A DNA stretch of 64,000 nt from Phyllosticta citribraziliensis (GCF_038025025.1 NW_027117345.1:1426001-1490000); one strand, 5' to 3'; numbered from the stretch's first letter, positions 1 to 64,000 are shown. Program-made: numbers and translations. The notes: generated from the letters alone by a model not told the origin.

Positions 1-2320
1 TGTGTTGTGGTCGCCGTCGAGGATTTGCTGGGCAGAGTTGAAGAGTATGACGGTGCACGAGTGGAATGACCAGTAGCTGGAAGAATTGTGTCAGCGCACG
101 GAACTGGCGGATGCGATGAGATTTGTTTTGATTCGGATAGCAGAAGAACAAAGAACCGAAAGTAGGCGGGGAGGTTGACGCGTTCACTCATTCAGCTGTC
201 TTCCTGAAGAGAGCATATTGTTGCGAGCTTGTTGGAGACAAACTTACATCAAAACCCAGCAGCGTCTTGTCATGAAGCTGGTAAAATCAATCAGCGACAT
301 GATGCGTGTCATTTGCTGCGCAGCCATGGAGCAGCGTGCGCGATAGTCTTGGACCTGAGTGTAGGCGACGTCGAGATTCCACCTGGACTGGATGCGGGCG
401 TTGGAAGCATTCAGCAAGACCTGCCGGTAGAGGGAGATGATGGCTCCAAGATAAAACATGTGGAGCATCAAGATGGCTCTTCTTTGGAAAAAGTTGACGA
501 CTGAATACTTGTTCTGGTCTATCAGAGTTGAGAGATGCATTGACGGAGGTAGTTCGTTGTACCAAGCATCGAGCGTCTCTGTGAGTCTTGATATGTGCTC
601 AGCCCTAACGTCTGTGGCGGCCTGATGGACTGTGAGTTCCGCTATGTCTCTGGACACAAGTCCAATCTTGCTTCCTTGAGCGTGGATGGCATCATTCATT
701 GATGTGCATTCGCAGGGAGGTATCCACGCATGCTAGAAATATGAGCGAAAGGTCTAGCTCTAATCACTGGTGATCTTACTGTGAGATCTTCCATGCTAAC
801 ATCAGACTTGTAACCAAGAGTGGTGGATAGCCAACTGTCGACCGTTAGCACAAATGTCCTGTCCGGAGCGAAGATAACAAACCAGTCCATGAATATGAGG
901 GTGTTCATGACCTTGCGAGCGGATTTTTGATCCGTTTGGTCAGGCAGGTCTTCTTCAAGAGTGGGAAATTTCCAACGTGAAATCTTGAGACCAGCAGCTG
1001 ATGAATTGCGTCAGCTTACTTAGTTCTGAACTTCAACAATTGAATTGCGGTTGGAAGTCAAGGGTCATCATTTCAAACACGAAACAGATCATCAAAAGAG
1101 CCAAGGAGCTGTGACGTACTGATTATGTGACGAATAGCCATGTGCTTTTCGAGGAGGGAGTAAACAGAGAAAAGAAGCAGAAACTGCATGATGGAATAAT
1201 CGTCAAACTTGGAAATAGAAGATTCAAAGGCCCAAATGGCTGAAGCGTACAGACCCTGCCTTATTGGCTCGGGCATGCAATCACAGTCGTAATGCGCGCC
1301 AATTGCAGCTATTACCAGCGCGATGATGAGGCTTTTGTGATCCACGGGTCCTGGCCTGAAGACTTGGTCCAACATTGCGTCCAACTGATCACTGGACACC
1401 AGGTAGATTATGCAGCCAGTGCCGACTATGCAACATTGGGCACCTTTCCGAACAGTCTCTTCCGGCGGGAGCGATATGGTGTCGTAAAAGGGGACACCTG
1501 CGGCAAGAAGCTCAATCCTCTTTGCTCTAAGCTCTTGCACTGCAAGTGCCACAGAAGCGCGGCAATCCTCAATGATGGAATGCGTCGAGTCGTGCCTCGT
1601 CTTTTTCTGGGGATTGGCATTGGCACCCGCAACGCTCTCAGACGAGTGGCTACTCGTCTCGCAGGCAGGTTCGTTGGATGGTGCCTGACGGGTGACCTGG
1701 GCAGAATCCTGTCGAAAGTGCCGGAGGTAGCTTTGGTAGCGTCGATAATTCTCAGTCTTCTTGTACTCGTCCATCTGGGCCTCGTACTCTTGAAAAGCCT
1801 GCGCGGCTTGACGCTCCCAGGCATGCTTCAAGTCTGGTGCAAGGGATTGCCATCTCCTGCCGACTTCGCGAGCGGACTCTTCGAAGGAAAGCGAGAGATT
1901 GGTGAAGTCAGGATCCCTTCGCTGGGCGTTGGCAAAATTGACGTAGGCGGTTTTTGGCTTTTTCGGGGCATGAACGTCGGGACGAGGTTTTCGTCGATAT
2001 CTCCTTTTTTGTCTTGCATTGACGACTTCGGGCTGAGTCGGTTGCTGCGCATCGTTTCCATTTACACGGCACTGCGACGGAGGGGTCTGACCGCGAGAGT
2101 TCTTTCCAGAGCTGGCAGGCTGGTCGCACTGAAGGCCCCGGCACGATGCGATTTCGCGCTGCAATGTGCGGCGATGGCCCAGCTTGACACCGAGAAGCGT
2201 CAGATCCTGTTCGGTAATGTCACACAAGACGTCCCAAGAGTCAAAGCCGTTGTCGAGCAGAATTGGCAAATACTGGCCAAGACCTAGACGGCAGAGAATG
2301 TGACGCAACTCAACGGACAT
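1..2320 (-). CDS. SAM-domain + HMG-box + fungal-TF middle-homology-region protein (multi-exon, 3' end runs off the window)
   Basis: N-terminal SAM-like LCRLGLGQYLPILLDNGFDSWD...LGVKLGHRRTL; HMG box PKKPKTAYVNF...VGRRWQSL...YKKTENY; C-terminal MHR-like segment (LDAWYNELPPSMHL, LHMFYLGAIISLYR). Introns include 998-1119 and 77-247; the frame continues IYWSFHSCTVILF to position 1. Confidence 0.8.
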
Positions 2321-3188
2321 GGTAAATGCTGTGGAAGGCGAAGTATCAATTGTTTTCTTTTACAACGTTGTCAGGAAGACTAGGCGGTGCACGGCGACAT
2401 TTCTGGAAAAGTCGAAATGCAGGCTGTTTTCATGTAATGGGTGGCCAGAGGCAGCCCGGGGCGGTAGGCGGAGTCACGAGGGCTCGGGCGCCTCGTGAGG
2501 TGTCGGATGCGCGATCAAGAACGACTTGGCGAAGGATTGGACGGTGGGGAGAAAAGAAAAACGCGGCAAGCAGACGGGTGAGAGAGAGCGAGGGTCTACA
2601 GATGCATATGGAAAAGCAAAGAGTTCATTGTGGTGTCGTGGCGCCCCCCGGCCGGCCGATGCTGGGACAGTCACGTGCGCTGGGAGCCGGGGGCGAGATC
2701 GAGTGTCTGCCGTCGGCATCTGGCTGTCCGCAGCGCAACCTCACCTCCGCTGCGAGCCTGTTCATGCAACTCCCTTGCCTTCCCCACGCCTCGCACGTGT
2801 CGTCGCCACTTTGATCCTTGCATGGACAGGGACAGCCTCGCCGAATGCGCCAAGAAAGCTTGACCTGGACCTCTCCCCAGCCAAACTCCCGCTTCAACCA
2901 CCTACCATCCATCCACATCCATCTGCAGCGGACAACGGTCCGTCGTGGAAGTCGCTTTGGAGGAATGGATCGGCTGTGCCTTCCGCCCAACGGGCTCACC
3001 TGCCCGCGTCCCATCTACAACATCCTTGTCTTGCGCGTCTGCGAACATCTCGAATCTGAGACTTGCTCTCTTTGTCCCTATGCGCGCCCTACGTCAGCAC
3101 GAAGTTGGTGTGATTGCGTCCATCATATGGCGGACTCGCCCTTGATTTCGCCGCAGCCCAGTGTCCTGTCACCCGCTTTTTCCTTGCC

Positions 3189-6100
3189 ATGAGGCGACTA
3201 TCGCACAGAGAAGAAGAGGCTCCCGATTGCCTTCAAGTCCTGACCGAGTTCCTTGACCATGATGACCGGCCCTCGTTCATCCTCGATTCCCACAACAATG
3301 AGCGAGAATCCAGAGTCATCTACCGGAATCGCGCCCTCGAGGACTTCATCACCCGTCTGTCGGCCCTCCATGGCGACGCCACTTTCTCCGACTTTGAAGC
3401 CTGGGCCGTCAAGTTTGAAACCACAAAAGCGTCGGCCTCGCGGACTGGCGCTGCCTCCAAAATGAGCTTTGGTGGGTGGTACTGGACCAGCACCATCTTG
3501 AGACACGAGTGGAAAGCCGTTTGTGCCATTTCCTCCAACGACGATCGATATGGCGATCGCTTCGAAAGCGAGGACACCGAAGTTTGGGCACGGCGCTCTC
3601 TGACGTCTTCCGAAATTGCGCTTCCGTCTCCCACCGTATCTCTGGATGAGCTGCGCTTAAAGGCAGGCTTGAGCGATGATGACTCATCATCTGCAGATGA
3701 AATGGTCCTCACTCCTTTGCCGTATGCTCACTGCCTTGATTGGACCCGAAACCCTCCTCCGCATTTGTCAGGCTATCGCCGGTTTATCCTCGACCACGAC
3801 TGGTCTTCGACGCCATTGGGACCCATTGGATCTTGGGATGACCGCCTACGCCAGAATGTCGTTATGATTATGGCCAGTCCTGATCCTCGCCTGATCTTGT
3901 GGGGAAACGAACTATGTTTGCTTTACAACGAGGCATGCTTGGCCCTGATCGGACAAAAACACCCTTCTGCGCTGGGTCACGGACCGATGCATGTCTTTTC
4001 AGAAATCTGGCAACCCCTGAAAAGTATTGTTAAACGCGCCATGCACCAGGGGGTGGCTACCAGAGTTCAGGATTTGGAATTGATGATTGATCGAGATGGC
4101 CAGTTTGGGCCAGAGGAGACGTACTGTAAGTTGCTCTTGCAATGCGCCCTCTTCCGCAAATCTCCCCCACAGTCAACGATGCTGGGAAAACGCTCTATGC
4201 CTCCATTGGCTAAAATTGACCAGGGTCTTTCACGATGCTGCCCATCATTGGCCCCGATGGAACTGCCGTCGGAGCGCTTGACGAATTCGTCGAGTCGACT
4301 GGGTCTGTTATTGGAGTGAGACGAATGAATACGCTCATCGCCCTCGGAGAGAAGGCTTCCTCAGCCAGGTCCATTGAAGAGCTCTGGACATTGGTATTGG
4401 AGGGTCTAGAGCCAAACAACCAGGACATTCCATTCGCACTGCTCTACTCCGTCAATGAAAACGATGAGAATGGCCAGGATGACCTGAGAGAACACTCTGA
4501 TTTCGCCCACTCATCGCGTCCAAAGCAGTGCGTTCTGGAAGGGACCATTGGGATCTCTAGCGATCATCCGGCTGCCATTCCAAGCTTTGCTCTCACCGAA
4601 GGAAGTGATGGCTACGCCTTGCCCTTTAGACGCGCATGGACATCAGCGAAGCCTAGCTTTCTGCAAGCCAAGAACCAATCTCTTCCTTTGCCACTGTCGG
4701 ATATTCGGACTGAAGGGAGAGGTTTCAACGACGCCACAAACACTGCGATCGCACTACCAATCCCCCCCTTGAGCGGCGCTAGCATCAGAGGCTTCTTGTT
4801 GCTTGGACTCAATCCCAGGCGTCCTTACGATGAGGACTACCAAGTTTTCATCAGACTTCTCAACGATCGCCTGGTGAAGGCCGTGGCCTCTATTATTGTA
4901 CCTGAAGAGCAACGCAGGAATCGAGAACTCATGGAAGCCAACAACACCCGCCACGACAAATTTTCTCGGGAGCTTGAACAGCGCAGGCAAGAAGCCGAAT
5001 CAAGCGAAGCAACATTCACTGCCCTCGCTGAGTCGGCCCCCATAGGCTGCGCTGTTTTCCAAGTTGACGGCCGTACGTCGTCTTCTAGTGTGCTCTCTTT
5101 GCGAAAGCTAATTTCTTGCAGAGCCTCGCTGGATGAACCAAGCTTATCTCGATCTAGTCGGTCTGAAACGCGAAGAAATGCCCAATGGAATGTGGTCATA
5201 TACTGTTCTCCCTGAAGACCAAGAATTCGTCGAGGATCAATGGCGGAAACTGGCGACTGGCCAAAACGTCGACCCGTTCGAATTTCGCGTGAAGAGACCA
5301 TTTCGAGCGTCCCAAGATGATGATACACAAGTAATCGAGTACTCCTGGATACTAGCCAATGCATTCCCCGAATTAGACGACGCAGGGGCTCCACAGAAGA
5401 TATTGGGATGGCTCACAGACATTAGCCATCAGAAGTGGAGTCAGCATCTGCAGGCGCAGCGTCTAGAGGATGCGTTGGAGACAAAAAGGCAAAGCGAGAA
5501 CTTCATAGACATGGTACTTTTCCCCAGATCACTACGAGAACCTTGACTAATCACAGACGACTCGGAAAGACTTCACACGAAATGCGGAATCCAGTGAGTA
5601 TTGGCCCTTTGAAAATATACACAAGAAGTGGGTATCCACGCGAGGCCACACGGGCTTTCATACAAGGGAAACCAGACGGGACAAACATGATCCAACAGCC
5701 CTCCGCCACTAAATGCTCCTCGGGCATCTTCTTACTGACTGCCCTTTTGTAGCTCTCGGCCATTTTGCAATCTGCGGACGGGATTCTCGGAGTACTCAGA
5801 TATCAGCGGGATGGTAAGTCTTTTGGGACCATCTTGATCGACAACGACTGATTTTCCTGCCAAAAACAGGCAACAAGATCAACTATTTACCGCGAGAACC
5901 GCTGATTCTTGACATGGAAGCCCAGGAAATCATCATCGACAGCGCTCAAACTGTCATTCTCTGCGCACAGCACCAGAAGAGAATAGTTGACGACATTGTA
6001 AGCCGTTGCTCTCTCGTTCATCGCTCGTCTTGCTGACTATCATTAGCTTGTGAGTTCCTTCCATTCTTTGCCTATGCCTTGCTTCAACGAACAAATTTGG

Positions 6101-7824
6101 CAAGTAGAGCCAGAAGCGGCCCTTGACGGCTCTGGTAGACATCTTCTCAAGCCCAGAAACATGGATTGACATCAATCAAGACCAGAAAGTTGCTTGAATG
6201 CTTGTTGACTGTAAACAGACACTTTCCAAACTTGACTCAAATCTCCTCGTGATATCTCCAGACGTCATTCAGCCCGCGACCCTGGTTGAGCGTGCCATCA
6301 AGATGTACGAAGCGGAGCTAAATAGCGCTCGGATACGTCTCAACTTCCAGATTCATCAATCCTACGATGACCTCTCCATCGACACTGTCTTCCTTGATCC
6401 ATCGCGGGTTTTGCAAGTCCTCATAAACCTCATCACCAACGCCATCAAATTCACTCGTGACCGAGAAAAACGCGTCATTACGATCTTTCTCTCTGCTTCT
6501 CACAAGAGACCTTCCTCGGGACACGACAACCTAGCGTATATTCCTAGACGAGCGAATCGACCGGATCATAATTTGACTGAAGAATGGGGCCCAGGCGAAG
6601 ACATTCACCTCCAACTGGCGGTTGAAGATACGGGCAGGGGATTGTCGCCAGATGAAATGAAACTACTGTTCCACCGCTTCTCTCAGGCGAGCCCAAAAAC
6701 CTATGGAGAGTATGGCGGCAGCGGCCTGGGTCTCTTCATCTCGAGAGAACTTACTGGTAATGCATTTCCCGGTCATGTGGAGATTGATCTAATTCCTTGC
6801 AGAGCTTCAAGGCGGTCAAATAGGCGTGGCCTCCAAAGAGGGTCGAGGCAGCACCTTTGCCTTTTACATCAAAGCCAGGCGCTATGTTTCTCCACCCTCT
6901 TCGACCCCTCCGCCGGCTGCACTCATCCGCCCCTCTCCAATGCATACAGCCCCGCTCCGCCGAGTGTCCATGTCCAAACTCGGCCCCATGTCTCTGCCTA
7001 CTCTCTCCAGCCGCACAATTGATCTCATGCCTTTAACCGCCCCGACGGATCCGTCATGGACAGTCCAAAACCCAGGTGGGCGAATCACGTTCCAAAACGT
7101 TTCGCCTGTCACACCCCTCGCAGCAGACTCGAGCGCACGTTTCCCAGGTCTCAAAGTGCTAATAGTCGAAGACAATGCCATCAACCAAAAGGTCATGGCG
7201 CAGCAGCTGCGACGCGCCGGATGCGAAGTGCTCGTCGCCAGCCATGGAGGCGAGGCGCTCGCAATGCTGGGGCGAAGTACGTTTGCAGCGGCCGCCACTC
7301 CTCCCATTCTGACACCAACCTCGACCTCTACGCTCCTCGACTCACCCTCTTTCCCGCGTCCACCGTCATCAGACTCTCCGAGTGATTCACCCATTCCCCC
7401 TCTCGAGACCTCGATCCTCGACTTTGCTGCGGCCCACGCCGCCGCCGCCGCTACCGTTGGCCATGGAGACGGCAGCAGCAGCAGCAGCAGCAGCTCTTCG
7501 CCCAGTAGCACGCAAGCGCCCACCAGCGTCGCCACGCTGCCACGACCCCCGCCGCTCGAGATCTCGGTGATGCTCATGGACCTGGAAATGCCCGTCATGG
7601 ATGGGCTGACGTGCGTGCGGCACATTCGGCACATGCAGGGGACGCGCTCGCTGACGCGCCATGTCCCCGTCATCGCCGTCACGGCCAACGCGCGCAGCGA
7701 GCAGATCTCGCGCGCCATGAAAGCCGGCATGGACCTTGTCGTCACCAAGCCATTTCGCATTCTGGAGCTCTTGCCGCTCATGGATGAGTTGGTGGCTAGA
7801 GTAGAGAGAAACCGGGCGAGGTAG
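3189..7824 (+). CDS. Hybrid (two-component) histidine kinase: PAS/GAF-like sensors, HisKA, HATPase_c, receiver
   Basis: DWSSTPLGPIGSW PAS-like region; H-box FIDM-TSHEMRNP-LSAI; N-box QVLINLITNAIKFT; G boxes DTGRG and GGSGLGL; receiver VLIVEDNAINQ...LMDLEMPVMDG...VTANA...KPF. Introns at about 4126-4222, 5073-5121, 5514-5569, 5594-5752, 5813-5869, 5998-6046, 6050-6218 and 6757-6802. Confidence 0.93.
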
Positions 7825-8607
7825 CCGTGGTCGTGGGGGAGTTGATGGGTCTTTGCGGAGAGCAAGAACCAGTGGATGGTGCTGCCGGGCTGTAAATAGA
7901 TCTCGGCTCACGACTCTGGTAGATTTTCTATCCGTCGCAGCACGCACATATGGAACCAGCCTGGCCCCTATCCCTAGCAACAAGCAACGAGGTAGCTAGA
8001 TTAGGCAGAGTGGAGGGGAGTTGGGTGTTGGTGGAGAGAGAAGCGTGGTTTAAATCCTAATACACATTCGGTCGCTCACTTGTAAGGCAATTGTTTTCGT
8101 TTCCTTGCTGGACTCGTCGAAGTCGTTGTTGTCAGTGAGCACTCTGCCCAGCAGCAGTGCGGCATACTCCCACGCGACTCACATGCGCAGCGTGTCGCGC
8201 CGCAGACCAAAAGCCAGAAGTCGGAAGAGATGCTCGGCTGAAGGCCCAGCGAAGCTCACTCACGTATAGCACCGCAACACGACATGACAAAGAAAGTTTG
8301 GGCGTGATGCACGAGACAAAGGGTAGACAGCCAGTCAGCCAGCCAGCCAGCCAGCCAGTCAGCCAATCAACCAGAACCAGCGTGAACATGGGGTAGCGAT
8401 CAAGTGAACAAACGAGTTAAGCGAGCAGGCGAACAAACAAACGAACGCTCCATCTCCGCATCTCCCCCATCTCCCTGCGGCCCCACCCCCCAGGTCCCCA
8501 CAAACTCTGTAATCCCTGCAGCACGTGGGGTCCGCACGCCTTCGGAAAAATTCTTCGACAGCCCGGCTCTCGGCTCCGCTTTGCGCCTACCACCGCTGCT
8601 GCTGTTA

Positions 8608-8770
8608 AGGAGGAGGAGGAGGAGGAGGAGGAGGAGGAGGAGGAAGGCGAGTAAGGGATCACCGATGCCCTCTTCCCTCTTGCCTCGCCGTATTTTCCGC
8701 CGTCCGCCTTCCGGAGTCCGATTGGACTGGACTCGACTGGACTGGAGGAGGAGGAGGAGGAGGAGGAGGA
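8608..8770. repeat. Two trinucleotide microsatellites: (AGG)12 at 8608-8643 and (GGA)9 at 8744-8770
   Basis: Read directly from the sequence; intergenic. Confidence 0.9.
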
Positions 8771-10366
8771 CATGGTGGGGGGCGGCGGACACATTCCCGC
8801 CATCCACTCACTCGGTGCTGCTGGGATATTCCTTGGTTGATTGGACCCCCTCCCTTACCTTTCATCATACTGTACCGTACATACATAGCGCAAGGCTGGC
8901 TGGCCCTGCGACGTGTTTCGCACCCTTGCGCGCCGCGTTTCGGGAAGGGTCGGCGGTGCGTTCCTCTTATCTCTCTCCCTCTTATCTGATTCAGCAGCGG
9001 CAGCTGCTGCAGGAAGATGGGGATTGATTGGTTGACTGAACAAGTGGCTGAGGTTGATCTCTCTGGGCTTGATCTGGTTTGGTCTGTTTTGGCGTTGGTT
9101 GGTTGGAGGAGAGAAGAATGTCGCCATGAGCTTGCTTGCTCTCTTTCTCTGTGGGGTGCGGTGGGAACTTGTTCGGGGTGGCATGTGGACATGCCTGCGC
9201 CCTCTGTGCAGCAATGGGAAAATGGGGACGTCAGATGGGCGACTTTGTTCTTTTGAGCGAGGGCAGTGGGGGTGAGGCAGATATGAGGGATGGAGGGTGC
9301 GAGGGAGTCGAAGCATCTTCTCTGGCGTTGGTTGGATTCGATCAGGCCACGCGCCCGACGGGCTGGTTGACGCAGAGGGAAAGAAAGGAAGGAAGGAGAT
9401 GGTGGGATACAGGCGCGCAGTGGCTTGCGGAGGCACATGGGTTGAGCAGCCAAAAAAACGAAAGCTCCGCTAAAACAGACATTGTAGCAGCAGCATGCAT
9501 GGTAGATGACCCAACCACCCAATCAATCTTCTGAGCTGAGCGGGCGGACACCTTCGACCGGGTGCTTGGATTGCGAAGGAAGATAATGGTATGCTATGGT
9601 ACAATACCCACGTGGCTAGTGATACAGATATGTATGCGGAGAGCAAAAAAGAGTGAGGCGCCCACGCGTTCGCGACGACGGACGTATCGGTACAGCCAAT
9701 GAAAAGACGCAAAGACGACGGGATAGACCATTGCGAAATTTGGTTTTTGTTTTTTGACAGTTTGATGAGGAAAATAAAGAGAAGATGCAGACCCCACGCT
9801 TCCTTTGCAAACCTGCTTGTGAACTAACTACCTACCTAGCTAGTTTGATTGTGATTGATCAATCGACTGGAAGAAAAAAGCAGAAGTGATCAATGAAGAA
9901 GCAAGCCGCTGAAAGAACAAGCCCGCAGCAGATGAAAGCAATCTCAACAAGCACGCCGCGCCACGCTATCCGCCAGATAATGCCCGTTTTGAGTTCAAAT
10001 CGAACTGAAGACAAGGGGAAAAGAGGGGGAATCATTCATGTTGGATGCGTGTGCCATTGAGACTCCTGAATCAAAGCAAAAAAGGAAGATGATGAGGAGG
10101 AAAGAAAATAGCAGGAGAACAAAACAAAGCACCCGAAACGCCTCGCTTTGTTGGCTACCAGCAAGCAAGCAAGCAGAATGAAAGCGCTGGAAAAAATCCA
10201 GCTGCAGAATCACGACCATGACATGTCGAGAAGAAGGAAAATGGTGTCGTCTCGCTTGCTTTTTGAATGACGTGGCAGACAGCAAAGGTATCTTTGTTTC
10301 CGTGAGAAAGAAGAGAAAAGAAATTCGTCCATCAATGAACATGGAGCGCGTCATGCGAGACAGCGC

Positions 10367-12028
10367 TCACTCGCCCTTTGCGCCAGCAATGCCGCGCGGG
10401 TGCGCCGTGATGCGAGTCTTGCCGTGCTCGTCGACAGGTGGGTAGCGAGCGCGCAGCTCGAGGTCATCGAGCGGAATGGTGGAACGGATGTACTTGTGGC
10501 TGGCCGGGTCAATGGGCTGGTAGTCCCACGACTCGAAGCGACCCTTTTTGAGGGCGCTCCAACAGAGGCGGCGCTGTCGCTGAGAGGCAAGAACGTCGTC
10601 GTGAATCTTTTGCAGGTCCCAACGCCGCTTGACCTCGTCGGCAAAGGCGGCGGCCACCTTGGCGACGGCCGGGTCAGATGACTCGGCCACGTTGCGCAGC
10701 TCGTCTGGGTCCGATTCGAGATCAAAGAGCTGCGGCGGGTCCGCTAGACAGGCCACGTACTTCCAGCGGCCGCGTCGGATCATCATGACAGGTGACACGG
10801 TGCCCTCGCCCATGTACTCGCCCAGGACCTCGTCCTTGACCCGGTGTCCGTAGAGCGCGGGGTACAGACTCTCGCCGTCAATCGCGAGTCCCGTGTCCAT
10901 GCGCCCGCCGGCCAGATCCACCAGCGTCGGAAGCAAGTCCATGGTCGATACCGATTCGGAGACGCGGCGGGGAGAAAACCGAGCTGGATAGTTGATGATA
11001 AGGGGCACCCTCGCGCTGTGCTCGTGCCAAGACATCTTGTACCAGAGATTGCGCTCGCCCAACATGTCGCCGTGATCACCACTGAAAACCACGATCGTGT
11101 TGCGGTCCAGCTTGCAGTTCTTGAGCACCTGGAGCAGCTTGCCCACCTGGTCGTCCACGTAGCTGCAGGCGCCGTAGTAGGCGCGCCGGGCTCGCTTGAT
11201 GGCCTCGTCGGGGACGGGGTTGTTCCACAAATCGATGCACTCCATCAGGCGCTTCGAGTGCGAATCTTGCTGGCTCTGATCAAGGCGCGTCTTGGGCAGC
11301 GGAATGTCGACGTCCTCGTATCGGTCCCAGTAATCCTCGGTGATGGCGTACGGATCGTGAGGGTGAGTCAGAGAAACGGTCAAGCAAAACGGACGCTGGG
11401 CGTCGCCCTTTCTGACGTGGTCGTACAGGTACTGGGTGCTCTTGTACATGACCTCCTCGTCAAAGTCGAGCTGATTGGAGCGAACGCATGGACCAGCTTG
11501 CAGAACCGACGCCATGTTGTGGTACCATTCCTGGCGCTCCTCGGGCTTGTCCCAATTGACGGACCAGCCAAAATCGCCGGGGTAAATGTCCGAGGTGAGG
11601 CGGTTCTCGAAGCCGTGCAGCTGGTCGGGGCCAATGAAGTGCATTTTGCCGGCCAGAGTTGTTTCATAGCCCTCCTTGCGCAAGTAGTGGGCGTAGGTGG
11701 GGACGTCGGCGTTCAGGTGCGAGGCATTGTCGTAGGCCCTGATTTTGTGAGGAAGCTGGCCGGTGACCATGACGAAGCGGGAGGGCGCACAGAGCGGCGC
11801 GTTGCAGTATGCGCGGTCAAAGACGACGCCAGATTCGGCCAATTTGTCCAGGTGGGGGGTTTTGATGGGCGAGGTTGGGTCGTGCATTTTGAGCAGAGGC
11901 GCGGACATTTGGTCGGCCATGATGTAGAGAATGTTGGGACGGACGGAGAAGTGGTCGACGGGAGGAACATGAGCATTTTCGGCCTGGCCGTTGGGCGGCG
12001 TGTCGGGCAGAGTGGCGTGTGGAGGCAT
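10367..12028 (-). CDS. betC: Choline-sulfatase (BetC-like), intronless
   Basis: RPNILYIMADQ; formylglycine motif LCAPSR; GKMHFIGPDQLHGFE; SLTHPHDPY; DHGDMLGERNLWYKM; choline-sulfatase C-terminal WDYQP...LDDLE. Likely start MPPHATL at 12028. Confidence 0.92.
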   Translation of the reverse strand: MPPHATLPDTPPNGQAENAHVPPVDHFSVRPNILYIMADQMSAPLLKMHDPTSPIKTPHLDKLAESGVVFDRAYCNAPLCAPSRFVMVTGQLPHKIRAYDNASHLNADVPTYAHYLRKEGYETTLAGKMHFIGPDQLHGFENRLTSDIYPGDFGWSVNWDKPEERQEWYHNMASVLQAGPCVRSNQLDFDEEVMYKSTQYLYDHVRKGDAQRPFCLTVSLTHPHDPYAITEDYWDRYEDVDIPLPKTRLDQSQQDSHSKRLMECIDLWNNPVPDEAIKRARRAYYGACSYVDDQVGKLLQVLKNCKLDRNTIVVFSGDHGDMLGERNLWYKMSWHEHSARVPLIINYPARFSPRRVSESVSTMDLLPTLVDLAGGRMDTGLAIDGESLYPALYGHRVKDEVLGEYMGEGTVSPVMMIRRGRWKYVACLADPPQLFDLESDPDELRNVAESSDPAVAKVAAAFADEVKRRWDLQKIHDDVLASQRQRRLCWSALKKGRFESWDYQPIDPASHKYIRSTIPLDDLELRARYPPVDEHGKTRITAHPRGIAGAKGE

Positions 12029-13413
12029 TGCGACGAACGATGAGAGGGGACGTTGTCGAAGGTTGGGCGTGTGAAAAGATGAAGGAGAGTGGGAGCAGCG
12101 CAAGAGCAGACAAGGAGGGAGCGGAGAGTAAAGTAGCAATTTGAGGAGAGCAGTCACGCGACAGGGAGGGTGGTCGTGGCGGCGGCGAGGCTCAGATCGA
12201 GGCGACAAGCCAAGGGAAGGGAAGAGAAGCGGAAGACTTGTCGCGGCAGTCCGACTGGCTAGGTGAGGTGGGAGAATGGCAGGCGCCTGACAGGATCGCG
12301 GTTCGTGAAGGGAGAAGAAAGAAGGGTGGTTGCTTTATAACATGAAGATGGGATGGGTGACGGCGACGGTGACGGAAGCGTACGGGCTGGCCTAGCGCCC
12401 AAGATTGCGTGATTGGAAACGCCATGCGGCCAGGAGACGGATGTAGCACGTCAATTCCAGGCGCAATGGCAAAATGTTGCGACAAGCTGGCTGAGCCCGT
12501 CGAGCCTCGGAGCCTGGAGGTTTGGAGTCCGGCGTCGTCAGCTTGTGCGAGTTTGCATTTCTCAGCTACCTACCTTGGAGACAGGAGGCAAAAAGAAACG
12601 GGAAACGACCAAACGAGGCACCCACACGACGCAATCAATGCCTGTGTGGGTGCAACAGATAGAGAAGGGTCGCAGAGGGTTACACAGAGAGGGCGACGAC
12701 TTGTCACTTTATACCCGTCGACGTTGGCGACGATGGCGAGCACCTGCATATCCTCCGCGACGACGCCATCCAACGACGCCATCATTGGTGTTTTGGTCCG
12801 GGTGGCTGCATCCTCGGCCTGCCATCCCGGCTCTTGCAGGCCAAGCATGCCAAGCTTCCAAGCCGCACCGCACCGTACGCATCAGATGTGCCATCGAAAA
12901 AGACGCCGACCTTCGCCTCGCTGCGCTGGACGTCTGAATACCCTCTCGCCGTCGCCCGCCGTGTCCGCCAATCAGCGACAACGCCGTGGAGCCTGCCCCT
13001 ACCACCAAACATCATCACCAACCGCCTTTGTTTGACACCTGTCAAATCCATGCTTCACATCGATTTGGAGACACTCCATCTCTACCACTATAAACTATCC
13101 TCGCCTGCTTTCCACGGCGAACCCCATGGAGCTACCGACTATCCTTCAGATCAAGCAAGACTACTTCCAGAAAACTCCGTCATAACCACCACAGCAATAC
13201 ACCGTCCACCGACTCCTCTGCCTAGTCATGTCTCCCCATACATTCCATTACCCTGGCGTCGCATGAAAAGGCCCGTCTCGGAAATCCAGCAGCAAAACGA
13301 ATTGAAAAAAAGAAGAAGCAACGAGACCTGGTCGCCGGAACGATCCAGCTTTAAGAAAATGGGTATCATATGCGGTCAACTTCGAGCGTTGAAAATGACG
13401 GAATCGACAATAG

Positions 13414-15414
13414 TCAGAAACTGGCGTGTTTGGGGCTGTATGACAACTGCGGCGTCACGGGCTGGTTCTCCTCCGTCTCCCTGAGCGTGTTGAGCGTGCT
13501 GAGCGACCGCCATGACTCGTCAAAGTCGGCAGACCTGATGAAGCTGCCCCCTCTGTCAGCATCGGAAAAGTCGCGTGCAACGGCGCCTCCTTACCTGCAC
13601 CACGTGTTGTGAAAGCAGTCGTCGCGAACACATCGATACACCTCGTCGAAGACGGTCAGCGAAAAGTCGGCCGGAATCATGCTCTCCGCAAAGTCGTCTT
13701 CGGAGCTGAGCAGTCCCTGCAGCCTTTTCCGATCTTCGGGCTGAATCTCGTGCTGCCGGCAGCTCTCCTCTGATTGATGATCCCACGGTGTGACCATTTG
13801 GTCATCCGTGAAGAAGTTGTCGCCTCCGTCGTCCGCCTCGTACTGCAACGTCTCAAACGCCTTGGCGATCCTCTTGAAGCAGCGATCAGGCAAGTTGATG
13901 GTAGCCCGCGACGTTGTCGGGTTGACAAACGTGAAGAAGATGAGAGCAGCATCCTCAAATCTCTCGCGTGCCTGCCGACCATTCAGCATGCGGGGCTGTC
14001 CATCGGCGCCCGACCATTGCTTCTTCCACTTGCGAACGTAGAGCAAAAAGTGCACGTCGGCCGCCGTGAAGTTTCGATTGGCCGCATAGTCGAGCAGGGG
14101 TCGCGGGTTGGTTTCCAACGCCTCGTCCATTGCCGCGCTCGAAAAGAGCTCCTTGTCGCTGAGACGATTGGGACATGGCGACTGCGTCCGGCTAGTCTTG
14201 GTGCTGAATCCCATGGGCGACTTGAAGCTGCTGTTCGAGCTACCGAGAATGTTGAAAAAGCGAGGCCGCTCGTGGAACGAATCGAAGATTGGAATGCACA
14301 AGGCGCTAAACTGGACTGCCACGAGGAAAGGGATGAACCTGGACTGACGTCAGACTCAACCACGACAGCTCGGAATGCGATCGCCCTTACCAGCCAGCTC
14401 GAGGAAACCACCGATTGATCTCAGCGATGGTTGGGTTGTCGGAGTAGAGGAAGAGAAGCCAGACGGGTGTTCCGGGTAGACTGCAAGAGCCAGTGAGTTC
14501 CAACAGCATTCTTCCGTGCGACGAGGTCGGGAAGCTTACCCGAAGAAGAGAATGACCCTAGTTTGCCATGCCCACAGATGAGCGTCATGGACGTTGCGGA
14601 TGCGGTAGAGAAGGTAGGGCCCGTAGAACCAACACCAGAAGAACTGCCAGAGGATTGTTGGAACCCTAGCCATGTGAGTTGCAGGCGACAGGGTAAGCGG
14701 CACAAGTCTTACCATTCTCCGTGACCTCGGAAACACTTGATCGGGCCTCTCCATTTGCCAAAGAGACCGTAACTGGCATGAAAGTTGCGTGAACCGAAGA
14801 AGACGATACCAGATATGACCACCGTCGCGGTTAGGCCAGCAACGAAGAGAAAGGTGGATTGGGTCTGGAAATCAAGAGTCCGCCATCGACGAACGAAACG
14901 AACTGGCTCCCGGAGGAAGAAGGGGTGTTTGCGCCGCTGCGCGTAGCTGGGCCTCTTCAACAGCGCAACCTGGGTTTCGTAAATGTAGACGAGACGGGCA
15001 TTGGACACTGGGCGTGTTAGTGTTGTGCGCCGAGGGCGACGCAAGAGGAGACGTACTCTGCCAGAGACCAATTCCGGCCGGAAAGACCGTGGCCATGACC
15101 CAGTACTCGGCGGTACAGTTGTACCACCATCGGATGGCGTAGACGAGAAAGATCAGCGTCAGGTAAACGTGGAGGGAGCACACGGCGGCGACGGTGAGCC
15201 AGTATCCGCGCAAGCGAACGGCAAAGGTGTGTCGTTGCAGGGTCAAGACCAGGAGGAGGACGATGATGGCCGTGTTGTAAGAGGCGGCGACGGCGATCCA
15301 GATGTAGGCCTTTTGGTCGAGCTGTCCTGGGTAAGGCATGACGGAGTCCTCAAAGCCCAGGGCCTTGACGGGCTGAGATTTTGGAGCCGATGACTTGGGG
15401 TCGTTGTCAGCCAT
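13414..15414 (-). CDS. 7TM GPCR with C-terminal RGS domain (GprK-like, fungal class VI)
   Basis: Spliced model gives several hydrophobic helices (YIWIAVAASYNTAIIVLLLVL; YNCTAEYWVMATVFPAGIGLWQ; GEWVPTILWQFFWCWFYGPYLL; GLPGTPVWL), then an RGS region (LLDYAANRNF...FLLYVRKWK...IFFTFV...INL; VFDEVYRCV...NTW). About 5 introns; the 3' end is inferred. Confidence 0.8.
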
Positions 15415-18400
15415 GATGACGAGCAAAGAGCGAAGGTTAGAGCATGGGCGTGTCGAGGTGAGTGAAGATGCGAAGCGGGAGAGAGAGGGTTGACAGGTGA
15501 GATGGGCCGAGTCAAGTACTGACCATTGAGTGGAGGTGGAGTTGTGGCGTGGTGAGCCAAAGGCAAGAAGTGCAGTGGAAAACCGGGAGCCTTCTTGCCC
15601 AACACCCAAACACTGCAGTCGCGGCTTCGGCACGAGTCACGCAGAGAGGACATGGTCCCTGGCGAACAGCCATCAAATACAACAGAGCAGCTATAGACTC
15701 ACATCAGGACTGCATGGATGGCGCGGCCCACGGCTCTGGTACCGCGGCAACCCTGGGCGCAAAGCGTGGCAACGGGGATGGGGCTACACGGCATGTCTGC
15801 CCTGGGACCTGATGGTGGTGAAGGAGTCAAGTGGGAGTGGAGGGCCGGCCGTGTCCAAATCGGCAACTGGCCGCCTGCCGCCCCGTCACCTTTCAGCTGC
15901 TGGGATCGTCAGAGGAAGACAAGGTCTCGACTCGAACATCTCCTCTTTCAGCCCCGACTTCACCATCTCCATCTCCTTTCGCTCCGCCGTTGATCCTTGA
16001 CCCATATCCACTGCGCGGCCTCTACGTTGCTTTCGCCGCCCTCTCGACTCTTTCCATTCTATTCTTGTCCAGGTGCCTTTGCCAACGCCTCAGCTCTGTC
16101 CAACAGCGGATTGACGCGCTCCAAAGTCGCCAGCTTGGGCCTGTTCACCCTCTTCATATGGTCAGGTCGAGCGCCGAGGCAAGAGGAAACTTCGGACCCG
16201 ACTCTGGCTTTTTTTTCTCCCCCATCTTCATGACTTCCGTACCCTGCTGCTTGCCTCCCGCTCAACTGCATCAATGACGCAACTGACATCGATACCCACG
16301 GAGAATATGACCTTTTCTCGAATCTGATTGGTCAGGCGGCGACAAGCAAACCCAGATCCCGCTGTAGCACTTCGAAACACGCCGAAGGCTGACGCCAACC
16401 AATCCCTTGAGCCCAACCTGAGCTCTCAGCTCTTGCATCGTCTTTTCTTGGAGACTTGGTAAATACCTTCAGCTTCCGTGACTGATTGACCTCTTGGACT
16501 CAAGCTGCAGTCGCGAGACCCTCTGTTCGCAATCTCCTCGAGTAGCAAAGCGTTGACGTCAGGGAAATCTCCTGCTCTTCCCTGCTCAAAGTTTAATTTC
16601 GCCTCCGGTCTCCACACTGACCACTCAGATCCGCGCGATCTGGAGGGAGCACCCGCCGATTGCCATTGACCCAATGGAAAGGAGAGATCTGAGGCTTATC
16701 CTGTCTTTTCTGCAAATGCATCAGCCACAACTTCCCCTTTGCGAGATCCGCTTACTCGCAACAGATCCCACCGTCAAATGATATCATCATGCTCGAGGTA
16801 TCATTGTTTGTCTATTCGGAGTCTGCCGGACTTCTCGTGGGCTTGGACAAACAGTCCCAATTCTATCGCAAGAGTGCGACACTGAAGTGCTGTTGCGCAC
16901 ACGGTGTATCGGGTTTTGAATTGTTCGGGTTCTGAATTGTTGCCATCGGACCGGAGACGCACTACTTACGATCCAATGGGGAAACGTCTACAAGGACTGG
17001 ATGATTTCCCAGATTCAAAGCCAGTTGCAGACAGGCTCGCGTCCCTGATCCTCGTTGAAACGGTCTCAATTTGTTCCGCAAAAATTCGATGCATATCAAA
17101 CATGGATGTGTACACATCCCGGCGCTCTTTGCCAGCAAGGGCGCAGAATCCCAAAATCAGCAATACAATCGCGTCGAATCTTCCAGATTGAGCAGCTTAG
17201 TCCGGAACCATGGCGTTGCTGTAGTTCAACTCGCTCTAGCTCCCGCCAAGGCTTCAGCTAACAAAAAACGCCGCAGTTGTGTTGCGAAAATCGTCCTCAA
17301 AATGGACCTCCAATCATCTCAATAGGCTCGCAGCGCAAGATCAATGAACAATAAGAAGCTTTCGCCGCAGAGTCAGCTTTGGGCAGACCAAGCTCAAAAA
17401 CTCAATATACCACAGATCTGCGCCGGCAGTCGATCCTTGCAGCGGCAATCGTCGGCATGCCGGAAGGCTTCAACGCTCGAAACAATTATACTGGCACTCT
17501 GAATCAGTTTCATTCAGCACATGACCCAGCACAGGCAAGTTTCGCAGCAGCGTTTGGATTGGTGAGCGCTGACTGACAGTCGCATGCCGTGGAATAATTG
17601 CTCCAAACAGAAAGACTTCCTTCCAAGTAGCATCAGCAGCCCTACTGAGCACGACCTGCAACTGTCATCGGTAAGCTTCGTCCTCCAAAGAAAGAAGTGC
17701 ACGACCCTAGCGATGAACGATGAGCAGCCAAAACTTCGTAAGCGACATTGCTCGGATCCTGTCTTCTCCGCGCCGCCCGCATCCTCTTGTTCCCCAGGCA
17801 GTCAATTACTCGTCTTGCGCTCGCGTGGAACCGTTGCGCCATCCATCTAACATAATTCGTCCCTGACGCCGGCTCCCGCGCCTGGGCAGGCACCATGCAT
17901 GCGAGCTCCACGTGGACAAACCCCTTCCCTGCCATGCCTGCCCTGGACGCGTTACGAAAGAGCCAGTCGACGTCGCCAATGGCTTTGCGCCATGTTGATT
18001 GCGGTGCAGCCCGTTTGGGTCAAGATGCGGCGGATGGAGACACGGGTGGAGGGAGTCGACTATGCAACGCTTGCGGCTGTTGCCGTTGCCGATATGATGT
18101 GCGGTTGCGCTGCAGTTGCTCGGTATCGATGTTGCCGTCTGCCGTGGGTTCAACGGCACGCTCGTGGAGGGGCGGAACATGGATGGCAGCCGACGCATTG
18201 GAAGAGATTGCCGGTTTTTGGCCGTTGTTGTTGTTGTCATGACGAGCGCGAGAACGAGTACGGCCGAAAAGTGGCTGCGCTTGATGGGTCGGGTTGGTCG
18301 TAATTCCTCGGTTGATAGAGCAACTCGTGGATGATCCTAGGTTGAAATGTCGCGAGAAATGGTTGGTGGCTGCGTAAAGTGAGCGCGGTGATTGGAGGTT

Positions 18401-19740
18401 GAGTCTTTTCTTGTACCTGGTCTTTTACTATCAGACCAATCATTTTCTCTATCCAACCCGACGCTCTTCGTTGTGTCAGTGCGACTTCATCGAACGCTCC
18501 CTGGAATACGAGACTACGCTTGGTCTTCTCGACGCGCTGCAAACGCACCCACCATGAGCTCAGAATTCTCTCGAGGACACGAACCTAGTCCATCCCTTTT
18601 CTCTTTTGCCAATATGCTCACCCGTTCATTGTGTTCATTTTAGTCGTTTCCTATCAACAGGAACGCTGCATCTTGCCAACAAGCCATCTTCTCTGTATAA
18701 CTACCTAAACTGCTAAACTAACTGACTCCGTTCCCCCTTTTTGCCTCTTCATCGTTGCCATCTTAAACAACAGTTCCATGCCCACCCACTCTTAAAATCT
18801 GCTCCAAGGGAGCGAAGAAACGAAGAGAGAAAGGTGGAGCAAACAGATCCGACAGCGGCTTTTCCGCTTTCTCCACTCCTCCCCAAAGGCAGGCGGGCCC
18901 CTGTGAACTACACCCACCACGCCCGCCTCACCAAGCCACGTAGCCCCAAACCCGCGCGAGGAAATGGGGCGACAGAGGGAACTGCGAGCACAGCAGCAGC
19001 CATGTGCGCGCACGCCGCTCACACGACACGGCGTCAAGCAGTCTCAGATGACCAAACTGCCTTGGCCACTTGATTGGAAGCATTTGAGCAGTCTATGTAC
19101 AGTATGCCTACTTCTGTAGCTCTCTAGACCTCTAGTGTCTACGTTTTTTGCTCTAATTAAGCATAAAGCAGTGGACTTTACTACTGCTGCTTCAATGGCG
19201 ATGAGTAGCGTCGCTGAGCCTACTTTGGTGCAGTGGAAAGGAAAGCGAGCAGACACGACCCATTACTCCACAACCGTCCCTCACTCACAAGACCAGATGC
19301 TCAGACAAAACCTCCCTTCCAGCTCAGTGGCAGCCAATGCGATTTGATCAAGGCGTTGTTCTCAATTGCGCATTCTATTGAATGTAGCCACATGTTGCCA
19401 AGACTGTGTGACTGTTATGCCTATTTGTCTACTGTAATGCAGCGACTAGGGGAAGAGAATTTGTTTGTGATTTTTGTGGCGGTGGAGGGGGAAGTCTATC
19501 TGTGATGAGAGGGGTTGGTCGTGAAATTGAGGGGGACGGGAAGAAGGGGGTAAGAAAGAGGAGGAGAAGGAGAAAGTGGCAAGAAAAACATGGCGCGCGG
19601 AAAAGCTGCCGGGGATATCTCAAATAGAGGCGACTCCGCCCTCCGTTCCCGACAAGACGTAACGAAAAAGAGAAAAAGAGCAAAACGGAAAGGGAAAGAA
19701 GAAAAGAAAAGAGAAATCTACATCTCCCCAACCCTCCTCT

Positions 19741-20619
19741 TCACCTCAACTTCAGCTGCAGCCACATGCCAATATGATCAATGCCCTCCTCGTCCCACAC
19801 GCCCATGTCCTCGTCGCGGACGAAGCCAAACGAGCCGTAAAACTTCTCCAGGTGGATCTGCGCGTGCGCCAGGACGCGGCCGTCCCAGCTGCCCAGCGCG
19901 CCGTCGCGGCCCTCGACCTTGGCCAGCTCGACGGCCTCGGGCGACGGCGGCGGGCACAGCAGGTGCGGGTGCTGCGCGGCCCAATCCAGCGCCGTGCGCA
20001 CCAGCAGCCGCGCGAGGCCCAGCTTGCGGTATGGCGAAAGGATGGCGAGGCGGCCCAGCTTGATGTATGGCGGTGCGACGGCGGTCGTGGTGTGGCTGTG
20101 GCCGTTGGATGAGGCTGTGCCGTTGGCGTTGGCGTTGGCAGCGGCGGCGCCAATCGTGGCGGGCGCGGCGAGTGAGTTGTCGAGGGCGTGGCCGTCGGAT
20201 GGCGCGGGGTGCGGCGGGTGCGGCGGGGGTACGAGGCGGACGGTGCCGACGGCGACGCGGTGGGCAGACGGATCGCTGCGGCGCCGCTCCTCCTGCGCGT
20301 CCGCTCCCGCTGCCGTTGTTGTCGTTGTTGATGATGTTGTTGACGTCGAGTCTCCGTTTGCGCCGGGCTTGAAGCCGTTGGTGGTGCCTGTCGCGCCGAC
20401 CGAGGCGTAGACGACCCAGTGGAAGCTGCGGGCGTCGTCGGCGTCGAACTCGTTCTCCAGCGCGATGTTTTGCTCTTCGACGAAGACGCGCTCGCGCACC
20501 GTCATGGCGTCTTTGAACGTCTGCGGGATGTCGGCGGCCGTCTGCTCCGAGGCATGCCGGGTGCCGTCGTAATTCGTTATGGTCGCCGTGGGCGGAAGAA
20601 AAGAGATGAATTGCGACAT
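19741..20619 (-). CDS. GNAT-family N-acetyltransferase (ElaA/GNA1-like) with low-complexity inserts
   Basis: VRERVFVEEQ...EFDADDARSFHWV; VGTVRL; IKLGRLA...YRKLGLARLL; HAQ...KFYGSFGF; EEGIDHIGM. Confidence 0.88.
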   Translation of the reverse strand: MSQFISFLPPTATITNYDGTRHASEQTAADIPQTFKDAMTVRERVFVEEQNIALENEFDADDARSFHWVVYASVGATGTTNGFKPGANGDSTSTTSSTTTTTAAGADAQEERRRSDPSAHRVAVGTVRLVPPPHPPHPAPSDGHALDNSLAAPATIGAAAANANANGTASSNGHSHTTTAVAPPYIKLGRLAILSPYRKLGLARLLVRTALDWAAQHPHLLCPPPSPEAVELAKVEGRDGALGSWDGRVLAHAQIHLEKFYGSFGFVRDEDMGVWDEEGIDHIGMWLQLKLR

Positions 20620-21383
20620 GGCGACGGCGGGCGGGACAGTGACGATGGTGTTGGCGGAGTGAGAGGTGTTTTTTTCTTTTTAAAAGTCGCGAACTGTGAC
20701 TCATGCAGACGAGAGGATCGTGTTTGCTGGATTCGGGCAAAAAGGCGAAAGCGAAAATGGAGAGAGAGGTCGAGGAGTGGAGTGAATTTATTGGCATGTC
20801 GTGCAGGTGAACGACCCGGTAGGGCGTGCGGGGAGCATGGTCCAGGTCCAGGTCCAGGTCCAGCACCCGCACACCTCAGGACCCTGAGAGCCGCTGCAGG
20901 TGGTACGTCAGGCTGACTGCACGCGCCTGCCGAGTTAGGCGAAGAGGCGGAGTAGTCGATACTGTAGACCTGAGAGGAGCATGAAGTTGTGACGTGTTTC
21001 GGCCGCCGTCGGACGCCAAATGCATGCACACACACACACATGTATAGAAGCATACCTACCACCTATAATAGGTTGGGCAAACAACTGCATGCTCGCTCCT
21101 CTTTGCCACTGCGCTGCCGTTGGTCAGCTAAGACATGCCCATTCTCGTGATGCACCTTCACCATCCCACTTGGCCATGCAGGTACGTCGTCGGTCGTTGC
21201 AATTGTCGCATCTCAGACATTGAGCTCCGCAAATCTGGCCGTAAACAAACAATTCGCTCCATCGTGTATCATGTCGTTTCGTCACATTCTCACCTCAACA
21301 CCGCCTCATGCCGCGTGAAACCTCGCCACCCCTCCCTCGACCAGTCACGTTCGCCATGCAAGATTTTCTCGTCCAACTTTTTG

Positions 21384-24273
21384 CTACAGTCTTGCCATCT
21401 CGCGCTCTTTGGTCGCCATGCTCGCCGCCAAGGTCCGTGATATCCAGTCTGCGATGCCTATAAATAGTCAGCCTCAACACATTCCGACGTCATTTTGTGT
21501 CAAAGGGGAAAAAAGCCGCATCACCACCATGGCCGAATGGCGAATGACCAGATCGCAGCGCGGCCCAGCGCCAACAGAGTCACCTGAGCCTGCAGATTTT
21601 TGCAGCTCGTAGACTTGCAGCAGCCAACGCCTTGATACTTGAAACACGACAAAACCACTTACCCATTGTCGTCACCATCGGGTTGACTCCACTCGCGCTC
21701 GGAAACACGCTTGCGTCGGCAACATACAGGCCCTCGGTGCCCCAGACTTGACCGTTTTGGTCCACAACGCTCTGCCTGGGCGTCGAACCCATTCGACACG
21801 TCCCCATTTGGTGCGCGCTCAAGAACATCATCTCAGGAGACGGGAACCCCTTCTTTCTCACCAGCTTCAGCCACTCCTGGAACTTCTTGTCGTTGATGCC
21901 CTCCGTGTCATTGTCCGTCTCAACCTCGGTGCGCTTGAAGCGAGGGACGCCGGGGATCATGGCGATGATTTCGAGAGCGCCAGCCGCGTACTGAGTCTTG
22001 GCTAGTCCGATGATGCCCTCGAGGATGTGCCGCTGGTCGAATTTGGACGGGGCGTACGAGACGCGGCAGCGACCGTCTACCGGATCCGGATACACGCGTC
22101 CAGAGTCGCGGTCTCGCGCGAGGGATATGTAACCGACCATGTGCTTCATGTTCGGAACAAACATCTTGTAGTCCAGACCGCTGGTCGTCGGCGGGAAAGC
22201 GAGCCAGATTGACGGCAGCATATTGACGGCTTCGAGCTTCGCCCCATGGCCATGACCGTCAAGATTTTCGAATTCATTGACAACGGCGGTCAGGATGCCG
22301 CCTTCCCACGGGTTCACCTTTTCTCTGTACACCGCTCCCGCAAAGGCAACGGGGTGAAGATGAAGGTTCCGGCCAACGTTTGGATTCTTGACTCCAGAAC
22401 GCATCAGGAGCAGCGGTGACTGCATAGTGCCGCCCGAGACGACGACGCGCTTGGCGCGGATGATGACCTCCCTTACCCTCCGCTTGTATCCCGACACTCC
22501 TCCGCGCTCATCTCGAGAAGTCCAGACTCCGCGCACACCAGTTGCGATTCTCTTTTCTTTTTTGACTTGAAAAAGCACCTCTCTGACGTCGAAGCCTTCG
22601 ACAAAATTTGCTCCAGCCTTGGCAGCATCTGGCAAAAAGGATACCGAGGGGCCTTGTTTCTCGCAAGACGAGCATCCCAGGCCGCATTGACCGCAATAGT
22701 GCTCTGATCCCGCAGTGTTCTGCGGCACTGCTCGGTGAGCCCAGCCCAGCCTTCGTGCGCCTTCCAGCAAGGCCTGATTCGTTGGATTGTGCCGAATGTA
22801 CTCGGCCGACACGCCCATGCGATCGCAGACTCTGTCCAAAGAGTCCTGGAATTCAGCCGACGTAAAGAGGGGCAAACCTTGGGCGGCCCATTCCTCCCGA
22901 ACGTAGCCTTGGGTCTGAAGCGAGGCGGACCAGTTGACGACGCCGCCACCGCCAAATGTCTGGCCGGCAACAACGGTGATGGCGCTTTCATCAGCTACCC
23001 AGAGTTAGCATCAGTGTTGCTTCCATTGGACCGAAGCCCCGCTTCGAAGATGGGTGAGAACGTCAGAAATGGCACATGTTCAATGATTGGTCGCGCATCC
23101 CTTGACATGTTGGTTAGAGAAGGGCTGACCGTTGAAGCCCCCCTGTCAAGGCTGGGCCCCAAGGCTTGTTGCCCAAAGCCGTGGCACACAGGGTTGCCGT
23201 TTTCCGCGTGGAGACGGTTGCGTGCTCCGTGTCAATCGCTTCCAGGTACCAGATGTCAAGGGGATCGGAAATGCTCCCTTTCGCCCTTGGCCATTCTCCT
23301 GTTTTGTTGTGCCACGGCTTTTCGAACCAAGTGCTGGTGCAGAGCTGCCTGCTATCTTGCCGGAATGAGGTGGTTTGGAAAAAAGGACTTACATGTCATG
23401 ATGCCGCCATTCATATACAAGTGCCCCCATCCCTCTGATTCCTTCATGGGCAGGTGTTCCGGGGGCCAATAGTAGGACTTTTCGGCAACAATGACGCGTT
23501 GGCCGGCCTCTGCCAGATTCTTTGCGCACACCCCTGCGCCGCAACCGCTACCAACGACGACGACGTCTGTCTCGATGACGTCAGGGCCCGTGCCTTGGGG
23601 GAACTGGATGAATTCATATTCGAAATCTCTGCCTAGGGCGTAGTTGACGGGAATTCGCGGGAAGCCCAAGACTTGAGGAAGCGTGGGGCTTGTCATTGTC
23701 CAGTTTTGTCTGACGAGCATGGTGAGCAGCATGTGGAGCATTCGAAATTGAGAGATCCTGGCCGTGGACCAGGCCTTGAAGATGGCCTCTCGGACATGCA
23801 GAGGCTGGGAGGTGAATGGGGCGGCATAGCCAGTCAATAGCAGAGCACCGGCGCGAGTTCTGTTTGAGCTGTCAGCGCGACGCGGCGTGGTTGAGACTAG
23901 ACGGCGCAACAGCGACTGACTCCAAGCTGCTGAGGACAAAGACGAGCAGTTTGCGCACGTCGGAGGGCATGTAGTCGGCCAGAGCGCGATGGATGTTTTG
24001 GCGGAAACCTGGAGTGTACGAGGGGCATTCGGCCAGGAACTCAGCGGGCAGTTCTGGAGGGACTGAGGGGCCGGCGAGCTGTCGCACGCGGGTCAGGGCG
24101 GTGAATTGGCCCAGCTGGTTCTCCTTGTCGACATTGGCGACTGGTTCAATCGAAGGAATGATGGCGTCGGCGACAGCCATGAGGGTCATCCATTGCTGCG
24201 GGGACAGAGGGTCGTCGGCAGGGAGTGGCGGCAAAGGGCTGTCGCGAACTTTGGAGTAGGGGTAGCGGTCCAT
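21384..24273 (-). CDS. Long-chain fatty alcohol oxidase/dehydrogenase (GMC oxidoreductase), peroxisomal (C-terminal ARL)
   Basis: FAD motif DVVVVGSGCGAGV; AGQTFGGGGVVNWSASLQ; HYCGQCGLGC; GRNLHLHP; SAHQMGTCRM; ADASVFPSASGVNPM. Introns 23860-23920, 22995-23392 and 21458-21662; last exon GIADWISRTL...MARL*. Confidence 0.92.
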
Positions 24274-24484
24274 GGGAAGGACAAACAGGAGATGTCAAGG
24301 AATGCGGGCACTATCGAGGAGAAATGTTGGAAAACAGGATGTGGTGGTGGGACAGAGATAGACGGCAGAGAAGGAGAAGGAGGAGGAGAAGGAGTAGGAG
24401 AACAGTGCAGGCAGGGCGTCAAGATGCAATGGTTCGCAGGCAGGCGCATTCTGGAATTTCTGTCGTGTGGAGGCGGCATAAGGC

Positions 24485-24506
24485 GGGGGGGGGGGGGGGG
24501 GGGGGG
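24485..24506. repeat. Poly-G tract (G22) in the divergent alcohol oxidase / FYVE gene intergenic region
   Basis: Read directly from the sequence. Confidence 0.9.
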
Positions 24507-25629
24507 AGCATAGCAGTCGCGCCTTTGTATGGGCGGTGGTTGACACATTGGGACTATCGGCCGTTCCCCGCGTTTTCACAAGACGAGACGAGACGAGACG
24601 AGACGGTTTGGGGATGGGTTGAGGTCCGACATGCCGACGGCAAAAGGAAAAGCGACCTGAGGGCCGTGGTTGCAACCAAGAGACTGGGCATGTTTGCAGT
24701 GTTTGGGCTGCCTCTGCCTCTGCCTTGCCTCTGCCGGTCGACGGGCCAATCAGAGACGGACGATAAGGGAATGGCTGCCATTGGCTGGGGGGGCAGTGGG
24801 CCGGAGCTAGCGACGCAAGCCAAGCCATTGCCGTTATTCGCTTTGGGATGCCTGGGGTGGCCGCCTATCGACTCTCCCTCAGCGTCCTCACCCTCCCGTC
24901 ACCCTCAGCCTCGCCCTCACAGCATTTGCACCTGTCCAGGCCAATCCACTCCAGCACCGTTGCCGCCAACCCCCCCAAGCCAACCCAGCCCTGGCCCCGT
25001 CAGCGGAATCCCGTTGAGCCTGCGCGAGGGCGGGGAGGAGAGCAGGCGAGAGCAGACAAGAGGAGCGGACGTACCCACGGTCGGGCAGGGTAGCATAGCC
25101 AAGGGCAGCGCAGTCGAGTGCAGCGCAGCGCAGCGCAGGGGAGGCCGGCCAATAGCGCCGGTCCCCTTAGTGAGGGCTCGGGTCTGCTCTCGGTGCGCAT
25201 CCCCATCGTCAGCCTCTCTCCTCGACTCTGCCATTACTCGCATCGAGCCTTATTAGACCCAACTTCGCCCTTCTGCCCGCCGCCATAGACACCGGCTCGA
25301 CACCTGCATATCCGTCCCCTACACCGCGTCTTCCTTGTGCTCCCCCGGCGCCTGTCCCCTCGCCCAATCACCACCTTATCACCAATCCCCCAGACCGCTA
25401 CAAGACATCTCTGCCTCCAACCCACCTCACCTCACCTCACCTCGCCCTACTTGAGCCCGCCTTCGCTCGACTCTCTCTGCCATACCATCATCCAATTTCG
25501 CCAACTCAACCACACCTCTATCCGACACGCCACCACCCGTCGCCCTAGGACTACGCCCGTAATTTCCCGCCATCTGCACAACGCCACGCCTCGCCCTTCT
25601 TTGACCTTCCGCTGCTTTTTCTCTCCACA

Positions 25630-26601
25630 ATGGCCACCGGAATCTCGAGACCCTCGGCCATGCCCAGCGCCTGGCACAACCAACACCACTCTTTCCGTGG
25701 CGGCGTTCAGTACAACCCCTACACTTCGCCGCCGCACTCTGGCACTGCGACGCCCGCCGACATTTCGCCCACCCAGGTTCCAAACCACCTCGCCCTGCAC
25801 ACGCGCCAGCTGCGCAAGCCCAAGAGCCCTCTTTACATCCCGGCTGCTCTGCGACCAACCGAGCGTCCCCAACGGTCCTCCCCTCCGAGGAGTTCGGTTC
25901 TGTCTTCGCCCACCGATGAGTCGATCGACGGCTCGAGGCGCGGCACAGTCGACAGCTTCAGCACGTCGTACTCCGAGATTGACAGAATCTCGACCGACGA
26001 GGGCATCATCCTTGGGCCCGTCACCGGTCCTCCGTCGAGAAATCACTGGAAGGTGCGTAACCTTTGTTTGCTTGCGGGACTCGACGCGCCTTGAATGGCG
26101 CCATTGCCTATTTGGCCTTGGCAGCGCGAGCCGCATGTGAATGCATGATTCAAACCACGAGTTCAACCAGCTAACGTGTGCCATTAGTCCAACGAGGAGA
26201 CGGTCAAGTGCAACTTCAAGGGCTGCAGCCGCCCATTTTCGCTGCTCTGCCGACGTCATCACTGCCGACGCTGTGGCGACATCTTCTGCTACGAGCACAG
26301 CTCGCACGAAATCAACCTCGACCAGGACGCCCTGTTCCACCCGGACGGCACCCCGTCGCGCGCGTGCGACAATTGCTGGTCGGCGTACCGGCAGTGGGAG
26401 CACACGCGCAAGAGCCGGAGCAGCTCGGCCAGCTCGCAAAGCGACTCGTCCATGGGCACCACCGCACAGACAGGGCACGCAGAGCCGCAGGGTCTCCAAC
26501 TTCCCCAGCCGCGAGGCAGCTCCGTGGCGCAGGCGCCATCCTTCAAGGTCGGCAGCTATGTGGGCAGCGTGCCCCGGGACTGGAACTGGAGCACGTTCTA
26601 A
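25630..26601 (+). CDS. PIB2: FYVE-domain protein, Pib2-like (vacuolar TORC1 regulator), about 278 aa
   Basis: Exons 25630-26052 and 26188-26601. PLYIPAALRPT motif; RNHWK; FYVE core RRHHCRRCGDIFC; C-terminal GSVPRDWNWSTF matches the conserved Pib2 tail. Confidence 0.8.
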
Positions 26602-29600
26602 ATGGCGGACCTTGCCGATTCTCTTTGCTAATGGCCGTCGCCTGAGTTACCCGTTTGCCTCAGTGGTCCGACCTTGCACCGATTACGGGCAGTCTGGCAC
26701 GCGACAGTTGGCCTATCCTGGGACCGCCAATGCCAAACTCCCCTCTCCCTTGCGCCGCCTCCTTCTCCACGAACACCGCTACGGCTCTTCGCTCGGCCCT
26801 TCAGTATTGCGCGCTCCCGGGTTCTTCTCCACCGACCGTCGACCTGTACTATTTTGCCTCGTTCTCCGGCCCACCCAATTGCGCGCGCGCCCTTTCCGTT
26901 CGCGCGTAAGAGGGGCTTCCTAAAGCCGCTTGCTTACCAACTTGCTGCGTTCTAGCGCTTGCTTTGATTACTTGTTCTCCAATTCCCCCTGCTAGCTCGC
27001 GCTTTATTCGTCAATGTCTCCATATTGTCGTTGTACCGTTTAGATTCGCCTTGCTTTGGCTCTCTTCTCTGCCTCTTCGACTGCAGACCTGGCCGAGGTC
27101 GCCGATACCACCATTTGTTTTCTCTCTCTGCTTGACCTTGTTCACGGCCGCCACGAATCGCTTTGTTCCACGAGAACACACGCACGCACACACATACTCG
27201 AGTCTTTGCTGATTGTTTTTTACTGGAATTGGCGTCTACACACATGGCTGGCGGCGTTTATACTTTTTGTTTTCGTCTCGTCAAGAGATTGTTTCCATCT
27301 GTCTCGAATACTTGCGTCGGAGTTTGCTGGCTACGCGGAGTAGTTTTCCACCGCCTTTTTCTAATGAGCTCCGCTGCACGCACGCGCTGCGTGGATGCAT
27401 ATGGACAATGACTTTCTCATCTACTCTGCGTACTGCGTGGCCTGTTTTGATTTTGTCGATGCTCGGCTTGATGTCTCTTGTGTTACTACATACACGTACA
27501 CCAGCAGAACGTTACTGAAGATACTCGACTGTATATGAACAGCTATCTATCTATCCATCTGTCCGCACGCTTGCAACTCGCGTGCCCTTCATCCAATCTG
27601 CCTCGTCTCGTAGGTAATGCACCAATCCAATCCAATCCAATCCCGCACGCGACGAACCAACCCAAAACCGCAAACCCAACCCCATCCAACCCAACTCTCC
27701 CGAGTCAGCGCACCGCATCAACGCAACGCTGTCCGTCATGGATCGGCGCTGCCCCCCGCAAAACGCCCAAACTCAATTCCTGTCCTCTCCCGTCGTTTTC
27801 CTATCTTTTGCTGCGCTGCGTCATGCAGCTGCGTCATTGTGCGTTTGTCTTGCCTTCTAATTTTTTTGTTTGTTGGCTTTATTGCCAATGAGATGACCGA
27901 GGTGAGCGGATTGGTCGAGTAGGGAGAGTTATGTAGGGAGGGAGGGAGGGAGAGGGCGTGAGTGGTTGCTGTGCCTATTTCTTCCTTCACTTTGGGAAGA
28001 GTAGGTCGAGCTTGTTTTCTGCCCAGGTGTACCTCTCAGCACTCCTACCGTCTGATCAGAAGCCTACGCAACGTGCGATGGATGAACAGGAGGTCCAACG
28101 CACGGGCAAGACTCCCCTGATTGATCCGCCCCTTCAGCGGCTGCTGTCTGCGCATACATGCAATATCTACATGACAACACACAAACGTGTCCAGACCTCA
28201 CATCAAATACACACCTACCCCGCTCATCGTCAAAGTCTATCAATCGCCCAGTCCCATCCAGTCTGCCCCCAGCGAGATCGTGATTGTCGTCCATTTCGCC
28301 TCACCTCTGCCTCTGACTCGACACGCGCGCGTCTCGACTCAGTACCCCGTCGCCCATGCAGCCGCTCGCCTCACCATCATTCGCTGCTCACTCACGACAG
28401 CGACGTCGTCGTCCGCCGCCATTGATGTCATTGATGTCGATTACTTGCCCAGATACCCTTTAGCGTGTGGTCCGCTGAAAGCACATCGTGCGTGCCTTGT
28501 CGCCTTGTCGTCTCATCTACAGTCGCCCTGAGAGATAGATCGTCGTCGTCCACAGCGTCATCGTCACTTTCTACTCTTTCACCATCTTCCTCTGACAGGG
28601 GGCTGTTCGCCTCATTGTTGCTTGCGTTGTTCAAGTGCCCGCGATGTACGGTGGAAGGTAAGGCGGAGAGAGGCCTCCAGACAGACAGACAGACCTGCCT
28701 CGACCTGCCTTGCCTGTCGACACCGCTCCTCGCAGCTAGGCTGGCTGGACGCCTGGCTGCATCTGCCTCTCAACGACGCAACTGCGCGACGAGCCCTCCG
28801 ACGCGCGATCAGCAAGCCACCAAAATCTCTTTCACGATGCGGTGTGGTCTGTCAATTTCACTGCCTCCACTCGAGCTTACCGGTTAGAGCACTTGCGGCT
28901 CTACATCTTGCGTCCGAAAGGAGCAGCCGTTGAGTGGTGAACAGCTGGCGAATGTTGACGACCGTGGTAGGACGCGTAAACGCGTAACCGCGCGTCTCTG
29001 CTATCTATCAGACCTCCATATTCCCGTCCGCAAATAAATGCGTTGGTCCGGGTACGCGCTGGGTCGTGCATCGCGTTGCGCTGCGCTGCGTTGCACTGCG
29101 CTTCCTTGCCACCGCCAAAACGTCGGCAGACGCAGCCCTCATATGAGGTTTTTGTACTAGGTAGGTCGTTCGGTCGACGGTGGTCTGGCTAGCCTCAAGA
29201 CGCATATCATTGCCGGCCAAGAAGTGTCTCGGTGGATGGCGAAAAGTTCAGAGACAGCGGCAGAACGACACCGGTACGGAACGAGCCCGCAAGACGGGCA
29301 ATCCAAGGACGCTAGCAACGCTCGCTCGGACGGACGACGGAACAAGGACGACGAGTAGGAGAGTGCGGAATAGGTGCGCGGGCAGCAGCAGAGGCCAGCC
29401 GTGAGAGAGGACCGACGGGGTCCGTGTGTGAGGTTGATGGGATGAACATCGCTCGGTTCGCTTTCCTCATCTCCATGCCATCTCCATGAGATTTGCGCCT
29501 TGCTCCAAAGAAAGAGTGGACTGCTTGTTCAACGAAGCTCGCGTGCCCAAGTCCGACTTCCGACCTTTGTGCTTCCTCCGTCTCATCTCTCCTCTGTCGT

Positions 29601-31891
29601 CTCGTCCGTCCGGTCTCGTCAACGTCCTGCATCGGCGTTGCCTGCCTGCCAACAACAGCAGCGGAGCCGAGTCGCAGTCAAAATCTGCCAATCCGGTCAA
29701 CGAAAAGTGCAGAAGCGAGCCACCACCGCAAAGCATCGGAATTGCACTTTCCCATGATTCCGCACCGGTGTCCAGCAATGAGCGAGTGAGCAAGCATGCA
29801 ATGCCACAGACCGCCGTCTGCGTCCGACGACTGGCCGTCCGGCAGTCCGGCAAGGCCATCATCGACAGGCGTCCCCTTCGCATCTGCACCGTTCCGCGCT
29901 CTAAGTTTGGACAGGGGGCGTCGAAGCATCCCCTGCTGTGCCCTTCTTCACGCCTGGTCGCTGTCTTGGCCCGCTTACCCCTGCCAGAACCTGGGGGGCC
30001 TAGGGGTCCCTCTGATGGGTCCTCGGATCGTCGCTTGTGCGTCGGTCGCGGCCGTGAGCTCCGTTGGTGAGGCTTGGATTTACTGCTCTCGCACCACCTA
30101 TTGGCCACTGGTTGTGCGGATCCACCCTTTTACCCATCTACTTTCCCAACTTTGTTGACTGCTAGCGCGCCGAATCTGTGTCTGCCTTCGGGGCGTGCAG
30201 TTCCAATGGGTGCGTGCGTGGGAGGCCGAAAGGACTTGAGATGGCAGTGGCAAGGTGGATGTACATTGATTGATGGGATGAGATGGTGAGAGGAAAGAGC
30301 TACAGCGGAGACGGATAGAGGCGTGAACCGGTTGTTGAGCGTGGGGATGAGACGGTTGCCCACTACTGTTGCGTATGACAGGTCGTTCCGTGGAGGACAG
30401 GTGTGGGCTGGTGGCGACGCTGTACGTCATGAAGGCCGGCTGCCCGGTTCGGAATCTCTCGTTGAGCGGTAGGCACTCCAACGAGAGGAGACCAAACGCC
30501 CATCAATCCTCTCTGCCTACCATACCGGCAAGTAGGTTCGGATGAGGAAGAGCCCTCGTCATGGAGCTGTCCCTTCGACCACATCCAGTCAGCTTTGGGA
30601 TTCTACTGCCATGTCTCGCACGGATGGGAATGGTCTGCGTGCATGGGAGCATTGAGCCCTGATCTGTAGCGCGCATTACTTGGATTGGACTGGTCTGATC
30701 GCATCTTGAGGCGAAGCTTAGCCGCATGAGGACGACGCTGCCGCTTCATGCTCATCTGGCCTGTCGCGAGTTTCGACGCGAGCGATGCTGCTTCTCACCG
30801 CTACCCACATGGTCCATCTTGCTGGTTGTCGTTGTCTAACGTCGTCGTCCAGGCGGCCGCGGCGTCTCGGGGCTGGAGGCCTGGGTTTTTGCCACCATTG
30901 TACCGCGAGACTGGCTTGCCTGGCGCGAGATTCGAGGCAGCGCAGAAACGCGACAGAGTGGGCATGTCCTTGTTGATGGTAGGTGCTGAGGAGGAAGACG
31001 CTCGGACGCAGCTCCCGGCTTTTGGAAAGGCCTCGATGAGTAAACGTGGAAACGCTCTGTAAGCATCGCGGCGCGGTGATTGAGATTTGGATTGATGTGC
31101 ATGGCGCGCTGTGTGAAGAAGGGATGCCTCGGTGCTCGAATAGCAGGTGCTCGAATAGCAGTTAGCTCTCCAAGAGACGTTGGTCGTTAAAAGCCTCGTG
31201 ATAGCTCGGTCAGACTGGGACTGGGACACTGAGGACTTCGGAAATTAGGCACAAAACCATGAGTGCGTCTTGGGCTCAGCGACGGCGGCAAAAGTTTTGT
31301 AAGCCTGGGCTTGGTGTTGTCTTGTCCTCCACGGATGCGAGCTGTGTCGACGTGTTTGGCCAACCGAGATAAACTACCTGTTTTCGTTCATGCAATGAGG
31401 GGAACAGACACTGTGAGCACATCCTACCGTAGGAGTCGTTTTTGTCGTGAGTCTGCCCTCAAATGAGTGTCAAGTTTTCGTTTAGAGCGGCTCTTCCTCG
31501 AACGACAGTGTCGACGATATGATAGGAGAGGAGTTTGACGATAGTTGAATGCTCCGGGTGCTCAAGGATATCACTCACTCGTCGCGTGAGTTGGACCACG
31601 AAGCAGGTGTGGGGTGGGTGGTGGATCAGTCCCAGCACCAGTCAGCAGTCGTCCATTTCGATGGTTCCATTGATGGCCGACAGTGAGATGTGACCGGAAG
31701 GATGATGATTGGCTTCAGGTTGTCGAAAGTCCCTTGCGTCTGTGGCCCTCGGTCAATCCCTGCCGTAGATCAGGCGGTGAGTCGCGGCAAAACTTTTGCG
31801 CAAAGTCGTCGGCTCTCCAACAATTTTGATTTCCCTAACTTGCGCCAAAAAGCTGCCCGGCAGACTCGATCAACCTCAGTTCAGCAGCAAA

Positions 31892-34362
31892 ATGGGCAAA
31901 CGCAAGGTCGGCGCCCTCGAAAAGGTCGAGGCAGATCTGTACGCTCTCAACTCTCCCATTTCGCTCCCACAACTAACGTGTCGCAGTGCCAACCTTCAAC
32001 ACAAGATTCGACGCGATCCGAGGTAAACACTGTGTTCAGACATTCACCACAACTGTACTAACACATAGCAGCTCGTACGAAGATGACTTCCAGGCTCAGT
32101 ATCGCCAGTATCAGGTCCTCTTCGAGGTCTTCATGCACGATCCTTCGTCCCACGACGACAACGCTCTTGTCAAGCTGCGCGACCAGATCGACTTCGTCTC
32201 CCATGTAGCCGATTGCTACCCCAAGCAGACGAATGAATTTCCGGCACAACTCATAGACTTGCTCTCCAACCACCATGCCTTATTGGAGTCTGAACTTCGC
32301 GACAAGCTCGTGGGAGCGTTGGTTCTGTTGCGCAACAAGGAAGTCATTGACTCGGCTCGGTGAGAAGTCTGCCAACTGGAGACCTGTGGCGCAACTTCTA
32401 ACAACTCTCAAGTCTCATCAATGCCCTCTTTCCAATCCTCGTCACCACTCCAAGCAAGTCCCTCAGGGAATTGCTCTTCACGAAAATCCTCTCCGACCTC
32501 CGCTCCTCCAACGCAAAGTCGACAAACCACCGTCTCAACCGCACCATGCAAACCGTTCTTTTCAACCTCTTGACATCAGACCGAACATCGCCCAAGGGTC
32601 TCTGGGCTGTGAAGCTTACGCGCGAGCTGTGGAAGAGGCAAATTTGGACGGATGCTAGGGCTGTAGAGATTATGAAAGAAGCTTCTCTATCCGAGAACGA
32701 AAAGGTCATCATTGGCGGCGTGCGTTTCTTCCTCGGCGGAGACAAGGAGAGGGAAGAGGCCGCAGATGATGACAGCGACGCAGAGGACGGCGTCGACATC
32801 TCCAAGCTCAAGCACCAGGCCGGAATCAACAAAAAGACCAAGAAGAAGGAGAAAGAGCTGAAAAAGGCAGCAGCCAATGTCAAGAGGGTATGGAGCATCT
32901 CATCACGCATTGGAATTGAGCTGACAGCTTGCAGAAAGAACGCAAGAAGAAGGCACCGCACCCGCTCAACTTTTCTGCGCTGCATCTTTTGCACGATCCG
33001 CAGGGCTTTGCGGAGGCGCTTTTCTACAGACATCTCCAGAACCAAAAGTCAAAACTCAACCTCGAGCAGAAGCTGCTTGTTTTGAATCTGGTGACTCGCC
33101 TGGTCGGTCTTCATCAACTGACCATCATAAGCCTCTATTCCTACTTTCTCAAGTTCCTGACGCCGAAACAACCATCCGTCACCTCGTTTTTGGCCGCGCT
33201 TGCCCAAGCCACGCATGCTCTGGTACCTCCGGATGCCCTTGAACCTCTGATGCTGAAAATTGCAAACGAGTTCGTTTCCGAAGCTGCAGCTTCAGAAGTA
33301 GCAGCCGCGGGTCTCAACTCGATTCGCGAAATATGCGTCCGTCAGCCGCTCGCCATGAACGAGACACTTTTGCAAGATTTGGTCATGTACCGAAAGAGTA
33401 AAGACAAGGGTGTGATGATGGCGGCCAAGGGCCTCCTCAGTCTCTACAGGGAGGTTGGCGCAGAAATGCTGAAGAAGAGGGACAGGGGTAAAGAGGCAGC
33501 CATGGGTCTGCGCTCGGGAGACAGGAAAGAACAGCGATACGGTGAAGCTGCTGCTGGAGGGATAGAGGGCTTGGAATTGCTCGAGCAGTGGAAAGAGGAG
33601 GAGAGGCGGAAGAAGAGGATCGAAAAGGGCTTGGACCCAGATGGCGCTGACGACGAAGACGAAGCCGAGGATGAAGACTGGAAGAACTGGGACGTCGAGT
33701 CTGAAGCCAGCGACGATTCCGGCGGTTGGATTAACGTCGAGGCCGATGGAGACGACATTGTCATTAGCGACAGCGAAGACGATGAAAGACCAGCTAAAAA
33801 GGCCAAGAAGGAGCACGAAGCTGCAAAGGACCAGGGGCCAGCAGACGAGCAGCAGGCCGAGCAAAAGGCCGCACAGGAGGCCAAGGAAAAAGAAGACGCG
33901 GCGCTAAAGCTTGCAACGACGCGTATTCTGACACCGGCCGACTTGCAGAAGCTGCAGGAGCTTCGTATGCAAGCTCAAGTCAACGCCCAGCTGCCGGCTC
34001 ATCGCCGTCAAAACGCCGCGGCCGCTGCAGCCGCGCGTCATGCAGAGGACCCTCTGACAGCGGAAGAAATCGAGCTACCGGCGAGGCTAGCCGCGCGCAA
34101 GACCAAGGAAGAAAAGATTGCCATGGCAAAGGCAGACCGCGAAGACAAGCACCAATCGACGACGGCCAAGCGCAAGGAAAAGAAGATGGCCGAGGGCAAG
34201 AGCACAACCAACAAGGAGAAGGCGCGTCAAAAGAACTTTTTGATGACGCTGGGCAAGGCCAAGTTCAAGGGCAAGCGTAGTTTGACAGACACGCAAAAGG
34301 TGCTGCGTGGTCACATTGACAGGCAGAAGCGTGGCGGCAAACGGGGCAACAAGGGACACTAG
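31892..34362 (+). CDS. SDA1: SDA1, pre-60S ribosome biogenesis/export protein
   Basis: MGKRKVGALEKVEADL-ANLQHKIRRDP; HPLNFSALHLLHDPQGFAE; GLNSIREIC; STTNKEKARQKNFLM. Four short introns. Confidence 0.93.
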
Positions 34363-34730
34363 GCTTGGTGGTGCAAAAAGCAACTGGTAGAAAGTTTCGA
34401 TAATGATACCCTCGATCCCAAACATGAAGCTACTTAGCTTACCTTGATTGGTTTTCCGGTGTGGCTGGGCCACCGTACCAATGTCGTCGGCTCCCCAGAT
34501 GCCGGGGATTGGGCAACATCTAGCTGGCCGTATGTGGCTTACATGGATGCGTGCAATCGGTCGGGCGAACTGAGCTTGCCATGACGGCATTTGTGGTCGT
34601 TGCTTCCTCAAGATATCTCGTCGACATGTGAACCGCCTTCCTGCCAATCGCCGTTGTCATATATCATCTATCCCAGCGGCTGTTCCTGATCGTCACCCAT
34701 CCTTTCGACCCGACTGCACGCACATCCGTC

Positions 34731-35946
34731 ATGGCCTCCAAAGTGAAGGACGTCCTCTCGCGATCCAAGGCCAAGGCCAGCGCAAAGATCAAAAAGTCGA
34801 AACCCACCGTCTCGGAAACAGAAACGCCCCAGGACCTCAGCAGCGATACCTCTGGCACCGAGGAATACGATACGCCTCCAAGCTCCCTCTACCAGGATTC
34901 CGAGTCGACACCTTCGCCGTCGAAGCCAGAAACGGCGGAACAGCCCCACCCCCGCCAGGTTCCCCGCCAGCGACGCAGGGACGCCTCCGCCGAAGACGAT
35001 GGCCCCAACGCCCTCACCTCCAAGTACAAGCTGCGCGTCACAGCCGGCCCCTCGTACGACCGTTCGACCCACCGCCTGGTCAATGTCAACGGCGACGACA
35101 CCCTCAGCTTCGAAAACGAATTCGTGCGCGTCAAGGTCAAGACGCGCATCCGGGATTACACTGGCCTGCCGCTGACATCACCCGCCTCGACGCCCTACTT
35201 TGACGACCCAGCCCACTCTCGCGACCGCTACAGCATCTCGTTCAGCTTCGTACCCAAGGTCGATTTGCCAAGCGCCGACTGCGTGTGGGGGCCCGACTTT
35301 GACCACCCGGTCCGCGATCGCCTGCCGCCGGGCTTCAACTACGCCTTTGGCATTGTCAAGCGCTTCATCGACCCGGGCATCGAGTGTGATGCTTATGCCG
35401 ACGAGCCATGGTTGTACGGCCCCGCACTGAGCTGCTGGTTCGTGCTGCGCGTGGGCGACAAGGTCGGGCAGCACGGTGACGTCCCCGACATTCGCGAGTC
35501 GCCCGCACTGGCCGAGGGTGGCGATGGCGATGGCGAACAAGTCCGGAAGGGGCTGGGGGTTCCCGAAGATGCAGACAAGAGGCGCAAGTGGTTTCTAGAT
35601 CGGGAGCATAGAGAGGCGTTTGTGTTTGAAGAGGGCAGGGCATATCAGGGTGACTTCTTCAACCCTTATTTGGATTTCAACAGTGAGTCGATGCTGCGGT
35701 TGCGACTGTCATGAAACTGGCTGACTTTGATGTGCAGAATTCGCCCTCAGGCTGCCCGGCTTCTCGCTCGGCGTGCTTCGATACATCGACGACAAGACGC
35801 ACACTTTGCGGTGGGTCTTCAAAAACAGAACCACGGGCGATGTATACTTTGTCGTCGTCTTCAATCTCCTCTTTGGTCAAGAGCTCGAAGAATCTCTGCG
35901 CGCCGAGGATGAAGAGTACTACAAGAGTGCGGAGAAGGGAGAGTAA
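34731..35946 (+). CDS. DUF1769-like fungal protein
   Basis: LRVTAGPSYD...VNVN; DFDHPVRDRLPPGFN...FIDPG...YADEPWLYGP; DFFNPYLDFN; after an intron at about 35683-35738, FALRLPGFSL...LR. Confidence 0.8.
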
Positions 35947-38551
35947 TGAATGCACGTTCATCCACGCCCTCATTGGCACCTTCCCCGCACGGAGCAGATG
36001 GATATGAAACAGCCAGGCTGTTTGCACGGACGCCCAGCTGTCCACGCGCATGAATTATTCGGCTCCTCTCAGAAAGCGAGACACGAGGACATGTCTGACT
36101 GCCACCGGAGCGGAGCACAGACGAATCTGTGCATGATCCCGCTGCCGCACAGGATGGCGCAGCCAGGCGGAGTTGCTGCTCCATCCTGCCTGATTCTTTT
36201 CCCTTCGCTTCTCCAGTGTGTGTTGAAACAAAGGGCAGCTCTTGGCTCTGTGGCTGGGTATAGGAAGCATTCATCACCAAATTACTGAAAGTGCGACTGG
36301 GAGGAGTCTTTCATCAGCACGGGCACGTCCCGAGACCTGCCACCTCTTGGGGCCGCCATATCCCTCGTTTCTGTTCCTTTCATCCAATATGAATTTGAGA
36401 AGGAAAGCAACCATTCAGAAGAGTGGAAAAGAAGGGCAAAAAGGATGGTTGGGTCAGGCCAGGAGGCGCATCGGCTCTACGATGAATCAGACATCAAAGA
36501 CGAAGACAAATAAGATCACACAACATGGATACATTCAAACCTCGAGGTTTCCAACACATGTCCACCACTACCCACTCGTCTTGCCAAGAGAAATGAAGAG
36601 CGCTGCACTGGCTAGTGTAGTCCATCGGCGCCCTGTTCCCCCACGCCACGCTCCGTCCACTGTCGCGTACATGTATCCACTGGCCGCGCGTCGTCCTGTT
36701 CAACCCTCCCCCAACGCTCGATCGCGGCCATGCCTGCCTGTCTGCCGAACGCTGCATGCTGCTGTCATGGCTCTTCAAGCACACTCCTGGCAGAGATGGA
36801 GCTTTAGGCTTGTCAACTTGAGTGCGAGAGCCCTGTCATTTGCAACAGTGTTTGCGCGTACGGCGTGGGGTGGCAAGGATGACACCACCACACCGCTACC
36901 CTCACTACAGAAGTCCTCTGGAAGGAGAATGGATCAGTGGGTAGCTGAGTACATGGACCTAACTACAAAGCGCCAATTGCATTCTGCTGCTGCGTATGCG
37001 TCCCTGCTACCCCATCTTCAGCATCAAGAACAGAATAATCTGGCCCGCTCTACCGCACCTCTGATATGGCGCTGCATGCTTTCTATGTCTCCTCAACCTA
37101 CAGATGACTCCCCATGACGTGCGGTAGCGTCCTTTATTGTCTTGAATCGCCCCGCCTTGCCCTGTCATGTCATGTCCGGCGCTGTACGGTACTGTACAGT
37201 GTACACAAGACGCTGCACTGGCGTCCGGGTGCCTGCGTAGGCATGTAGTCTCGAGCTCCCCTGGCTCTGGCTCTGTCTCTGGCGCGACACTAAGTGCACA
37301 AGCGGCGGGAGGGGTACATGAGGCTTCAGTGCGTGTTGGGAGCGCGCAACCGCAACAGGGTCGGGTCTTGGGAGGATATTAGATCTGTATTTTAGGTAGC
37401 TAACCTATCCTTCGGTGCTTTCTAGGGAAAAGCATATATTTTCCATCCTTTGCTCGGGTCGCGAAAGTAAACAAGGTCTTAATACCTTCTTGCCTGCCTG
37501 GCTGCTTAGGCTATACTCCCCAGCCACCGGCAACGATAGTCAAAGAAGGCCAACCAGCAACCCCAGCTCCAACGTCCGAAGGGGTGGATACCCTCCTCGT
37601 CCTCCTCTTCAACTTTAAAAACTCCTCCCCAACGCCCAAAATCAATAAAATCATCTACTGACCTTCTGCCGGCCTGGCAAGTGGGTCGGGTTGGCTTTGG
37701 GCTGACTTGTTGGGCTGGCTGAGTGTGACTGCCGCCACATGTAAGCTAAGGTAGACAAGCCGAGACTTTGATGACTCGAGATGAGAGGGAGAGGGCACTA
37801 GGGTGCGGTGTCTCCGAGACCTTTTGGGGTGCTTGTACTGCGCAGCGCAGCGCAGCGCAAACAAAATAGCCTACCTAGGAGGGAAAGGGGGGCGGCAGGG
37901 GAGAGGAGGGATTATAGCAGAATCACGTTTGCCGCTTCGACGCATTGAGAACACGATGATGATGGCGCGACAACCATGTCTAGATGCACGGGAAGTAAGT
38001 CTTCTTGAATCGTCGTGCATTCGTGCCGTCCGTCGACCTCAGCCGGTCTGCAAAATATCCAACCAAACAAGCCGCTTGGCTCAGCTCGGCCCAAAAAACC
38101 AACCAACCGACCAACCAGGCAGCCCAGCTCAACCCGCGAGGTCTGGGCGCGCGCACATGCGCTGCTCCTTGTGCTCCGAAGCCCCACGAACGCCTGCCCC
38201 GAGACCGTGTACGAAGAGTGGAAGAGACGAGCAAAGAAGAGAAAAATGGATACGCGAAGTAGGGTACTGGTAGTTTCTGGAATGGTGCCTCCGAGAAGGC
38301 AAGGGTAGATACATGAAGCGAAGTCTGAGAGGAAGAGGAGAAAAGATTTGGCTAGAAATTCGATCAGAGTGATGGCAGGGCAGATCGAAAGCTAGCTTCT
38401 GCTCACTGTACGCTTGGAGTAGAAAGAACAACTCCCTGGTTGCAGCCGTGATGGTGAATAACTGCTCTCTGTGTCATATATTTCGACACACACTGTGGCC
38501 GAGCTCCGTCATCTGTCGGGAAAGCGTCGTATGTCATGACCGGTCCGTCTA

Positions 38552-39712
38552 TCACAGCCGCTTCATACGCGGCGGGGCCTGAGGTATTCGCGCTTCTCGC
38601 TTGGATTCGTCCTCGTCCTCGACATATTCATCCACCTCCATTGCGTCCGGGTCGTGCAGGCTGGCCAAGCCCCAGTCCAGCATCGGCTCGAAAAACTTCC
38701 TGCTCGACCGCACCAGCAGAGCCGCTTCCCCGCCATCAGCATCGCCGCGTCGCCGTTTCTTGCCCGGAGACATGCGCTGGACATCGTAGCAGAGGATACC
38801 TGGGCCGCCGTCGCCCTCCTGGTAGTGGTCATGTTCACCGTGGCTCGTCGGCTTGGGCTTGGAAGACTGGTCGCCACCCATCATCATGGTGTCGGCAAGG
38901 CGCTGGGCAAACGCTGGAGTGACATGCCCCTGGATCTCGACTTTCTTGATGCCGCGCAGCTGCGCAAGCGGCTCGAGCACGAACTGGTAGAGGCAGGCGG
39001 CGACTGATGCTGGGCCTGGCGCCGCTGGTCGGAACTCCCAGTATAAATCGCCGGTGTTGAGCAAGACGAAGCTCCCATAAGAAAACTCGCCGCAAATGAG
39101 CGTTGCCGTGAATTCTTGCAGGCCATGTTGCTGCTGCTGAGGCGATGGTGGCGAGTCCCCAGGCGGTGCTCCTGCTCCATCATCAAAGCCGCTAACGGCT
39201 TCCGCGAGCCACGTCTGCACGCGGTGGTACGAGTCTGGCCGGCGAATGTCTTCTTCGATGCGGATCGAGACGCTGCGCATGCGGCGCAGAGCTGACGACG
39301 GAAAGATGCGGAGCGTATTGATGGGAAGGCCGCGCGCGTACGGCTTGTTGAGGGACTGAGGGTTGAACGAGTACCACATGCGCTCCCGGCTGGTCATGGA
39401 AAAGTGGAAGCGGTTGGTGCCGTAGAGAATGTCTGCGGCCTCATCATGGGTAAGGCGACAGACGAGCAGGATGGACAGCCATAGTCCGCCGACGGCGCGG
39501 ATGCCGGGCTCCCAAAAGTGACCGGGAACGGGTGCTCCTTTGTTGGACTTGCGTGTAATAGGGTGGATGAAAATGTCCGTGTTGCGAGGCAGCAGATGGG
39601 AATAGATGAGAAGACGGATCTCGGAGGGGAGGTTGAGAAGAGGGCTCTGCCGCTGGATGTGGTCTACATCCTCCTCCGCTGGCGACCTTGGTGTTGATAG
39701 CGGAAATGGCAT
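38552..39712 (-). CDS. Hypothetical protein with N-terminal F-box-like motif, intronless
   Basis: 386-aa ORF; QSPLLNLPSEIRLLIYSHLL...ILLVCRLTHDEAADILYGTNRFHF is typical of fungal F-box-like proteins. Confidence 0.78.
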   Translation of the reverse strand: MPFPLSTPRSPAEEDVDHIQRQSPLLNLPSEIRLLIYSHLLPRNTDIFIHPITRKSNKGAPVPGHFWEPGIRAVGGLWLSILLVCRLTHDEAADILYGTNRFHFSMTSRERMWYSFNPQSLNKPYARGLPINTLRIFPSSALRRMRSVSIRIEEDIRRPDSYHRVQTWLAEAVSGFDDGAGAPPGDSPPSPQQQQHGLQEFTATLICGEFSYGSFVLLNTGDLYWEFRPAAPGPASVAACLYQFVLEPLAQLRGIKKVEIQGHVTPAFAQRLADTMMMGGDQSSKPKPTSHGEHDHYQEGDGGPGILCYDVQRMSPGKKRRRGDADGGEAALLVRSSRKFFEPMLDWGLASLHDPDAMEVDEYVEDEDESKREARIPQAPPRMKRL

Positions 39713-41579
39713 TGATGGGGAAACATGCTAGGCGCCCCCTCAAACGGATATTGACGAGGCTGAAAAGGAGATGGAGATTGACAGCTGAGTGGAAGGAGAG
39801 TGGCTTTGATGAGACATGTTATGAGCGGGAAACGCGCGGGAGGAGGCAGGGCAGAAGCAACGCCGACGCGTAAGGCTTTTACAAGACAAGAAAAGGTACG
39901 CCTGGAACAAGGACTGGGTAGCCGTCAGGCTGCATGCCACGGACAGGGCAGGGCAGCGTATTCACCTTAGTGAAGTGGGAGAGGGGGGAAGCCAGGTGTG
40001 GTCAGGTAGACACGACGGACGGACGGTGTGGGCCGCCCGAGTGCCGGTGGGCGCGGCGCGGCAACCTGTCAAGGCTACCCTGACCGGAGACACAGACGTC
40101 GAAGTCTGTGGCGCAAAATTCTCCACGCCTCGCCTCCGCCGTCCATGATCAATTGCATCTTGATGGTTGCACTCGCAAGCCACGGCGACATTGCTGTCAG
40201 CACGAGCAAACGTCCAACTGGTCCGTTTTGGTCGTCCGCAACTAGCCGCCGAATCCTCACCACCTCCACCCCACCGCCATTGGACTGTCCCGATTCACGA
40301 GACCAGGCAAGACTCACTCGGAATTCCCATGATTGCCGCCCTGGGATGAATTTCCTCTTTGGGTCGCCATTAGCGAAAGCCCATTCCTCTTTGATTTCTG
40401 CATCTCTGGTACTTTGAAGGCTCTTTGCCCTCGTCTCCGTTGCTAGACCAAAGCACACGAGCTCCCGCATGTTGGCGGCAATACTCGATCCAATGATTGA
40501 CTATAATCGTCCCCGAGAGACTCGCCAAAAGTGAATGCCAAGCGGCTGTGCGTGGCCCGCGTGGTCTTCGGCAGTTGAGGGTGTCCAGTTTTGATCACCT
40601 GGGATTGCTTGCCGACTTTTGTATCCAATCGGACGGGTACATGCCCTGCAAGACCTGCATGAGGCTCTTTTGGTGGTCTTTGGGTGGTTTGCTGACGCAT
40701 GAGCTCTGTCCAGACTGGCTCATCTAGACCTCTCAGGCCATCTCAATGGCAGGGCTCAGCTCGAATGCCTCTCAGCAACATATTGGCCCCTCAGATTGCC
40801 TCAAACTGTATCATATTGCCTGACACGTAACACAGGTCCTGTGGTCCTTGTTTGCCGTCTGCTTGCTCCGAGTCATCTCGTTGCCTTACTCTGACTGTGG
40901 GTTGGGCTCTCGGCCTGAGATGCTCAGAAGGACCCTATGACACCTCAGACACAATGCCGACAACAACGGCTGTGGATGGATGCGGTGCTGGATTTTGTCG
41001 CGCTCTGCTATAGTGGCAAATACCACGGCGAGTGGATCATTGTTGCCATTTGTAGAGAATAAGATGTGTCAAATCCCCTCGGCAACCTGGCGGAAAAGGT
41101 AGCATCACCAATCATCGTCCTGTCCTGTGTTGCTCCGGGTGTGCTGACCAGATCTCCGTGTTACCGGGCGCAACGACTCCAGGCACCAATCGAATACTCG
41201 TCTCTCGAGGCATGCTGCGACAACCTTCTCCTTAGCTCTATGCTGCAGCTTCTCCATACGCCCTTTGGAAATATCAATCGTGCTACATGGCAAGGAGAAG
41301 GGAGAAATGGAAAATCTTGTAACATGGAAGATCTGACAGATGAATCTATGGTCAGCATCGTATCTTAGTCTGTGTCATCTAGGGAGCCAGTCCAACCTCA
41401 GTGCCGAAAAGTGACCCTTTTAAGAAATCCTTCTCAAGGAGAGAGCAGTCAGAAAAGACATGGCATCGATAGTCCCGGGAAAAGTTGCCCATAAATGTGA
41501 GAAGGAAGGGTTTCCCGCTGCATGTACTCGGCAAACGTCAGGCGCTGCGGTTGTTGGTGACGAAACAGCACGCTCTTTC

Positions 41580-42146
41580 TCATAACTTGGCCAATGTCTC
41601 AATAAACATGATTTCTGCTGTAGCGAATACGGCACCAAGACCATCTTCTAGAGAGCTTGAGATGTAGATTTTCCGACCTTCTATTTTCTTGATTTTTGCA
41701 ACCGCCAAGGCGAAGCCAGGTGCTGGGAGGGGTTTCTTGTAGGAGACATTCAAGTACGCCGTGAAAGCTGTCAAGCCTACACTTGTGCCTGCCCTGTTGT
41801 CCACTTCTTTGGCGTTGGCAGTCAACAAGACGCCGGTGACTTCGTCGAGAAGGGTCGCAATCATGCCGCCATGACAGACGCCGGGAAATCCGCAGACGCC
41901 GTCGCCGAGCTGCAGAAACGAGCGAGCCTCGCGGATCGGGCAGGAGGGGTAATCCCCAGGCACGCGATGTTGAGTGATCCATGCTCGGACGGTACGCTGA
42001 GACTGGAGGGTCTCGGCTATGAAGGAGTCCTCGGTGGTGGGTTTGGGGGTCCGCGAGTCGGTTGGAATCAGCTCGAAATCGGGGTCAGCGAGAAGCTTGG
42101 CGGACCAGGGGATCTGGAGGAAGAGGGCGAGGTCGGACGAAGCCAT
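41580..42146 (-). CDS. Hotdog-fold acyl-CoA thioesterase (PaaI/THEM4-like), peroxisomal (C-terminal AKL)
   Basis: GDGVCGFPGVCHGGMIATLLDE; TAYLNVSYKKP; EGRKIYI; ends -AKL. Confidence 0.88.
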   Translation of the reverse strand: MASSDLALFLQIPWSAKLLADPDFELIPTDSRTPKPTTEDSFIAETLQSQRTVRAWITQHRVPGDYPSCPIREARSFLQLGDGVCGFPGVCHGGMIATLLDEVTGVLLTANAKEVDNRAGTSVGLTAFTAYLNVSYKKPLPAPGFALAVAKIKKIEGRKIYISSSLEDGLGAVFATAEIMFIETLAKL

Positions 42147-42529
42147 TGCGGAGGGCACGGCGGGAGTGAGCAGATGTCGACATGATGTTTTGTAAATGTA
42201 GGGTGATGGTTGGACAGCGGGGTGGCTTTTGCCGAGGCCGACAGCCCGTTTGGGCGCCTCCGTCGGCTAGCGGGACCCCCGCCATGGCTTGATCCATTTC
42301 AACTCCTGCTACATACCCACTCGTTGATGCATTGAGCGAGCCTGCATTCTCGAGACCTGGCCCGGAGCCGTTCATGTTATGCTGCCTTCGAGCCCGCAGT
42401 CTTTTGCCAACGGGATCCGCTCTGACCCAAGCCACCTTGGCGGCCGCCCGCTGACAGAGACAGTCGCCTCTCGTCAGCAACTCTGAACCTCTCCGCCAAC
42501 GCGCACACACATCTTTCACAGTCGAATAC

Positions 42530-43402
42530 ATGCGGATCTCTTCGTCTGCCGCCGCGCCCTATCTTCATCTGAAGTCCGTCCTCATGGCGACCTCATATTC
42601 ATCAGCCTCCACATCATCATCGGCTTCGGTCATGACCTCGACGTCGTCCGATGAAGACACGACCATGAGCGATGTTGAACAATCTGATTCGCAACAACCA
42701 CTGCCCAGCACTCTCCATCGACTGCCACTCGAGCTGCGCGAGAAGATATATGAATACGCCTTACGCTCAAGCACCACAATATGGTGGCCACCCAACAACT
42801 CCACCCTGCCCGTGCCAGGAGCAGCAACCGCGCTGCTCACCACCAGCCACACCATCTACGCCGAAGCCGCCCCTATCCTCTACGCCTGCAACCGTCTCCT
42901 CTTTGTCCATCCCTCCGACGCCAACATGTTTGTCCACCTGACATCGCCCGACTACTCGCGCTGCGTCACCAACGTGTGCCTGCGAATCCGAGACCGAGAT
43001 GTGCGCCTCTGGTCATCCTATCTCGGCAGCGCTCTGCTCTACCGCAGCCTACAACACGACTTTCCACGCCTCAAGTCGTTGTGGATCTTTTTCCGAAGTA
43101 GCTTTTGGTCGCCACGCGCTCAGGACCTTAGTGAATCGTTCAGGCGATGGCTCGAGGACCCGGCTCTGCGCGAAATTTGCACACACTTGGAGGACCGCGT
43201 GCCTAAGAGCGCTGATGTACGGCTGGTTTGCGTGCACAGGGTTCCGCGCGAACACATTCATATGCTGGCGCAGGAAGTCGGCGAGGACTTGACCATTACC
43301 AAAACTGGCACTGGGGAAGCGAGGACCGCGTTCAGGAAGATGAGCAAGATCGTCAATGTGGCCCTGGAGCTTGCACCAATTGACCCTGTTGCGCTCATGT
43401 GA
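42530..43402 (+). CDS. Hypothetical protein with F-box-like motif, intronless
   Basis: LHRLPLELREKIYEYAL...LLTTSHTIYAEAAPILYACNRL; the start could be 42530 or a nearby downstream ATG. Confidence 0.78.
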   Translation: MRISSSAAAPYLHLKSVLMATSYSSASTSSSASVMTSTSSDEDTTMSDVEQSDSQQPLPSTLHRLPLELREKIYEYALRSSTTIWWPPNNSTLPVPGAATALLTTSHTIYAEAAPILYACNRLLFVHPSDANMFVHLTSPDYSRCVTNVCLRIRDRDVRLWSSYLGSALLYRSLQHDFPRLKSLWIFFRSSFWSPRAQDLSESFRRWLEDPALREICTHLEDRVPKSADVRLVCVHRVPREHIHMLAQEVGEDLTITKTGTGEARTAFRKMSKIVNVALELAPIDPVALM

Positions 43403-46400
43403 GGTTTGATTTGTTGGTCTGCACGGTCATAGCGAGCGGTCGGTTCTTGGTATGTTTCGACTCAACTGGCCCATTCATTCTGGTCTTACTTTCCCTTTGT
43501 CTTGTGTCAAAAAGGACGCGGTACGCGGATGGAGTTTGGCGTCATCGCGGAAAATTTCTTTTTCGCTTGGTCTTTTCCGAAAATACCCAAAGTTGCAGGA
43601 GGAGCGTCGCAAAATCTTTCTATCATTCTTTTTCCATCACATCACTAATTAGAGACAATACGCCCTTTGTTCCAGACTTGGGACTCTGGCACTGCACACT
43701 GCAAAGCCATTCTGCAAAAGAACCGCGTGGGATAGCGCCGAAGAAGATCATGTCGGATTTGTCCACACTGCAGCCTCGATCCCTTGCCTCTGCATGCTGA
43801 ACAAGAGCCGTGCCGCCCACGAAACCGGCACTGGAGCTACCATGGCAACAGGGAACCTGCTGTACTGGCAGAGGTTCAAAGTCGCTCACTTCTTCAATCC
43901 CGGAAGTCCCGGAAGACATTAAGCTCATGCAGTACTCGTGATGATGGTCGACACCGCCGCAGATCCACAGCCAACTCCGACATGACTGAATCATGATTGA
44001 TGGCGGCTGACTCTTACCTCTCTCACGCAGCACTCATCAGACGGCCATCAACCTGCTCAAATACCCATAGTCGGCTCCGCATCTCGTTCTCATTAGCTCC
44101 ACTGACTGTTCTGGCGCGCGTTGGGGCCGAGTCTGGGTCTTTTCGTGCGGAACATGACATCCATCACTTTTGCCACTTGCAACAGACGACTGGAGTGTGT
44201 AAATGGCTTTGGCATGACGACAGGCGGCGGGGATGTGGCTTAGGTGTGTGGTGTTGAAGTGTAGTGGCGCGAGACCAGATATGCGTGCGCCTCGTCGTGG
44301 AGGGGCTACTCAAAATGCCGGCAATATCGGAGCAACGACGTTTTGAGACTTGCAAAAGGGAAGGCAATACCGATCCCGGAACACTGTTGGACCTGGATAG
44401 TGCCTGGATTCTTCTGGCGGGAGGCTGCAGTGCAGCTGGTTGCGTCCATTTTTGTCCAGCAAGCACACACCATCAGGACTCGCCGAGCCACACCTCGCCC
44501 TGTATCTTGCGCAAAGCCCGCACGTCAATTGGACGGCATGGTTAGGTTTCGACTTCCTTTTTTCAAAAACTTGGTCCAAGAGTATAGTATATGCCTGACT
44601 TAGTATATGCCTGACGTTGCTGCAGCCTCCCGCGAGCTGGCCATCGCCGACGCTGCGCAGCCATCCGTGCGTCTGTATCGACCCGAGACCAATTAAGCTT
44701 CTAGGCCCGTTCCCGGGCTCATCACAGCTGAATTTGCTGCGCGAGTTGGGCTTCGTTGGAGTACATGGCACGTCGTCTTGAAAATAATCGGCGGCATTCG
44801 CCGCTCTGAGACTTTGAGGGCTGGCTGCTCAGCTGGGTCACTGAAGCAGTTGGACATGTTGGTCTTTTTTTGCCACGCGCAAGTTTGGTGTCTCTGGCAG
44901 CTGAGAAATCAGTTGCGCTTTGCCAAGCGACGTTGGCCCAGAATGTGCATTGTCCTGTCTGTCATGATTGGCATTGTGAAGTGATCAGTCAATCCGAGGC
45001 GAAGAGGGTCTATGTTAGGCCCAGAAACTCGAAGACTGTGGAACGCAGGGGTCGTGACAGGCAACTAGCGGAAACCGGAGGATTCGTCTGGGACGTGGAC
45101 GGGACGGCGTAATGAGGACCAAAGGGTTCCGTGATAGAGAACTCGGACCAGGCCTGGAGCCATGGTCAACATTCAGGTTGTCCAAGCCGAGGAAATCCTC
45201 AAGGGAGGTTGGCAAGGAAGCTGGGACGCTGCATCATTGCCACGGGCGTCTGGTTGCAGACATTGAAGCCTTGAGGCGTGGGCCGGAATCAATTCCAGGA
45301 AAAGATTGTTGGGTATTCATTCTGTAATTTGCAGCGTGTTTCTCGTACATGCAGCCATCCGTCAGTGCCGTGTCAAGGCCGGAGAGGCGAACAATTCGCC
45401 AAGGAAACATAGAGAGCCACGAATCGAGTGGGTACAGGAAGCTAGCCAGATGCAGTGGCTGAGCAATAGTGGTTTTGGACGTCCTTGTCGACGCATCAGG
45501 ATAGACAAGATATCGTGGGAAGAGCAGAAGGGTGGTGTTGTGGTTGAGCTCGCCTAGCCATGGCGGCCCGCAGCCAACCGAAACCATTCGCTCGCGCCTT
45601 CGCCTGCCTGGCCGCCCAAACCAAACCTCTCAACTTCATCCTCGGTCTCTACGCGCCTCCGTCAGCAAACTATTGCACGCACTCGTTTGATCAAGCCACT
45701 GGATAAACCGCTGACGCTGATCTCTCATACTGTACCTTGACCTGTCCGGACCCAATCATTTCATGCTCTCACGCTGCGGTGGAGTTATTAGGTTTCCAGA
45801 ACAGCACAACTGGTCATCATCAATTTACTACGCCATTGGGGGCTTCTGATTCATCAAGATGGCCTGACTCGCCATTATCCGAGCTCATTGGTCAATAGCT
45901 GAACACCAAGAAAAGTGAAAGAGTTTTGATCAGAGTCGAATGCGCTTCGAGACACTGTCTTTTCTCGTCATCATTCCGCGGCGACCTGCTGGATTCACCC
46001 ATGGGTGGTGGTAATCTAAGGGCCAAGAGACTGGGAATGGATCCTCTTTCGACAATCGCCTCTGGGCTCCTTGAAAGCGTGGCCACCACGTGCCTGGGTT
46101 GTCGACAGCAGATCATCGAGAATCTGGACCTCGTTCCAGCCTCAGCGAGCGTTGTACCGAGTGTGTGTTTTCATGTGCTTGAAAACCTCGAAACAAAATC
46201 AGCTGTGAGTACAAATCATGGAGGGAACTGTCGGCATGCAAGAACGTTTCCCAGGTCCAGAACTACGGCGTACAGTGCACAACTGGGCGCCCGAATTAGG
46301 ATCAGAGGCGCCACAATTGCCAGTTTAAGGCAAGTCGTCAGGAATAGCCTGTCGAGATGCTGCCAGCATGAGCTAGGGCTGTTGGCTTGCAAGGCGCGGC

Positions 46401-46735
46401 CTTTGGCGTTGCCATCAAGCCAACGGCACCTCGACTTGCCATAGCCGCCTTCGGTACATGCGGAATGAAGCTACACGGGTACATAATGTCGTAGGCTGCC
46501 GTTTGCTGCAATTCTCCCACGCTCCACGCTCCTACTCTCTCTTTGGCGCTTACCAATCTGCCACCGGCTTCACGCCCTTGGCTCAGTCTTTCATTCAAAC
46601 TACTCGCCTACAGCCCTCACTTGTTGGTATTGAGTAGATTGCAATCCACGTTTCTATTCTTGCAAGTCCGATCAATCGCCATACCACCTTCATCCAGTAG
46701 ATTTCACGGAATTTTGTTTCGTCGCTACCCTCGCC

Positions 46736-49501
46736 ATGGGTCTCAAGAACTTCCTCAACTCGAAGTCGGCGAAGGAGGAGAACAAGCAACCCGAGGTCAC
46801 CAATGAGAAGCAAGAAGAGGTGACCAATGAGAAGACTCAGGAAGCCACTGCTCCGGCTTCTGCAGCCAACTCTGTCCCGCAAAGCCCAACTTTTTCAAAC
46901 GCCACAACCCCCTATGGCTCCCGGCCGCCTTCGATCCGCAACTCGGCGTTCTGTGAAATGAATGACATCAAGTGCGATGTCATGGTCAACTGGCTTCACT
47001 CCCAACAGGAGGAGAAGCTGTGGTGCACGGGAGAGCCCGAAGAGGGTGTCGTTCTCAAGAAGTCCCGGGGCGAGTACGCTTGCTGCCCCTCTGAGTTGGC
47101 AGACGAGTCCAATGGCTTCCTCAAGGCCATTGAGGAGCTCAATGTCAGGGTATGTCAGAATTCCTCGCATCTCTTCGACTCGTCTAACAGATCACCAGGC
47201 GGCCATGACTGTCAACACGCGTGTCATCAAGATTCTGCTCCACAACAACAACCTTCCATTCATCGAGATCGAGAAGGGTCTGCGCGTTCAGGTCCTTCCT
47301 GACATCACTTTCCTGCCCCGTTGCCAGAAGCATCAGTTTGCTGCCTTCATTGCCGACCGTGGCATTTTGGTCGTGTGGGAGGACTTGCCAAAGAAGCTCC
47401 TCGAACGCGTGAGCAGCATCGAATCTGCCCTCATGGACATGATATGGAAGGATAACGACGAAGAGGATGACGACGAGAAGAAGGAGGCTACGGCCGAGGT
47501 CAAGGAGATTGAGGATGCCGAGTCTGGCGAAGAGAAGCCCCGTCAGACCATGCTCCAGCAGACCATCATGACTGGCGTCACTGTTTTCCTTGTCACCTGG
47601 GCGGTGGGAGGTTGCTTTCGCCAGATTGCCATTCAAACTAAGATCGACAAGAACTACATGCGTTGTGCGTTTGTACTTGCCATCTTTCCCGTCATTTGGC
47701 TCTCTATCGTAAGTAGTGTTTCTCTCGATTGCGAACGCTGCTAACCTGCTTGCAGTTCTTCTTCCAGTCTTTCGTCGGTGACGTTGCTCAACTGATCGGC
47801 CCTGTCAGCCAAGTCCACAAGAACACAAAGTACTTTTCCGGTATTGCTCCTCGCCGTCTCAACCGCGACCGTGGCGCTCTTCCCCACGTCACCATTCAGT
47901 GCCCCGTCTACAAGGAGGGCTTGCACTCCGTCATTGCGCCCACCGTCCGGTCTATCAAGGCTGCCATTTCGACCTACGAGATGCAGGGCGGCACGGCCAA
48001 CATCTTCATGAATGATGACGGTATGCAACTCGTCTCCGAAGAGGAAGCTCGCGCGCGCCAGGACTTTTACGACGAGCACAACATTGGCTGGGTCGCGCGT
48101 CCCAAGCACAACTCGAAGCCCGCTGAGGGCGAAGAGCTGTTCTTGCGCCGCGGCAAGTTCAAGAAGGCCTCGAACATGAACTACGCTCTTTGGGTCAGCA
48201 ACCGCGTCGAGGAGAAGCTCAATGCAGTTGCTCGCACGGAAGCCTGGACTGTCGAGGACGAGGCCAATGCCTATCGCAGCGCCTTGACCGAGGTCTGTGA
48301 AGAGGATGAGGGACGCACCTGGGCCGATGGCAACATCCGCATGGGTGACTACATTCTCCTGATTGACTCGGACACTCGTGTGCCCAAGGACTGCTTCCTC
48401 GACGCCGTCAGCGAGATGGAGCAAGCGCCCCAGGTCGGCATCATTCAATACTCTTCTGGTGTCATGAACGTCACGGACAGCTTCTTTGAGCGCGGCATCA
48501 CCTACTTCACCAACCTCGTCTACACCCAGATTCGCTACGCTGTCGCCTGCGGTGACGTTGCGCCTTTTGTCGGTCACAACGCCTGGCTCCGCTGGTCCGC
48601 TGTTCAAACCATTGCCTACGACTGCGAGCTCGACGGACGCGAGAAGTACTGGAGCGAGGAAACCGTGTCCGAGGACTTTGACATGTCGCTGCGTCTGCAA
48701 ACCGAAGGCTACATCGTGCGTCTGGGCGCCTACACGGGCGGCGGCTACGAAGAGGGCGTCTCGCTGACGGTCTACGACGAGCTGGCGCGCTGGGAAAAGT
48801 ACGCATACGGGTGCTCGGAGCTCATCTTCTACCCGCTGTACCAGTGGCCGACGCGTGGACCCTTCACCAAGCTCTTCCGCAACTTCATGTGCTCCAACAT
48901 GCCGCTGCCGTCCAAGATCACCATCATGGCGTACATTGGCACCTACTACGCCATTGGCTCGGCCTGGATTCTGACGCTCGTAAACTACTTCATCATCGGC
49001 TGGCTCAACGGCTACTACGACCACGTTTACGTGCAGTCGTTCCGCATCTACTTTGCCATCATCGTCGTCTTCAGCGCGCTGGGCAACATTGCGCTGGGCG
49101 TGCTGCGGTACCGGACGGGCGAGAAGCCCCTCGTCCCGGCCCTCATCGAGTGCTTCAAGTGGCTGCCGCTGATGAACTGCTTCCTGGGCGGGCTGTCGAT
49201 GCACGTGTCGCAGGCGCTGCTGTGCCATCTCTTCAGCATCGACATGTCGTGGGGCGCGACGTCCAAGGAGGCCGAAAACATCACCTTCTTCGAGGAGATC
49301 CCGCGCGTCCTCAAGCGCTTCAAGTGGACTTTCGTCATTTGCCTGTTGCTCATCGCCCTCATCATCTGCGGCGCCTGGGTCTTCCCATCCCTTTGGCAGA
49401 TTCGCGAGTTTGCTGCCTTTTTCCCCCTCCTCAACGTCGCCATCTGCCACTTGCTCCTGCCCATTGTCCTGAACCCCAACTTGATGCTGTTCACGTGGTA
49501 A
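46736..49501 (+). CDS. Membrane-integral family-2 glycosyltransferase (processive synthase-like)
   Basis: VTIQCPVYKE, NDDG, KKASNMN, LIDSD, VSEDF and ELARW motifs; multiple TM helices; introns 47150-47198 and 47709-47755. Confidence 0.9.
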
Positions 49502-50108
49502 GCAAAACGTCTTGACACGTGTACTTCATCATTGTTGGTTTGGTCTCGTCGTTCAGGTGTTCTTGGTGCTTTTGTTTGTGGCGTGGCATACCCAGAGTCT
49601 TGCAGAGGCGTTGCGGGAAAAATCCCAGAGAAAGGGGCGGCGGCCTGGTTGTTTGACATCTTTCTCTCCTTCATGATTTCCTACTGATGGTCTTGGATTT
49701 GATCACACGGACGATTCTTCTCTTTCGAATTGGCGTTTTCTCTCTCCCTGTTTTGGGTCGCAAAAGCGACCGTTGCGTGGTGGATGGATACATGGTCCCC
49801 ACCGTGGAGCGTAATTGTTTTCCGCCTCTAGATGTGCATATTTAGAGAAATAGAAAACTTCAAGTCTTTCCTTAAAATGAGAATGCGCCTCCTACCGCTC
49901 GTCTCGATTCAGGCTCGAAGAAGGTAAACAATATGCTCGAAGGAGAGTATATGGAGCAAGAAGGTCGAGAAAAACCAGACAAACAAACGTAGGTCTTGAT
50001 TTGTGCAGCGAGTCTTGAATACCTGTACAGAATAAATGACTTTTCGATGAAATTGTTACAGCTTGTCAGTCCAACCCATACATCTTACAAAGCGCACCTC
50101 TTCACCAT

Positions 50109-52046
50109 CTACACCGGGATATTCTTTGCCAAATACCCCAGCCACCTGGGCAACGTTCGTCCCCACCTCTTCTCCTCACGCGCCGGGGCAACGCGAATGG
50201 CATCCTCAATCGCACTGGCCCAGCGCACGAGACTCGCCTCCGACCATGCGGTGCCCATGAGCGCTAGCCCAAACGGCATGCCGGAGTTGGCGTCGTCGAC
50301 ACCCGCCGGCACAGTGATCATGGGGTAGCCCGCCTGCGCCGCGACCTGGTACGTCTGGCCGACGTCGGGCGGCACGAGCAGCGCGTCGACGCCCTGCAGC
50401 GCAGCGTCGATGCCGCGCTCGCGCGACTGCGTCTGACAAAAGGCCAGCGCCTGCCAGTACGTGGCGTCACGGGTGCCGTTGGTCGCCAGCGAGGCGAGGA
50501 AGCCGTCCTGGCCCGAGTAGAAGGCCGGGATGCCGCGGGGCCAGGGGAAGCCGCCCTCGGTGCCGTCATTGTCGCGATTGTAAGCGACAATGTCTGCGAG
50601 GGAGCGGATGCGTGTGTTGGAGAGTTCAGAGAGGTACGTTGCGATGTTGCGGTAAAAGTCGACGGCAACGACAGTGTATTCGGATTCGTTGGCGAAGCCG
50701 CGCGTCGAGCCGTAGTCCCAGTCCCAGCCGTCGGGACTGACGAGGAGGGAGCGATTGGGGAGCTCGGTGTTGTTGACAATTGTTGCTCCTTGGGTCTTGA
50801 GGTAGTCAAGGATGGAGACGAGCGTTGATTGTTGTGCACTTGAAGCATATTGCCAGAAGCTGTCCCACGGAATACCGAAGGTCGCATTCGAAAGTGCGGT
50901 ACGATTAGAGAGGAATTGGGCGAAGCCACCGCTGGGTGTCTTGTTGTCCTGCGCCAAAGTGTAGTTATCTCGCGAGTCGATACCGTAGATGGCATCCAGA
51001 GCGTACACTGCATCTCGAACACTCTTGCCGAAAGCCCCAACTGTGTCTTGATGCTCGCTTTCAGGAATGACGCCGGCTCTGGAAGTCAGTCCAACGGTAG
51101 GCTTGATTCCAACAACACCATTGCGTTCTGCAGGATTGATGACACTGCCGTCAGTCTCCGTGCCGAGGGCGAATGGCACGACATTTGCTGCAACGGCGAT
51201 AGCACTGCCGGAACTGCTGCCTCCTGGCGTGACAGTCAGGTTGTACGGGCTTCGAGATTGATCTCCGCGTGCAGAGAATCCTTCGCTGTAGTTGTTGCTG
51301 TTTACGCTCAGTGTCAAGTTGTTTTACGAAGTGGAGAATCCGCAAGATACCTTCGCATATCGGCCCACTCAGAGAGCGTAGCCTTGCCGAAAAGGACTGC
51401 TCCAGCTTCCCTCAAGCGCGCCACGACGAATGCATCTCTTGGAACGATTGATCCGAGAAGGGCCCAGGATCCGGCGGTTGTTTCCATCTTGTCTTTGGAT
51501 GCTATGTTGTCTTTGACGAGAAATGGAATACCATGGAGAGGACCACGCACTTTGCCTGACTTTCTCTCTTCGTCTAGAGCTGCAGCTATAGAGAAGACAT
51601 CGGGATTGAAATCCAGAACGGAGCTGTCGAAGTCTTAGATATGTGCTGCCACTGAAAGCATCCAAACTTTTGCAGCAAGGGCATGGGAAACATTGAAGGG
51701 AAGAAGCAAAACGACTTTAGACGTACCTGATGTACTGATCGACCTGCTGCATCCGGCGCATAAAGCAAAAAACCAGCTCCTCCGAAGTTAATTTTCCAGA
51801 AGTCATGACATGTTGCAGCTCATCAATAGAAGCCTCCTCCAGTTGGACATCCCGACACCTCTCCATAGGGAAGAGTGACGACGAATTGGCATTCTGAAGC
51901 GATGGGAATTGGTACGGAAACGGGTCCTGGAGAGGGTCAATGGCCAAGGCTCCTGAGTAGAGCGAGTTGTTTGTCCCGTAGCCACGCGCAAGCACAAACA
52001 GAGAGCCGAGTGCCAGTAGGCCCGTCAAGGAAGCGCGAGGAGGCAT
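50109..52046 (-). CDS. Amidase-signature family enzyme with probable signal peptide
   Basis: RGPLHGIPFLVKDN (catalytic Lys), PGGSSSGS, GTETDGS; hydrophobic N-terminus; introns 51624-51726 and 51298-51350. Confidence 0.92.
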
Positions 52047-52399
52047 TGATGCGCCGTCCAGGGGAAGCTTGAAGTCGGACGTCAGAGTCGACTCATGGCT
52101 GCGGCTGAAAAGTCTACAGGGCTGTTATGTATCGTCGCACAAGGCCCCGTTTGTGCAACGGTTATCGCAAAGTTCCAGAATCGGACGACCTGAGAGAAAG
52201 GTGGGGGATGTTGTGCAGGGTGCAGGGACCATGTCGATAAGCTGCAGCGGGAGACGGCGGCTAACGAGATGCAGACCGGGTGACGTCAAACATCGTCAAA
52301 CATCGTCAAACAACATTCGGCTTTTTCTCTCCATCGCCGCTGTCAATCTCGCCCATTCGTCCTCGCTCTCTCCGCATACCCTCACATAACGCACTCGCC

Positions 52400-52859
52400 A
52401 TGTCTGAAGTCGTCGTTTTCGCCGTTGCGACCCCCAAGCCCAAGCACGTGGAAAAGGTTTTTCTCAGACCCCTGGAGCTTTCATCCCAAGAATCTGGAAA
52501 GGAATCCCGGCTAACCTTGAAACCTTGTCCAGTTCCTTGAGCTCATCAGCGCCCACGCCGCATTCGTCCAAGCCAACGAGCCCGACACCCTGCGCTACCA
52601 AGTCCACAGGGAGTCCAACAACGACAAGATCCAGATTGTCGTCCTCGAGACGTGAGATCAGACCACTCCATTTGTTTCCATCACACTCGAGTTGACTGTG
52701 CCTCTGCCTCTCAGATACAAGAACCAGGCTGCCATGGACGCGCATATGACAAACGAGAAGTTCCTGGCTATGGTCAAGGAAATCACGGAGAAGGAGATTC
52801 TGGCTCAGCCGCTCCAGATCATCTCCACGTCTCCCGCCGCCGGCTTCGCCAGCCGCTGA
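52400..52859 (+). CDS. ABM (antibiotic biosynthesis monooxygenase)-type dimeric alpha/beta-barrel protein; not captured whole in the ORF track
   Basis: Three exons give MSEVVVFAVATPKPKHVEK-FLELISAHAAFVQANEPDTLRYQVH...VVLET-YKNQAAMDAH...GFASR*. Confidence 0.82.
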
Positions 52860-53043
52860 TGCGGCCCGTCGTCCGGCCTTCATTCCGTGTACATACTTGA
52901 AGGTAAGGCTCTCAATGTGTATATAGCTGCATGAATACGAAAGATGCGATGCGGAAAAGACTCGCTCATGGCTATGCACTCGATGCTCCAACTTCCGTGA
53001 GACTGAAACCGAAATCGCAAATGAGGAAATCATCCACCCGGTC

Positions 53044-53911
53044 TCATTCCCAGTAGTATGAGTACATGTCTATGCCGACAAACTCGTCGGCGTAGGATTT
53101 GGCGGCTTGCTCGCCACCTGCACCCGCGCAGACAATCAGAGGCAAAAAGTGCTCTGCGCGACCGCGCGGATGCATGTCGTAAGAGGCGGGAAAGTTTCTC
53201 CAACCTGCAAGCTTCCTTTCCCGCTCCTCAACGTTGGGTTCTTTTGTCGCATCGGTTACGGCGTTGCTCCACGCATCACTGCGAGCCCTGAATGCCGGCT
53301 CCATGGTGATGCCACTAAACATATGGCGGAGGTTGTGCAAAGTGGCGAAACCAGAACCGACAATGGCGACATTTTGCTCTCTGAGCTTTGCGAGGGCACG
53401 TCCCATCTTGAAGTGGTCGTGGGGGTCCTCAGAGTCCAAGACGGATACTTGGACAATGGGGATATCGGCCTTGGGATTTATCAGGAGCATGGGAATGAAG
53501 ACGCCATGGTCCCATCCTACGACTGTCAACAAATTCAGTCTTCCAAGGATGGTTGTCTCCCTTACCTCTCTCCTCGTCGAATTCAGGCTGCAGTCCCACG
53601 TTTGAAAAAGCGTCTGCCACGTCTTTGGCAACGTCGGGCGAACCCGGGGCGTCGTACTTGATCTCGTAACTCTCTGGTGGGAAGCCGTAGTAGTCGTATA
53701 AAAGGCCATGCCTTTTGGCGCTCGATATGGTGGGATTTCTTGCAGACCAGTGGGCGGTGACGAGTACTATTGCGCGCGGTGCTTCGGATGTTCCGAGTTT
53801 CAAAATGTCGGGGACTTTTTCCTTCATGGACTTGACAAGAGCCGCATGGCTAGGGTCGCCAAGAATAGGCATGGGGCCGCCGCCGTGGGAAACGCAAATG
53901 ACGGGTGCCAT
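53044..53911 (-). CDS. Extradiol ring-cleavage dioxygenase, LigB/DODA (4,5-DOPA dioxygenase)-like
   Basis: SHGGGP, VTAHW, YDYYGFP, RGWDHGVFIP (one intron at about 53517-53565), GSGFATHNL-like, HPRGRAEHFLPL. An in-frame upstream ATG lies at 54016. Confidence 0.9.
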
Positions 53912-54222
53912 GGTTGGGGTAGTCTGATTTGAGACGAAACGAAAGGGTTGCTGTAGGCTGGCGGCGGCAATGGGCAAGGCAGCGTAGAGGTAGCGAAGGC
54001 TAGCGAAGAGAGACATGACGAAACCGAGGGGGTTTGGAGGATTCATATGTACATTGGGCCAGATTGCGCTCGTCGTCTGGATTTGAAAGATCGGAAGGCC
54101 ATGGTTGAAACTTCCGGGTGACCAATCTTGAAGGCGGCGCGAGAGGAGCGGGCACCCATGAAGTGAGACGCGACTTGTTGTAATGCACCCGACGAGAGGG
54201 CGGAATGGCGCGAGGCTTTCCG

Positions 54223-54235
54223 CGGAACGGTTCCG
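54223..54235. promoter_or_regulatory. Candidate Zn2Cys6 binding site, palindrome CGGAAC-G-GTTCCG (CGG-N7-CCG)
   Basis: Perfect inverted repeat with CGG triplets in the shared promoter of the dioxygenase and the Zn2Cys6 TF. Confidence 0.4.
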
Positions 54236-54541
54236 AGCCTACCACCTCACCTCACCTTACCTTGCGAACACCAGCCAGGACCCAACCTCAACCAATACCA
54301 TCGCTCTAGCATAAGCTGCACGTACAACAACAATGAATATTTGCAACACCCATCACGACATGTCTCGACCGAGCTTAGACCAGTTCAGGGCCTAATCCAT
54401 GGATGGCTGTGCTGGCCGGCGACCGTGACTCGCGGCCACGACTTTCGGCTTTTCTGCCACCGGAAATTTGCCAGTTGGTTGACGTCGGAGCATCCACCGA
54501 CGACCCGGACCAGACCAACCAGCCAGACAAAGAAAAGAAAC

Positions 54542-56786
54542 ATGCGAAATCCAGTGGCATGCGTCTCGTGCAGAAACGCAAAGCAAAAGTGCATCCATCG
54601 CGACAAGCCTCCGTGCGATCGCTGCCAAGCTGCCGGCAAGGCTGATGGCTGCCGATTTCCTCCTCCTGGCACATCTGCAATACACAGGCAGTCCAAGCGC
54701 CGCCGTCTATCGTCTCATCAGTCCACTGGCAATCGTGTCAATGGAGCTCTCGGTCAACCCCATTCGCCCTCGGACAGCAGTCTCCAGCTAGCATTCCCAA
54801 ACGGGCTCGACACGTCGCTGAACGACGTCGACCCTTTCAACCTGCTGACCGATGAGGTGAAGAAGAGCTACCTACGCTGCTCGTACAAGTGGTGCTTTCA
54901 TCACACGCCGACCTTTTTGAATCGCGTCATTGAAAAGTCCCTCGACCCTTGGATTTCTTGGTCAATTCTGGCCCTTGCCGTTAGGTAGGCTCATCAGGTC
55001 GCTGGAGCCATAGCTCCGTCTACATCGTCCTCACGCTGCACAGGTTCAGCCGTCATGGTCCGGGCCCCTACGCGACTCCCACAGAGGCCAGCAACGCCTT
55101 TGCTGCTCATGCCAGGCAGATCCTCCAGCTCGAATTGGAGATTCCAAGCATCTCACGCATTCAGGCTCTCCTCATGCTGACTGGCCACGACTGGGGCGCC
55201 GGCAATGGTCGAAGAGCTTGGTTTTATCTGGGTATGGCCATCCGCATGGTGCAGATACTCAATTTGTGCGAGGAGCATTCGTTCCAGGAGACCACTGTCC
55301 CGACAGCTGAAGAGTTCATCGAAGCTGAGGAGCGCAGGCGAACAGCCTGGACATGCTTCCTCATGGACAGTCTCTTGAGCGGAGGCAAGGGCCGAAAGCG
55401 CTCACTCTCTTCTGTCGACATGCGTATCCAGCTGCCCTGTGAGAATGACATGTACATATTCGGGGAGCCGGTCCAGTGCGAGCGAATTGACCGCTCCTCG
55501 AATCCCCTTTTGTCCATGATTCCAACAGGTTCCACGGGCATGATAGGCTACAGCCTGCGCGTGGCCGATGTTTGGGGCGAGGTTGCGCATTGGGCTTGTT
55601 CCAAGACCGTCAACGATGAGCTGCCTTGGGATATCTCGTCGAGATTCAACCAGCTCTCCACCTCGCTTCAGACATGGGTCAATTCACTTCCGAAAAGGCT
55701 TCAGTACAGCATTCGAACACTGGAAGCACACAATGCGCTGGAGCAAGGGCAGGCATTTTGCTACATGCACTGTATCCACTTTATGAGTCTCATGTTCCTC
55801 CATCGCGCCTATCTACCCGTTCTGGGGCCGTCCGCAGACGCTTCGGCGAATTCCTCCGCCACGAGCGAAGAGAACAGAGATGCCTGGCTTCTGTGGCGTA
55901 AGACATCGCGAAAACAGCTCTTCCAAGTCGCGACCACAGTGTGCGACATGGTCAACGAAATGGTCTCTTTTGGCAGCTTCTTTCTCAGGGGTCTGGTACC
56001 TTGGGTCGGCTTCACCATTTACGAAGCTGTTGGCGTCATTGTGTATCGAGCCAACTTCCATTTCGACGAGGAGGACGACATGGGTAATGTCATTGACGAC
56101 GACAAGGAGAGAATCGTCCGCGGGTGTAGCTTCCTCAAGGACATGAAGGAGCAATGGCCCATGGCTCAACAATGGGTGAATATAGTCCGTCTGTAACAGG
56201 GTTGATGATGCTGACCGAGAAAGTTTGAAACGGTGAAGCGCATGCAAGCCTGCTATCGCAGAGTACGCAATGAAGGCGGTGGCAGCATTCCAGAAACGGA
56301 GCAACGAACAATCCGAAACGCCATAGTCGACTATGGGGCTCTCCAGCCGTCACCAGTGCAGGCAGAAGACGAAGTCAACACCCCGGCGGCTTCAAACGTA
56401 ATTGAATCCCTTCCCACTCACTCTCGTATCGAGAAGAAAAGCTGACCTTTGACCTCCATCATCAGCGGCCATCTCTCTCAACCGCCCCAAGCAACAACAC
56501 AACCACTCCAGCAAACACCACCGCCGCAACAGCGCCAGCAGCCGACCAGCCCCAGACAGGCCCTCCCTCGCGCACCTACTCGCCGCTACCGCAGCTCCCA
56601 GACGACGACGCTTTCTTCGAAGGCGACTGGTCCACCTTTGACGACGTCGCGCTGCAAAACGCAGACCTCGACGCCCTGTTCCTCAACGCGACGCAAGAGT
56701 TTTGGGGCGCGTTTCCCGGCGAGGTCGGCTACTTTGATCCGTCGCCTCCTTCCGGCCCGGACTTTAGCGGCATGTGGAGGAGTTGA
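54542..56786 (+). CDS. Zn(II)2Cys6 transcription factor with Fungal_trans domain
   Basis: ACVSCRNAKQKC...PPCDRC...C; AWFYLGMAIRM; EERRRTAWTCFLMD; acidic C-terminal tail; about 3 introns. Confidence 0.92.
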
Positions 56787-57251
56787 CGACTATGCACTGG
56801 TCTGACTTGTACATATAGTGTCTTCTTCTTGACATCTTCAGCGGCTGGCGCGGTAGTCGGTGCTGGCAATCTCACTGCTGCACGCGGTTGGGACGGTGGG
56901 CTTGGTCGGTGTATCAGGCTATCTGACAAGTAAACTCAAATCTCACTCTTTGATATCGCAATGGCGGCACTTCGTTGGCATCGCACCTCTCGCCTCGTTC
57001 GGACGTTTCGGAACCGCCGCTGCCCGAGAGAAAATGAGAACTGCAGCAGTCTCTTTCGGCCCAGAAGAGTCCAGCCCCAACGGATGATTCATCTTCTGGC
57101 CTTTCAAATCTGCCGTGTGTCAAGAGTGAGCTCACGACACGAGATCAGGTCGAACCTGCAGCCAGAGTAGTCAGCCCGGAACCTTCTTTGGCAGACCGAC
57201 GGCTCCAGCAGCTGAGCTGCAAGCTCAACCATACGCAACGAAGGTAAAGTC

Positions 57252-57735
57252 AGCAACTGCGTGGGGAGCGAGACACGTTGAAGCCGCACTTCCGCGCCTC
57301 CAGCACTCGGTCGACGCAGTGCTTTTCCACTCGACTGCTCAGGAGCAAATAAGACGTCTCCCCATTGCGCTGACCGTCCGTGCCGCACACAGTAGAGGTC
57401 TGATTCGGCGCCGGCATGGGACGCAACGGCGTGGGGAGCAAGACGCGCTGAAGCCGCAAGTCTACACCGTTGACCGATTACTTTTCCCTTTCGACGGCCC
57501 AGGAGCAAATAAGACGTCTTTTCATGTCGCTGACCGTCCACGCCGCAAACAGGAGAGGTCCGATTCGACGCAGTGATAGAACGCAACGGCGCGGGGACCA
57601 AGGCGCGCTGAAGCCGCATCTGCGCCTGCAGCACTCCGTCAACGCATTGCTTTTCCACTCGACGGCTGGGAGCAAATGAGACGTGGTCCCATCGCGCTGA
57701 CCGCCCACGCCGCAAACAGGAAAAGTGCGATTCGA
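57252..57735. repeat. Diverged tandem repeat, 3 copies with 170/160-bp spacing
   Basis: Shared blocks GCAACnGCGyGGGGA...TGAAGCCGCA, CTTTTCC, GGAGCAAATrAGACGT, CGCTGACCG and GCCGCAnACAG recur in units starting near 57252, 57422 and 57582. Confidence 0.9.
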
Positions 57736-58615
57736 CATTTCATTTCTGCTTCGATGCAAAGACGGGCCCGCCCGTGTTTTGGCGTGGCAAAAGCACGCTG
57801 TGAGACATGTTGGATATGCAGGGACCAGGAGAGGAAGCCGGTGAGTTGCTTTTTGCTTTGCCGTCTTCAGCCCTGCGCTCCCCATCGCAGAGCAGACGAA
57901 TCTAGACTGTGCCAAGTGGAGAAGGGAGCACTCAGCTGCAGAGGGGAAGCATGCGGCTACTACCGTTTGTAGTGACGGGAAGCGTTCGAGCCATCATCGA
58001 GAGGGTTGAAGCGGCATGCGCAATGGCATGCGTATTTGGATTTCAGCTTCATCGCTGGCGTCTATTGGCGGTGAAGGGTGGCCATGAGTTTGGACAATGG
58101 AAGAAGAAAGAAGTTACTAGGGTGTGTAAGGAAACAAGGAGAAACAGGAACATCGGTCGAGGTCTTGTCTTGATTACCAAGCTGCACATCCATCAGACCC
58201 TGCGTGCGTGCATGCATGCAGTCTGGCGGTGGTACTCTCCGCAATGTTTTTGTGCAAGGAAGGATATTCAACGTGGGCGAACAAGAAAAAAAAATAAGCC
58301 TCGAGCTCATCATGTAGAGCAACGAACAAGGGAAAAAAGCGCCTCCAATACCGGGGTGGGCAATGCAAACAACGCCACGGACGCCTTCCACGCCCAGATT
58401 GAGGACCGCGTGAGAAAAGCCTCCATCCCAAACACTGCTCCACCATGACCCGTGCCTCTTCGCGGCCTGCGGCACGCTGCTATACGGCGGACGCCACAGC
58501 TGCGGTCCTACGTCCGACGCAGAAAATCGCCTTCCGTCGCGGCCGCGGACGCTCACCTCAGCTCTGTCAGCCACCGCGCATCACCACGTGATGACAGCCC
58601 ACTCCACGTACTCTT

Positions 58616-59618
58616 TCACCTGTGCAACTCATTCGACTTCTTGCGGTCGAGTCGGCGATTCACCGCGCCGAGGACGACCTTGAGAATGCCTTCCGCATTC
58701 AGCTCCGCGTCGTCGTTGCCCAAAAACGGCACCGTGTCCACCATATCGCGCACGTCTTCGCCGGCCAGCTCGGCCAGGCCGTCGTCCAGCTGCTTCAGGT
58801 GCTCGCGCGCCTCGGGCTCGCGGCCGACTTGGAAGAATTGGATGCCGACTTGCCAGGCGGGCGCGTCGGCCCGGTCCAGCTTCTTGGCCGCGCTGATGAT
58901 GACGCTCTCGACGTCGTCGCTCGGAACGCCGTCGGTGATGACGATGATGTTGAGTGGCTTGACGCCGTCCAGGTTGGCAGCGCAGCGGGCGAGGTAGGGG
59001 CGAAGGATCTGGTTGAGCTTTTGGCCTGTCGGCGTGCCGCCGCGAGGTCGGACCGTGGAGAAGATTTCGGTTACTGTCGACGGTACCGTCACGTTGTGGT
59101 GGAATTCCGAGTCGGGCGCGTTGAGGAAGTAGATGTCGATTCCGTCCGCATCGTGTGCCGTGCAGATGGGCGTGATCGTTTCGAGCGCCTGCGCCGTTTC
59201 TCGCCAACTGCGACCGGCCATGGATCCCGAGTCATCGATTAGGAATACAGTGTCGAAGCTGGCGAGGAATGAGAATCGGTCATCGCGTGCAGACGAGGTT
59301 GAGAGGCGCGGCTCTGCCGGCTCGGGGACGGTCATGTGTGTAGGCATGGCTTGCGGTGTGTATGCAGGCGGAGGCTCGTTCACTGGGGACGCATTAGTTT
59401 TGTAATCACTTTGATGTCCGAGGGAGCCTACCAGGACGGCGTGTTGGTGGCGAAGTCGTGGTGAACGGGTTGGGATCCTCATGCTCTTGAACGCTTCCGG
59501 ACCGCGTCGACTTGAAGCTCATGACCCTGCTCAGCCTCGAATCACTCCTGTCACCCTTGTCGCCGCTCTTGGAGAATTTGTTCCGCAGGCTGCCGAGGAT
59601 GGATTGCCTTCGCTCCAT
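58616..59618 (-). CDS. von Willebrand factor A (vWA) domain protein
   Basis: MIDAS motif FLIDDSGSM, GGTPTG, IIVITDG, IQFFQVG; intron 59383-59431; PPPAY motif in the N-terminal region. Confidence 0.88.
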
Positions 59619-60197
59619 AACGATGTTTGGGTTATATGTGCAAGTTGAGTGTGAGTGGTCAAAGACGGTGTCGGTGGGGTCGAGGAAGGTGCAAATGGCC
59701 GCTACCGTCATTGGTGGTTAGATGATCTCGCTTGCAAACGGCGCTTGGGATTGCTTTTTCTTGTAACCAGGAACCGGTCTTTGCCAACGTTCCCAACGAG
59801 AGTTTCACGCAGCAAAGTCGATTTGGACTCATGACATACATTGAGAAACAGCTCCAACTTTTATAGAGCCCCGGCTCAAAGTCTATTCTGCCTTGAGGAA
59901 CGACTGTCGCCTCTTTCTCATTGCCACAGAGGCAGTGTTGAAATGATGTAGTAGGAATGACTAGAGGCGTTCTTGTCGAGGCTTGTTGCAGCCTTGTGCG
60001 GGCTGTTGGCGTACAACCAGAGGGCTGAGTTGGCTTCGCTTGTCGTCTGCGTGGGCCCTATCGATCCATCAAGCCTGCTGCGCCCCCTCCTTGACCAGAC
60101 AACGTTCCCACGTGACGCCGAATTCCCATTCCAGCGACGTCAGTCTCAGCTTCCTTTGTCCCCGTCGTGTAACATGCCGTCTCGGCTTGTGCAAGAT

Positions 60198-61620
60198 TCA
60201 CCAAGGACGGGATTCGGGGCGTTTGCCGGGGAGAAACATCGGGGTGCGATTCAGCGTCTCCATGGCACCGTCGCCAGTCCAGTCTCGCTGTGCCGCCATG
60301 AACAAGTCTCTTGGCGCATGTCGAAGTCTACAATTATGTTCGCTTGTTCGCAACGCGTTTCCCTTGGTCCACATCACAGTCGGTTTGGAAAGCGACCACG
60401 CGTAGGAACCCCGCCGATCTCTCCAGCATTCGCCGCAGATGCCAATGTCATTAGTGGAGGAATCGACCATGGAGTGAACGAGCAGGAGTAAAGGGAGCAT
60501 TCTTTCCCTAAGACCGCAGTGGGCATGGTTTTGGTCGATTTGGTATTCGGGACATTGCCGCAAGTTGTCCAAAAGCTTTGAAATATCGCCCTCGTAACCG
60601 TTGGTGCCATCCGATCTTGAAATTCTACTTTCGAAGCGGAGTGTCCCAATCTTACCCAGGAAGCGGATCATCTGCCCCAGTTGGTACAGGTCGCACTGGG
60701 CAGACGAATCGTACCCTAGTTTGCACTGGCGCTGAGTTGACGAGTATATAGACACAAAATGAAGTTGTAGAGAGCTAATTGTTTCGAGCACGGCTTGTCG
60801 GCGAAAGAATAATTCATCTAAATGTCGTCAACAGAAATTTGGTGATGGGTTAGATGGGAATTGAGAGTTTACCCTCGATGATGCCCGGAAGATCGGTCCA
60901 CAACGCAGCCCCTTCTTCTTCTTGTTCTTCTTCAAAACCAGCCTTCCATCGTCCAGAGCCCTGAATAATCAGTCTCTTGCTGTTTTGTCTAACCCAGGGC
61001 GGATAGTCTAAGAGAACGCCGATCAAAAGCCTTTGGCGTATGCGTTCCTCTGTCGAAGCAGAGAATCCTTTGGTCTTGATCTTCATGTCTATCAGTGAAA
61101 GATATTTCTGCTTTTGAACAAGGGCAGCGAAGATAGGCAAAGAATCGAAGCGATCCGCCAGCACGCAGAGGTTGGCCAGATTGGTGAGCGGAGGAGGCTC
61201 CTTGCCCAGACTCGAACCATGCAGGACCCGAAGAAAGTCGGCCATCAGAAACTTTATGGAGCTGACGCGTGATATCCGTCCAACATCGACGATTGTGACG
61301 TCTGGAAGGCTTTCGGCGGGGACTTCGATCATGCGTGGATTGCATATTCGCAGCTTCTCGAGCTGTTTGGCAACTCTGACCCCTTCGTTGAAAGTTGGAC
61401 CGAGCAGATTGTCAAAGTATGTGGATGCTCCACGCAGACGGCTGGCATCGACGCGATACAGGAAGCCTTCCTGACCCTCATCCTCCTTGACCCGAAGAAG
61501 CAAATCACCGTCGGGCGCAATGACAGTGACTGCTGACTCGTTCTGTTTTTCTGGGGTGGCGGAGGAAGAAGCCGTAGGCACAGGTGGAGGCGGGGAGCCA
61601 AATAGAGAGGGACGTGTCAT
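60198..61620 (-). CDS. Fungal BTB/POZ-like hypothetical protein
   Basis: IAPDGDLLLRV...YRVDASRLRGASTYFDNLL...FNEG; LANLCVLADRFD; CDLYQLGQMIRF; intron 60818-60872. Confidence 0.75.
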
Positions 61621-62174
61621 GCTGGAGGCTGTTGTTGGAACTAGCGGGGGCTATGTCGACGAAGGATGCGCGTTGTGCTGCGAGGACAAGTGGTGGGGCA
61701 TCGAGCTAAGGAAAGATGCTGCGGAGAGATGGCGATGCTGAGAAGAGACGGAAACGATTCATGGATACGGCCAGTTCATGATGGTGGTGAGAAAGTGCGA
61801 AAGAGATGCTGGAGATGGTCACGTCGGAGGCAACTGCAGTCAGTGGAGTCGGGTCGTGTGCTGAGGCCCGTGCACGGACGGAGGAAAAACGGACGTCATG
61901 TTGGTGGCTCCCGTCGTTCGGCACCACCGAAACCTATGTCTCCTCATCAACATCGCGTCTGCTCCATCGCTTCACGTTCAAGTCCACAGCAAGTCTGAAG
62001 AAGCTCCTCTCATTGAACCATTTACAGTTCAGCTGCAACTTATTTACCGACCTGGAAAGACCCCTCGACAAAGCCACCCTTGCATGCTTCCGAAATATCC
62101 CACCAAACGCCAATCATTGCAGTCATCATCGCCCCGGTGATTCCCTGGATCGTCCTCACACCAGACTGGAAAGC

Positions 62175-63515
62175 CTAGATCCTTATCTCCCGCACGGCCT
62201 CTGTGGGTGACGCTTCCTCATCCAGTTTCGTTGTCGAAAAGAAGGCGCTCGCTCGCTTCGACCATGATCCGTTCAATTCCTTGCTCCCTTCCCTGCTGCT
62301 GCCGCTGCCAGTGTCATACTGGATAGGCGAGGGCGCAAGGAATGGAAGATGGCCGTTCTGCTCGGTGTAGCGCATAACACCAAAAGCAAGGATGATGGAG
62401 AGCCAGTACAGGTTGTATGAGATGACGGACCCGTAGGTAGCGGAATTTTGCCAACCCAAGATCGCGTTGAAGATGCCCCAGCCGCCACCGCCGTTGATCT
62501 CTGGGTTGCAACACTGGACAGTTGTTAGCGCGTTGACCCGGTTGTACGTCGATGCTGTACTTACATTCACATGCCAAACGCTTTGCCTAATGTCGTATGA
62601 ACCTGGTCCAGAACCATTCTCGGCAGCATCACCCCCTGTCAGTTTAACCCAGGTGTGCTGCTGAAAGCTCCACACAGCTTTTGAAAACAGACCGGCAGCC
62701 ACCAAATACAGGAGGCACGTCGAAATGACGAGGAAGATTTGGAGAGACGTTTCGAGTCCACCTCTGGTGGTTCTGGTCAGCTTGCATCTTCGATTCCATG
62801 AGAGACAACTCACCTGTAAATCAAGTAGCCAATCAAGCAGCCAGCAGTCAATCCACATATGACGGCCAATGGGAAGCTCTCGGCAGGCAACCCCAGACCA
62901 ACGCCACCAATGAAGACGACCGCTTCGAGCCCCTCGCGCAGGACGGTTACGAAGGGGAGGATGAACATGGCGTACTTCTCGGCCCACTGCTTCATCCGAG
63001 TGGCGGCAGGGTCTTTGCGATGATCCCTTGCCTCGAGGGCCTTTGCAAGCTTGACCTTCCACTTGTCCTGCAGCTTGGAGACGCGCAGGAGGGCAGCGCC
63101 CATGATGGTGATGATGATGGCGGCGACGAGGCCGAAAACGCCCTCCCACAGGTCCTCGGTCTTTGAAAAGTACTCCTTCCCGAGGCCGTAAAAGGCGCCA
63201 ATCATGCCCGCGCCGACAACGAGGCAGATGGCCAAGCCCAACCCTACTCCGAACCATACCTGCATCAAAGTCAGTCAGATGAGAGCGATTGAAGGGAGGG
63301 AAGTACTTGCCTGGCGAACCAGTTGTTTGTGTGTTCTAGGGTCATGATCGCCGAGGGACTGCTTGAGAAAGGAAAGCAGAACGGACACGATGATGCTCGT
63401 CTCCAGGCATTCGCGCATGCAAATGAAAAAGACTGTGGTGGTAAATTAGCAGCAGCAATACAGACGGCAGAGGTGGGCAGAGAGGTTTACTGGGCACGGC
63501 GAAGACGTTGACCAT
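62175..63515 (-). CDS. FTR1: High-affinity iron permease (FTR1/FtrA)
   Basis: [19 protein letters not shown] and LREGLE (two RExxE motifs); [36 protein letters not shown]; about 4 introns. Confidence 0.93.
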
Positions 63516-64000
63516 TGTGACGGCTTAGGCAAAGGAGGCAAAGGCGAAGGTCATGGCATGCACGGTGCAAACAAAGTGGAGAGAACGAGGGGCACCTCTT
63601 TTTTAAGAATAGACACGTCTGGGAGCAGACTACCAAGGTAACCTGACTTGACTGCAGGGACTAGCCGGGTCTGTGCTCTCGAAGAGGGAAGCTTGGCCTA
63701 AGGCTTGGTTTGGTGGTCCTGTCCTTTTGGCTGCACTTCCTCCTTCAGCTGCTCCCCCCCCCACTTGCAGCGACGGACTTCTCCACCCTCGTCTCCACGC
63801 CGGATCGTCCGCCTGAGATGCATCCTGCGAGCTCATGACCATCGACCTGGCCTCGTCGTCGCTCACCACCCCCGGCAAAGTCATGCACGCCTCGAGCAGG
63901 TGGGTGCTTTTTAACAGGCGGCTGGATGCGCGGCACCCTTCCCTGTCCCGCCCGCCACCGCCAGACTCCAGCCAAGACGACGCCCAAAACGAAATAAAAT

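Follow-up and report, generated by a model that had tools for sequence, protein, structure and literature searches.

Hybrid histidine kinase and SAM-HMG regulator genes lie head to head in the genome of the fungus Phyllosticta citribraziliensis, which raises the question of whether they form a dedicated sensor/output pair or are ordinary neighbours. In filamentous fungi, numerous hybrid histidine kinases stand against a single HPt protein, and it is debated whether all of these kinases signal through it, a situation described as the 'fungal Hpt paradox' (PMC13452588). A regulator whose gene has adjoined that of one such kinase over about 100 My offers an inexpensive, testable candidate for an alternative output. 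We analyzed the locus in a window of 64,000 nucleotides (GCF_038025025.1 NW_027117345.1:1426001-1490000). With a probability of roughly 0.7, we conclude that the two genes are most likely an ordinary divergent pair that has been kept since the Botryosphaeriales ancestor, and not a dedicated sensor/output pair. A shared compact promoter is possibly behind the retention of the pair.

Structure of the divergent gene pair

The sequence-only reading had placed the start codons of the kinase and regulator genes at 3189 (+ strand) and 2320 (− strand), respectively, about 870 bp apart. Both positions were confirmed, with an ATG-to-ATG distance of 868 bp (Table 1). The genes are located on opposite strands, and less than 1000 bp separates their 5′ ends, i.e., they are a divergent pair. 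About one quarter of adjacent gene pairs are divergent, and from gene numbers one to two kinase/transcription-factor adjacencies are expected per genome (both are estimates by reasoning). Taken alone, the head-to-head order is within chance expectation.

Contigs from four sequencing runs (X1, X3, X8 and X9; the run type is a guess, and X8 stems from a related organism) omit the predicted introns, with the joints falling at GT..AG ends, and each intron of both genes was seen in at least one run. Spliced contigs of both genes occurred in all four runs, which speaks of their presence and not of expression level or co-regulation. Both genes are transcribed and spliced, with the structures and domain content described in the following.

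Table 1 Features of the kinase/regulator locus, in window coordinates
Feature	Position	Strand	Description
SAM-HMG-MHR regulator gene	1..2320	-	At least 644 aa, 5 exons in window, runs off the edge at base 1
Regulator coding exons	2320-1120, 997-883, 834-780, 732-248, 76-1	-	Gene model
SAM domain, residues 9-58	2147..2296	-	Pfam SAM_1 2.7e-8
HMG box, residues 119-187	1760..1966	-	HMGB/Nhp6 type; Pfam HMG_box 3.7e-9
C-terminal regulatory domain, residue ~255 onward	1..1558	-	Resembles Fungal_trans 'middle homology region'
Region between start codons	2321..3188	.	868 bp; both 5′ leaders and shared promoter space; contig cover
Upstream ORF in kinase leader	3127..3192	+	21 codons; read from sequence, inside contig-covered leader
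Hybrid histidine kinase gene	3189..7824	+	9 exons, 1317 aa; stop codon ends at 7824; joints in contigs
Kinase exons	3189-4125, 4224-5072, 5122-5513, 5570-5593, 5753-5813, 5870-5997, 6047-6049, 6219-6756, 6803-7824	+	Gene model
Cytosolic N-terminal sensor region, residues 1 to ~560	3189..4964	+	PAS-like plus PAS_4/GAF-like; precomputed PF26131 and PF08448 on P0001
Codon of phospho-accepting His, H729	5576..5578	+	Motif SHEMRNP, within 24-nt exon
Microexon CTT (Leu)	6047..6049	+	3 nt, inside HisKA helix, intron on either side; contig joints
Receiver domain	7150..7801	+	Response_reg 1.3e-19 in two stretches; phospho-Asp D1236 (P0001 numbering), codon 7579-7581
Low-complexity receiver insert	7276-7557	+	~95 aa, α2-β3, splits receiver; alignment of 17 kinases

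Exon 1 of the kinase gene is 100% identical to the NCBI protein P0001 of P. citribraziliensis. Pfam matched P0001 with PAS_4 (4.9e-11), HATPase_c (1.3e-20), Response_reg and, weakly, GAF_2; HisKA (1.1e-5, 25.8 bits) scored slightly below the cut-off of 26.9. H729 in its SHEMRNP motif, the HATPase_c domain and a fused receiver with E1099, D1100, D1236, T1270 and K1292 identify the protein as a fungal hybrid histidine kinase. In an alignment of 17 kinases H729 is nearly invariant, and these receiver residues are invariant together with N1101 and N1104. The solved receivers nearest to that of the kinase are phosphorelay types, i.e., AHK4/CRE1 (2e-15), RcsC and Sln1 (PDB). For the sensor region, a language-model feature search returned bacterial PAS_4/GAF_2 clusters (0.97). 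The local Pfam copy gave no match on the N-terminal exons alone, and PF26131 is found in precomputed lists only.

The 3-nt microexon is carried between the two sides of the joint 5997->6219 in X1 and X3, and an X8 contig joins 5997->6047. Its Leu is missing from the annotated P0001; most orthologues in the alignment read DDILTLSKLDS. Joints with loose ends at 6454->7564, 6454->6802 and 6872->7564 were rejected as splice forms and read as contigs of paralogous kinases on conserved motifs. The only evidence for a kinase of group XI type is the source name of one orthologue, P0373 from Lasiodiplodia, which is called 'Histidine kinase-group xi protein'. Group XI refers to the Catlett classification of fungal hybrid histidine kinases.

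All four introns of the regulator gene in the window were seen as contig joints (76/248, 732/780, 834/883 and 997/1120), and the annotated full-length protein, assigned by an identity match to the window gene, is P0393 with 830 aa. SAM_1 and HMG_box were matched in all 38 regulator orthologues, and PDB profile searches led to the SAM domains of Caskin and Eph and to the HMGB1 B box (6.7e-15) and Nhp6A. The Fungal_trans label given to the C-terminal domain is weakly supported: the window's own protein had no PF04082 match even at E ≤ 1 (gathering score 23 bits), and among the orthologues nine of 38 matched at E ≤ 1, with 28 bits at best, and four of 15 at E ≤ 0.01. Alignment of this domain by hhalign with a canonical Fungal_trans ORF of the same window gave E 0.0037 at a probability of 8.9%. 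A language-model feature search on the regulator returned Fungal_trans clusters only (score 0.97), and searching PDB profiles with the regulator alignment gave SAM and HMG only, with no match for the C-terminal domain.

With a SAM domain at its N-terminus and an HMGB-type box after it, the regulator belongs to the SAM-HMG family, like the Sordariomycetes SAM-plus-HMGB_UBF proteins PaHMG2 (Pa_1_7390)/NCU02819 (PMC3730723, Table 1). Over residues 1 to ~220, the regulator shares 38-45% identity with many SAM-HMG proteins of ~500 aa. Compared with the PaHMG2/NCU02819 kind, however, the window regulator is ~300 aa longer and has the Fungal_trans-like domain. Such long forms grouped as a clade of their own against four short forms with a support of 100 in a FastTree phylogeny that was midpoint-rooted only and did not include PaHMG2 itself. 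Their HMG boxes scored 30-38 bits in Pfam, compared with 50-59 bits for the short forms. The regulator resembles Zn2Cys6 factors carrying a Fungal_trans MHR (PF04082) in its C-terminal domain, whose motif region aligns with the canonical member in the window, although its own Pfam score is below detection. Unlike these factors, it lacks a Zn2Cys6 cluster, and DNA binding would go through the HMG box. All named long-form regulators are from Dothideomycetes, and a literature search on SAM-HMG proteins in this class gave no paper. We recognize SAM-HMG-MHR as an uncharacterised, Dothideomycete-restricted architecture.

Between the start codons, the regulator leader is covered by X1 contigs up to 2555 and the kinase leader from 2966 (from 2750 in the related organism, X8). 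The covered leaders are therefore at most 410 bp apart; in the spacer 2556-2965 the lack of X1 contig cover carries no evidence. The TGA of the upstream ORF overlaps the kinase start codon as ATGA. Rfam matched no family in positions 1-9000, and repeats in the spacer are short two-copy matches only.

Conservation of the gene order

Within the Botryosphaeriales, orthologues of the kinase and regulator genes adjoin in all nine species that could be checked, which belong to three families, as judged by consecutive GenBank accessions or locus tags. The crown age of the order is given as about 109 Mya, and the adjacency has lasted for about 81-109 My (PMC9961722). Gene order in Dothideomycetes is described as heavily shuffled; intrachromosomal inversions scramble it even inside Phyllosticta itself (bioRxiv 10.1101/2021.11.27.470207). 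The trees of both families track the species tree within the Botryosphaeriales, as expected under vertical inheritance. The other neighbour of the kinase gene, on its 3′ side, differs between Diplodia and Phyllosticta in a single comparison that rests on a mis-annotation, i.e., the Diplodia seriata kinase model is fused to MAD2 (P0007). MAD2 is absent from the 64-kb window and from 80 loci. Literature searches on the locus tags of the orthologues and on Phyllosticta kinases gave no paper.

Retention of this kind might reflect co-regulation: a shared promoter region would keep kinase and regulator co-expressed in one pathway, with no direct protein contact needed. In variants of this explanation, the kinase would reach the regulator, downstream of it, by the usual phosphorelay or by a MAP kinase, or the regulator would control the kinase gene. 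The order-wide adjacency, which has lasted despite gene-order scrambling in the class, argues for such a pair, as do the short distance between the covered leaders, the presence of spliced contigs of both genes in each run and the non-conserved 3′ neighbour. The pair also resembles the conserved short-spacer divergent fungal pairs described in PMC2871058 in its head-to-head order, leader distance and conservation over ~100 My. Those pairs were reported to be functionally related more often than poorly conserved ones; in contrast, our kinase and regulator products have no known functional relation. Divergent pairs in yeast, moreover, are mostly regulated differently according to PMC4551913. ACAAAGA, the HMG core motif, shows no enrichment, with seven copies in the window compared with 7.9 expected, and its single spacer copy lies within the kinase leader; the idea of HMG sites was rejected.

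Further points against co-regulation come from outside the order. Nine metagenomic loci of long-form regulators, Pleosporales-, Venturia- and Tothia-like, have an upstream flank of at least 2.5 kb, and no kinase of any kind was found in them; the upstream neighbours were a ceramidase, an S58 peptidase, an NRPS, Ras/HET or another transcription factor. In Parastagonospora nodorum, the locus tags of the kinase and regulator families are far apart in three out of three isolates. The kinase of this species, however, shares no more than 34% identity and has a long branch in the tree. Kinase relatives were found in Cryomyces, Aureobasidium, Leotiomycetes and Verticillium, and the named hits of the long-form regulator all fall in Dothideomycetes. 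The phyletic ranges of the two families differ, and the kinase-regulator link appears to be confined to one order, the Botryosphaeriales. Adjacency beyond close relatives, on which the sequence-only reading had made its proposal depend, held across the order but was not seen in the cases outside it. Overall, we consider a co-regulated pathway pair unlikely.

Proposed signalling routes from kinase to regulator

The locus had also been likened to a bacterial-style paired module. As in bacterial histidine kinase/response regulator pairs, a sensor kinase gene lies beside a gene for a DNA-binding protein, with adjacency conserved among relatives. In contrast to those pairs, the kinase is a hybrid, and the genes are divergent and not co-transcribed, with adjacency apparently limited to one order. 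Pfam found neither Response_reg nor Hpt in the window's regulator and 38 orthologues, and the kinase has a complete receiver of its own. Bacterial-style phosphotransfer from kinase to regulator is therefore excluded, and the regulator, having no receiver domain, cannot be phosphorylated on Asp.

It was nevertheless fair to take the downstream route of such kinases as open; whether Ypd1 serves group XI kinases at all is debated (PMC8510515, PMC11224324, PMC13452588). Because of this, a real functional link between kinase and regulator appears possible. The window kinase has the PAS sensor, HisKA, HATPase_c and C-terminal receiver also found in the group XI kinases MoHik8 of Magnaporthe oryzae, BcHK71/BcHK67 of Botrytis cinerea and hHK11 of C. 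thermophilum, and its receiver-loop insertion is as commonly reported in group XI (PMC8510515). BcHK71/67 have been described with nine transmembrane helices (PMC12733437), whereas none was noted in the window kinase. Two receiver Asn have been linked to HPt recognition and are described as missing in a poorly transferring group XI receiver of C. thermophilum; in contrast, the window kinase keeps both, N1101 and N1104, at the same spacing (PMC11224324).

Our preferred reading, an ordinary divergent pair, would involve two independent genes with a compact divergent promoter region common to both, and the two would have stayed side by side from the Botryosphaeriales common ancestor onward. The kinase, presumably soluble and with a PAS/GAF sensor, would autophosphorylate on H729 and pass the phosphoryl group to D1236 of its own receiver; Ypd1, the general HPt protein, would most likely accept it from there and relay it to Ssk1/Skn7. 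The regulator would be a nuclear, DNA-binding SAM-HMG protein with a Fungal_trans-like domain instead of a zinc cluster, and it has no domain able to accept a phosphoryl group. Adjacency may have been retained neutrally or via interleaved promoters. A literature search on hybrid kinases and divergent transcription in fungi gave no paper.

A more far-reaching reading is a lineage-specific unit of a Botryosphaeriales group XI-type kinase and its SAM-HMG-MHR neighbour, with direct binding by receiver or sensor, bypass of Ypd1 and a shared promoter that keeps both in step; we give it little credence. The direct alternative effector, i.e., a phosphorylated receiver (or sensor region) that would bind and control the regulator, would agree with the weak in vitro transfer to HPt reported for a group XI receiver (PMC11224324), with the adjacency kept across the order and with the α2-β3 insert. 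This insert is the most obvious docking candidate; however, it is low-complexity and poorly conserved, is present only in Phyllosticta and P0004 among the 17 aligned kinases, and the Diplodia, Lasiodiplodia and Saccharata orthologues, whose gene adjacency is kept, lack it. Also, the receiver has all catalytic residues and both HPt-linked Asn, group XI membership comes from one orthologue's source name, and Pleosporales regulators occur with no kinase alongside. We hold direct control of this kind to be highly improbable.

A pseudogene or a mis-joined model in place of one of the genes, leaving no true pair, might be suspected from the many short kinase exons (including those of 24 nt and 3 nt) and from several truncated or fused public kinase models (1085, 1055 and 756 aa; the MAD2 fusion), but this is refuted by the splicing of contigs from four runs at every predicted intron, with the 3-nt exon carried, and both reading frames are open end to end with full-length orthologues aligning throughout.

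Implications for fungal histidine kinase signalling

The lasting gains from this locus are modest. They comprise gene models supported by contig splicing, including a 3-nt microexon missed by the public annotation, and the recognition of the SAM-HMG-MHR architecture. If the kinase-regulator link were true, it would open a first way for the field to study kinase-specific outputs. If the direct-binding unit were true, it would be a concrete case of the 'alternative effector' that has been put forward as a solution to the fungal HPt paradox.

The divergent gene pair and its transcripts

We placed the start codons of the hybrid histidine kinase (+) and the SAM-HMG regulator (−) at 3189 and 2320, i.e., 868 bp apart, which bears out the head-to-head arrangement with a spacing of about 870 bp proposed in the sequence-only reading. 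The source organism belongs to the order Botryosphaeriales, class Dothideomycetes. Exon 1 of the kinase was 100% identical to P0001, the NCBI protein of P. citribraziliensis, and the annotated regulator protein P0393 comprises 830 aa.

Transcripts were checked with contigs of four sequencing runs (X1, X3, X8 and X9) placed on positions 1–8000; the run type was guessed, none being recorded as RNA. X1 and X3 share one organism label, X8 and X9 carry two others. Contigs of all four runs precisely skipped predicted introns with GT..AG ends. Contig cover of the regulator leader reached 2555; that of the kinase leader began at 2966, and for X8, which is from a related organism, at 2750. The gap between the covered leaders was at most 410 bp, where contig ends do not equal transcription starts and contig depths were left unused. 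At the kinase joint 5997→6219, X1 and X3 contigs hold the letters CTT between both sides, and the X8 contig splices 5997→6047; a 3-nt microexon encoding Leu is therefore confirmed. This residue is missing from the public models P0001, P0003 and P0373 (the Lasiodiplodia orthologue), and most orthologues align as DDILTLSKLDS.

The X8 contig differed from the window at 163 places over 2750–4125, with 32 gap letters, and its kinase leader holds, at window position 2991, 20 inserted bases, (GGGCT)4. The kinase leader in the window contains a short upstream ORF, the stop of which overlaps the kinase start as ATGA; judged by this overlap, termination could be coupled to re-initiation. Downstream of the kinase, GC-rich simple repeats (8328–8770) lie inside ORFs without Pfam match, and the next recognisable gene encodes a choline-sulfatase-type sulfatase. 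Signalling genes were not seen near the pair. An amidase, a dioxygenase and a transcription factor adjoin one another at 50112–56193, possibly as a small catabolic cluster under the control of that transcription factor.

Features of the kinase and regulator region and of the remaining window
Feature	Position	Strand	Remarks
Regulator gene	1–2320, leaves window at its start	−	model: five exons, at least 644 aa inside window
Regulator intron joints	76/248, 732/780, 834/883, 997/1120	−	contigs
SAM domain	residues 9–58	−	clear
HMG box, HMGB/Nhp6-type	residues 119–187	−	clear
Upstream ORF in kinase leader	3127–3192	+	21 codons
Kinase gene	3189–7824 (stop codon at 7824)	+	model: nine exons, 1317 aa
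Kinase intron joints	4125/4224, 5072/5122, 5512/5569, 5593/5753, 5812/5869, 6755/6802	+	contigs
Microexon CTT (Leu)	6047–6049	+	3 nt between two introns, inside HisKA helix; contigs
Receiver insert, low-complexity, Ser/Ala/Pro-rich, ~95 aa	7276–7557	+	divides receiver between alpha2 and beta3
(GCA)7.7 repeat in receiver insert	7472–7494		
Simple repeat (CAGCCAGT)n	8328–8374		
Simple repeat (AGG)12	8608–8644		
Simple repeat (GGA)9	8744–8770		
Choline-sulfatase-type sulfatase	10367–12334	−	
Amidase	50112–51323	−	
LigB-type ring-opening dioxygenase	53047–54238	−	
Canonical Fungal_trans transcription factor	54167–56193	+	

Domains of the kinase and the regulator

The kinase has the features of a fungal hybrid histidine kinase, i.e., H729, HATPase_c and a fused receiver with D1236, T1270 and K1292. 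In an alignment of 17 relatives, the H-box histidine H729 was near-invariant, and E1099 and D1100 of the acidic pocket, the phospho-Asp D1236, T1270 and K1292 were invariant, as were N1101 and N1104. The latter two have the spacing of two Asn residues linked to HPt recognition; a group XI receiver of C. thermophilum that lacks this Asn pair is reported to transfer poorly (Paredes-Martinez et al., PMC11224324). Pfam assigned PAS_4 (582–698), HATPase_c (857–1001), Response_reg as two stretches and a weak GAF_2 to P0001, with HisKA (721–804) slightly below the cut-off at 25.8 bits. Residues 1–560 resembled bacterial PAS_4/GAF_2 sensor modules (feature search, 0.97), and the closest solved receivers were AHK4/CRE1, RcsC and Sln1. 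The kinase has the appearance of an ordinary entry point to a phosphorelay. It is a candidate member of group XI, solely on the name given to the Lasiodiplodia orthologue by its source. The receiver insert was found only in Phyllosticta and one further relative (P0004) and was absent from Diplodia, Lasiodiplodia and Saccharata in the alignment.

Assignment of a Fungal_trans domain to the regulator is weak. For the protein encoded in the window, Pfam gave no Fungal_trans match at a threshold as lenient as E≤1; PF04082 matched 9/38 orthologues at E≤1 and 4/15 at E≤0.01. With hhalign, the canonical Fungal_trans ORF of the same window (54985–56193) aligned in the right motif region with an E-value of 0.0037 and a probability of just 8.9%; a feature search with residues 250–830 yielded Fungal_trans clusters only (0.97). 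Over its N-terminal 220 residues, the regulator matches numerous SAM-HMG proteins about 500 aa long; proteins of this type are known from Podospora and Neurospora as PaHMG2/NCU02819 (PMC3730723). Long forms, which have the Fungal_trans-like domain and no zinc cluster, form their own clade in the gene tree. Among the named matches listed, all were from Dothideomycetes (Pleosporales, Botryosphaeriales, Venturiales and several small orders), none of them from Mycosphaerellales or Dothideales. We found no functional study and no description of this long SAM-HMG-MHR (middle homology region) architecture in the open-access full-text literature.

Conservation of the adjacency

Adjacency was read from how the GenBank accessions and locus tags of the protein matches are numbered, where consecutive numbers mean consecutive annotated genes and convey neither orientation nor distance. 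Regulator and kinase were neighbours in 9/9 species with both proteins from one assembly, spanning Phyllostictaceae, Botryosphaeriaceae and Saccharataceae. Diplodia seriata was left out of this count, its matches being from different assemblies. For Aplosporella, Macrophomina, Neofusicoccum, Botryosphaeria and D. corticola, the regulator was present with no kinase among the matches listed. Both gene trees recover a well-supported clade of Botryosphaeriales in which Saccharata branches first, and the pairing is therefore at least as old as the common ancestor of the three families. Published estimates are about 109 Mya for the Botryosphaeriales crown and about 81 Mya for the Botryosphaeriaceae/Phyllostictaceae stem (PMC9961722).

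Consecutive regulator and kinase entries in Botryosphaeriales
Species	Regulator / kinase
P. citribraziliensis	KAK7535175 / 76
P. citrichinensis	KAK8177857 / 58
P. capitalensis	KAK8245215 / 14; KAL1388844 / 43
P. citriasiana	KAK7517574 / 75; KAK7525973 / 74
P. citricarpa	KAK7569483 / 84; KAK7627253 / 54; KAK7563968 / 69
P. paracitricarpa	KAK7613746 / 45
Lasiodiplodia theobromae (three assemblies)	BFW01_g9603 / g9604, among others
Diplodia intermedia	SLS58_000942 / 000941
Saccharata proteae	KAF2087681 / 80

Searching metagenome contigs with the regulator alignment, we obtained 80 loci; tblastn with the whole kinase found no match at E≤1e-5 at any of them (regulator control, 80/80). At nine loci, the long-form regulator is preceded by an upstream flank of 2.5 kb or more (L005, L006, L008, L009, L011, L012, L070, L079 and L080). 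They are Pleosporales-like (at most 88% identity to Paraphoma), Venturia-like or Tothia-like, and the kinase was present at 0/9; the upstream neighbours were a ceramidase, an S58 peptidase, an NRPS, Ras/HET or another transcription factor. The pairing is conserved beyond close relatives, across three families of the order, and is absent at the nine long-form loci outside it, where the regulator's neighbour is simply lineage-specific.

In Parastagonospora nodorum, regulator and nearest kinase relative were distant by locus tag in all three isolates with both tags listed (HBH56_084560 vs 151900; HBI56_015440 vs 131930; HBH52_080260 vs 165080). Orthology of this kinase is uncertain because of its 34% identity and long branch. 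Further kinase relatives were listed from Cryomyces, Aureobasidium, Leotiomycetes and Verticillium, with no long-form regulator among the matches listed for them. As these word-based searches each covered at most 8000 candidates, absences of either gene are weak evidence.

Reading of the conserved pair

Order-wide conservation of the pair is real. Its weight is argued in both directions. Against a special meaning, many neighbour pairs persist over such distances by chance, and the regulator's neighbour outside the order is lineage-specific. In favour, the kinase's other neighbour differs: MAD2, fused to the kinase in the public D. seriata model P0007, was found nowhere in the 64-kb window. P0007 joins a kinase without the second receiver half to a MAD2/HORMA protein, two adjoining genes having probably been merged in error. 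Also in favour, intrachromosomal reshuffling of gene order is described for Dothideomycetes and can be seen even among species of Phyllosticta (bioRxiv 10.1101/2021.11.27.470207).

We consider an ordinary divergent pair, inherited since the Botryosphaeriales ancestor and with the kinase signalling through Ypd1, the best reading (probability roughly 0.7). Alternatively, the two genes might be co-regulated members of one pathway whose proteins do not contact each other, which we regard as unlikely; in its favour, functional relations are reported to be enriched among conserved short-spacer divergent pairs in fungi (PMC2871058), and against it, yeast divergent pairs are reported to be mostly regulated differently (PMC4551913). 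It is far less probable still that the kinase acts on the regulator directly and without Ypd1, given that the receiver insert is not conserved among species keeping the adjacency and that the HPt-linked residues of the receiver are intact. Bacterial-style phosphotransfer from kinase to regulator, as in the paired module suggested earlier, is excluded on domain content because the regulator has no phosphoryl acceptor: Pfam found no receiver or HPt domain in any long form (window protein and 38 orthologues).

A linked kinase-regulator pair in fungi was not found described in the open-access full-text literature. The arrangement noted by the sequence-only reading is confirmed and its interpretation partly supported, with functional coupling as a candidate only. 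In the ordinary inherited pair that we favor, the kinase signal would pass through Ypd1.
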